Positions 1 to 64,000 of a stretch of DNA of 64,000 nucleotides are shown here, one piece after another (the stretch's first letter is position 1; the number at the start of each line of letters is the position of its first letter). The DNA comes from Okamejei kenojei. Its lineage: Eukaryota. The stretch lies in assembly GCA_035221665.1 (NCBI GenBank), contig CM069154.1, positions 6,076,001 through 6,140,000 of the forward strand, in the 5' to 3' direction. The notes under the pieces were generated by a model. The model was given only the letters and a program-made list of their open reading frames with translations, searched no databases and had not been told where the DNA came from. The translations under genes were made by a program, and so were the position numbers.

Positions 1-320
1 AAACGCACACCTCCAGATTCAGGGTCAGTTTCTTCTCAGTTATTATCAGGCAACTGAACTGTCCTATCAACAAACAGAGCATGGCGCTGACTAGCATCTA
101 CCTCATCAGGGACCCCCGAACTATTTTTAATCGGGCTTCAGTAGACTTTATCTTGCACTAAACATTATTCTTATTATCCTGTATCTGTACTCTGTGGACG
201 GCGCGATAGTAATCACGAATAGTCTTTCCCCTGACTGGATAGCACAGAATGAAGTGATTTTCACTGTGCCTAGTAAACTGCACACTGTACGTGGCAATAA
301 ACTAAACAAAACAAAACAAA
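1..320 (+). mobile_element. 3' fragment of a Rex1/Babar-like LINE
   Basis: Start encodes R-F-R-V-S-F-F-S-V-I-I-R-Q-L-N, resembling the C-terminal 'RxxxSFxPxxIRxLN' of Rex1/Babar ORFs. It ends in AATAAA plus AC-rich repeats. A similar fragment lies at ~48900-49140. Confidence 0.5.
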
Positions 321-599
321 ACCTCATCACCGTTCAGCCATGGAAGTTCCGTCATGATATTTATTATAGCCCTGCTGTCATGCATAGAGAAGAAGATTGT
401 GGCATTCTCTCTTCAGTAATTAGCTTTAAAAACCGGAGAGGCAACTGTTGAAGGAATTTACAAATGTATCCCAATGTATTTAACGTGACAGAAACATAAT
501 TCAACTTGGTGGTCAAGTTGAAAATTAATAAGGTACTAATACAGAGTTAGTTTGTCAAATGGTCAGGTGTGATCAAGTTAAGTTGTGTCACGTAAATTG

Positions 600-3500
600 G
601 AATATGTTTCCAACAAACACAGTTCACAGCAACGCTAACTTCAGGTGTGCATCTGTGGTTGGGAGAAAAGGACTTGACGATCCACCAAGGGAGGAAAAAG
701 TGCTTGAGAGAGCAGAGACATGGGCCTCGCATTGACCAGTACTTCTTACGAAGCCACCAGTCAAATCAGTCAAATGAAGCACAGCGACGGGACACAAACC
801 AAAGTTCGTAGAGCATCAGCACCCATGTCACTGAAGAGGGTGATCCAAGCACAGAAATGCCGGTGGAGGAGCCCACGCAACAACTACAAAGACCTCCATT
901 GGAGGGAAAGATCAAAGGGCACAAACCTGAAGTTAAATGGCCCAAAGCTGTTGAAAAGAAAGAGTGGGAGACGGTCAACAGTGACCTTATACATATCTTG
1001 GAGCAAAATGTGGGCACAGCAGTGGAAAAGCTTCAAAGGATGGGCAACACAATCTACAGCTATGGAGAAGAATGGTTTGGGGTGAGTAAAGGGAGAGGTG
1101 GAAAGAAATTACCAACACCAATCAAGTCCAGGAGGCAGCAGGAGATCGAGAGGCTAATCAGAGAGAGGAGACAGTTGAAAAAGCAATGGAAAAAAGCAAC
1201 TGACGCAGAGAGAGAAGGTCTCATGCTACTCCAAGAGGACATCGAGCCAATTGGCAACCTTGCGAAAAGCAGAGAACATGAGGAAACTTCGCAAGAAGAA
1301 AGAACACACAAGAACACGGTTCTACAAAGACCCTTTCAAGTTCATCAAAGACCTCTTCGCAAAGGAAAAAAGTGGAACTTTGAAAACATCAAAACAAGAA
1401 TTGGAGGAACACCTGGAAAAGGCCCACCAAGACACGAAAATGCATGAGCAGTTAATCATCCCACATGACATCCCACCTATTCAACCACCTGAATTCAACC
1501 TGGACACCAGCCCTCCGAAATAGCAACAGGTAGAGTACACTGTCCGGCGAGCAAGAGCAGCATCAGCTCCGGGGCCAAATGGAGTACCTACAAGAATGCA
1601 CCAGATGTGTTACGCCTTCTATGGAAGCTCATGAGGGTGGTGTGGAAGAAGCAAACAATACCTAAGGCATGGCGAAGGGCCGGCGGCGTACTAATACCTG
1701 AAGAAAAGGATGCATCAGACATCAGCCAATTCCGGCCAATATGTCTCCTCAACGTCGAGGGAAAAATCTTTTTCAGCATTGTATCACAAAGGCTATCGAC
1801 CTATCTGGGAACAAACAAGTACATTGATACATCTGTACAGAAAGCAGGAATTCCAAGATATTCGGGCTGCTTGGAGCATGATCTGGCACCAGATCCAAGC
1901 AGCTAAGAAGGACAAGAGAGACCTACATGTGATCTTCCTCGATCTGGCCAATGCATTTGGTTCAGTTCCCCATGAACTCCTTTGGGAAGCTTTTCCATGT
2001 AGCAGAGCTCATCACCACACTGGTCAAGAACTATTTCCAAGACCTGCAGCTGTGCTTCACAACAGCTGAATTCAGTACAACGTGGCAGCGCTTGGAAGTA
2101 GGCATCATGGCAGGCTGCACAGTCTCACCCTTGGCCTTTACAATGGCCATGGAAGTCATCATCAGGGCCTCATAATGGGTGGTGGGCTGTGAACGAACCA
2201 GTGCTGGGCTCCGTCTGCCACCCACCAGGGCATACATGGACGACATGACAACAATAACCACTACTGCAGCATGCACCAAGCGGCTACTTGGAAAGCTGCA
2301 GGAGAACATCAAGTGGGCCCGAATGAAAATCAAACCAGGTAAATCTCGAAGCATCTCCATAGTTAAGTGGGTGCTTAGAGACACAAGGTTCTGCATTGGT
2401 GATGACCCAATACCAACAGTGTTTGAGCAGCCAGTAAAAAGCCTGGGCAGATGGTACAACGCAAGTCTCAAGGACAAAGAGCAGGTGCAACAACTAAGGC
2501 AAGAAATTGTCAACGGCCTGGAGAACATCAATCTGGTGCCTACAGTTTGGACTTCTTCCTCGGACAATGTGGCCACTGACCGTTTATGAAGCCCCAATAA
2601 CAACTGTTGAGAAGATGGAGCGAACCATAACTTCATACATGAAGAACTGGCTCAGTGTCCCACAATGTCTAACTAACATCGGCCTCTATGGCAAAGGGGT
2701 CCTGGAACTACCTCTCACTAGTCCAACAGAGGAATACAAGTGTTCCAAAGTAAGACTCCAGATGACACCATCAGTGCTGTTGTGCCATCCCTAGTAACTG
2801 GCCGGAAGTGGACACCATCTGATGCAGTACAGCAAGCTTCATCAGCCCTGAGGCACAAAGACGTCGTGGGGCAAGTGCAGCAGGGAAGAGGAGACTTTGG
2901 CCTTACGACAAGTAAACCAACTTGGCGAAAGGCCACAACATCAGAGCGGAGGACATTGGTGGTTGAGGAGGTGCGGCGAACAGGAGGAGGCCGCAAGAAG
3001 TGCAAAGGCGGTATCTCTTGCCAAACAGGGGCAATGGATGCAGTGGGAAGGTGTGGAGCGGAGGAAGATCAGCTGGAAAGAACTATGGGAAATGGAATCA
3101 AGCAAGATCAGCTTCATCATCAGAGCGACATACGACGTGCTTCCATCACCAAAGAACCTCCATCAGTGGTACGGCGAGGATCCAACCTGTGCCCTCTGCC
3201 CAACTTCAGTGACCCTCATGGTAGGCTGCAAGATCAGCCTCACGCAAGGGAGATACACGTGGTGGCATAATCAGGTACTAAAAAGCCTGGCAACAGCCCT
3301 TGAGAACAGGCGGTGTGCGACCAACTCCTTGCCTCCGAGAGCAAGCAACACCCCCCCCCACTTAAGGGCAACAACCTTTGTCCGAGAAGGACAGAAAACA
3401 CCTAAACATCCTTCCACCAGATCAGATGAAGGAAACCTATGCAGGGCCCGTGACTGGAGGATGCTGGCGGACATCGGCCGACAACTAATCTTTCCACCTG

Positions 3501-4085
3501 AATGCTTCAACCAACCTCAGGCCAGACTTGGTGTTCTGATCCCCTTCACAGAAGACTGCTTACATCATAGAGCTCACAGTTCCATGGGAGAACTATGTTG
3601 AGGAGGCCTATGAGCGTAAGAAGCTGCGCTATGCAGAGCTTGCAGCAGAGGCAACGCAGCGTGGCTGGAACACCAAAGTCTACCCAGTTGAAGTGGGATG
3701 CAGAGGGTTTGTTGCGTCATCTACCATCAGACTGCTGAAGGAGCTTGGAATCCACGGTCAGGCTCTGCGGAAGACCATAAGATCACTCTCAGACGCGGCT
3801 GAAAGAAGCAGCCGTTGGATTTGGCTCAAGCGGAAAGACCCATGCTGGGCCCCATGTACGTCATGGTGAATCTTTGGGGCAGTTTTACACGGGACACGCG
3901 CTGATGGCTGATCATCCTGCAGCGGGCCGCCCTTGTGGAGGGTGTATAGTGTTAAAAGACCCATTGGTATTGGGTCATCACCAATGCAGAACACCCCAGA
4001 AACACCCAGAGATGCAAGGGTACACTACTGATGATGTGTCCTGTGCCCAACTGTCCTGAAGGTTACCTAGGCCAAGATATACATA
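600..4085 (+). mobile_element. HERO-like RLE-clade non-LTR retrotransposon, near full length, multiply frameshifted
   Basis: N-terminal zinc-finger remnant (VCICGW...TIHQG) and RT motifs across consecutive frames (QFRPICLLNVEGKIF, FLDLANAFGSVPH, GIMAGCTVSPLAF, RAYMDD). Zinc-knuckle remnant (TCALC) and restriction-like endonuclease motifs (RPDLV, IELTVPWE, EAYERKKLRY, PVEVGCRGF) follow. Confidence 0.85.
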
Positions 4086-4094
4086 TATGTATCT

Positions 4095-4136
4095 CCCCCA
4101 CCCCCCACCCCCCCCCCCCCCCCCCCCCGCCCCCCT
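4095..4136. repeat. poly-C tract
   Basis: Near-pure C run directly after the HERO-like 3' end. Confidence 0.9.
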
Positions 4137-4719
4137 GATGTTGAGCGTCTACCACTCTCAGCAATCAATGAATGTTGTGAAATGCTACCCACCTACTGGC
4201 ACAAGGGACTTCTTAACATCTTGACCTGTGTACTTGATTCTGAATGCTAAGATATCAAGTTGGTCAGGTTTAAGAGATAATAAAGTGAGAAAACGCATGA
4301 TCACTGAACAATCAACTGCCTTCCCAGACTAGGCTACTCCTGTTTTTTTCTGATTGTACATCGATATTTGGGTGCAAGAGGTATGTCTATTTAGCAATTA
4401 GCAAAAACTTTCTCTAACATTAGATACAAGGCTAAACTTATTCTGCACCTGCCAATCACAATTAAAGATTGATGCCACTCCAAGGACTACCCAAGTAAAA
4501 TATCAAGGATTCTTTTAAGTAAAGTCTGGATAAACACAAGAGGGAAAATAAGGATTGCAAGGATATGCTGATGTGCTTCCATGTACAGGGGTATTTGGAG
4601 GTTTGTGTATAGAATGGATACTGGAGAGGGCTGGTGGGGCTGATTGCCCTGTGTAGTCCCATATAATCTGATTTTGAAAAGTTTCAAACATTCAATTGAT
4701 TCATATTTCATGTCCTTAC

Positions 4720-4766
4720 CTGGGTTCCATTTGCCCTGGCTCTGTGGTGTATGTTGCTCTTGGATT
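4720..4766 (-). CDS. Exon 7: cytoplasmic
   Basis: gttgcag| ... CAG|gtaagg. Open in the required frame ([16 protein letters not shown]). Confidence 0.55.
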
Positions 4767-7700
4767 CTGCAACATAGAATGTTATTGTTGTAAGGACCAT
4801 GTCAATGTACAGGCCGTGTTTCAACATCTATGCGTTACATTCTTATACAGTTACATTCTTATTTCAATGAGCGTCATCTGCTTTGATCTGCACTTGTTCA
4901 CACCTTACATGCTCTTTGTACCGTTCCGTATCTCTAGTTTCCCTCTCCCCTGATTCTCAGTCTGAAATAGGGTCTCCAATCCGAAATGTCACCCATTCCT
5001 TCTCTCCAGTGATGCTGCCTGTCCTGTCTCCGGCATTTTGTGTCTATCTTCGGTGTAAATCAGCATCTACAATTTCTTGCTACAGAAACTATCAGCATCT
5101 CACTTCTAATCAACTTCATAGCTGTGATGCAGCTTTTCCTCTCCATATTAAGGCTGAGTTCCCGACTTGTGAAAGAGCTAGATTTAGCTCCTAGGTCTAA
5201 TGGAAACATATAACCATATAACCATATAACAATTACAGCACGGAGACAGGCCCTCTCGGCCCTTCCAGTCCGTGCCGACCATTTGTTTTCCCCTAGTCCC
5301 ATCTACCTGCACTCAGACCATACCCCTCCATTCCCTTCACGTCCATATACCTATCCACTTTACTTTTAAATGTTAAAATCGATCCTGCCTCCACCACCTC
5401 TGCTGGAAGCTCATTCAACACAGCCACGACCCTCTGAGTAAAGAAGTTCCACCTCACGTTACCCCTAAACTTCTGTCCCTTAATTCTCATGTCATGCCCT
5501 CTTGTTTGAATCTTCCCTACCCTCAATGGGAAAAGCTTATCCACGTCAACTCTGTCTATCCCTTTCATCATTTTAAAGACCTCAATCAAGTCCCCCCTTA
5601 ACCTTCTGCGCTCCAAAGAATAAAGACCTAACTTGTTCAACCTTTCTCTGTAACATAGTTGCTGGAACCCAGGCAACATTCTAGTAAATCTCCTCTGTAC
5701 TCTCTCTAATTTGTTGACATCCTTCCTATAAATAGGCGACCAAAATTGTACACCATACTCCAGAATTGGTCTTACCAATGCCTTGTACAATTTTAACATT
5801 ACTTCCCTACTCCTGATTTATGGTCTTTATAAATGCTCTGATTTATAAAGGCCAGCACACCAAAGGCTTTCTTTACTACCCTATCTACATGCAATTCCAC
5901 CTTCAGGGAACTATGCACAGTTATTCCTAGATCCCTCTGTTCCACAGCATTCCTCAATTCCCTACCATTTACCATGTACGTCCTATTTTGATTTGTCCTG
6001 CCAAGATGTAGCACTTCACACTTATCAGCATTAAACTCCTTCTGCCATCTTTCAGCCCACTTTTCCAAATGGCCCAAATCTCTCTGTAGACTTTGAGAAT
6101 CTACTTCATTATCCACAATACCACCTATCTTAGTATCATCTGCATACTTACTTATCCAATTTTCCACCCCATCATCCAGATCATTGATGTACATGACAAA
6201 CAACAGTGGACCCAACACAGATCACTGAGGCACCCCACTGGTCACCGGCTTCCAACCTGACAAACAGCCATCCACCATTACTCTCTGACATCTCCCATTC
6301 AGCCACTGTTGAATCCATCTTGCTACTCCGCCATTAACACCCAAAGATTGAACCTTCTGAACCAACCTTCCATGGGGAACCTTGTCAAAGGCCTTACTGA
6401 AATCCATATAGACAACATCCACTGCTTTACCCTCATCAATTTCCCTAGTTACCGCTTCAAAATCAAGGGATGTGGGGAGAAAGCAGAAATGTGGTACTGA
6501 CTTTGGATGATCAGCCATGATCATTTTGAATAGGCTTGAAGGGCCGAATGGCATATTCCTGCACATATTTTCTATTTTTCTATGTGGAGTTAAGCAGTAC
6601 ACTCACCCTGATGCAGTGGCGGCTCCATAGTGTTAACGCCCCATTGAGCTAGACAAGGAAACTTAAACTCTGGTCCTTGGTTGACTAGAATAAATTCCAA
6701 TTACTTACCAGTTGGTCAAAAACTATCACATATAGCTTGAAGTTATGAAGAAAAAGTGGAATCTCACCCCTGTATCTATTCCTTAGATACAATAGTAGGC
6801 AAGCGAATAATCCAACGAGCAGAGCCCCGGTGACACTGAGAACAATTATCATAATAAGTCTGTTGTAGAGAGAAAGAAAGAGTCATCATCGGAATACAAC
6901 GGATTTTTAACTATTGTTAGAGAAAAAACATATAGCATTGATACGACAACTTGCAAAGCCCTGGAATATGTTTAGCCCAGTAAATGCAGTTCGGCATTGT
7001 TGTGTTGTGGGAAATGCAAGGCAGGTGGATTATGTTCAGGTTTGGTTTTGGTTTTGGTTTGTTATTGTCACATGTACAGAGGAACAGTGAAAAGTTTTGT
7101 ATTGCATGTTATGCCATCAAATCAGAAAATGCAATTAATAAATCCAATCAAACCCAACTTGTGTGAATAGGTAGAATGAATTGAAAGATACAGAGTGCCT
7201 GGCCAACATGTGTTCGGTAACACAATTGTGGAACATCTTCATCAAATCCAGAAGAAGACATCCATTATGTTTTCAGGGCATATAGTGTGCCTGTGTGTGG
7301 CCACCACAGATGGCACCTTGAAGAAATCAGGCATTTCATCCATTTACCGTGATCGACATTAAAGCTGTGACCAACCTTTCAGGATGGCGCTCACAAAGGA
7401 TATCAAGGGCCATGCCCTTAGGCATTAATTCACCATGAACTTCCACATCAGTGCCAGACCATAGCAGGTCAAACAAAACATTGTTGGAGTTTGGCAAATA
7501 CAGCCTTGTGTGAGGTGAGTGATGGGGCAGGCATTGTGACTACTGCACAGAACACTACCCGAGAAGAACATGATTTTATTTCCCAACAACATTCATAGCA
7601 CAGCAGAGTGATACATACTGATGCTGCCACATATATAGCTTTTCTCCAGAGATGTTGCCGGATCCGCAGAGTTACTCCACCATTTTGTGGCCATCTTTGC

Positions 7701-10700
7701 TAAAACCAGCATCAACGGCTCCTATTGATTCAATTTCCATTCTAATGAGCTATGGTGCAAAATAATGCCTGATTTTCTAGTTTTTATGCCAAAATAATTA
7801 CTATATAATTTTGGAGGCGATTATGCCTTTGTATGACCGGCTTCCAAGGGGTACTGGTGCTTCAGTTATACCGACGTCTAATGTTAGGTCCCATTGAAGT
7901 CAATAGGAATTCCGCCTCCAATTTATATTTTGCTCTCTTGAAGCCTGGCTACTGTAATCGAATGATAAACACTGTACCTTGGTGTGGAATCGGATAGACC
8001 GGGTTTCTCTGGACTCTGGCTGATTATATTTGAAATTGCCGAAGATGCACGTGTCCTTGTTTCTCTTGTGGATGTTACACAAGAATATCCAGTTGCTGTT
8101 AAGACAAAAAATAAAATTCACTTTCACGTGATCTTCCCCGACAATCACGCCAGATAGCAAATTTGGCAGATGGGAGATCTATACCTGGGGAAAGGGCTGA
8201 TTCATTTCGGGTACAAAGTGATTTTTCTTCAGTGCAATTGACCGTCCTTTGTATCAAACCAGAGAGGTTTCAAAATATGAGTGTCGCCCGTATTCACGGA
8301 TCTATTCTGCTTCATTCCTATACCTCTATAGCGGGGAAGCAGACATGCTGCTGGGGCAGTGAAATTGCTTAGATTGGTGGCACTACAAATCACGTCCAAT
8401 CGTGTGCTAGCACAAGGGAAATTTCCAGCCAGGGAGCTAGCCTTGCTTATACTAGAAACGTGACCAAAGCTTCAAAAGTGTGGGGAATCAAGAACCTGAG
8501 GACAGGTTTAAGATCAGAGGAGGGGGAGGGGGGTTAATAGGATCCTGGGGGGCAACCTTTCCGCCCAAATAGTGGTCGGTGTATAGATCGATCTGCCAAA
8601 GGAGATAGTTGAGGCAAGTACTATCACGACGTTTAAAATACATTTGGATAGATACATGGATAGGATAAGCTTAGAACGTTTTGCGCCAAATACAGGAAGA
8701 TGGGACTGGTGTGGATAGTAGGCGTCGGGAAGTAGGGCTGAAGGGCTTATTTCCACACTATATTTCTCTATGACACCGGGGCATATTGGATGAAGTATAT
8801 TGACATCACTATCAACTATATCACTCTATCACTACAATCACTATAAAAAATAATGGATAGAGAAACATTGCATGTGCAGATTAACCAATTGCCCACTGTC
8901 ACTGGCTCCTGCCCACTCGTATCTGGCTTTCTGAGCTGCCCACTCCTAACTGGCTTTCTAACAAGAAAACAGATCGATCGGCAAAGAATATTGAAATGTC
9001 CTGATGGGAATTATATTTTGAGGGCGGCTCGGTGGCGCAGCGGTAGAGTTGCTGCCCTACAGCGCCAGAGAACCGGGTTCGATCCTGTCTACGGGTGCTG
9101 TCTGTACGGAGTTTATGCGTTCTCCAAATAATCACGTGTGTTTTCTCCGGAAGCACCAGTTCCTTCCCACATTCCAAATATGTGCAGGTTTGTAGGTTAA
9201 TTAGCTTCTGTTAATTGTCCTTAGGGTGTATGATGGAACTGGTATGCGGGTGGTTGTTGGTTGGCACTATCTCGAGGGGCCGTATGGCCTGTTTCTATGC
9301 TGTATCTCTAAAGTAAACTTGCGTGGCTGGAGGTAGAATTTTAGCAGCATGAATTTTCGGCTAAAGGGGCTATTTGGTGAACATTTGTCTGAAAGTTTAC
9401 AACATAATTTATCATATGTGACCTAAGTAATGGATCCTTATTGTGACACTAATCACAAACTTCCAACTACTGTGAGCATTCCTCTCAACGTCAAGTTATA
9501 TATTTCCTTTCAGGATCTTGTGGGGTCTTCAGAATCATTCCAATCCATCTTTTACCGTAACACTAAAACATCCCAGGAATCAAACTGGCGATTCAGTTAT
9601 TCCCTCCTGCACTTACCATTGTTACCTAAACGCACCACATAACTGCAATTCTCTCCGGTGTTGCGAACTGTCACGTTGACCATTTCACTGGACTTTGTCC
9701 CACGATTATTTGAGGCTTTGCAGTAATATTGATGGTGTTGGTGTTTGAAGGATTGACAACGTAGATCCAGGTTATTGCTATTTGAGATCTTTAAGGTATT
9801 TTCATACCAGGTGTAGCTAATGGGAAGTGATCCCCGCTCAGACTTACAGGACACTGTCACTGGGCCTCCGACACAGGAGACATTGGCTGGTGACAGAAAT
9901 CCAAGCATAGGAACAGACACAGGTTCTGTGGGAAAGGAGCAAACAATGGATACAAAGTCAACATCTGAAAATAAAAGACTCTCTCATTCTGGCACCCTTG
10001 TACCTCGACTTTTGAAGAGGTACACGCGAACCTCGTCCCCTGCCTGCCTTCGGTGCTAGCAATATGACCTCGGCCTTTACACAAGCGAGCCTGGGGATCC
10101 TGGTTGCTAATCATTTAAGTCTCCTTCCCATTACCATTCGACCCTTTATGTCCTTGGGTTCCTCCGTTGCCAAAACTTTTTTGAAAGAGAAACAGCACCT
10201 TGTATTCCCCTTGACAATCGGACAACGCAACGGTATGAACATTGTATTGATGGATTTCAAATAATACCTCACTATCGCCAACCGCTCCCCCCCCCCCCCT
10301 CTTCATAGAACTCCCACCCGATCCCCGCAACCCTTCCACCATCTCCGCTTTTCTACATTCATAAACCCGTCACGTCTCCCATCTCTGAGTTCCCCGTTTC
10401 CTTTTTATACCGCCTCGTTCCCCACCCTGGGTTCACTTCCATCCTTCCATCCCTCCCTCCCACCGACTTCACATTTCACTGTTCCTCGTCTCTCCTTATC
10501 TGGTCTGCTCCTCACTTATAGTCACTTACTTCACCCCCTCTGTTAATCAACCTCCTCACCTGTGCCTATCCATCTATCTATCGCTCGCCAGGATTGGTGC
10601 CGTTCACATCTCTCAATTCCAGCTTTCTCCTCCCTTACTCCGTCTGCCTGAAGGAGGATCAGGACTATTCTTGTTCCATTCCTTCAACAGATGCTACCTG

Positions 10701-13700
10701 ACCCGCTAAATTCTTTCAGCACTTATGGTTTTGTTCACGTGTCACACACCTGTCCAATGTTCGGTGGCTATATAGAGAGGCTACAGTTGTGCTTGGAATA
10801 AGTGACCTGCAACAGGAAGGGAACCAATTGGTGCTGATATCGGGATGGAGACAGCGAGAGATATTGTCAGTCTGAAAAGCCAAGAAACTCGGGGAAGGTT
10901 GAGGTCACCCGGAATTTCCTGAAAAGTCAGATTAGGATTGATTTACTGCCGAGATTGGGCCGGGTGGAGAGGCTGGCTGTCTGCCGGGCGGTGGGTGGTC
11001 TGTGGCTGCTGGGGATGCGGGCGCATTGACGGGACTGAGGGAGAGAGAGAAGGAGACCGCTGGGTGGGGAGGGAGTGAACTGGCCCCTGAGGTTGGGGCG
11101 GGGTGCGTCCTGGCCTGCCCCGGGAGGAATGAACGCAGTCCGTTGAACACACGGGATTGATTCCCTGTTTATGATTCTCCAGGTATTCAGACCAGACCAC
11201 TTGTTTCTCACTGATCTGTTCCCGTCGGATTATTAGATTGAGTGAGAATGCAAACCTCTGGTAGGGTAACATTTAACACGGTTCAGAGGCAGGGACATGT
11301 GCTGAGCATCCCACTTGAAGTGGGTGGCCGCTCAGTGGGACAGAGCCCCCACTGGTTGAGAACAACATGAGTGGGGTTTCCCTCCCCCGCCCGCTCCCCG
11401 CAGGTCTCTGCACTGCTGCGGAGCCTCGGGATATCGGTGCTGCCCTGACACTTCCCGGAGAAAACATGGATCAGGCTTTTCAGTGGAGACGTCAAGTCAA
11501 TCGCTGAGAAACGTACCGTCAGATACTTGGAGATGAACGTTAAACAATGGATCCAAGCCAGGTGTAGCAATTCCACAGCTGTACCATCCTGTATCTCCGG
11601 AGTAAAGATCCTCCACAGTCACAGTAAACATACTTCGTGCCTGGTTATCTGTGATTGACGCTCTTCCACTCCGTCCGTGTTGCCTATTTGTTTCCAATAA
11701 AACTCTACACTGGCGAGTCCACCCGTGACACCAATATTTTGGGTGTGAGCGGTACTTTGCTTCATAGTGACAATCGACTGTGACCGCTCTTCCTACAACT
11801 CCTCCTACACGGTCCTTCCCCCACAACGCACCTGAAACTGAGAGGACAAACCTTCTGAAAATGAACATGAAAAATCACGTGAACATTCGGAATTGTTAGA
11901 GGTGCGCTGGACAACATTCATCCCCACTGGACCAGATCATCCATCCAGATCATGACTTACCCTCGTTTCAATTGGCAGCGTCTCTCCATCTCCAACCCAG
12001 TGGTAGGGAACAACATCTCATAGTTCCCGTCGGCAGATCACACGCCAATGGTATGAATAATGATATCTCTAACTTCAAGTAAACCCTGCAACCCCTCTCC
12101 GCCTACCCCATCCCACCTAAGTCGTACCAGCTTCTTGTTGAATCTCATTGCCTGTAACTCGTTCTCACTTACTACACAGCTAGCAATGGCCTGTTTCATC
12201 GTTGTTACTTTTTTTTACATATCTTTCATTCATTTGTTCTATATCTCTCTACACAACTGTCTATACCTCCTCCCTTTCCCTTGACTTTCTGTCTGTAGAA
12301 GGGTCTAGATCTCGAAACAGCACCTATTCCTTAGCTCCATATATGCTGTGTGACCAGCTGAGTTACTCCAGTATTTTGTGTCTATCTTCCAAACCAACAT
12401 AGTCTCTTCTGTCCGCTCAGCATTGCCGACGTTTCCTCGTCTGTCGCTCGTCACGCTGCTGGGAGCGGAATCTCCCGGTCCGAGTGTCGGCGGGTGGTTC
12501 CCCAGAATATCTAGCAGTTGTGAATGGAAGGAGACTGCAGAGTACAATATTCGGCAAATTACCTCACTTCAGCTACCAACTAAATGGCTCGTTTTAATGA
12601 CCGAGTGAGAAATTACGTCCAGGAAAATATATAGGATTCTGGATAGTGATCACCCCTCACTCACAATCAGTATCACAACAGCTTCAGGATTAAAGTTGGG
12701 CCTTGCTGAATTAGACAAAAGCACAACAGAGGCAAAGCAAATTGAGAAGTAAATGGTAACTGTAAATGACTTCTGTACCCAGCACGTGATTCAAATACAG
12801 CTTTAATCAGCACTGAAACTTAACAGCATGGAGGATGATTAGTTGTCAGTACATCCTGGCTGCTCCAACTGTTGGTACTGGGAAACCAGTGTTAGTATAA
12901 GTATTACAGTGGGGTGGAGTTAGAGATGCTGGCTGGTGTGTGATTGGTTAACATGCAACATCAATCTACACCCTTCACCCTAAAGATTAAGTGTGAAAAG
13001 GCACCAATGCCATGGGGTTAAACATACTCGCCATATCTGTATGGTGGTCTACTAACACGGCCCGAGCGAGTGCGGACCAACACCCCCCCCCCCCCCCCCA
13101 CCTGAAAGATGAGATGGAAAGCCTGAAGGCGAGATTGACATGGTAGAGGATTGTGGTGACCGAAAGGGGAAACATGCGGTGGGTGAGGGCACGAGTGGGG
13201 GACTGATTTGTGGAAATTTGGGGGAAAGAAATGCCTAAACAGTATTGATCTATTGTACAGCCTCCGAAAATGTCGGACGGATTTTCCGCAAGGTTAATGT
13301 ATTGTATATATTTATCATTCGAATAAAGTATATTTTGAAATAAAAAAATAAAAAAAAAGAGGCCCCGTGGTTAGTGGAGACTGCTGGACGTGGAGGGGTG
13401 CAAGGCATGCGGGGACGGGTGGTAGACATTGCAAAAGGCAGCTGGAACTGGAGCGGTGGAGCATAGGGACCAGCAGGCGATGGGCGAGGCTCCCTCACAG
13501 CAAGCAGGTGTTGTCAACTTCTTCCGTATACCGCTCCCTCACAGTCAACCAGGTAAGACTGTGGCTCATCAGTCGGGTCGATAACAGTGCACAAACGGGA
13601 ATGTCCAGTTGAAGTTCGTAGGTGGACGACCTGACCCGGAAGTAGAGGCTTGAGTGGTCTGCTGGAACTGTCGTATGACCATTTCTGAAAATCATACTTC

Positions 13701-16700
13701 TCCAGTTTCTGAATAGTGGCGGGCTTCAGCTGGAACAAGTTGCTGTTGTGCGATGGGTACCGGAGGCCTCGTCAATCTCGACATCAGTCGCTGTGTCGGC
13801 GATCCCAGGGTTCCGTCCCTGGCAACGTTTCTGAGATTCAGGAGATTGAGATAAGCGTCTGACTTTGAAATCTGTGGTCGCTCCAGCAAGTGTTTGGCGC
13901 TTCTGACAGCGCGTTCAGTGAGTCCATTACTCTGTGGATCCTCGGGACTGCTTGTGACATGCTGGAAGTTCCATGGGCGAAAGGGGTGAACATGTGGCTG
14001 GTGAACTGCCGACCGTTGTCGGTTCTCAGGCTGACGGGAGCGCCAAAGGTAGAGAAGTGTCTTTTCAGCTTCTGGATGACCATCTCAGATGTGAGGGAGG
14101 TCAGTTGGTCTAGTTCAAACCAATTAGAAAAGGAGTCGACTAGAACGAGATAATGCTTCCCGCATCATTCGGAAATGTCCACCGCCAGCGACGTCCAGGG
14201 CAGAGCTGGTGGAGGTTGTTGCAGAAGAGGCTGCCGCAGCTGATGAGGCACAAGACTGTTGCAAGCGGGGCAGGAGGCTACATGTCCCGCATGTAACTGG
14301 CCATTTCTGACCAGTAGAATAGACTACGGGCACGTGCCAGTGTGGCATCAGCTCCTGGGTGACCGCTGTGTGCCTCTTTGAAGTATACGTCTCATAGCGA
14401 TGAGGGTATCACTACATTGTGACCCTTGATGACAACACCATCCTGAACTACCAGTTCATCACGAACCAGGAAGAACTGCTGCACCTCTGTGGGCGTGTTG
14501 AATTGTTTGTCTGGCCAGCCTGTTTTGATGATGGAGGAGAGGATTTGAAGCAGATCGTCAGTGGCGGTGTGCGCGGCCAAGGTGCGCAGTTGCTTGCTGG
14601 AGATGAAATCGACACCGAGGACCGTGAAATTTTCCTGTTCATAGCGATGTTGTTCGCAAGATGCCCGAGGTTCACGGGAGAGAGTGTCAGCAACATGCAT
14701 GTCCTTACCCTTAGTGTAGGTAATGGAGAAAACGTACCGCTGCAGCTGCATCATCATAAGCTGCAAACTAGCTGGCGCAGCGTGGATGGGCTTGTTCAGG
14801 ATTGTCACCAGTGGATGGTGATCCGTCTCGACCATGAAAGTGTTGCCAAAGATGAAATCGTGGAATTTGGAGCAAGCAAAGACGACGGCCAACAGTTCCT
14901 TTTCGATTTTGCGCGTAGTGCTGCTCCGTGTCGATCATGGTGCGAGAGGCATACTAGACAGGTAGTAGAGTGCCCTCGGCAGAAGGTTGCAAGCAGGCTG
15001 CACCAAGCCCGAATTTCGAAGCATCGCAGGTGATCATCACTGGACGTTTCAGTTAAAAAAAAATTAGGGTCGGTGCACTGGTCAGTTTGGACTTTAAAAA
15101 TCAAAAACAATCTGATGTTGCTGGAGCCATGACCATGCTGTGTCCTTTTTTTGTCAGCTCCCGCAATGCGGAGCTTAGTTCGCTGAGGTTCGGTATGGTC
15201 ATGATAGTTTACCATGCCCACAAAACGCTGCAGGCCTTTCACGTCTGTGGGGGCAGGCATTTCTGTGATGGCAGTAGCCTTCTTCGGATGGGGTTTGAGA
15301 CTGGTCTCCGAGTGGAGGCGTGGGTTCGGATCCCACTTCTGACACCATGTAAATGACTTCTGTACTCAGTGCGTGATTCAAATACATCTTTAATCAGCAC
15401 TGAAACTTAACAGCATGGAGGATGATTAGTTGTCAGTACATCCTGGCTGCTCCAACTGTCTGTACTGGGAAACCAGTGTTAGTATAAGTATTACAGTGGG
15501 ATGGTGTTAGAGATGCTGGCTGGTGTGTGATTGGTTCACATGCAACATCAATCTACACCCTTCACCTTTCAGTGAGAATTGAAGTGCAGTAACTAGATCT
15601 ATGACCAATTATAGGGGTGCGTTTGCGTTTTGATGTTACTCCTACTTACGCGGGAGTGTGGCGACTTTTTGGGTGATGGTCCACCCAAAGGGTCCCGCCT
15701 CTATAACGTGGCCTATCCATGCTCTCCAGAGACGCGGCCTGACCTCCGAGTCACTCCCACACTATTATCTTTGATATCAATGCAATTTATAGGCCTAGAG
15801 GTGAAACATTTGGACAATCACTCCCGCCGAATCACTCCCACACTATTTTTTTAATCCGCTACAATCCCTCTATTTAAAAGTTTGTTCTACTTGTAAATCA
15901 CCACCTGTTGTTGCTCTACCGACATTATCTCTAATAATCTTGTAGGTCTGATGATTTTACGACAATGTTGAATTCTGCACTCTGTATCCTGTCCCTTTGC
16001 ACTGAGTTTGGGGTGGGAGATTGCAACCTTCACGTGGTCCGCCCTGTTTCGACAAATGCAATCAGTCCGGCGTGCAAAATTAAATAAGATCAAATAGAAC
16101 ACGTTGTCCGACAACTTTAGGCTGTGCACGCCATACGCACGAAGAAGAAGAAGCTTTGAGTTTTACTGAGTTTGGCTTGCTTGGAAAGTATCATCTCATT
16201 TGACCGAAACGTGACTTACCACCGCACGTCGAGCCAAGCAAAAACAATAAACTTCTGCCAAAGCAAATCGACCTTCCTTTACATTCACAATTAAGAGTTG
16301 AAGGTACAGTGGCAATGATTTCTTAGATTAGTTTAGAGATACAGCGCGTAAACAGGAACTTCGGCCGACGGAGTACCCGCCCAACCAGCGATCCCCGCAC
16401 ATTAACACTGTCCTACACACCCTCGGGACAATTAGGATCGAACCCGCGTCTTTGGTGCTTGTAAGGCAACTCTACCGCATATCCTCCCTGCCCTGCCCTA
16501 GAAAAGTGTTGATATGAGAATACATGCGTGTAAGATGAAACCTACCAAGAATAGGGAAGGAAGCAGGACACTGCGTTGCGAAACCGCAATATGCCAAATG
16601 TAAATATCACACGTATGCACTTGGCGTCCTCTCAGCTCAATTTAACAAATTCATCTCTGCATTTCCATTTCATGTCGTAAATAGTTCAGTTTGGTTCAGT

Positions 16701-19700
16701 TTAGATATGCAGATATGAAGGTTGGGCTGATCTACAGATTGTGAGGAGATGCTGCACCATCCCAGACCAAGCGGGACGCCCCACTGCGGGTGGAAATTCA
16801 CCACAGTGGAAGAGACGGGTAAAAAAAACCTGGCTGATTGCAGACCACAGACTTTAACTGGCTGTATGTTTCGACACTTCTTCAATTGTCAACAACAAGT
16901 TTAGATTTGACCGTGGACATCATTTGATATAACTGTATGGCAATATGATTTTTTTGAAGATGTAAGCAGGAAAATGGACAAGAGAGAGCCAGTGCATGTA
17001 GTGTACCTGGACTTTCAGAAAGCATTTGATAAGCTCCCACATAGGAGATTAGTGGGCAAAATTAGGGCACATGGTATTGGGGGTCGAGTGCTGCCATGGA
17101 TAGAGAAGTGGTTGGCAGACAGGAAACAAAGAGTAGGGATTAAAGTGTCCTTTTCAGAATGGCAGGCAGTGACTAGTGGGGTACCGCAAGGCTCGGTGCT
17201 GGGACCGCAGCTATTTACAATATACATCAATGATTTGGATAAAGGCATTCAAAGTAACATTAGCAACTTTGCAGATGGCACAAAGCTGGGTGGCAGTGTG
17301 AACGGCGAAGAGGATGCTGTGAGAAGTCATGGTGACATGGATAGGTTCGGGGAGTGGGCAGATGCATGGCAGATGAAGTTTAATGCAGATAAATGTGAGG
17401 TTATCCACTTTGGTAGCAAAAACAGGAAGGTTGATTACTATCTAAATGGCGTCAAGTTGGGAAAAGGGGAAGTACAACGGGATCTGGGGGGGGGGTCCTT
17501 GTACATCAGTCTATGAAAGTAAGCATGCAGGCACAGCAGGCAGTGAAGAAAGGGAATGGAATGTTGGCCTTTATAACAAGAGGAATAGAATATTAGAGCA
17601 AAGAGGTCCTTCTGCAGTTGTACAGAGCGCTAGTGAGACCACGCCTGGAGTAATGTGTGCAGCTTTGTTCCCCTAATTTGAGGAAGGACATTCTTGCTAT
17701 TGAGGGAGTGCAGCGTAGGTTTACAAGGTTAATTCCTGGGATGGCGGGACAGTCATATGCTGAGAGAATGGAGCAGCTGGGCTTCTACACTCTGGAGTTT
17801 AGAAGGATGAGAGGGCACCTCAATGAAACATATAAGATTGTTAAGGGTTTGGACACGCTAGAGGCAGGAAACATGTTTCCGATGTTGGGGGAGTCCAGAA
17901 CCAGGGGCCAAAGTTTAAGGAGAAAACCATTTAGAACGGAGACAAGGAAACACTTTTTCTCACATAGAGTAGTGAGTCTCTGGAATTCACTGCCTCAGAG
18001 GGCGGTGGAGGTGGGTTCTCTGGATGCTTTCAAGAGAGAGCTAGATAGGGCTCTTAAAACTAGTTGAGTCAGGGGATATGGGGAGATGGCAGGAATGGGG
18101 TACTAATTGGGATGATCAGCATTGAATGGCGGTGCTGGCTCAAAGGGCCGAATGGCCTAATCTTGCACCTATTGTCTATTGTCTATTGTCTATTGATTAT
18201 GATTATGTTTAAGAAGGAACTGCAGATGCTGGAAAAAAATCGAAAGTAGACAAAAAAATCCAGGAGATTATGATTATGATCATTTGCATTTCTAGTGCTG
18301 GGGCAATTTTCCAACACAATTTACATGAAGATAGTTGAGTTGAATTTAAGTGCAGTTTACCGAGGTACAGTGAAAATTTGTTGTTCTGTGCTAACCAGTC
18401 AGTGGAAAGACAATGCATGATTACAATCGATCCATCCACAGTGTACAGGTACATGACAAAGGGAATGACGTGAATAAGGTTTATATACAGACAGTGGAGT
18501 CCAATCAAAGATAGGGAGAGGGTCTCCAATGCAATAGATAGTAGTTCAGAACTGCGCACGAGTCGTGGTAGGATGGCTCAGTAACAGCTCGGAAGAAGTT
18601 GTCCCCGAATCTGTAGGTGTGCGTTTTTACACTTCGTTACATTTTGCCCAACCAGAGAAGGACCCTGAAATTCCACCCATCTTTTTTTCTCCAGAAATGC
18701 TGCATGACCCGCTAGGTTACTCCAGCAGTTCATGTCTATCTTCGGAATATACCACCACTTGCAGTTCCTTTCTATGATCTTTCTATGCAAATTAGGAAAA
18801 GGAGAGATGCAACGAGACCTGGGTGTCATGGTACACCAATCATTGAAAGTAAGCATGCAGGTGCAGCAGGCAGTGAAGAAAGCAAATGGTCTGTTAGCAT
18901 TTGGAAGCGAAAGGATTTGAGTATAGGAGCAGGGAGGTTCTACTGCAGTTGTACAGGGTTTTGGTGAGACCACACCTGGAGTATTGCGTACAGTTTTGGT
19001 CTCCAAATCTGAGAAACGACATTCTTGCAATAGAGGGAGTACAGAGAAGGTTCACCAGACTGATTCCTGGGATGTCAGGACTTTCATATGAGGAAAGACT
19101 GGATAGACCTAGCTTGTACTCGCTAGAATTTAGAAGACTGAGGGGGGATCTTATAGAAACTTACAAAATTCTTAAGGGTTGGATAGGCTAGATGCAGGAA
19201 GATTGTTCCCGATGTTGGGGAGGTCCCGAACATGGGGTCACAGTCTAAGGATGAGGGGGAATTCCTTTAGGACCGAGATGAGGAAAACATTTTTCACACA
19301 GAGAGTGGTGAGTCATATTGAATGGCGGTGCAGGCTCGAAGGGCTGAATTACTCCTGCACCTAATTTCTATGTTTCTATGTTTCTATGTTTCTATGTGAA
19401 TTTCTCTGCCACAGAAGGTAGCTGAGGCCAGTTCATTGGATATTTTTTAAGAGGGAGTTAGATGTGGCCCTTGTGGCTAAAGGGATCAGGGGGTATTTAG
19501 AGAAGGCAGGTACAGGATACTAAGTTGGATGATCAGCCATGATCATATTGAATGACGGTGCAGGCTTGAAGGGCCAAATGGCCTACTCCTGCACCTATTT
19601 TCTATATTTCTATGTTTATATACTATTAAACTTTTCAGGCTCAATTGATTTAGGAGATTAGTGGGCAAAATTATGGCACATGGTATTGGGATAGAGTGCT

Positions 19701-22700
19701 GACATGGATAGAGAAGTAGTTGGCAGACAGGAAACAAAGAGTAGGGATTAACGGGTCCCTTTCGGAATGGCAGGCAGTGACTAGTGGGGTACCGCAATGC
19801 TCAGTGCTGAGACCGCTGCTATTTACAATATACATCAATGATTTGGATGAAGGGGTTCAAAGTAACATTACCAAATTTGCAGATGACACAAAGCTGGGTG
19901 GCAGTGTGAACCGTGAGGAGGATGCTTTGAGAATGCAGGGTGACTTGGACAGGTTGCTGGAGCTGACAGATGCATGGCAGATGAAGTGAAACACAGATAA
20001 ATGTGAGGTTATCCATTTTGGTAGCAAAAATAGGAAGGCAGTTTCCTATCTTAATGGCGTCAAGTTTGGAAAAGGTGAAGTACAACGGGATCTGGGGGTC
20101 CTTGTACATCAGTCTATGAAAGTAAGCATGCAGGTACAGCAGGCAGTGAAGAAAGCGAATAGCATGTTGGCCTTCATAACAAGAGGAATAGAATATAAGA
20201 GCAAAGAGGTCCTTCTGCATTGCACAGAGCCCTAATGAGACCACGCCTCGAGTATTGTGTGCAGCTTTATTCCCCTAATTTGAGGAAGGACATTCTTGCT
20301 ATTGAGGGAGTGCAGGGTAGGTTTACAAGGTTAATTCCGGGGATGGCGGGACTGTCATATGCTGACAGAATGGAGCAGCTGGGCTTATACACACTGGAGT
20401 TTAGGAGGATGAGTGGTTATCTCATTGAGACATAGAAGATTGTTAAGGGCTTGGACACGCTGGAGGCAGGAAACATGTTCCTGATGTTGGGGAGTCCAGA
20501 ACCAGGGACCACAGTTTAAGAATAAGGAGTAAGCCATTTAGAAAGGAGACGAGGAAACAGTTTTTCTCACAGATAGTGTGAGAATTCTCTGCCTCAGAGG
20601 GCGATGAAGGCAGGTTCTCTGGATGCTTTCAAGAGGGAGCTAGATAGGGCTCTTGAAAATAGCTGAGTCAGGGGATATGGGGAGAAGGCATGAACGGGGT
20701 ACTGATTGGGGATTATCAGCCATGATCACATTGAATGGTGGTGCTGGCTCGAAGGGCCAAATGGCCTACTTCTGCACCTATTGTCTATGGTCTATTGACT
20801 TGCGAGCGCTTTTATCGCCGATACGAGCAGAGATTTTAACAGTATTTACTAATTTATAACTTTTCAAGAAAATTAACATCGTTTTTTTTTGTTAACAAAT
20901 ACTTGCTATAATTTAAGCACTTAAAGTTCAGACTGATTCAGATGGCTCCCTGTGGTTTTCCTCCCAGGCTTACCGCTGTCGACTTCCTCGTCTGAGCAGC
21001 ACCAGTAAATTTAGATTTGAGTAACAACTGGGTGACTGATACAGACACACACTGTGACAGAACGGAAACAGGTCCTTCGGCCCACCGAGTCTGTGGTAAT
21101 AGGGAGAACGTACAAACTCCACACAGACAGTACCCAAATTCAGCATCGAACCTGCGTCTCTGATGCTGCACCGCTACCGCTCTATCACTGTGCCACTGTG
21201 CTTCCTCAGTTAATCAAAATATATATATTTAAAATCAGATTTATACATGGCCACTATTCCTGATACCTTCTTTAAAATTGAACACAAAGTACTGGTGTAA
21301 TTCAGCGGGTCAGGCCGAGAGGATATGGGTAGAGCAATGTTTCGGGTCGGACCCGCTGAGTTACTCCATCCAGTACTTTGTGTGAACGCAAGATTCTATC
21401 ATCTACAGGCCCTTGTTTCTCCACTAGTTTTTTGTTGTTGTAAATTCTGGGTTTATTTCATAGCCAGAAGTTCAACTCTTCGTCTGTTGTGATCGGATTT
21501 GAACGCATAATCAATTGTGGGATCACTCGCGCAGAAATCAATTACAAGCCGTTATTTCTCATTGATTTAATTTCTTAATTTTTGATTAATTCTGGTGTCC
21601 TACATTTATGTTGAATCAGATTTGGAGAAGTATCCAGACGTGAAATGTCTGAGACGCTGAGTTCCTCAATTAACTTGTTTGCTGATGAACATTAAATAAA
21701 CTGCACCGCACCAAGTCACAACTCAGTTAATTTCCATGACCTTGACTAATCGTAACCTTTCATAGAAACATAGAAATTAGGTGCAGGAGTAGGCCATTCA
21801 GCCCTTCGAGCCTGCACCGCCATTCAATATGATCATGGCTGATCATCCAACTCAGTATCCCGTACCTGCCTTCTCTCCATACCCTCTGATCCCCTTAGCC
21901 ACAAGGGCCACATCCAACTCACTCTTAAATATAGCCAATGAACTGGCCTCAACTACCCTCTGTGGCAGAGAGTTCCAGAGACTCACCACTCTCTGTGTGA
22001 AAAAAGTCTTTCTCATCTCGGTCTTAAAGGATTTCCCCCTTATCCTTAAGCTGTGACCCTTTGTCCTGGACTTCCCCAACATCGGGAACAATCTTCCTGC
22101 ATCTAGCCTGTCCAACCCCTTAAGAATTTTGTAAGTTTCTATAAGATCCCCTCTCAATCTCCTAAATTCCAGAGAGTATAAACCGAGTCTATCCAATCTT
22201 TCTTCATAAGACAGTCCTGACATCCCAGGAATCAGTCTGGTGAACCTTCTCTGCACTCCCTCTATGGCAATAATGTCCTTCCTCAGATTTGGAGACCAAA
22301 ACTGTACGCAATACTCCAGGTGTGGTCTCACCAAGACCCTGTACAACTGAAGTAGAACCTCCCTGCTCCTGTACTCAAATCCTTTTGCTATGAAAGCTAA
22401 CATACCATTCGCTTTTTTTCACTGCCTGCTGCACCTGCATGCCTACTTTCAATGACTGGTGTACCATGACACCCAGGTCTCGCTGCATCTCCCCTTTTCC
22501 TAATCGGCCACCATTTAAATAATAGTCTGCTTTCCTGTTTTTGCCAACAAAGTGGATAACCTCACATTTATCCACATTATACTGCATCTGCCAAACATTT
22601 GCCCACTCACCCAGCCTATCCAAGTCACCTTGCAGTCTCCTAGCATCCTCCTCACAGCGAACACTGCCCCCCAGCTTAGTGTCACCGCAAACTTGGAGAT

Positions 22701-24151
22701 ATTGCCTTCAATTCCCTCATCCAGATCATTAATATATATTGTAAATAGCTGGGGTGCCAGCACTGAGCCCTGCGGTACCCCACTAGTCACTTTCGCCTGG
22801 AATAAAATGGTGCACAATACAATAATAAATCCCTGTTGTCACCAAACCAGTAGCTTCAAATCCAAAACTGCATTCTTTTTAATCTGTCAAGTTTATGTCT
22901 TCCTTTCTTGAATTAACAATAATTATTTTCTACTTTATCAATTCCTATCCAACAACTTCCCCCTTTCATCTTTTTCTGTGTTCCTCTCGGTGTTCCTCTC
23001 AGCGCGCCTGCAACATTCTGTAAGAAACACGCAGCTAGGTTGAGTCATTGGAAATCAGCACCTGGAATAATGATGGAACAGTGTATCTTTAGACCCACAG
23101 AAGGGCACAACTTATACAGGTACGGTTATTTTCCTCTTCTAATTATTATGTGGAATGATGATCTATCAATACCACAAAAATAAATTACAAGCACTATTCC
23201 TGATCCCCAATTGGGCCCTTTACCACTCTTGGACTGTGCGTTGCATTTGTCTTGTCTGATTGTTCGATATCTTTGATATAAATGCAATTTATAGGCCTAG
23301 AGGCGAAACATTTGGACAAATCACTCCCGCCGAATCACTCCCACGCTATTTTTTTAAATCCGCTACAATCCCTCTATTTAAAAGTTCGTTCTACTTGTAA
23401 ATCACCACCTGTTGTTGCTCTACCGACATTATCTCTAATAATCTTGTAGGTCTGATGATTTTACGACAATGTTGAATTCTGCACTCTGTACCTGTCCCTT
23501 TGCACTGAGTTTGGGGTGGGAGATTGCAACCTTCACGTGGTCCGCCCTGTTTCGACAAATGCAATCAGTTCGGCGTGCAAAATTAAATAAGATTAAATAG
23601 AACACGTTCTCCGACAACTTTAGGCTGTGCACGCTATACGCAAGAAGAAGAAGAAGCTGAGTTTTACTGAGTTTGGCTTGCTTGGAAAGTATCATCTCAT
23701 TTGACCGAAACGTGACTTATCACCGCACGTCGAGCCAAGCAAAAATAATAAACGTCTGCCAAAGCAAATCGACCTTCCTTTACATTCACAATTAAGAGTT
23801 GAAGGTACAGTGGCAATGATTTCTTAGATTAGTTTAGAGATACAGCGCGTAAACAGGAGCTTCAGCCGACGCGGTACCCGCCCGACCAGCGATCCCCGCA
23901 CATTAACACTGTCCTACACACACTCGGGACAATTAGGGTCGAACCCGCGTCTTTGGTGCTTGTAACTCTACCGCTGATCCACCCTGCCCTGCCCTAGAAC
24001 AGTGTCGATGTGAGAATACATGTCAATACTGTTCCGTTACATTTGCTGGGTGTTTTGCTGCTGTGAAAACTGACACTGGTTATCAGAAGGTTCAGCTCTA
24101 TCTCTGTCACTCACCGGGTAGGGAACAAACGATAAGAATTGGAATCCACAT
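4720..24151 (-). CDS. CD300/pIgR-like (CMRF35-like) Ig-superfamily type I membrane receptor, multi-exon; last exon(s) uncertain
   Basis: Seven GT-AG-bounded exons with compatible phases (37+321+309+118+92+78+47 = 1002 nt, no stops) give signal peptide, V-Ig, C2-Ig, stalk, TM and tail. Confidence 0.85.
4940..5085 (+). mobile_element. Penelope-like terminal repeat remnant
   Basis: Degenerate 'ctgaa..agggtc..cccgaaa.gtcacccattccttctctccag.gatgctgcctg' motif that recurs across the window. Confidence 0.55.
5207..6458 (-). mobile_element. CR1 LINE, 5'-truncated, (ATATGGTT)n tail family
   Basis: RT motifs [30 protein letters not shown]; tandem tail at 5207-5230. Confidence 0.93.
6607..6684 (-). 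CDS. Exon 6: cytoplasmic
   Basis: ttattctag| ... G|gtgagt. Open in the required frame ([26 protein letters not shown]); the upstream intron is 83 nt. Confidence 0.65.
6768..6859 (-). CDS. Exon 5: transmembrane segment
   Basis: Pyrimidine-rich acceptor. Reads [31 protein letters not shown] (uncharged TM plus basic stop-transfer); donor G|gtgaga; phase 2-1. Confidence 0.85.
7978..8095 (-). CDS. Exon 4: Ser/Thr-rich stalk
   Basis: ttttttgtcttaacag| acceptor and AG|gtacag donor. Reads [39 protein letters not shown]; phase 1-2 matches both neighbours. Confidence 0.8.
8480..8775 (+). mobile_element. Degenerate CR1 3' fragment
   Basis: Resembles the CR1 C-terminus/3'UTR (gtagttgaggca...tttaaaa.acatttggata...gggctgaagggc). 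Confidence 0.6.
9021..9320 (+). mobile_element. tRNA-derived SINE (chondrichthyan HE1/HER1-like)
   Basis: A-box TGGCGCAGCGG, B-box GGTTCGATCC and CR1-like tail ggcctgtttct.tgctgtatctctaaa. Relatives at ~16325-16480(-), 21040-21200(-), 23830-23980(-), 29140-29300(-), 31200-31500(+), 38585-38740(-), 41130-41390(+) and 57245-57520(+). Confidence 0.8.
9617..9925 (-). CDS. Exon 3: C2-type Ig domain (FcR/FCRL-like)
   Basis: EPVSVP...[19 protein letters not shown]...QYYCKASN...SEMVNV. Acceptor cccacag|, donor G|gtaagt; phase 1-1. Confidence 0.9.
10090..10740 (+). mobile_element. Penelope-like element remnant (GIY-YIG C-terminus plus terminal repeat)
   Basis: EKQHLVFPL...NGMNI resembles the 'EQHLIFRL..LQP.GMN' end of the PLE endonuclease, followed by a C/T-rich UTR. 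Relatives at ~12000-12390, 33860-34360 and 47950-48560. Confidence 0.6.
11517..11837 (-). CDS. Exon 2: V-type Ig domain, CD300/pIgR family
   Basis: VTVDCHY...[11 protein letters not shown] (family-specific extra Cys pair) and DTGWYSCG. Acceptor ctctcag|, with an alternative in-frame AG 6 nt downstream; donor G|gtacgt; phase 1-1. Confidence 0.92.
12761..15557 (-). mobile_element. Internally deleted Gypsy/Ty3 LTR retrotransposon
   Basis: Two 210-bp LTRs (12761-12970 and 15348-15557; TG...CA; ~9 mismatches by eye). PBS TGGTGTCAGAAGTGGGAT (tRNA-Leu) and PPT AGGGTGAAGGG. Frameshifted RT connection/RNase H ([24 protein letters not shown]) and integrase (LRTDNGRQF) remnants; no gag or protease. Confidence 0.9.
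13100..13358 (+). mobile_element. Probable Tx1/L1-clade 3' end inserted in the Gypsy element
   Basis: AATAAA plus poly-A at 13322-13358, opposite in orientation to the host; weak likeness to a Tx1 ORF2 C-terminus. Confidence 0.4.
16010..16153 (+). mobile_element. Short non-autonomous retroposon with (GAA)n tail, Vingi/ingi-like (duplicate of 23513-23656)
   Basis: GGGG start and CATACGC(GAA)n end; the TSD is degraded in this copy. Confidence 0.5.
16945..20795 (+). mobile_element. Cluster of three 5'-truncated CR1 LINEs (~16945-18195, ~18786-19615, ~19650-20795)
   Basis: CR1 RT motifs ([31 protein letters not shown]); tails (TATTGTC)n and (TTTCTATG)n. Confidence 0.9.
21761..22790 (-). mobile_element. 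Young CR1 LINE, (TTTCTATG)n tail family
   Basis: Nearly intact RT C-terminal half, with short CTTTC direct repeats at the ends. Absent at the paralogous site ~29855. Confidence 0.92.
23513..23656 (+). mobile_element. Short non-autonomous retroposon with (GAA)n tail, Vingi/ingi-like
   Basis: Exact 8-bp direct repeat CTGAGTTT at 23505-23512 and 23657-23664; GGGG start; TATACGCAAGAAGAAG end. Confidence 0.6.
24115..24151 (-). CDS. Exon 1: signal peptide [12 protein letters not shown](V)
   Basis: acaATG start, hydrophobic core, phase-1 donor G|gtgagt. Joins the V exon to read [19 protein letters not shown]. Confidence 0.8.
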
Positions 24152-24889
24152 TGTTTTCTTCACGGAGACCAGTCCAACGTGTGTCCGTCGCTACATGCGT
24201 GTAAGATGAAACCAACCAAGAATAGGGAAGAAAGCAGGAAACTGGGTTGTGAAACCGCAGTACGCCAAATGTAAATATCACACGTATGCACTTGACGTCC
24301 TCTCAGCTCAATTTTACAAATTAATCTCTTTGCATTTCCATTTCATGTCATAAATAGTTCAGTTTGGTTTAGTTTAGATATGCAGCGCGGAAACAGGGCC
24401 TCAAGCCCACCCAGTCCACGCCGACCAGCGACCCCCCGCACATTACACACGCGTTGTGTGCCGGGCTTGCTTCAGGTGCGATCATTCGTGCACCTGGCAC
24501 CAAGGTTAGGGCAAATCCTGCCTCGCCTGGAAAGATCCGGCATATTCGCGGCTACCCACTACGACAAGTGTGGGCAGTAGTGTTTCGAGGTTTCCACGCT
24601 GAAACAGTCGGCTGCTAGTGACATGTAAACCAATAGAAGTCTTCTCCCATTGTAAGAAGTCTCGACCATGACAACAAGCTCCGCCTGCTCTCCAGGTTGT
24701 GCCCATACATGGTGAAAGACTCTCCACCAAACATGCTGCTTGCGTGTTTCACATGCAAACCAGCGTCTGTCCGCTGGTTTGGGGGACACCTCCATTCATA
24801 CCATGCACAGTCTGGGGCAAGTAGGATTTCCCAAGGTCGGGCTGATCTACAGATTGTGAGGAGATGCTGCACCATCCCAGACCAGATTG

Positions 24890-27800
24890 ATGATGATTTT
24901 TTTGATGATGAAAGTAGGAAAATGAACAAGAGAGAGCCAGTGGATGTAGTGTACCTGGACTAGACAGGAAACAAAGAGTAGGGATTAACAGGTCCTTTTC
25001 AGAATGGCAGGCAGTGACTAGTGGGGTACCGCAAGGCTCGGTGCTGGGACCGCAGCTATTTACAATATACATCAATGATTTGGATAAAGGCATTCAAAGT
25101 AACTTTAGCAACTTTGCAGATGACACAAAGCTGGGTGTCAGTGTGAACTGTGAGGAGGATGCTATGAGAAGGCATGGTGACATGGATAGGTTGGGGGAGT
25201 GGGCAGATGCATGGCAGATGAAGTTTAATGCAGATAAATGTGAAGTTATCCACTTCGGTAGCAAAAACAGAAAGGCTGATTACTATCTAAATTACATCAA
25301 GTTGGGAAAAAGGGAAGTACAACGGGATCTGAGGGATCCTTGTACATCAGTCTATGAAAGTAAGCATGCAGGCACAGCAGGCAGTGAAGAAAGCGAATGG
25401 AATGTTGGCCTTTATAACAAGAGGAATTGAATATAGGAGCAAAGAGGTCCTTCAGCAGTTGTACAGAGCCCAAGTGAGACCACATCTGGAGTAATGTGTG
25501 CCGTTTTGGTCCCCTAATTTGAGGAAGGACATTCTTGCTATTGAGATCGGGATGCTATCGGGATATCCCCGATGTTGGGGAAGTCCAGGACAAGGGGTCA
25601 CAGTTTAAGGATAAGGGGGAAGTCTTTTAGGACCGAAATGAGAAAATCGTTTTACACACAGAGAGTGGTGAATCTGTGGAATTCTCTGCCACAGAAGGTA
25701 GTTGAGGCCAGTTCGTTGGCCATAGGGATCAGTGGGTATGGAGAGAAGGCAGGTACAGGATACAGAGTTGGATGATCAGCCATGATCATTTTGAATGGCG
25801 GTGCAGGCTCGAAGGGCCGAATGGCCTGCTCCTGCACCTAATTTCTATGTTTCTATGTTTCTATGAGGGAGTGCAGCATAGGTTTACAAGGTTAATTCCC
25901 GGGATGGCGGGACTGTCATATGCTGAGAGAATGGAGCAGCTGGGCTTCTACACTCTGGACTTTAGAAGGATGAGAGGACACCTCATTGAAACATATAATA
26001 TTGTTAAGGGTTTGGATACGCTAGAGGCAGGAAACATGTTCCCGATGTTGGGGGAGTCCAGAACCAGGGGCCAAAGTTTAAGGAGAAAACCATTTAGAAC
26101 GGAGATGAGCAAACACTTTTTCTCACGTAGAGTAGTGAGTCTCTGGAATTCTCTGCCTCAAAGGGCGGTGGAGGTGCGTTCTCTGGATGCTTTCAAGAGA
26201 GAGCTAGATAGGGCTCTTAAAACTAGTTGAGTCAGGGGATATGGGGAGAAGGCAGGAACGGGGTACTAATTGGGATGATCAGCCATGATCACATTGAATG
26301 GCGGTGCTGGCTCAAAGGGCCGAATGGCCTAATCTTGCACCTATTGTCTATTGTCTATTGTCTATTGATTATGATTATGTTTAAGAAGGAACTGCAGATG
26401 CTGGAAAAAATCGAAAGTAGACAAAAAAATCCAGGAGATTATGATTATGATCATTTGCATTTCTAGTGCTGGGGCAATTTTCCAACACAATTTACATGAA
26501 GATAGTTGAGTTGAATTTAAGTGCAGTTTACCGAGGTACAGTGAAATTTTGTTGTTCTGTGCTAACCAGTCAGTGGAAAGACAATGCATGATTACAATTG
26601 ATCCATCCACAGTGTACAGGTACATGACAAAGGGAATGACGTGAATAAGGTTTATATACAGACAGTGGAGTACAATCAAAGATAGTGAGAGGGTCTCCAA
26701 TGCAATAGATAGTAGTTCAGGACTGCGCACGAGTAAAGACTGCGCACGAGGATGGCTCAGTAACAGCTCGGAAGAAGTTGTCCCTGAATCTGTAGGTGTG
26801 CGTTTTTACACTTCGTTACATTTTGCCCAACCGGAGAAGGACCCTGAAATTTCACCCATCTTTTTTTCTCCAGAAATGCTGCCTGACCCGCTAGGTTACT
26901 CCAGCAGTTCGTGTCTATCTTCGGAATATACCACCATTTGCAGTTCCTTTCTATGATGTTTGTATGCAAATTAGGAAAAGGGGAGATGCAACGAGACCCG
27001 GGTGTCATGGTACACCAATCATTGAAAGTAGGCATGCAGGTGCAGCAGGCTGTGAATAAAGCAAATGGTGTGTTAGCATTTGGAAGTGAAAGGATTTGAG
27101 TATAGGAGCAGGGAGGTTCTACTGCAGTTGTACAGGGTTTTGGTGAGACCACAGTATTGCGTACAGTTTTGGTCTCCAAATCTGAGAAAAGACATTCTTG
27201 CAATAGAGGGAGTACAGAGAAGGTTCACCAGACTGATTCCTGGGATGTCAGGACTTTCATATGAGGAAAGACTGGATAGACCTGGCTTGTACTTGCTAGA
27301 ATTTAGAAGACTGAGGGGGGATCTTATAGAAACTTACAAAATTCTTAAGGGGTTGGATAGGCTAGATGCAGGAAGATTGTTCCCGATGTTGGGAAGGTCC
27401 AGAACAAGGGGTCACAGTCTAAGGATAAGGGGGAATTCCTTCAGGACCGAGATGAGGAAAACATTTTTCACACCGAGAGTGGTGAGTCTCTGGAATTCTC
27501 TGCCACAGAAGGTCGTCGAGGCCAGTTCATTGGCTATATTTAAGAGGGAGTTAGATGTGGCCATTGTGGCTAAAGGGATCAGGGGGTATGGAGAGAAGGC
27601 AGGTACAGGATACTGAGTTGGATGATCAGCCATGATCATATTGAATGGCGGTGCAGGCTTGAAGGGCCAAATGGCCTACTCCTGCACCTATTTTCTATGT
27701 TTCTATGTTTATATACTATTAAACTTTTCAGGCTCACTTGACTTAGGAGATTAGTGGGCAAAATTGTGGCACATGGTATTGGGGGTAGACTGCTGACATG

Positions 27801-28892
27801 GATAGAGAAGTAGTTGCCAGACAGGAAACAAAGAGTTGGGATTAACGGGTCCCTTTCAGAATGGCAGGCAGTGACTAGTGGGGTACCGCAAGGCTCGGTG
27901 CTGAGACCGCTGCTATTTACAATATACATCAATGATTTGGATGAAGGGATTCAAAGTAACATTACCAAATTTGCAGATGACACAAAGCTGGGTGGCAGTG
28001 TGAACTGTGAGGAGGATGCTTCGAGAATGCAGGGTGACTTGGACAGGTTGCTGGAGCTGGCAGTTGCATGGCAGATGAAGTGAAATGCAGATAACTTTGA
28101 GGTTATCCATTTTGGTAGCAAAAACAGGAAGGCAGATTCCTATCTTAATGGCGTCAAGTTTGGAAAAGGTGAAGTACAATGGGATCTGGGGGTCCTTGTA
28201 CATCAGTCTAAGAAAGTAAGCATGCAGGTACAGCAGGCAGTGAAGAAAGCAAATGGCATGTTGGCCTTTATAACAAGAGGAATAGAATATAAGAGCAAAG
28301 AGGTCCTTCTTCAGTTGTATAGAGCCCTAGTGAGACCACGCCTGGAGTATTGTGTGCAGCTTTGTTCCCCTAATTTGAGGAAGGACATTCTTGCTATTGA
28401 GGGAGTGCAGCGTAGGTTTACAAGGTTAATTCCGGGGATGGCGGGACTGTCATATGCTGACAGAATGGAGCAGCTGGCCTTATACATACTGGAGTTTAGG
28501 AGGATGAGTGGGGATCTCATTGAAACATACAAGATTGTTAAGGGCTTGGACACGCTAGAGGCAGGAAACATGTTCCCGATGTTGGGGGAGTCCAGAACCA
28601 GGGGCCACAGTTTAAGAATAAGTAAGCCATTTAGAAAGGAGACGAGGAAACTCTTTTTTTCTCACAGATAGTGTGAGAATTCTCTGCCTCAGAGGGCGAT
28701 GGAGGCAGGTTCTCTGGATGCTTTCAAGAGAGAGCTAGATAGGGCTCTTGAAAATAGCTGAGTCAGGGGATATGGGGAAAAGGCAGGAACGGGGTACTGA
28801 TTGGGGATTATCAGCCATGATCACATTGAATGGTGGTGCTGGCTCGAAGGGCCAAATGGCCTACTTCTGCACCTATTGTCTATGGTCTATTG
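24890..28892 (+). mobile_element. Duplicated CR1 cluster, with an extra nested CR1 3' fragment at ~25546-25865
   Basis: Paralogous to 16945-20795; same CR1 RT motifs and tails. Confidence 0.9.
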
Positions 28893-31800
28893 ACTTGCGA
28901 GCGCTTTTATCGCCGATACGAGCAGAGATTTTAACAGTATTTACTATTTTATAACTTTTCAAGAAAATTAACATCGGTTTTTTTTTTTGTTAACAAATAC
29001 TTGATATAATTTAAGCACTTAAAGTTCAGACTGATTCAGATGGCTCCCTGTGGTTTTCCTCCCAGTCTTACCGCTGTCGACTTCCTCCTCCAAGCAGCAC
29101 CAGTAAATTTAGATTTGAGTTACAACTGGATGACTGATACAGACACACACTGTGACAGAACGAAAACAGGCCCTTCGGCCCACCGAGTCTGTGGTAATAG
29201 GGAGAACGTACAAACTCCACACAGACAGTACCCGAGTTCAGCATCGAACCTGCGTCTCTGATGCTGCACTGCTACCGTTCTATCACTGCGCCACTGTGCT
29301 TCCTCAGTTAATCAAAATATATATATTTAAAATCAGATTTATGAATGGCCACTATTCCTGATACTTTCTTTAAAACTGAACACAAAGTACTGGAGTAATT
29401 CAGCGGGTCAGGCCGAGAGGATATGGGTAGAGCAATGTTTTGGGTCGGACCCGCTGAGTTACTCCATCCAGTACTTTGTGTGAACGCAAGATTCTATCAT
29501 CTACAGGCCCTTGTTTCTCCACTAGTTTTTTGTTGTTGTAAATTCCGGGTTTATTTCATAGCCAGAAGTTCAACTCTTCGTCTGTTGTGATCGGATTTGA
29601 ACGCATAATCAATTGTGGGATCACTCGCGCAGAAATCAATGCCAGGCCGTTATTTATAATTGATTTAATTTCTTAATTTTTGATTAATTCTGGCGTCCTC
29701 CATTTATGTTGAATCAGATTTGGAGAAGTATCCAGACGTGAAATGTCTGAGATGCTGAGTTCCTCAATTAACTTGTTTGCTGATGAACATTAAATAAACT
29801 GCACCGCACCAAGTCACAACTCAGTTATTTTCCATGACCTTGACTAATCGTAACATTTCGCCTGGAATAAAATGGTGCACAATACAATAATAAATCCCTG
29901 TTGTCACCAAACCAGTAGCTTCAAATCCAAAACTGCATTCTTTTTAATCTGTCAAGTTTATGTCTTCCTTTCTTGAATTAACAATAATTATTTTCTACTT
30001 TATCAATTCCTATCCAACAACTTCCCCATTTCATCTTTTTCTGTGTTCCTCTCGGTGTTCCTCTCAGCGCGCCTGCAACATTCTGTAAGAAACACGCAGC
30101 TAGGTTGAGTCATTGGAAATCAGCACCTGGAATAATGATGGAACAGTGTATCTTTAGACCCACAGAGGGGCACAACTTATACAGGTACGGTTATTTTCCT
30201 CTTCTAATTATTATGTGGAATGATGATCTATCAATACCACAAAAATAAATTACAAGCACTATTCCTGATCCATAATTGGGCCCTTTACCACTCTTGGACT
30301 GTGCGTTGCATTTGTCTTATGTGATTGTTCGATATCTTTGATATAAATGCAATTTATAGGCCTAGAGGTGAAACATTTGGACAATCACATTAATTCCACA
30401 GATTAACTACCCTCTGACTAAAGAGGTTCCTCCTCACCTCCTTTCTAACAGAGCACCGTTTAATTCTGAGGCTATAACCTCAGATCCTAGACTCTCTCAC
30501 CAATGGAAACATCCTTTCCACATCCACTCTATGCTTTTCATTATTCTGTAAGTTTCAATGAGGTTCCCCCTCAACCTTCTAAACTCTAACGAGCACAGGC
30601 ACAGTGCTGTCAAACGCTGACCATAAAGAATGTGTAAAGATATCAGAGTCCATTTAACCACGAGAGTGCCAACATGATGCTCACTGACAAGATTTAACTA
30701 ATACTCAAGATTTGTCTCCCAGCTCTTACTTCTAAAGTCTAACAAGCCCTGTATAAAGATTCATAGAACAGGAAGAAGGCAGCAGGAAGGTTGATCATGA
30801 GACTAGGCTGAGCCTGCACAAAACATCTGGCCGGAAGCGTTTCAAATTTCTGTTTCCTCAAGAAAATTGACGTGTGTCTGATAGGAATACGCAAATTCAG
30901 TAAAGAAATGTCAATGCAGTCAATAAATAGAGGAATATATTTGACCGTTTACTGCAAAATACAATTATGAGTTAAAATCTTGGCAGAAATGGATAACGAC
31001 AATCCAAGTGAGGGGCTTATACTGAATGGTGAAATGAGGAACAACATGTTCTCAGTTACTCAGAAACAGGAATGTGGAAGAAATCAGAAGGAAGCTAGAT
31101 TGTGCACCACCGTGAGCTTGTTGTTAGAGACTGACCTTCAGAGTTTGCATTTCACAATGTGTAATTGACAATTAAAAAAAACATGTTTTTCATATTTTGA
31201 TGGGTGGCACAGTGGTGCAACTCGCAGAGCTAGTTACAGAGGAGAGAGACCTGGGTTCGATCTGGCCATGGGTCCTGTCTGTGTGGAGTTTGCACGTTCT
31301 CTGTGTGACCGCGTTGGTTTTCCCCGGATCTTCCAGTTTCCTGCTACATCCAAAAGACTTGCGTGTTTGTAAACTAATTGCCATCTGTAAATTGCCCTGC
31401 GTGTGAAGCAAAGTGAGTAGACACTTGTGTTTGAACGTGTGATAAATGGTCGGCGCGGACAGATTGGGCGGAAAGACTTGCCTCCATGCTACATCTCTGA
31501 ACGAATCATCCAATAATATAACATAATGCAATAATGTAGATTTGAGACACAGGTGAAGCGGGCAATCACTTCAAATACCCTCAATTCCGTAGACATTGCC
31601 AATCCGGATGACACCTTAATCCTACTTCATTCATCTTCCTGTCAGTCAATTAAAGTTGGATTCCTTTTTGTTCGTTGAGTGCAACGGAGAGGACTTTAGA
31701 GTCATAGAGTGATAGAGTGTGGAAACAGGCCCTTTGGCCTAACTTGCTCACACCGTCCAACATGTCCCAGCTACTCTAGTCCTACCTGCCTGTGTTTGGC

Positions 31801-32229
31801 CCATATCCCTCCAAACCTGTTCTCGCAATGTATCTATCCAACGATTTCTTAAACGTTAGAATAGTCCCTGCCTCAACTACCTCCTCTGGCTGCTTGTTCA
31901 CTATCCTTTGTTTGAGAATGTTACCCCTCAGATTCCTTTTGAACCCCTTCCCCCGTCACATTAAACATATTCAAATTTCAAATTTAATGTGTAATATTTC
32001 ATCTGCCACTGTCACGTTTCCTGTTGCATTCTTCCAAGTTTATAATGCATTAATATCTGAGGTCTTAAGAAATAATTTAGGTCTGAGGACAAAAAGCTGA
32101 ACAACAAGCTTTGGCATGGTCGCTGTTGATAAAACCATATGGATACTGATACTTCTCATTAGTTACCTGCCCGGTGAGTGACCGTCAAAGTTGGATATTC
32201 CAATAATCAGTGTTAGTTTGGGTCTCATT

Positions 32230-33800
32230 CATATAACCATGTAACCATATAACAATATAACAATTACAGCACGGAAACAGGCCCTCTCGGCCCTTCCAGT
32301 CCGTGCCGAACATTTATTTTCCCCTAGTCCCATCTACCTGCACTCAGACCATACCCCTCCATTCCCTTCCCATCCATATACCTATCCACTTTACTTTTAA
32401 ATGTTAAAATCGATCCTGCCTCCATCACATCTGCTGGAAGCTTATTCCACACAGCCACCACTCTCTGAGTAAAGAAGTTCCCCCTCACGTTACCCCTAAA
32501 CTTCTGCCCTTTAATTCTCATGTCATGCCCTCTTGTTTGAAACTTCCCTACCCTCAATGGGAAAAGTTTATCCACGTCAACTCTGTCTATCCCTTTCATA
32601 ATTTTAAAGACCTCGATCAAGTCCCCCCTTAACCTTCTGGGCTCCAAAGAATAAAGACCTAACTTGTTCAACCTTTCTCTGTAACTTAGTTGCTGGAACC
32701 CAGTCAACATTCTAGTAAATCTCCTCTGTACTCTCTCTATTTTGTTGACATCCTTCCTATAATTAGGTGACCAAAATTGTACACCATACTCCAGAATTGG
32801 TCTCACCAATGCCTTGTACAATTTTAACATTACTTCCCTACTCCTATATTCAATGCTCTGATTTATAAAGGCCAGCACACCAAAAGCTTTCTTTACCACC
32901 CTATCTACATGCGATTCCACCTTCAGGAAACTATGCACAGTTATTCCTAGATCCCTCTGTTCCACAGCATTCCTCAAATCGCTACCATTTACCATGTACA
33001 TCCTATTTTGATTTGTCCTGCCAAGATGTAGCACCTCACACTTATCAGCATTAAACTCCATCTGCCATCTTTCAGCCCACTCTTCCAAATGGCCCAAATC
33101 TCTCTGTAGACTTTGAAAATCTACTTCATTATCCACAACACCACCTATCTTAGTACCATATGCATACTTACTTATCCAATTTTCCACCCCATCATCCAGA
33201 TCATTGATGTACATGACAAAAAACAATGGACCCAACACAGATCCCTGAGACACCCCACTGGTCACTGGCTTCCAACCTGACAAACAGCCATCCACCATTC
33301 CTCTCTGGCATCTCCCATTCAGCCACTGTTGAATCCATCTTGCTACTCTGCCATTAACACCCAAAGATTGAACCTTCTTAACCAACCTTCCATGGGGAAC
33401 CTTGTCAAAGGCCTCACTGAAATCCATATAGACAACATCCACTGCTTTACCCTCATCAATTTCCCTAGTAATCTCTTCAAAAAATTCAAGAAGGTTTGTC
33501 AAACATGACCTTCCAGGCACAAATCCATGTTGACTGTTCTTGATCAGACCCTGTTAATCCAGATGCTTATATATATATATATATATATCTCTAAGTATCC
33601 TTTCCATTAATTTGCCCACCACTGATATCAGACTAACACGTCTATAATTGCTAGGTTTATTCTTTGAACCCTTTTTAAACAATGGAACAATATGCGCAGT
33701 ACGTAAATCTTCCGACACTATTCCCGTTTCTAATGACATTTGAAATATTTCTGTCATAGCCCCTGCTATTTCTACACTAACTTCCCTCAATGTCCTAGGC
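32230..33800 (-). mobile_element. CR1 LINE, (ATATGGTT)n tail family
   Basis: 398-aa open RT frame at 32324-33520; same family as 5207-6458; empty site at ~42250 in copy 3. Confidence 0.93.
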
Positions 33801-34674
33801 TTTAAGCCTCGCGTGCTGCATTCTGTGTTACGCATATGATCTCCCCTACCCATTCTTATAACATAATTTCTGTCCCGGGCCTCCTCCAGTGGCAGAGTGA
33901 GGTCACATGCAAACTCGAGGAACAGCACTATATATTCCACTTGCGTAACTTACAACTCAATAGTTTGCACATCCAATTCTCAAAATTCAAGTAACAAACA
34001 CCTATCGCCCCTCTCTTCCCTATGTTTCACACTCCATCCTGATGCACATGAAGTTCTTCTATCATCTCCTACTCCTACCCCCTTTACCATGCTTATTTAC
34101 CCTCCTTGATGAAGTCATCTCCTCTCCTTGGGATCCCCATTTCACTTTAATCCCCCAATTTCCCCTCCTCTCTTGTCAATTCCACCTCTATCCCAACCCC
34201 TTGGGTTGACATCTCACTATTCTTATTTGCCTACTCTGAACCTCTTTTCACATCTTCCATTGTAACTTATTTCATCCATCTGCCAATCAAGAACCCTGCC
34301 AATGTTATCCATCTATCACTTGCCAGGCTATTTTCCCATCCCTTTGCCTCGTCCAGCTTCTTCCAAAATGACGCAACATGACGCTGTCTCTCCACGCGTG
34401 TGCAGTGGGCCCGGGCAGGTTCAGATTTCCATTTGCACTCCACACAATCACCTCGATGCCTCGTGTCCACCAAATATGCTAGGTTTCAGCTCCAGGTAAG
34501 TAGTGGAATATTGCGTTGCGGGAGTACCCGTTTCTCCTGGCGGGGGGTGGGGGTGCTGTGGTGTCTGCAGAGTCGGAGCCTCGCTGCATGGGAGGGAGAG
34601 AGGGGGGGAGGGGAAGAGAGAGAGGGAAAGGGGAGGGGAAGAGAGAGAGGGAGGGAAAAAGAGAGGGGGAGAGG

Positions 34675-35200
34675 GATTCTTGCCATAGAGGGGGTTCAGA
34701 GAAGGTTCACCAGACAGATTCCTGGGATGTCAGGACTTTCATATGAAGAAAGACTGGATAGACTCGGCTTGTACTCACTGGAGTTTAGAAGATTGAGTGG
34801 GGATCTTATAGAAACACACAAAATTCTTAAGGGGTTGGACAAGCTAGATGCAGGAAGATTGTTCCCGATGTTGGGGAGGTCCAGAACAAGGGGGTCACAG
34901 TCTAAGGATCAGGGGGAATTCCTTTAGGACCGAGATGCGGAAAACATTCTTTACACAGAGAGTGGTGAGTCTCTGGAATTCTCTGCCACTGAAGGTCGTT
35001 GAGGCCAGTTCATTGGCTATATTCAAGAGGGAGTTGGATGTGGCTCTTGTGGCTTAAGGGGATCAGATGGTATGGAGAGAAGGCAGGTACGGGATACTAA
35101 GTTGGATGATCAGCCATGATCATATTGAATGGCGGTGCAGGCTCGAAGGGCCGAATGGCCTGCTCCTGCACCTATTTTTCTATGTTTCTATGTTTCTATG
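34675..35200 (+). mobile_element. CR1 3' fragment, (TTTCTATG)n tail
   Basis: [13 protein letters not shown]..., preceded by a GA-rich low-complexity tract at 34590-34675. Confidence 0.88.
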
Positions 35201-38200
35201 AAAGGGGTATTATCTTTAGTGAGATCGCAAAGTTAAGGTAGGTTTTAGAGCAATTATATTTTCTCCTCCATAAGAATAATATCAAACAATTGGAACCATT
35301 TTCTTTTCCTTGATAACAATACTGAAAAATATGAATTCCATAGTTTGCAACTTTCATTTTGCATCATATTTTTAATGTGCACACACGAACATAGTCGAAC
35401 AGTAACAGGCAATCAAATCCACACAAAACAGTTTCTAAAAAATGGTTTTATTTACTGCAAAAACTTACAGTATATTATTTGCATGCTCCTTTATAACATT
35501 TTACATAACATGTTACAGTACAACTTGATTATAAAAACAAGCTTTTGATTTAAAAAAATGTATACAATAATTTGACCCTAATCATCCCATTCCAACCATT
35601 CATTATTCATGATTCAACCAAAATTATTTCTGAAATATTGGTCATAAAATTGGTGCAAAAATGCTCCAAAAATAACGCTCAGAATGCACCAGAGAGCATC
35701 TAAAACCCCAGAGCAAGGTCATTCAGCTTCGCACTTGTGATATGCGCTGTGTTCACTTATTTCACACAATTTTTTTGTAATGCTGCCACGCCACCACCCT
35801 TTTTCAAAAGCTTCATACGTGTATAATATTTTTGACTGTCATTGGCCTTTCTTACATACGCTGTCACAACACACAGTAGGCTCTAAACAACACTGCAGTA
35901 ATTTTTCTTGCCCTCCATTTCAGAATAATAGTGTTTTAAGCTGATAACTCGACACTTGCACTGACACTAGCAGCTTTCCAGCCCTTATCTCATTGGCCAC
36001 GCTCGGCTGCACATCGGTGTCAATCTGGTGGACTCTTCCATCTTCCTCTCATCGTGGGGGGTGGGGGATTGGGAGGGGCCTCACAAATGGAATAGCCTAG
36101 GGGCCTCTCTTCACCTAAATCCGGCCCTTCTCGATATTTGTAATATGAATGGGGAAGAAGGAAGCAGGAAGCTGGTTTGTGAAACCGCAGTACGCCAGAA
36201 ATTAAAATATCACACGTCGGCACTTGACGTCCTCCCAGCTAAATTTTTACAAATTTAGCTCTTTGCATTTCCATTATATGTCGGAAATAATTCAATTTGG
36301 TTTAGTTTAGATATGCAGCTGGACACAGGGCATTCGGCCCAGCAAGTCCACGCCGACCAGCGATCCCCCGCGCATTGCACACACTTTGTGTGCCGGGCTT
36401 GCTTCAGGTGCGATAATTTATGCGCCTTGTAACAAGGTTAGGGCATGTTCAGCCTCGGCTGGAAAGATCCAACATATTCGCAGTTACCCAATTACAACAA
36501 GAGTAGGCAGTTGTGTTTCGATGTTTCCCCGCTGATACAGTCGGCTGCTAGTCACATGTAAACCAATACAAGTCTTCTCCCATTGTAATAGGTCTCGACC
36601 ATGACAACAAGCTCCGCCAGCTCTCCAGGTTGTGCCCATACATGGTGAAAGTCTCCCCACCAAACATGCAGCCAGTGTCAGGGGTGGTGGACATGATCTC
36701 GTGCAAGAGACTGCTTACGGGGCAAACCGCCTTCAACCCCACATTGATATTAATTAAAGGAAGCAAAAAGAAAAGAAATTGCTGAACGAACAGAGAAGGC
36801 CAGACAGCAGCTGTGAAGAGAAATGGACAGATTACTTTTTGGTTCGTAGTCCTTCTTGAAGAGGAAGGGTTATGACCCGAAATGTGTTCCACCCATTTCA
36901 CTCATAGATGTTACCTGACCCGCATAGTTACCCTTTTTTCCCCTCAGGATTTTAACTTATTTGGCCTCTTGTGTCTCTTGCGAAATAAACAGGACCGCAA
37001 GACATGGGACCATAAATAGGGCATTCGGCCCATCGAGTCTGCTCCGCCATTCGATCATGGCCGATCGATTTTTTCCTTCTTAACCCCATTTTGCTGCTTT
37101 CTCCCCATAGCCCCTGGGCTAATCAATAATTTATCAATATCCGCCTTAACAATACCCAATGACTTGGCCCCCACCGCCATCTGTGACATTGAATTCCACA
37201 GGTTCACCATGCTCTAGCTAAAGAAATTCCTCCTCATCTCCATTCTAAAAAGAGTTTCATTATTCGGAGGCTGTGTCCCCTGGTCCTAGACTCTCCCACT
37301 TGTGGAAACATCCTCTCCACATCCACTCTATCCAGGCCTTTCACTATTCGGAAATTTCCAATAAGATCAATTGTTCAAATCTCCAACGAGTGCAGGCCCA
37401 GTGCTGACAAAATGTTATACTCCCCACATCCATTCCATTTAGGCCTCGACACTCGCGTCTGTCCGCTGGTTTGGGGGCCACCTCCATTCATACCTTGCAC
37501 AGTCTGGGCAAGTAGGGTTTCCCAAGGTCGGGCTGATCTACAGATTGTGAGGAGATGCCGCACCATCCCAGACCAAGCGGGACGCCCCAGTGCGGGTGGA
37601 AATTCACCACAGTGGAAGAGCCGGGAAAAAAAAACCTGGCTGATTGCAGACCACAGACTTTAACTGACTGTGTGTTTCGACACTTCCTCAATTGTCAACA
37701 ACAAATTTAGCTTTGACCATGGACATCATTTGCTGCGACTGTATGGCATTATGATTATGATTATGTTTAAGAAGGAACTGTAGATGCTGGAAAAATCGAA
37801 AGTAGACAAAAAAATGCAGGAGATTATGATTATGATCATTTACATTTCTGGTGCTGGGGGCAAATTTCCAACACAATTTACATGAAGATAGTTGAGTTTA
37901 ATTTGAGTGCAGTTTACCGAGGTACAGTCAGCGGAAAGACAATGCATGATTACAATCGAGCCATCCACAGTGTACAGGTACATGGCAAAGGGAATTACGT
38001 GAATAACGTTAGATACAGCCAATGATGTCCAATCAAGGATAGTGAGAGGGTGTCCAATGCGATAGATTGTAGTTCAGGACTGCTCACGAGTCGTGGTAGT
38101 ATAGCACGGTATCAGCTTGGAAGATGTTGTCCCTGAATCTGGAGGCGTGCGTTTTTACACTTCTTTACATTTTGCCCAACCGAAGAAGGACCCTGAAATT

Positions 38201-39277
38201 TCACCCATCTTTTTTTCTCCAGAAATGCTGCCTGACCCGCTAAGTTACTCCAGCAGTTTGTGTAAATCTTCGGAATATACCAGCACTTGCAGTTCCTTTC
38301 TGTGATCTTTGTATGACTTTACTTTTAAACTTTTCAAGCTCGCGTGCGCTTTTATCGCCCATTCCAGCAGACATCTTAACAGTATTTACTATTTTATAAC
38401 TTTTCCAGAAAAAGAACATAGTTTTTTTTTGTTAACAAATACTTGGTATAATTTAAGCACTTAAAGTTCAGACTGATTCAGATGGCTCCCTGTGGTTTTC
38501 CGCCCAGGCTTACTGCTGTCGACTTCTTGGTCTCAGCAGCACTAGTACATTTAGATTTGAGTAACACCTGGGTGACTGATACAGATACACACTGATACAG
38601 AGTGGAAACAGGCCCTTCAGCCCACCGAGACTGTGGTAATAGGGTGAACGTACAAACTCCACACAGACTGTACCCGAGTTCATGATCGAAACTGCATCTC
38701 TGGCGCTGCACGGTTACCGCTCTATCACTGCGCGCTGTGCTTCCTCAGTTAATCAAAATATATATATATTTAAATTCATGGCCGTTGTTCTTAATACCAT
38801 CTTTTAAATTGAACACAAAGTACTGGAGTAATTCAGCGGGTCAGGCCTAGAGGATATGCGTATAGCAACGTTTCGGTTGGACCCGCTGGGTTAATCCATC
38901 CATTACTTTGTGTGAACGCAAGATTCTATCATCTACAGGGCCTTATTTCTCCTCTAGTATTTTTAGTTGTAAATTTCGGATTTAATTCATAGCCAGAATT
39001 TCAAATCTTCTTCTGTTGTGGTGGGATTTGAACCAATAATCAATTGTGGGATCACTCGTGCAGAAATCAATGCCAAGCCGTTATTTCTAATTTATTTAAT
39101 TTCTTAATTTGTTCATTAGTTCTGGTGTCCGCCATTTATGTTGAATCAGATTTGGAGAAGTATCCAGACGCGAAATGCCTGAGACGCTGAGTTCCTCAAT
39201 TAACTTGTTTGCTGATGAACATTAAATAAACTGCACCGCACCAAGTCACAATTTTCCATGACGTTGACTGATTGTAT

Positions 39278-39880
39278 CATAGAAACATAGAAATTAGGTG
39301 CAGGAGCAGGCCATTCGGCCCTTCGAGCCTGCACCGCCATTCAATATGATCATGGCTGATCATCCAACTCAGTATCCTGTAGCTGCCTTCTCTCCATACT
39401 CCCTGATCCCTTCAGCCACAAGGGCCACATCCAACTCCCTCTTAAATATGGCCTGGCCTCAACTACCTTCAGTGGCAGAGAATTCCACAGATTCACCACT
39501 CTCTGTGTGAAAAACGATTTTCTCATCTCGGTCCTAAAAGACTTCCCCCTTATCCTTAAATTGTGACCCCTTGTCCTGGACTTCGCCAACATCCGGAACA
39601 ATATTCCTGCATCTAGCCTGTCCAACCCCTCAAGAATTTTATAAGTTCTCTATGAGATCACCACTCAATCTTCTAAATTCCAGCGAGTACAAGCCAAGTC
39701 TATCCAGTCTTTCTTCATATGGAAGTCGTGCCATCCCAGGAATCAGTCTGGTGAACCTTCTCTGTACTCCCTCTATGGCAAGAATGTCTTTCCTCAGATT
39801 AGGAGACCAAAACTGTACGCAATACTCCAGGTGTGGCCTCACCAAGACCCTGTACAACTGCAGTAGAACCTCCCTGCTCT
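39278..39880 (-). mobile_element. CR1 3' fragment, (TTTCTATG)n tail
   Basis: [19 protein letters not shown]...; tail at 39278-39293. Confidence 0.88.
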
Positions 39881-42311
39881 TGCCTTTCACCTGGAATAAA
39901 ATGGTGCACAATACAATAATAAATCCTTGTTGTCACCAAACCAGTTGCTTCAAATCCAAAACCGCATTTTTTTTAATCTGTCAAGTTTATGTCTTCTTTT
40001 CTTGAATTTACAATAAACGATTTCTCCTTTATCAATTCCTATCCAGCTTCACTTTTTCATATCTTTAGGTGTTCCCCTCGGTGTTCCTCTTGGCATGCCT
40101 GCATTCTGTAAGAAACACGCAGCGAGGTTGATTCACTGCAAAACAGCTCCTGCATTAATGATGGAACAGTGTATCTTTAGACCCACAGAAGGGCACAACT
40201 TATACAGGTACGGTTATTTTCCTCTTCTAATTATTACCCTTTACCTCTTTCGGACTGTGCGTTGCATTTGTCTTATCTGATTGTTCGATATCATTGATAT
40301 AAATGCAATGTACAGGCCTAGAGGTGAAACATTTGGACAATCATATTAATTCCACAGATTAACTACCCTCTGACTAAAGAAGTTCCTCCTCACCTCCGTT
40401 CTAAAAGAGCACCCTTTAATTCTGAAGGCTATGACCTCAGATCCTAGACTCTCCCACCAATAGAAACATCCTTTCCACATCAACTCTATGCTTTTCATTA
40501 TTCTGTAAGCTTCAATGAGGTCCCCCCTCAACCTTTTAAACTCTAACGAGCATGGGCCCAGTGCTGTTAAATGCTGACAATAGAGAATGCGTAAAGATAT
40601 CAGAGTCCAGTTAACCAAGAGAGTGCCAACATAATGCTTACTGACAAGATTTTACTAATACTCAATATTTGTTTCCCAGCTCTTATTTCGAAAGCCTAAC
40701 AAGCCCTCTGTATAGATTCATAGAACAGGAAGAAGGCAGCAGGAAGGTTGATCATGAGACTAGGCCAAGCCTGCACAAAACATATGGCCGGAAGAGTTTC
40801 AAATTTCTGTTTCCTCATAAAAATTGATGTGTGTCTGATAGGAACTACGCAAATTCAGTCAATGCAGTCAATAAATAGAGGAATATATTTGACAGTGTAA
40901 TCCAAAATAAAATGACAAGTACAAATCTTGGCAGAAATGGATAACAACAATCCAATGGTGAAATGAGGAACAACATGTTCTCAGTTACTCGGAACAGAAA
41001 TGTGGAAATAGACAGAAGGAAGCTAGATTGTGAAACCACCGTGTGCTCGTTTTTAGAGACTGACCGTCAGAGTTTGAATTTCACAATGTGTAATTGACAA
41101 ATTTAAAAAAATGTTTTTCATATTTTGATGGGTGGCACAGTGGTGCAACTAGCAGAGCTTACAGAGGAGAGAGACCCGGGTTCGAGCTGACCTCGGGTTC
41201 TCTCTGTGACCGCGTTGGTTTTCCCCAAAAAGGTTTTCCTGCTACATCGAAAAGACTTGCGAGTTTGTAAACTAATTGCCCTCTGTAAATTGCCCTGAGT
41301 GTTAAGGAAGTGTGTCGACACTTGTGCTTGAACGTTTGATAGATGATCAGCGCGGACTGATTGGGCGGAAAAACCTGCTACATCTCTGAACGAATCTTCC
41401 AATAATATAACATGATGCAATGCGTTAACGTGTTAACAGGTTTGGAGAATAGCAACACAGGGGATTCCAGCGAATTGTGTGGTGAGCCGGGAAAGGTTGT
41501 TCTTAACCCATCCAAAAATGTTGGGTATCAAAGGAAACTTGTCGCCAGCTGCACAAGGGATGTAGATTAGAGCCACAGGTGAAGCGGGCAATCACTTTCA
41601 ATTACCCTCAATTCCTTAGACATTACCAATCCTGATGACACCTTAATCCTGCCTCGTTCATCTTCCTGTCGGTCAATTAAAGTTGGATTCCTTTTTGTTC
41701 GTTGAGTTCAATGGAGAGGACTTTAGAGTCATACAGTGTGGAAACAGGCCCTTCAGCCCAACTTGCTCACACCGGCCAACATGTCCCAGCTACATTAGTC
41801 CCACCTGCCCGCGTTTGGCCCAGATCCCTCCAAACCTGTTCTCGGCAATGTACCTGTCCAACGGTTTCTTAAATGTTGGGATAGTCCCTGCCTCAACAAC
41901 CTAATCTGGCAGCTCGTTCCATACACTCAATACCTTGTCTATGAAAATGTTATGCGCCAGATTCCTAGTAAACCTTTTCCCCGTCGCATTAAACCTACTC
42001 AAATTTATTGTGTGATATTTCATCGGCCACTTTCACATTTCCTGTTGCATTCTTCCACGTTTATATTGCATTAATATCTGTGGTCTTAAGAAATAATTTC
42101 GGTCTGAGGCCAAATAGCTGAACAAATAGCTTTGACCTGCTTGTTTGGATAAAACCATGTGGATTCTGATACTTCTCATTAGCTACCTGCCCGGTGAGTG
42201 ACTGTGAAAGTTGGATATTCCAATAATCAGTGTTAGTTTGGGTCGCGTTCAAGTCTTTTAGCCTCGCCTGCTGCATTATGTGCTACCCATAGGAACCCCC
42301 TACCCTTTCCT

Positions 42312-45300
42312 TTTTTTCTTTTAGAATCTTTTTATTATTTTTTTTTCCAAAAAACAAATACAAAACAAAAAACAAAGCAAAAAGAATAATGATAAACAGA
42401 ACAATGATATTGATACATTGGGATCAGGATTACATTAATAACAGGTATAAGCTAAATATGAGTCCAGTATCAAAATACACATTGAATATAGACCTCCCAT
42501 TCTCCATGCACATATAGTTAAATGTTTAAAAGAAAACTTATATACGTAGAAAAAAAAACAAAAAGATAAAAAGGAAAAAAAAAGAAAAAGAAAAAAGGAA
42601 GAAACAAAAATCCCCCTAAACTAGAAAAAAAAAGCAAAACAGAATCTGAGCTGAGAATTTCAACAATTTAAGTTCCTGTTTGTCGTCAAGTCCGTTCCAC
42701 CATATAAAGGTAAAATAATTTTTATAGCGTTTGGAGAGGGAGCAATTTATGTTGTGTGAAAATGTTGAATAAATCTTCCCCAAGTCTTATTTAACCAAGG
42801 GTTCAACAATGTCACTCCTGATTTTTTTTAAAATTTAAACATGATATCGTTTCAGAGTACTAATGGAGTGTGGTCGGCGGGTTAGAATCTTTCCATTTAA
42901 ATAAAATAGATCTTCTGGCGATTAATGTGGTAAAAGCAAACAGCCGATGGGCGGAACGGGACAAATTAATAGAATCTAACATTGGTAGCCCAAAAATTGC
43001 AGTAATAGGATGAGGTTGTAAATCAATACCTAAAACTACAGAAATAGTATCTACATTTTCTTTCCAATATTTTTCCGAAAGTTGGCAGGACCAAAACATG
43101 TGGGTCAGTGAGGCCAGTTCAGAGTTACATCTATCACAGGTAGGATTTATATGACCATAAAAACGAGCTAACTTATCTTTTGACATATGAACTCTGTGAA
43201 CCACCTTGAATTGTATCAGAGCGTTTCTTACACACATTGAGGAAGTATTCACTAATTGAAGAATCCTCTCCCATTTCTCTATAGATAGAGAAATTTGGAG
43301 TTCTCTTTCCCAGTCATTCTTAATTTTATCAAATATATCTATTTGTATTTTTAAAATCAACTCATAAATAGTCGTTATTTATCCTTTCTGATAAGGGTTC
43401 AAATGTAAATTTTTTGCAAGTTTTCAGTTTGATGTGGTAGTGGAAATAAAGGGAAGAGTAGCCTTCAAAAATGTCTATTTGTCAATATCTAAAAAAGTGT
43501 GAATTAGGTAAATTATATTTTTTGGAGAGCTGTTCAAAAGATATAAAACAACCATCCAAAAACAAATCACGAAAAGCTACTCATCCCTTCCTCTTCCACA
43601 ACTGAAAGGCTTGACCAGTACTAGAATGTTGGAAGAGAAAATTAGATATGATAGGACTCGATAAGATAAAGTCATTCAGTCCAAAAAACTTACGAAATTG
43701 AAACCATATTCGAAATGTATGTCTTATTATTGGGTTAGTCGTATATTTATTCAATCTCCAAATTGTAAAAGGTAACGAGGCCCCTAGAATAGAAGCCATG
43801 ATAGCCCTTCTGTAGAATCACATTCAAGATTGATCCATCCTGGACATTGGGTATCTTCTAAATATTTTGTCCAAAACGTTAAATGACGAACATTAACTGC
43901 CCAATAGTAGAATCTAAGGTTCGGCTGTGCCAAACCACCATCTTTTTTAAAATTTCTGTAAGTATTTTTTACTTAATCTGGATTTTTTATTCTGCCATAT
44001 ATATGAAGAAATTTTTGAATCAATAATATCAAAGAAAGATTTGGCAATAAAAATTGGTATCGTCTGAAATAAATACAAAAATTTAGGTAAGATAAACATT
44101 TTAGTAGCATTGATTCGGCCGATTATAGATAAGGACATTGGTGACCGTTTAGTAAACTGTTGTTTGATATGGTCAATTAAAGGCATAAAATTAGCTTTAA
44201 ATAAATCCTTGTGTTTCTTGGTAATCTTAATTCCAAAATAAGTAAAATTTTCGGTAGTCAATCTAAGTGGAAACTGTCCATAATTCAAAACTAAATTATT
44301 TAATGGAAAAAGCTCACTCTTTCTAAGATTTAGTTTATAATCAGAGAAACTACTAAATTGATTAAATAATGCTACTATTGCCGGAATAGATTTCTCATGG
44401 TTTGAAATAAATAATAACAGATCATCTGCATATAGAGATAGCTTATGTGTCTTATTCCCATGGACAATACCAAAAATATCAGGGGATTCCCTAATAGTGG
44501 TGGCCAAAGGTTCCAAAGCAATATCAAACAGTAAAGAAAGGACAGCCCTGTCTAGTACCTCGAAAGAGCCTGTGTGTAATGATTTTTAATAAAGCTGATC
44601 TTCAGAAAGAAATTGCGGTAAAATGTTTTCCAATCTCATAGCTAATATTTTGGAAAGAATTTTGGAATCTACATTTAACAGTAATATAGGTCTATATGAT
44701 GTCACTTCAGTAGGGTCTTTATCATTTTTAAGAACTAAAGAAATAGATGCTTCATAAAAGGATTGTGGTAATGTATTCCTTAAAAAGGCTTCTTTAAAAA
44801 CCTTGCATAGCCAGGGAGATATTAAACTTGAAAAATACTTTATACATTCTACTGTAAACCCATCTAAACCAGGAGCTTCACCAGAATTCATTGAAAGGAT
44901 TGCTTTCTTAATTTCTTCCTCCGTGAAGGGTTCATCTAACAACAGAGACTCATTACGTGGTAAATTTGGCAAGTTCAGTTTCTTTAAAAACTCATGCATT
45001 TTATTGGAATCAGTAGGAACTTCTGATTGGTATAGGGAGGTATAAAATTCCTGAAAGGCTTTATTAATTTCGTCATGGTCTACAGTTAGTGTACCATCCT
45101 GTTTACTCACTTTAGTAATCTGACGTTTGGCCCACACCACTTTCAACTGATTAGCGAGTAATTTACTAGGTTTTTCACCATGTATATAAAATTGACTTCT
45201 GGTTTTAAGTAGCTGGTTCTCATTCGCCGATACTAATAACAAAACATATCTCAATTGAAGTTTAACTCTATTCTTATGGAGCTCTAAACCAGGAACCTTT

Positions 45301-47928
45301 GATTATTTTTATCAATTTCTTTAATCACGTCAGCCAATTTACGTATTTGTTTCTGAGTTGTATTTTTTAATCCTGCAAAGCATTAAATAATTTGTCCACG
45401 AATATATGCCTTAAAAGCATCCCAGACTACACCATTGGATATTTCTTCAGTAGAGTTTGTCAAGAAGAAGAAAACAATCTGATCTTTAATAAAATTAACA
45501 AAATTTAAATCTTGAAGCAAAGTAGCATTAAATCGCCATTGTTTTGCACTAAATTTGGAATCTGGTAGTTTGATTGATAGTTTCAATGGTGCATGAACAG
45601 AAAGAGCAATTGTGTCATACTCACATGCAGTGACCGATAAAGAAAGTCGAGAATCTATTATAAAGTAGTGAATCCTAGAATAACTATGATATATATGAGA
45701 AAAAAAGAAAATTCTTTGTCATTTGGGTGTAAGAATCTCCAAACTTCTAACATTCCAGAATCAAGTAAAAAAAAAATGCTAAAACTAACTGATTTATTTG
45801 GAAGCACATGATCAGATGTAGATTTGTCAATCAAGGGGTTCAAACAACAGTTCAAATCTCCACCCATTATTAAAAAGTGTTCATTTAAATTAGGAAAGGA
45901 TGCAATTAACTGTTTAAAAAACTCAGGGTGATCAATATTTGATGCATAAACATTCACCATAGCAACCTTTTGGTTATAAAGAACACCAGTAATCACAAAA
46001 TAACTACCACATGGATCAGAAATTATTTCATAATGAACAAACGGAATTGAGGAGTCAATAAAAATAGAGACTCCTTTCACCTTAGCCTGTGAATTTGAAT
46101 GAAACAGCTGTCCTCTCCAAAACTTGAAAAATCGTTGATTGTCATCTTGCCTTACATGACTTTCCTGAACAAAAATAATCTCAGCATTTAGTCTACGAAG
46201 AACTTTAAAAAAGGTTTCCTCTTAATGGGATGGTTCAATCCATTCACATTCCACGAAAGGAAGTTAATAGCTTTATCCATATTGTTTGTAGAAATCATGT
46301 GGGAGGTAAAGGGTTCATTTCTTAAAGCCTAATAGTTCATGATACTAGAAGAAGAAAAATCTAGGGCGGAGCCAGAAGTGACGACATTTCAGACATTTTT
46401 GTATTTCAGATTCTGCACAAATGAAAAACACTTATTATGAAACAAAAGACCCCTCCCCCCCCCCCCCACCCACCCATGTAAAGCCCGAAACCGCCCAAAA
46501 GACAGTCACTAAGCTACCTAATCCCTTCCATATTCCCATCTCTCCTAACAACAGCATCCAGCGTAAAAATAAGCACATCTGCCACTCAATAGCCAAAACA
46601 CGGTCAATGTTCTGGTTTGAAAAAATAAGTACATATTGACAGTGGAGCTGAAGAGCAAGAGCTACTTCATATTATTTATCCAAGGTCAAAATATAAAAAA
46701 CAAGAACTGCGTTCACCTAATGTATCTAAAGACAGGGGGAAAACAAATTCCTTCAACTTTAAAAATAGAAAATCTAACAGATAAATTCTTGAAAATTAAT
46801 ATATATATAAAAGAAAAACAACTCGTCCAGTTAAATTCTTAATCATTACCAAACGATATATTGTCAAAATAGGAACAGTAACTCTCCAATTATAACTTAA
46901 TCAGCTATCAGCTACTCCCCTTCACCCTCGTAAGCCTCCAGAAAGCTGGAAGCGTCTTGAGGATTGTTAAAAGATCAAATGTTACCATTAGAAAGTCGTA
47001 TACACCGTCTAGCTGGATAAAGTAAGGCTGGGTGCAACTTTTTCTGAAACAAATCAGACATTACATTATGGAAAGACTTTCTTATTTCCAAAAGCTTGTA
47101 ACTATAGTCAAGAACAAACCAAAACTTGCATCCTTCATATTCAACCATTCCCAACTTTTTTGCTGCCTGGAGAATATTCTCCTTCATTGGCACGAAGTGA
47201 AACCGAATAATCAAATGTCTCGGTTTATTAGCAGATTTCTTCCCAAACCTGTGTGCGTTATCCAAAAATGGAAGATTTTCATAGTGCTCAATGTTGAAAG
47301 TCTCCTTTATCATATTAGAAGCATATTTTATAACATTATCTCCTTCTTGATCCTTCTGGCAAACCAACAATTCGCAAATTCATTCGACGGCTTCTGTTTT
47401 CCAGATCCATATTTTTGTTCTTGTATTGTCGGAGTGCTCAAGTATTTTCATTTATTCTCGGTTCCAGTTTTTCAATCTTCACATCTCTCTCCTGGCCCAG
47501 GGTTCGCAAGTTATCAATTTGTTCCTTCTGTTCAAGAGATTCATCTTGTAACACAATCAGCTTGTCTTGAACTTCCTTCAATTTGCTCGAAACTCCTTTC
47601 ACCATTTCTTCCAATCTGCACAATTTTGTTTTAATTTCATTTTTCAGTTAATCGTTCATTCTCGATATTGCTTCTAAAATACTAGTCAGAAGCTGTGGCT
47701 GTGGCTGTGGCTTTCCCACGTTCCTTCCTTGGGGAGCCTCCTTTCCTTCTTGTCCCCATCCTTTTCACGATTAAGGCGTATAAAAGTGTTATCAACACTT
47801 CATGAAAAGTTACACCGTGCCTTAAAGTCAAGTAATAACAAGTAACATTGAAAGAGTGCTAAGTAAAGGTTAAAAGTTAAGGGAGCAAACAAATTTGCAA
47901 CCTTTACAGCATGCTGCCACTAGGAGAG
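42312..47928 (-). mobile_element. Full-length degenerate L1 LINE
   Basis: ORF1 remnants at ~46975-47760 (PRHLIIRF, LLYPAR). ORF2 from ATG 46280 with AP endonuclease (SWNVNGL, MGGDLN), RT (YRPILLLN, LYADDLL) and Cys-rich end (CDRC...HMFWSC). Poly-A seen as a T-run at 42312-42346. Degenerate ~15-bp TSD (cccctaccctttcct / tccttaccatttcct). Confidence 0.92.
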
Positions 47929-49699
47929 TCCTTACCATTTCCTATCACACAATTTCTGTCCCGGGCCTCCTCCGTTGCCAGAGTGAGGCCACATGAAAAC
48001 TGGAGGCACAGCACCTTATATTGCACGCACAACTTACAACACAACAGTTTGCACATCCAATTCTCAAATTTCAAGTAACAAACACCTATCGCCCCTCTCT
48101 TCACTCTGTTTCCCACTGCATTCCCATGCGCATCAAGTTCTTCTGTCATCTCCCACCCCTACCCCCTTTACCATGTCTATTTACCTTCTGTGGTACAGTC
48201 ATCTGCTCTCCTCGGGTCCTCATATTTCACTTTAATCCCCCAATTTCCCCTCGTCTCTTGTCAATTCCACCTCTATCCCAACCGCTTGGCTTTACATTTC
48301 ACTATTCTTACTCGACTACTCTGAACCTCTTTTCACATCTTCCATAATCACTTATTCCATCCATCTGCCAATCAAGAAACTACCTGTATCCACCTATCAC
48401 TTGCCAGGCTATTTTTCCATCCCTTTGTCTTTTCCAGCTTCCTCCCCTCCCGCACTCGGCTGTCCACTCCAACTACTCTGAATACGGGTCCCGACCCAAA
48501 ACGTCGCCTGTCCATTCCAGATGTTGCCTGGCCCGCTGAGTTCCTTCAGCACTTTGTGTTATGGCTAAATGTATAGACTTGTAAATGTAGAAAATACACC
48601 GAAAATATAACTGAACATAGTGACAACGTGGTCTTCTATCGGTACCGTTGCATCACACAAATCGGAATCAACTTTTCGGAAATTATGCATGAAAAAATAG
48701 GGGATTATACTTGAAAAATGTTTGCACGGTCTATAAATGCGCCCATTTCCATTCTTAAAATGTGTTTTATTGCTCTCCGACTGTCATTGTGTCAGTCGCA
48801 GAGGAATAATATCCACGAGCATCGTGTCCAAATTACAATAGTCTTTGCCCTTTATTAACACAGTGTCCGATTGTACACCAACCTCAATTCCATTGACTCC
48901 ATCTGCACTTTGCGTTGCCTTGGCAGGGACACCAGCCTAATCAAGGTCCCTTCTCACCCCAGACATCCCCCCCCCCCACTTATCCCCTCTGCAATGAGGC
49001 AAGAGGTTTAGAAATGTGAAAATGCTTCCCCCCAGATTCAGGGTCAGTTTCTTTCCAGCTGTTATCAGGCGACTGAACAATCCTTGCACAACTAAACAGC
49101 GGTCTCAACTGAACTCACATCTATCTACCTCATTGAAGACCGTCACTGTAATCATGGCTGATCATCCACATTCAATACCCCCTTCCTGCCTTCTCCCCAT
49201 ATCCCCTGACTCTGTTATCTTTAAGAGCTCTATATAACTCTCTCTCTCTCTCTCTCTCTCTTGCTCTGGTTTCCTCCCACATTCCAAAGATGTACAGGTT
49301 TTTAGGCACCTGTAAATTGCCCCCACTTTGTCAAATGTGAAAGTGGGATAACATTGAACTACTGTGAACGGGTGATTGATAGTGTGGACTTGTTTGGCCC
49401 GAAGGGACTGCATCCATTCTGCATCTCTAAACAAACACCCAGGAGCACAACACATCGCCCGCCATTATCAATCTCCAGACATGAAACGAGACCCGCTCTG
49501 AGATCAACGTCCCAGCAATGAGCACGCCCATCACTGTTTAGATCAAATCCCGCCCACGTCGGCATGTCTCGCCCACCACAAGTTGCTTGCCAATGAGCCG
49601 TCCCTGTCCAGGGCCCATCGGTGAAATGGGCGTGGGGCTCTGCCATCTGTCCTGAAGACATCTGTAGCCAACCTGCAGCATAGACATGGTGGTCCTCTC

Positions 49700-50434
49700 T
49701 CAACTACAGAAGGAAACGATTCCACAGGTGTGTCCAGAGTTGTCACAATTCCTTCTGTGCCATTGCACCTTCTGCACCATCAGAGCTTTACGGCGTGCAA
49801 AGGAGCAAGCTCACAGGCTATTCCCAGCTGGCAAAGTCACCATTGTGGACAAAAAGTATTCGGCATTGCCCCACTAATCTTCATCAATACTCGTCAGTTA
49901 ATTACTAACTGATGCTATGTTAAAGATGGATTATTACTATATACCATCTTTAGTTACGGAGGCGGATGGGGTTTGCATGAGTTACCTATTCACATTAGGT
50001 GCATTCTGTGGATAAAGGTTGTGCGAATATGCATATCTGCATGCTCAAGTCTAACTTGATACACTCTGGTGCTATTATATGTAAATCACATGGGTGCAAT
50101 CTAGTAAAAGTATCCGGTAATAGTTTACCTAACTTCATTGGCATTGGCATATCAGCAGGAAAATGAGAATGGATGTGGAATCGCCAGGATTTAAGGTACG
50201 TGGCGATGGATGCATTTCTCGCTACACTGAGGGGTAATGTTCATTGTGTCCATCCATTTACCTTACCAGACGGTCTTGCTAATTCAACTTCCCGCTTCAG
50301 ACATTTTGGAGTGCCTGACTGGCCAATACAGCCATGATCCCGCTGATGTTGGGTATTATGATAGAACCTTATATGGATTGCAGGCACAAAATGGCTGGTT
50401 AGCCGTGACCAGGGAACCATCCCCTGCATACTTT
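49700..50434 (+). mobile_element. Old degraded DIRS1 element, left part (RNase H/MT remnants); left boundary uncertain
   Basis: Frameshifted remnants of YxNHMG, DAFSLH and VPDWPIQP on the + strand. Confidence 0.65.
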
Positions 50435-50938
50435 AATAGTAAGATTAAATGAGAACTTACCAGTTCGAAGTTTGATCTGTATTTTATGAGGAGTTACGAT
50501 GAGGGATTACGTGAAGATCCCGTCCAGCACGCATGCGCGACATTTCTTCAAAGCAGCGGTGTGGATTCACAGAAAACACAACAATTGAAATAAATATAGT
50601 AAAGAAAAAAATAAGAACTTAATTACCAGTTGATCTGTATAATAGAGGGTGGGAGCGGAGGGCACGTAATCCCTCATCGTAACTCCTCATAAAATACAGA
50701 TCAAACTTCGAACTGGTAAGTTCTCATTTAATCTTACTATTTTACTTCGGAGTCACGTGAGTGACTACGTGAAGACTTCAAAGCTCTGTGAATCCGAACC
50801 GTGTACCAGCTCATGCTTCACTCACTGCCTGAAGACCTTAGAGGGAGGAAGCATGTTATACAATCAACAATAACCTGTTTGTGAACAAAAAAGGTTTATT
50901 AATAACAACAAAAAACAGAGAGCTCCCCCGGGCTTAAA

Positions 50939-51868
50939 TTAAATATTATCTGCAGACTCTAAAATTCTGTCTGCAAATGTAGCAGGCTCCGCCAGCGGCT
51001 TATTATAAAACCTTTGGAAAGTTCTTTCCGAGGACCATCCTGCTCTGGCCAGAATATGGTCCATAGGCACATCCATTTGCCTAGCCGCCGACGTAGATGC
51101 AGCCCTGGTGGAATGAGATTTGTACACATTAGTATCGATTCCCGCGGACTTAAGCACCTGCTTGAGCCACCTTGAAATGGTTTGGCTCGTCACCTGACCA
51201 TGAGGCTTCTTGTGGCTTATCCATAAGGCTTTTTCTCTCCCTCTTAAGTTATATGTTGTGTCTATGTAGTTGGCGAGATGGGTCTTGGCACACAACCGTG
51301 GGTCAGGTAAATATGCCCGGAACTCCATAACTGGAGGCGTGGTACCTGGTCTAGATTGTTTGACCAGCCCCTGAATGTGAAATGTGATACAGTCCAATGA
51401 CTCTGTCATGCTGTCCAGCCTCAGAAGGTGGAGGGACTGTACCCTTTGAGCTGACACTAGAGCCATGAGCATGACTGATTTCAGTGTAAGTTGTTCCAGA
51501 GTAAGTGACCTGGGTGGTGGCCATCCCCTAAGGTACGTCAGTACTATGCTGACATCCCAGATCTGAGTGTACCTAGGCCTAGGGGGATTGGTGTTAAAAA
51601 TGCCCCTCATGATTTTGGCCACTAGTGGATGGGACCCCAAAGTCAGTTGTCCTGCTGCTGGAACCAAATAAGCTGACAACGCACTCCTGGCTGTATTAAT
51701 GGCGCTGTAGCTGAGTCCTTCCCGATGTAATCCAAGCAGAAACTCCACAACACTGGTGGCTGTAGCTGTGGTGTAGGTAGTTCCTGTTTTGGAGCAATAC
51801 CGTTCCCATTTTCTTATATTGGTCAGGTATTGTCTCCTGGTGGACTCCCGGTGAGATGCGGTCATCAT
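50939..51868 (-). CDS. DIRS ORF3, tyrosine recombinase
   Basis: Catalytic pattern SAQR, HSTR, GW, FQRFY. The frame opens at ~51940 and the first ATG is at 51868. Confidence 0.95.
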   Translation of the reverse strand: MMTASHRESTRRQYLTNIRKWERYCSKTGTTYTTATATSVVEFLLGLHREGLSYSAINTARSALSAYLVPAAGQLTLGSHPLVAKIMRGIFNTNPPRPRYTQIWDVSIVLTYLRGWPPPRSLTLEQLTLKSVMLMALVSAQRVQSLHLLRLDSMTESLDCITFHIQGLVKQSRPGTTPPVMEFRAYLPDPRLCAKTHLANYIDTTYNLRGREKALWISHKKPHGQVTSQTISRWLKQVLKSAGIDTNVYKSHSTRAASTSAARQMDVPMDHILARAGWSSERTFQRFYNKPLAEPATFADRILESADNI

Positions 51869-51912
51869 GTTGATGGCGTCCTCAGACAGTCCCAGGCCCA
51901 GTAGAGGTCTTT

Positions 51913-53955
51913 TTAGAATCTGCAAGCCAGGAGATTGACTCTGTCATGGCACGGGTGACTAATGCCTGACACTGGGTGGATTAATAACTGTCGACTGCTG
52001 GGGAATTCCAACGGTGTTTCAACAGCCATGTCGAAAGCCACTGGGAACCATGGCTGTGTAGGCCAGTCAGGTATTATCAAGATTCCTGAAGCGGAATCCA
52101 ATTGAATCTTGCGTAATACCCGACTGATGAGGCAGAAGGGAGGAAAAGCATAAAAGAACATTTTCCCCCAATGCAGCGAGAATGCATCAACTGCTGCTGC
52201 CTCAGGGTCTGGTTCCCAAGCGACATACGTTGGTACCTGGTGATTCAGCCTGGATGCAAATAGATCGATATCTGGTGTGCCATATTGCTTTGTAATTTCA
52301 GCAAACACTTTGGGATTTAACATCCATTCGATGTTATCATTAAATCTACGTGACCTGGTGTCTGCCACTGTATTTTGCTTACCTGGAAGGTAAGTTGCTG
52401 ATAACCAAATATGCCTTTCAACACACCATTGCCAGATTAGGTTGGCCAAATTGTCACACGATATCGACTTTACACCACCCATGTGATTGATATAAGCCAC
52501 CACCGTGGTATTATCTAGTTGCAACCGGACATGTGCATGATGCGTATTACATGAATATGCTTTTAACCCATAAAACGCACCCAACATTTCTAAATAGTTG
52601 ATGCCCCGTGTCTGTAGGCAAGATGATTCAAATTTACTCCATCTGCCCCCTGTGCTGGATTGCATGTTAGTTGCTCCGCAGCCCAAAGCACTGGCATCCG
52701 TTTGAATGGTTAATACTGGGTTGGTGATCATTATGGGACTGGAGCTGAGTCTTACATTCCTCGCCCACCATTGTAACTCTGGAATGGATTCAGCAGTTAA
52801 ACTCATAGCTCGGTCAAAGTGACCTGAGTTTTGCTTTAGTGCATGCACTTTAGCTCTTTGCAAATTTTGATAGTGCAAAGGCCCAAATTGTACAGCTGGG
52901 AAAGCTGCTACCATTTTGCCAATAACTCTAGCTACTTCCCGTATGGTTGGCTGATGTTTATTCATGAGTTTGTTGCATGATAGCGCCAATTCTGATGCTT
53001 TCCCCTTCGGCAGAGTTACAATCATGCGAACAGTATCTATCGTAAATCCAAGATAGTCCATGGCAGTGGACGGTGTAAGATTGGATTTTTCTGGATGTAT
53101 GACAAACCCCAAAGTTTCAAACAAACGTTTGGTGGCTGCTGCGACTGCTAAAATAGCTGTCTCCAAGGTTTTCCCTATTATTAAAATATCGTCTAAATAC
53201 GCCATGACTATATGCTTTTGTTTCCTCAATAATGCCAAGGCAGGTTTTAAGATTTTAGTGAACAACCTTGGAGCAGAGGTTAGCCCATTTGGTAAGGCTT
53301 TATATTGCCATAGCTGTTTCATCCAGATAAATTTTAAATATTTTCGATTGTCCTTGTGTATGGGTACTGAGTAGTAGGCATCTTTTAAATCAATGCTTGC
53401 TAGAAAGTACCCCCTAGAAACCAATAGTCTGGCTGTTTCAAAAGTATCCATCTTGAAATGTATATACCTGACAGACTTGTTCAAAGTAGTTAAGTCAATG
53501 ATGATGCGTCGTCCACCATCTTTTTTGATTTTAGTGAAAATATTAGACACAAATTCCAAAGGTTCATGTTTTGTTCTTTCAATGACACCTTTAGCTTGTA
53601 ACCTCATCAGTTCAGCTTGACCCTCTTGTTTTTCCTTGACTGAGAGGGTGAATACCCTTTTGGGTATATGCTGAACTGGTGGAAAATCTTTATGGACAAA
53701 GTCAATTTTGTAGCCATGAACGCTGCTGAGTATATACTTGTCATTAGTGATGGATTCCCATGCATCCAAAAACAAGTGCAATCTCCCCCCTGTTAGCACA
53801 GAGCCCCTACTGCACATATGCTGAGAGGAACCAGACCCACCTACCTCCATGGTTATTGGTGCTTCTTCTGCCTCTTCGCTGGGTGATGAGGCGTCTGCTG
53901 GGCTGTAGAGGGTTGATGTTGATCTCGATGTTGTTGGGGGTGGCGCATTTTCCAT
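51913..53955 (-). CDS. DIRS ORF2, reverse transcriptase-RNase H-methyltransferase-like
   Basis: IDLKDAY, LPNGLTSAPRLFTK, YLDD; RNase H TDAS, INYLE, DNTTVVAYINHMGG, ADTRSR; MT-like DIDLFAS...YAFPPF...PDWPTQPW. Confidence 0.95.
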   Translation of the reverse strand: MENAPPPTTSRSTSTLYSPADASSPSEEAEEAPITMEVGGSGSSQHMCSRGSVLTGGRLHLFLDAWESITNDKYILSSVHGYKIDFVHKDFPPVQHIPKRVFTLSVKEKQEGQAELMRLQAKGVIERTKHEPLEFVSNIFTKIKKDGGRRIIIDLTTLNKSVRYIHFKMDTFETARLLVSRGYFLASIDLKDAYYSVPIHKDNRKYLKFIWMKQLWQYKALPNGLTSAPRLFTKILKPALALLRKQKHIVMAYLDDILIIGKTLETAILAVAAATKRLFETLGFVIHPEKSNLTPSTAMDYLGFTIDTVRMIVTLPKGKASELALSCNKLMNKHQPTIREVARVIGKMVAAFPAVQFGPLHYQNLQRAKVHALKQNSGHFDRAMSLTAESIPELQWWARNVRLSSSPIMITNPVLTIQTDASALGCGATNMQSSTGGRWSKFESSCLQTRGINYLEMLGAFYGLKAYSCNTHHAHVRLQLDNTTVVAYINHMGGVKSISCDNLANLIWQWCVERHIWLSATYLPGKQNTVADTRSRRFNDNIEWMLNPKVFAEITKQYGTPDIDLFASRLNHQVPTYVAWEPDPEAAAVDAFSLHWGKMFFYAFPPFCLISRVLRKIQLDSASGILIIPDWPTQPWFPVAFDMAVETPLEFPSSRQLLIHPVSGISHPCHDRVNLLACRF

Positions 53956-55088
53956 GGGGTCCGCTCTGGGCCCTGGCCTAAAAAAGGCTTACGGGGAATG
54001 GTTGCGGACCCCGAGCTTTCACCAGTCCCATAGTGTGGTCGACGACTGGTGGACGCCATGGGGTACTGCCGCCTGGGTTTGTTGGGTCTGCTCGGTCCCA
54101 AACCTGCCCTCACGAGACCAAAGGTCTTGGATTCTTCTTCCAGGTCTTTCACCTTTTTTGGAAGGTCTTTCCCAAAGAGCAGAATAGGAGGTTCTGACCC
54201 CGGTGTTTTGCAGAGTCCCGCAAATTTAGGGTTGAGGGCAGGCTTGATAATCTCCTTTCGCAAATTATTTATCTCATATTGAGTTGTGCACAGCAGAGCT
54301 AATGTGTCTTGCTGATTTGTGGAGATGTCCGCACCATCAATGGACCGAGCATAAGATGTTATTCCTGCAGTCAGGAATTTAAGGATCTTCTGGAGCTTCA
54401 ACTCCAGGTTTCTGATGTTCTGCCCCAAATGTCCCCAAATTTGGCTATTGACAGCAGGTACATTCAAAGATGTACAATTTCCTGGGGCTGTATATAGTTG
54501 AAGAGCCTCATTGACCACTTGTTCTTGTAGGGGTTTAGAGGACAGGTGGTTAATGCTGGCTGCAAGTTTCGGCTCTAATGGCCGACCCGCTTGTGGAATG
54601 GCCACGTAGCGGTTGACCACACCCAGCAGTTCTTCCTGTTCCTGTACACCCTGCGTACTCCCGAAATCTTCAGCCAGTGACCCCTCTTCTTGACCAGCCC
54701 AGACCTGGTCGCCAATGCTGCCTTCAAAAGAAGGTGAAGCAATGGCCAGTGCCGTAAAAGGCACTGCGGGAGTGCCTGAGCTCCCTTGGCGAGGCTGCTG
54801 CTGCTCTCTCAGCAGATCTCGCTGGAGCAATTGCTCCATAAGCCGTTCCATGCGGCTTAGGCGGCTGCCTGTGCTCTCGAGCGGTAAGGCATCTTCATCC
54901 GAAACGTCGGACACTACCGCCCGGTTCTGGCTGCAGGTACCTCCAGCCCGCTGCTCAGGCAGCACTAGCGGTGCTGGGCTCGGCTCGGTAGTTATAACCG
55001 CCGCCTCTTGCCCCCCCTCCAAAGAGCATTCCTCAACGAAGGACGAACGGGGGCGAGCTGCAGACTTCTTTCCTCGGGCCTTGCTCAT
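53853..55088 (-). CDS. DIRS ORF1, Gag-like
   Basis: Long open frame with first ATG at 55088. Position and motifs (LNVPAVN, LLFGKDL) are typical of DIRS ORF1. Confidence 0.85.
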   Translation of the reverse strand: MSKARGKKSAARPRSSFVEECSLEGGQEAAVITTEPSPAPLVLPEQRAGGTCSQNRAVVSDVSDEDALPLESTGSRLSRMERLMEQLLQRDLLREQQQPRQGSSGTPAVPFTALAIASPSFEGSIGDQVWAGQEEGSLAEDFGSTQGVQEQEELLGVVNRYVAIPQAGRPLEPKLAASINHLSSKPLQEQVVNEALQLYTAPGNCTSLNVPAVNSQIWGHLGQNIRNLELKLQKILKFLTAGITSYARSIDGADISTNQQDTLALLCTTQYEINNLRKEIIKPALNPKFAGLCKTPGSEPPILLFGKDLPKKVKDLEEESKTFGLVRAGLGPSRPNKPRRQYPMASTSRRPHYGTGESSGSATIPRKPFLGQGPERTPWKMRHPQQHRDQHQPSTAQQTPHHPAKRQKKHQ

Positions 55089-55282
55089 TCTTCCTGGAAC
55101 ACAAGACCACAGAGAGAAAGGCACACGGCCACGGTAAACTTACCTGTCGGCCCGACTTTTCAATTTGTAGCGGGAGTGCCTTGAACTCCCGTTCGTCGCG
55201 GTGCACTGCATGAACGCTAATGTCGCGCATGCGTGCTGGACGGGATCTTCACGTAGTCACTCACGTGACTCCGAAGTAAAAT

Positions 55283-56571
55283 CTAGTCATTGACTTGCAG
55301 ACTGGAAAGACCGCTCCTGCGGCTTACTATTGTCAAACCAAACTAAGTTGACACGGATGACTGACGTCTTAAGTTCAGTTCCATATGGGGTTGACAATCA
55401 TACTAGTGTGCTATTACTGTGCCGCACGTGCCTTCTCAGCATTTTGGCTGCGAGGAGCAGAATCCATTTATCGGGTCACCTTCTGTTCGAGATAGGGTCT
55501 TAAACTCAACACCCCCCAGGGAGGTACGCAGAGATCTGGGATGTTAACATTGGAACATCCCTGCCCTGGGCTCACTATACCAAGGGTTATGCTCATGACA
55601 CTAAGGCAGCACTATGGGTCCAGTTGCTTAGCTGTGACTGGACAAGATGATTATTCTGCATGGAATTACATTTATGTTATCACTAATCAGCAGATATCGC
55701 CAGCGACATTAGGTCTCAAACTAGTATTGCTGGCATATCCCATGGACCTTCGGTTGCATGTGGCACACATCTACACCAGTATGCTAAGGTCTCTAGAGCC
55801 TTAGGGACTGAACTATCAATGATTGATAGTCACATGGAGCCTCACTAGAGAATCACTACAGACCATCGGCTGGTGGTTTATATGGGTTCTGGGGGCAGGA
55901 GTGAACACTGACATACAAGTCTCACTCCACCCAGGCTGCAACTATATCAGCAGCAGGGGGTGGACGTTCATGGGACCACATCCTAGCAGGTGCAGGATGG
56001 TCCACGAACGATTCCAAACATGTAGAAATACCCTTGCCAGACCAGGGGTATTTGCCGACTTTTTAAGTCTGTGTTTAGTTCCACCCGGGTGCAGGAGGTA
56101 CTATTATCACTAAGTGTACATTATAGCATCAACATGTCTATTCCTATGTCATGTCTGAATGCATTATTAAAATTAGTTCTTCACTGTTGCAGTGTGTGAT
56201 GCATGGACTCGTCCATGGCATGAAATCACAGCGCTTTGAAATCTTCACGTAGTCACGTGACTCCGAAGTAAAATAGTAAGATTAAATGAGAACTACCAGT
56301 TTGAAATTAGAGCTTTATTTTATGAGGAGTTACGATGAGGGATTACATGCCCTCCGCTCCCAAACCCTCTATTATAAAGGTCAACTGGTATCTATAAGTT
56401 CTCTCTTATCTTACTATGTTAGTCAATTCTGGTATCTGTGATTTCACACCGCTGCTTTGAAGAATGTCGCGCATGCGTGCTGGCGAGGTCTTCACGTAAT
56501 CCCTCATCGTAACTCCTCATAAAATAAAGATCAAATTTCAAACTGGTAATCTCATTTAATCTTAGTATTTT
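55283..56571 (+). mobile_element. Old degraded DIRS1 element, right part (YR remnant, ICR, right ITR)
   Basis: Remnants of RY.EIWDV and HST. 56241-56571 is a diverged mirror image of the 50435-50775 ICR/ITR block. Confidence 0.85.
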
Positions 56572-57544
56572 ATGAATGTTCATCTAAGTAATATAATCAA
56601 AGTGTAGTGGCACCCACTCCATTTGAAAACACTGTAACAGTTCCCTCGTTCTAATTTAAAGCAGTAGTGAAATAACATTGCCTCCAAATAGCTTATCTTC
56701 AAATTATACTACACCGATTGTTCAATGTAAAATGTATGAAAAATGAAATGGCTCCGGAACATGGTTGAAGAAATAAAATGAGGTGCTTGACTGCGTTGAC
56801 GGAATTCTCAACATTAGTAATATTTTTTTAATTTTAGCCTATTCCTGTTGTAGTCCACAATAACCCTTCTGCTCCCTTTGTCAAATGGAACCTGCCAATG
56901 CACTGATTGCCAAAGCCGTTGTTTATGGTAATGAACTCAATATATTTCTGGGCCATTACAGGCAGACAATTAGTGGTCACATATATTGGTGGGTTTGGAA
57001 GGCGTATTAAGAGGAGAGAGGGGAGGGAGGGTTGAAACAGGGTCAGGTAGGTGGCAGGTGCACCTAGAGAAGGTGAGGGATGATGGGAGGAAGATGAGGA
57101 GGGGGCGGGGAAAATTTGAGACAATGCCAGTGTGCGGTATGGGAAAAAGACAAGGGGATAAACGAGGTTCAAGTGAATTAGATGGAGATATCTGGTGGTG
57201 AGTAGAATATCGGGCAACAGTACCTCCGACATTGCCGCACTCCTTCTGGCGCAGGTGTAGAGTTGCGGCTCACAGCACTAGAGACCTGGGTTCGATCCGC
57301 ATGACGGGTGCTGTCTGTGCAGCGTTTGTCCGTTCTCCCTGTGACTGTGTGGGCTTTCTCCCGGTGCTCCGGTATCCTCCCACACCCACAAAACGTGCAG
57401 GTTTGTGTAAAAATGAATATTGTCACCCGTGTGTGTAAGATAGTGCTCGTGTATGGGGATCGCTAGTTGGCGTGGAGTAGGTGGGCCGGAGGGCCTGTTT
57501 CCACGCTGTATCTCTAAAGTGGCATATAAAGAGGAGAGAGGGGA

Positions 57545-58050
57545 GGACATCCTTCTGGTTGAGGCAGTGTAGCGTAGGTTCACAAGATTGATCCCTGGGA
57601 TGACAGGACTCTCATGTGAGGAAAGATTGAAAAGACTAGGCTTGTATTCACTGGAGTTTAGAAGGATGAGGGGGATCTTATAAACACATTAAAATTATAG
57701 TAGGACTGGACAAGCTAGATGCATGAAAAATGTTCCCAATGTTGGGTGAATCCAGAACCAGGGGCCACAGTATTAGAATAAAGGGGAGGACATTTAAGAC
57801 TGACCTGAGAAAAAACTTTTTTACCCAGAGAGTTGAGAATTTATGGAATTCCCTGCCACAGAGGGCAGTGGGGGCCAAACACCGGATGGATTTAAGAGAG
57901 AATTTGATATAGCTCGAGGGGCTACAGGAGTCATGCGGTATGTGGAGAAGGCAGACACGGGTTATTGATAGCGGACGATCACAATGAATGGCGGTGCTGG
58001 CTCAAAGGGCCGAATGGCCTCCTCCTGCACCTATTTTCTATGTTTCTATG
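57545..58050 (+). mobile_element. CR1 3' fragment
   Basis: [14 protein letters not shown]...NFFTQRV; TTTCTATG tail. Confidence 0.8.
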
Positions 58051-58437
58051 TTTAAAGTAAAGTCTAAAGTCAATACTTCAAGGCCATTAATGGAGAGGGA
58101 GAGCGGATCGCGGGATTACCGAGGAGACTTTGTCCCCCCTCCACCCCACCCCACCAACTCTCTACCGTTACCAGCCCCACACCCACTCCCACCCCCCAAT
58201 CCCAACTCTCTTCCAGCTATCCGCACCCTACCCCAACTAGTCTGAAGAAAGGTCCTGGCCAGAAACCTCTCTTGTCCATTCCCTCCTGTGCTGAGTTACA
58301 CCGGGACTTTGTGTTTGGCTCAAGGGTAAGTGAATATCCAGACACGGGTTGGACCATTTGGGCCTTCGTTTAATAGGGTAAAAGGGGGTGGGCCAACAAT
58401 GTGTTCAGTAGATTTGTCCTCTACATTTTCCTCTCAG

Positions 58438-58483
58438 TTTCAGGAGCACTGTGGGCAAAGAGACAGGTAAGAGGTGTTTTGGG
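58438..58483 (+). pseudogene. 5' part of a paralogous CD300/pIgR-like V exon, disrupted by L1
   Basis: Same ctctcag|tttcag acceptor as exon 2. Reads VSGALWAKRQVRGVLG versus [16 protein letters not shown], then switches abruptly to L1. Confidence 0.75.
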
Positions 58484-61400
58484 TTGTAAAAAAGCCTTAT
58501 CCATCATTGAAGGTTTGAACGTAACATTATTGGCGATGGTAAGACCTAATGGTATAGATTTTAGTTTTAATGTTTTCTTTATTTGTTTCCAGATGCGGAT
58601 TCCGTTTTCTATTATCGGATTTTCACTATAAATTTTCTTAGCTACATTAGTGTTAGCAAATATTATAGAGCTAATTTCAAATGGAGAACAATCTTCTTTT
58701 TCCATATTTAACCAATTTGGTTTATTATCTATTTCTTCTAGCCAAAAATTCATATTTTTAATATTGACTGCCCAGTAATAAAACATAAGATTTGGTAATG
58801 CTAATCCTCCATTTATTTTAGGTTTACATAAATGTTTTTTATTTATTCTATGGCTCTTGTAATCCCAGATAAAGTTAGTAATTAGAGAATCTACTTTTTT
58901 GAAAAAAATTTTAGGGAGATATATCGGAATTAATTGAAATAGATATAGTAAATTGTGGGAGAAAAATCATTTTTATTGCATTAATTTTACCTAACATTGA
59001 AATAGGTAAGCTTTTCCAGTATAAAATATTCTTATTTAATTTATTCAATAATGGGGGGAAATTAAATTTAAATAAAGAGTCAAATCTTTTTGTAACGAAA
59101 ATCCCAAGGTATTTAATATTTTCGTTTGTTATCTTAAAAGGGAATTGTTGTAATATATGTAAGTTATTCACCGTTATTGGCATGAGTTCACTTTTATTCC
59201 AATTAATACTGTATCCTGAGAAAGATCCGAATTCCGTTATTAGTTTTAACAAATTTCGGATACTTGTTTCTGGTTCAGTGATATAAAGTAATACATCATC
59301 CGCATATAAGGAGATTTTATTTTTAGTATCTCTAGTATCATATCCATGTATTTCCGGATGTAATCTCATCCTCTGGGCGAGAGGTTCTATTGCGAGTACA
59401 AACAATAAAGGTGATAAAGGACAACCTTGTCTACAACCTCGAGATAAACTGAATTTAGTTGATAACATTCGGTTTGTTGTTATTCTAGCTATTGGATTTG
59501 TATATAACAATTTAATCCAACTTCTCTCCCAATTTGAAAGGTTCCATAGCCGAAAATAGGTAGGGCCATTCCACTTGATCAAAAGCTTTTTCTGCGTCAA
59601 GCGAAATGACTACTAAATCTTTTTTATCACTTCTTTTCGAATATATATTATTAAATAACCGTCTTAGATTGTATGAGGAATATCTTTTTGGTATAAATCC
59701 TGTTTGATCGGGATGGATTAATTCGTTAACGACTGAACTTAGCCTTTGTGCTAGTATTTTTGTTAATATCTTTTGATCAGTATTTAATAGAGCTATTGCT
59801 CTATATGATCCTGGTTCATCCAAGTCTTTATTTATTTTGGGTATAAGTGTTATAATAGATTCATTCAACGTTTCTGGTAATTTCTGTTGTGTGTATATCT
59901 GTTCATATAATGATTTCAGACGCGGAACCATATGATCATGAAATATTTTATAAAATTCCGAACCTATACCATCTGGTCCCGGTGTTTTACCATTTTTTAA
60001 TGATCTAATAGATTCTTGGATTTCTTTTATTGAGATATCAGCATTTAGTAATTCTCTATTTTGTAAATCCAGTCCTTTCAGGTTACATTTTTTTTTTAAA
60101 TGCTTCTATTTCTGTTTTATTTACTGTTGCTTTAGCAGTGTATAAGTTTTTATAATATTGCATAAATCTTTCATTAATATCTTTGGGTTGTATTAACAAA
60201 TCACCATTATGTGATTTAATCCTATGGATAATTTTTTCAGCTTCAATTTTCCTTAACTGTCGAGCCAATAATTTTTGGGGTTTATCTCCAAATTCAAACT
60301 GTAATTGTTTAGTATGTTGATAAAATTTTACAACTTGATCTGTATATATTTTATTTAATTTATATTTCAATGCTGCAATTTTATTGTGTAATATTATATC
60401 TGGTTTTGTGCATTCTGTATATCTAATTGTTTAATCTCCCTTTCCAAATCTTGTTGTTCCTTCCGAATCTTTTTATTATGGAATGCTTGTGAAGAGATCA
60501 TGATTCCCCGGAGATATGCTTTGAATGTTTCCCATAATAAGGAGCAAGATATTTCTGGTTGATCATTTATTTCAAAAAAAATCTTAATTTGAGTTGTGAT
60601 ATATTCCAGAGTAGTTTTATTTTTTAAAATTTGTGGGTTAAATTTCCACTGTCCTGATTTTTCTGTTTTGCCATTTATTTTAATTTTAAATGTTAATAGA
60701 GCATGATCTGAAATTAAAAATATTATGATATTTGGATTCATAAGTGAGTGAAATAAGTTTTGCGTCCACCAAAAAATAATCTATTCTTGAATAAGTTTTA
60801 TGTACTGGCGAGTAAAAAGAGTATTCTCGTTCAGTAGGGTTTTTCTGTTCTCCAAACATCTTTAATGTTAGTCGTTTGCATATATGCGTTTAATAAGTCA
60901 CTGGAGTGTGATTTAGTTTTTCTTTGCTTTGTAGATCTATCTAAGTAGGGGTCTAGTGTGCAATTAAAATCTCCTCCAATTATCAAATTATATTGTGTTA
61001 ATTCCGGAATATTGTTAAGTACTTTCTTAAAAAACAATGGGCTATCAAAATTTGGTCCATATATATTAACAAAAATCATTTTTTTTCTGTGTTTAATTCT
61101 CCTATCACAATAATGTATCTACCATCTTTATCAGTTATAGTTGATGTATGCTTAAATAAAGTACCTTTACGAAATAATATTGCTACGCCTCTTGATTTAT
61201 GCGTAAAAGAAGAGTGGTACATTTTATCTATCCATTTAGCTTTCAACCTATATTCAGCGTCTTTTTTTTAAGTGAGTTTCTTGAATATAAATTACATCAG
61301 CTTTAATTGCCTTTAAATGTGCCAATACTTTTCCTCTCTTTATCGGTTCATTAATACCTTTAACATTCCAACTACAAAACGTTAATCCCTCATTCCCCGT

Positions 61401-63644
61401 ATTCCTTTTTAAGTCTTGCAGTTTATAGAGATCTACAATAGAGTCTAAGGGTCAGCGCGACAGACCCAACCTTACACCCGAACATCGAATAGATGAATTT
61501 TAAATCTTGTTTATGTCCCTCACGAATATATCTCCATTGGTCCAATGTGTAACTCCATTCAAACTGAAAAACACAATAGATTGTATAAAAGAAGAGTAAA
61601 GGATAGTTTAAGAGGTTAAGTGATGTGTTTAAAGATAGAAAGAACTACATCTAGAGTAGTTGTAGTTAGTGCTAGCCATACTAGCATGGCTATCCATCTA
61701 GCGACTTCCGTCGTTGATGTTATTAACTTGACCAGCTCCTAGGTTTAAGGAATTATTATTCCATAATAATATTTTACCGGGGGTATAACATTAAGGGAAA
61801 AAAAGGGTAAAAGAAAAAAGGGAAAGAAGAAAAAGGGTAGGATTCATCAAAAAAAAAGGGGGGGAAAACAGAAAAGAAAAAAAAAGGGAGAGATTTATCA
61901 AATTCTACTGATTAAAGATATAAAAGTGTCTATATCTAGAATTAATTAAAAAATCTAAGTAATATTAAACATGAAAAATGAAAAGGCTATATAAGAGAAA
62001 AAAAAGGGATAAAAAAAATACCATAAAACAAAAGGAAAAACTAAAATTCAAGGTAAAAATTGTTGTTATAAGGAAAGATCTCCAAATGAGATCCATCGCT
62101 ATATTTAACTCTATTCATTAAATAAACATTAGTTGTTAATTATTAGTAGTAGTGAACAATCTTAATTGGTAAAAATAATACTAATAATACCGCGTTGTGA
62201 TTTTAATATTTGTGTTATTTATTTATATTAGTTATGTGATGAAACTAATTATTAATATCCAGATAACACTTTCCGATCCAGTTTTTTCTCTCAATTCCAT
62301 TCGACATTGTCCATTCCGTCCAGTCCAATATTATCTTGTAAGATCTTACAGGATGTTGAGAGTCCGTGTAAAATCTCTAAAAGTAGTGAGAGTCAGTATA
62401 TTCACTTGTAGATATTTTTCAGGTCTTGAACTGCTGTGCGAATTCCAGTGCTGCTGTTGGGGTGTTAAAGAAATGTTCCGCATCGTTAAAAGTAACTCTT
62501 AAAGTAGCTGGGTAATTCAAACCATATCTCAGGTTTTGCACACCCCTCATGAGACTTTTAGCTTCATTAAATGCTTTCCGTTTCCTGGCAACCTCTGGTG
62601 GGTAATCTCGGTAGATACTGATCCTTTGTCCTTCAAATATCAGGTTTCTGTTTCTCGAAGCTTTTCGCATAATCTCATCCAGAACAAAGTCATATTGTAG
62701 CTTTATAATCATTTGTCTTGGAGGGGCGTTTGGTCTGGTCTGACGTCTGCTGACTCTATGAGCACGAGCTAATAAAGGCGTTTCTTCCAGAGATAGAATA
62801 TCTTGCAGTAGTTTTGCAGCAAATTCGAGGATCTTCGTTTTTCTCTCGTCCTTCAGGAATCCCTCAGATTTTGTCTTCTCTGATGTCCTTCTAGCTCAAT
62901 ACATTTCTCTGTTGTTTTAGTCAGCAAGTTCGTTAGACGTTCATTTTCTGTAAGCAGCTTTGCTGTAGTCAAAGCACTTGTATCAGCTATTTCTTCAAGG
63001 TTCTTTATACCAGCCGTCTGTTGTTCCAGTACTTCCTCCATAGGATTCATCCTATTTTGAAAGTCTTTTTTAACCTTTTCAAGTTTTTTGTCCATCTTCT
63101 TTGCCATTTCATTAAACATTTCAGTGAATTCATTCTTCAAATCTTCCGATAATTTCTTGATCTTGTTTTCAATATTTAACTTTGTTTCCTGTTGGAATTC
63201 TTTCAATTGATTATTCATCTGGTTCATCTGAGTGTTCATCTGGCTGTTCATCTGGTTCATCTGGTTGTTCATCTGGTTTATTTCTTCCTTTAAACCAGCA
63301 ATCTGTTGAGAAATAAAAGTTTTCAATTCCTCACCTTCCGTTTTTTTCCCTGTTCTTTTGGATACATCTTCCAGGGAGGAGGTCCTACTCGAGTCCGAGG
63401 CTTCAGTTTGGCCTTCTGGCTGTCTCTGCCGGGTTGATCGACCTTTCCCCTTGTCGGTAGGGCTCCATGCTGTTGACATAATTAGTCGCGCGCCTGATGA
63501 CGTCACTCACAACACTCGGTGCAGAAACGGCAGGCAGCAAGCAGCAGACAGCGGGTAGGTCCCTTAATCCCCCGTTTTTTCCAGTTTTTTTTCGTGGAGC
63601 TGGCTGGCGTTATCCTCTAGCCCTCCATAGCGCCACCGGAAGTT
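58484..63644 (-). mobile_element. L1 LINE, inverted 5' portion (5'UTR, ORF1, most of ORF2)
   Basis: 5' end acttccggtggcgct; ORF1 ~63479-62419; endonuclease (SWNVKG, IGGDFN); RT (SLDAEKAFD, GCRQGCPLSP, LYADDVL). Stops at ...MDKAFLQ. Confidence 0.92.
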
Positions 63645-63645
63645 C

Positions 63646-64000
63646 TAAGATGGGTGATCTTTATAAGGAAAACTCTTTCCTTTCATTTCAAGAGTTACAA
63701 CAAACTTATGGACTACACAATAAAGAATATTTTAGATATTTACAAATCAGAAATTATGTTTCTGCAAATACACAAGAACTTAGAAATAGAAAGACAGAAA
63801 TTTTAGATGAATGCTTGAATAAACATCCAAATACGGGAAAAAATGATATCATATATATACAATATTTTATTGGAAAGTGATGTTCCATCAACAGAAATAC
63901 ATAGACAGTCTTGGGAAAATGAATTAGGCCAAATTATAAGACCAGAAATATGGGATGAAAGTTTACAACATATACATCATTGCTCGTTAAATGCTAAACA
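63646..64000 (+). mobile_element. L1 ORF2 C-terminal part, non-inverted, running off the window
   Basis: MGDLYKENSFLSFQELQQTYGL...FRYLQIR...WENELG is the segment that normally follows FKPSMMDKAF in L1 ORF2. Confidence 0.88.

Follow-up and report, generated by a model that had tools for sequence, protein, structure and literature searches.

The 64,000-nucleotide stretch of Okamejei kenojei DNA analysed here (the window; contig CM069154.1) contains a full-length DIRS1-like retrotransposon of 4848 nt on the minus strand (50435–55282), which starts and ends with ATT. Twenty-nine full-length copies with 98.5–100% identity and differing flanks were found, and exact motif matches in the genome numbered about 1,250–1,310; the element is young and intact. 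Its left terminus and left inverted terminal repeat (ITR; 55219–55282) pair with two downstream regions. Positions 55219–55263 are 96% complementary over 45 nt to 50500–50544 (pairing I7) and form inverted terminal repeats, whereas 55246–55282 are 100% complementary over 37 nt to 50739–50775 (I9). Together with pairing I1 (79 nt, 100% complementary), which also involves the right ITR and right extension (50435–50544), I9 shows that the ICR (50663–50775) is complementary to both element ends. Most of the 29 copies have ATT at both termini and no longer target duplication, as is the case for elements with NTT termini.

Three ORFs are encoded on the minus strand. ORF1 (53853–55088) encodes a gag-like protein of 411 aa with 1,493 relatives and no match in a Pfam search. 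The ORF2 frame (51913–53988), covering the RT and a putative RNase H and methyltransferase region, is -1 to gag and opens two codons before a heptamer in the gag tail. It was identified as a reverse transcriptase by Pfam RVT_1 (PF00078, E 1.3e-20); RNase H and methyltransferase gave no Pfam match at E 0.01, and residues 74–691 align with the PF05869-bearing P0124. ORF3 (50939–51919; 326 codons counted from acceptor A3) encodes a tyrosine recombinase (YR) with matches to Phage_int_SAM_1 (PF02899, E 1.5e-8) and Phage_integrase (PF00589, E 4.3e-6, 27.0 bits against a cut-off of 27.1), and its translation carries an HSTR motif. The YR frame is -1 relative to RT with a short overlap, and its first ATG was confirmed at 51868, where an earlier note on this DNA had placed it. 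None of the 29 near copies has a broken ORF3, whereas breaks in ORF1 and ORF2 are frequent; we rejected this signal as probably an artefact of how candidates were scored by the search, because all indels stop near a private 3-nt insertion of the reference copy at 53142. A tblastn search of the halves of an older host element gave no protein match, and a metagenome scan returned one 1.2-kb contig.

The earlier note had proposed that one 5′ donor is joined to an acceptor in front of each ORF. The donor D1 (55138–55146; CAG/GTAAGT) is present with its cut at 55144/55143, as claimed, and ranks first among the 239 GT sites of the element, by an approximate splice matrix that was used for all ranks given here. 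An equivalent scoring >7 at +124 to +190 occurs in 38 of 40 related copies, 27 of which have a second 5′ donor 17–26 nt upstream of it, and this conservation supports D1 as a real donor. The acceptor-like site A1 before gag (55093–55107) ends in AG at 55094 and ranks first of 339 AG sites but is patchy in relatives: an acceptor scoring at least 5 lies 40–60 nt 3′ of D1 in 15 of the 38 copies only. The intron from D1 to this AG would indeed be only 50 nt, as the note had cautioned. D1 probably binds U1, either for a short 5′UTR intron or for protection from early polyadenylation, against which the HIV-1 major donor protects.

The two leader ATGs that were said to splice in frame into ORF3 (55228–55230; 87 nt to D1, phase 0) and ORF2 (55209–55211; 68 nt to D1, phase 2) do so in the reference copy, but their frames are unstable across copies. 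The 87/68 nt spacing was kept, by alignment, in 17 of the 29 near-identical copies. Counted per locus, ATG 55230 was open in phase 0 in 13/29 near copies and ATG 55211 in phase 2 in 15/29; the corresponding values for 44 older copies, which had been chosen for an altered donor, were 5/44 and 14/44. The phase also varies among amplified sublineages, nine copies having a common deletion at 55160 and five an insertion at 55202. A leader ATG that is open and, through D1, in frame with YR was present in 7/40 related copies and in 0/7 of one family.

The putative ORF2 acceptor of the earlier note has an AG end at 53978 as described, but it ranks only 28th of 339 and falls outside the ten most conserved acceptors. 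Its letters form a T_TTT_TTA heptamer (53979–53985), that is, an X_XXY_YYZ motif in the gag register with the downstream RT frame at -1. A transframe segment of 47 codons (53845–53985) is open in the RT frame and overlaps the gag tail. Among the frame-shifted families, 13 of 20 copies carry the heptamer, eight of them in register; none of the 13 copies of two families with gag and RT in one frame does. By count these two families amount to two changes, although a single origin may apply to both. In 10 of those 13 copies the shared frame is open for 274–414 codons before the second donor, D2.

At the protein level, FL occurs 20–70 residues from the end in 93/100 gag relatives, compared with 57 FL in 29,533 residues elsewhere. 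Phe and Leu are encoded TTT TTA in most copies shown, whereas elsewhere a single codon is kept in 1 of 14 invariant Phe columns and in 0 of 25 invariant Leu columns. Sea-urchin and coral models give AFFR in the -1 reading, from which identical heptamer letters follow. FL is preceded by P or S in 85 relatives and followed by a codon starting with G in 87 of the 93, a context that also fits a pyrimidine-rich acceptor. No stimulatory RNA structure above shuffles was found after the heptamer in 19 copies (z -1.6 to +1.2, pseudoknot-free folding). Overall, positions 53985–53979 are likely a -1 frameshift site rather than an acceptor.

A second splice donor, D2 (53839–53847; cut 53845/53844), was overlooked in the earlier note. 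It lies between two codons of the RT frame, 8 nt 3′ of the gag stop, and ranks 4th of 239 GT sites. The ORF3 acceptor A3 (51919–51933; cut 51920/51919) is present at the AG end 51920 where the note had placed it, between two codons of the YR frame; it ranks 8th of 339 AG sites, is conserved among families, and is YAG in 50/54 copies. In an unbiased conservation scan of 25 copies from nine families with 62% median identity, aligned over 3,235 columns, the best conserved donor was D2 (53844; mean 8.2, runner-up 4.7) and the best conserved acceptor was A3 (51919; mean 7.0, runner-up 5.8, a lead of 1.2 bits only). D2 scored >5 in 7/9 families and was weak (3.2) in one, and the residues around it differ between families. 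The A3 codons are not exceptional on their own: 3 of the 7 invariant Arg columns use AGR alone, and 2 of the 4 Cys columns a single codon. A donor-like site at 52382 scored 11.1 in this copy and was rejected, as it scored >5 in 5/9 families only.

Direct observation covers the sites, the register in which they are read and how well they are conserved. As D2 and A3 both stand at codon boundaries, they would join in frame, and because they bracket RT, splicing between them would substitute YR for RT. A conserved GT donor and a YAG acceptor of matching phase thereby delimit a predicted optional intron of 1925 nt (51920–53844) that would remove RT, and D2 appears to be a better partner than D1 for A3.

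The start of the YR frame was compared across relatives. In 10/11 family representatives the YR frame has no ATG over the 20 codons that precede A3, where a stop codon is usually present (L129 has none). One family has its first ATG after A3 at codon 88 or 105 (10/10 copies) and another at codon 40 (5/6 copies), and in many relatives the first 40–105 YR codons are free of ATG; the N-terminal 40 codons are nevertheless conserved from the junction onward. These frames suggest that YR needs a start from outside its own frame, although many invertebrate YR frames, which count against this, do have their own upstream Met. Two RefSeq models of the sea urchin Diadema antillarum (XP_071483612.1 and XP_071502116.1), which are predictions read here as protein models alone, run from gag through a 55-residue transframe segment starting AFFR into the YR N-terminus, with RT absent, and the Montipora model P0170 has a similar layout. 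The Diadema transframe segment contains no Met and therefore needs a start from upstream. The proposed splice and slip would explain how YR is produced although its gene frequently lacks its own start codon.

Spliced molecules were sought in sequencing runs and among retrocopies. No predicted splice junction was found among the joints listed for contigs from 8 of 13 runs, none of them recorded as RNA. Runs X1–X4 cover the element evenly, two of them being marked as probably DNA; runs X5–X8 have no joint at any predicted site among the joints listed, and run X6 has unspliced contigs spanning D1 and A3. Runs X1–X8 carry no evidence on expression either way. A retrocopy search by exact patterns, which misses older copies, found 44 copies with a base altered after D1 (1,310 unchanged), five with one altered after D2 (928 unchanged) and six with one altered before A3; none was a spliced retrocopy.

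Splicing, slippage and fusion are inferred here from sequence, and we propose with moderate confidence that the element makes three products. Gag would likely be translated from the full-length RNA, a Gag-RT fusion would likely arise by a -1 ribosome slip at heptamer 53985–53979, and a Gag-recombinase fusion would likely arise by the same slip on an RNA in which donor 53844 is joined to acceptor 51920, with RT removed. Of the splicing programme suggested earlier, splicing as a route to YR, D1 and A3 are supported by conservation, whereas the scheme of one donor, three acceptors and leader ATGs is not; nor is a subgenomic spliced RNA for RT. Site 53978 behaves like a -1 frameshift heptamer.

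The D2–A3 splice may be real even if no slip is used to start RT and YR, which would begin either by reinitiation at ATG 53850 or through an RNA spliced 55144>53977. This ATG lies two bases after the gag stop and two codons before D2 in a strong context, also in several families; YCT TTT TTA G is compatible with an acceptor; and a leader ATG is in phase for 53977 via one or other 5′ donor in 10/21 copies of frame-shifted families (5/7 in one family). We nevertheless regard this explanation as unlikely: L096, L101, L102, L109, L125 and the Diadema segment all lack an RT-frame ATG in the interval from heptamer to D2, the low rank of 53978 and its place outside the most conserved acceptors do not favour it, F and L are invariant where an acceptor would tolerate other pyrimidine codons, and the G is missing in 6/93 gag tails. 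The original scheme, in which D1 serves three acceptors and RT and YR start at leader ATGs, draws on the strongest donor of the element, kept in 38/40 relatives, and on leader frames that match in the reference copy. The shifts of leader phase between sublineages at 55160 and 55202, the scarcity of in-frame ATGs to YR (7/40 relatives, none of seven in one family), the patchiness of A1 and the better placement of D2 make it distinctly improbable.

A third explanation dispenses with functional splicing, YR being made by a -1 slip at the RT/YR overlap or from a non-AUG start and the motifs reflecting protein constraint. It is consistent with the -1 position and short overlap of YR, with the frameshift proposed for Ngaro YR (Poulter and Butler 2015, as quoted in the available text of PMC13003380), with CR at the RT end, which forces part of A3, and with the lack of a listed joint at the predicted splice sites in eight runs, none recorded as RNA. 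By eye, however, the overlap has no common slippery heptamer, and the codon before CAG is TTG, CTG or TCA rather than a single start codon. As D2, in its varying residues, and the gag-transframe-YR models would also be left unexplained, we consider this very unlikely.

The proposed slip and splice each have parallels. HIV-1 gag-pol is expressed by a -1 frameshift at a U_UUU_UUA heptamer, and subgenomic splicing in retroelements produces retroviral env RNA, foamy-virus pol RNA and Ty1/copia gag RNA. The element resembles HIV-1 gag-pol in heptamer type, gag register, the -1 position of pol, FLG in gag and FFR in the transframe reading; it differs in having no stable stem-loop found after the heptamer, no protease, and, as its integrase-type enzyme, a YR in a third frame. 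As in retroelement subgenomic splicing, an optional intron in a single primary transcript would decide the protein made, but here the predicted intron is pol itself, so that gag would be kept and the enzymes swapped behind the same slip. The available text of three accounts of DIRS1-like elements of the order DIRS (PMC3266345, PMC9210276, PMC7192593) gives the same ITRs, ICR, ATT termini, gag/RT/YR order and short overlaps, and describes neither splicing nor frameshifting as a way to RT or YR; "splic" has no match in PMC3266345 and PMC9210276, and its matches in PMC7192593 refer to a reporter intron. No published account of a D2>A3 design was found in the parts of the DIRS literature searched. 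Ngaro likewise has its YR in the -1 frame, overlapping the end of RT, but unlike in the proposal quoted in the available part of PMC13003380, the DIRS1 overlap has a conserved acceptor instead of a common slippery site. According to the available text of PMC4495291, the LAP2alpha exons of TMPO and ZNF451 derive from DIRS1 gag, and its authors infer a splice acceptor in the colonising sequence, which fits A1 before gag; how the element itself is spliced is not described in that text.

Genomes of fish, amphibians and invertebrates are rich in DIRS elements, which, including Ngaro, make up 2.1% of the zebrafish genome (PMC9341512, in the part available). We see an even chance that animal DIRS1 elements of corals, sea urchins and cartilaginous fish share one switch, in which an HIV-like -1 slip at the gag end and an optional intron spanning all of pol let one slip give Gag-RT or Gag-recombinase, and that lineages with fused gag and pol lost the slip and retained the splice. 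The model specifies three exact, testable sites. If it is true, databases annotate a wrong N-terminus for YR, PFLG in DIRS Gag would mark a signal in the RNA and not a protein motif, and both enzymes would travel as Gag fusions.

The young element spans 55282 to 50435 on the minus strand (4848 nt); it carries ITRs, terminates in ATT, and has an ICR that matches each of its ends. Its three frames are all intact: a gag-like ORF1 (55088–53853, minus strand), a minus-strand RT frame with Pfam RVT_1, and a tyrosine recombinase (YR); it is a DIRS1-like element. A genome search recovered 29 full-length copies at 98.5–100% identity, exact element motifs occurred 928 to 1,310 times in the genome, and the nearest named YR (72%) was from a skate, which points to a cartilaginous fish as the probable source. 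The host of the insertion is an older DIRS element with decayed genes in the opposite orientation (about 50300–50434 and 55283–56572, plus strand; 40 other matches at 90–97%), entered at an ATT/AAT ~18 nt before its own YR acceptor. At L067 (about 1280–1500) the right end of one copy runs straight into a left end from which the first 37 nt are missing, so that element position 50435 abuts 55245, as in a tandem or a circle-like junction. A joint at 50434/55280 in sequencing run X1 unites both ends in one contig, as would be expected of an empty site, of the ICR or of a circle junction. For relatives, 60 stretches were taken (50 of the 121 matches to a diverged YR and 10 of the 41 to the neighbouring older family); 53 held a usable YR and, with the element, formed 13 clusters with 52–61% YR identity to it.

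A donor adjoining the gag stop, D2 (53845/53844), was absent from the earlier note. When every one of the 3,235 alignment columns between 54169 and 50935 was scored in 25 of the better-preserved copies from 9 families, we found D2 to be the top conserved donor (mean 8.2, next 4.7; >5 in 7/9 families) and A3, the ORF3 acceptor at 51920/51919, the top conserved acceptor (7.0, next 5.8). D2 cuts between RT-frame codons and A3 between YR-frame codons, and removal of the 1925 nt between them therefore joins the frames. At D2, AG|GT is constant although the flanking residues vary between families (33 of 45 copies, those with their best local donor here; the other 12, which were decayed or ambiguous, were excluded), and A3 is preceded by YAG in 50/54 copies. 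The YR frame upstream of A3 usually has a stop 5–8 codons before it, with no ATG between, and the first 40 YR codons after A3 are conserved. The first YR ATG stands at codon 18 in this element, at codon 88 or 105 in 10/10 copies of one family and at codon 40 in 5/6 of another; these late-ATG families depend on a start that lies beyond the YR frame. Longer YR proteins were sought, and 25 were obtained, among which two Diadema antillarum RefSeq models, both predicted proteins, run from gag through a 55-residue segment beginning AFFR, like the element's transframe, into the YR N-terminus without RT. One predicted Montipora model resembles this layout; most other long matches were RT-YR models. 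No spliced retrocopy occurred among the copies with a variant D1 (the 5' donor, 55144/55143; 44 copies), D2 (5 copies) or A3 (6 copies), and no predicted-site joint among the listed joints of 8/13 runs, none of which is on record as RNA. We regard splicing from D2 to A3 as quite probable.

The site at 53978, which the earlier note read as the ORF2 acceptor, coincides with T_TTT_TTA in the gag register (53985–53979), a heptamer of the kind at which HIV-1 slips from gag into pol. The RT frame lies in −1 and is already open two codons ahead of it. The heptamer is present in 13/20 copies of the frame-shifted families, in register in 8 and in the rest with decay between heptamer and D2, and missing in 13/13 copies of two families with gag and RT as one frame and D2 at the gag end. 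On the tree the one-frame state requires two changes, a single origin being also compatible. A length filter left 100 of 149 gag relatives, of which 93 had FL 20–70 residues from the end, in a tail that is unalignable, against 57 FL in 29,533 residues elsewhere; elsewhere an invariant Phe kept one codon in 1/14 columns and an invariant Leu in 0/25. The P or S that usually precedes FL and the G that usually follows it are also compatible with an acceptor and count against the slip, and folding of 19 copies gave no stable structure 3' of the heptamer (z −1.6 to +1.2). As an acceptor, the site ranked 28th of the element's 339 AG sites and A3 8th, by an approximate splice matrix. A −1 slip at the gag end is the likelier reading. 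In a close gag relative (P0234, 72%) the T run is the very point at which the sequence switches to the transframe reading, a sign that this copy may have an indel at the run. In the L104 and L129 families gag and RT share a single frame that is open over about 410 codons ahead of D2.

Every motif in the earlier note was found where it had been placed, and on the same matrix D1 ranked 1/239 among GT sites and A1, the acceptor before gag (AG end 55094), 1/339. In that note's suggested scheme D1 is joined to three acceptors, with leader ATGs at 55230 and 55211 starting ORF3 and ORF2. In 40 related copies that retain a 5' end of their own (another 3, nested or deleted, were excluded), a donor lies at +124 to +190 in 38, in leaders otherwise diverged, whereas a leader ATG that is open and reads into the YR frame via D1 occurs in 7; D1 is thus a conserved signal, and the leader-ATG scheme is not conserved. 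The note's interpretation holds in part. The leader-ATG frames are kept in 17/29 near copies, with a one-base leader deletion common to 9 and a one-base leader insertion to 5, and all three phases occur in 44 older copies. A nine-copy sublineage (L005, L010, L015–L019, L021, L023) has common indels at 55160, 55092 and 50577; there ATG 55230 would fall in frame with gag via a D1>A1 splice, probably by chance. An acceptor scoring at least 5 follows the donor by 43–60 nt in 15/38 copies. In 27 of the 38 a tandem donor precedes the first by 17–26 nt; most of the diverged families (L095–L154, around +108 to +119 of the element) have such a tandem pair, and the upstream donor, whose intron to A1 would measure about 65–80 nt, is lost in this element's own family. 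D1 probably serves either a short 5'UTR intron or a U1 anchor, about evenly between the two. What Abascal et al. inferred for the LAP2alpha exons (PMC4495291) agrees with an acceptor ahead of gag. Within the right terminus, a strong donor-like GTAAGT (50460, minus strand; score 10.8, rank 3/239) lies 60-odd nt from the element end, downstream of AATAAA at 50900.

In the passages of the literature covered, we found no description of pol splicing or a gag-end slip in DIRS1, and an earlier one is possible (PMC7192593, PMC4495291, PMC5633606, PMC8547959, PMC3783388, PMC9341512, PMC9210276, PMC3266345, PMC13003380, PMC6681497, PMC4157794). For the Ngaro YR, a frameshift was proposed by Poulter and Butler 2015, as quoted in the consulted part of PMC13003380. 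The element family is known; the expression design is probable, and was not seen in the literature covered. The sites, their register and their conservation are observed directly in the copies; that splice and slip act together is somewhat favoured. Unspliced RNA would give Gag, plus Gag-RT through the −1 slip, and RNA spliced from D2 to A3 would give Gag and Gag-YR; in the fused gag-pol families, Gag-YR would arise from the splice alone.
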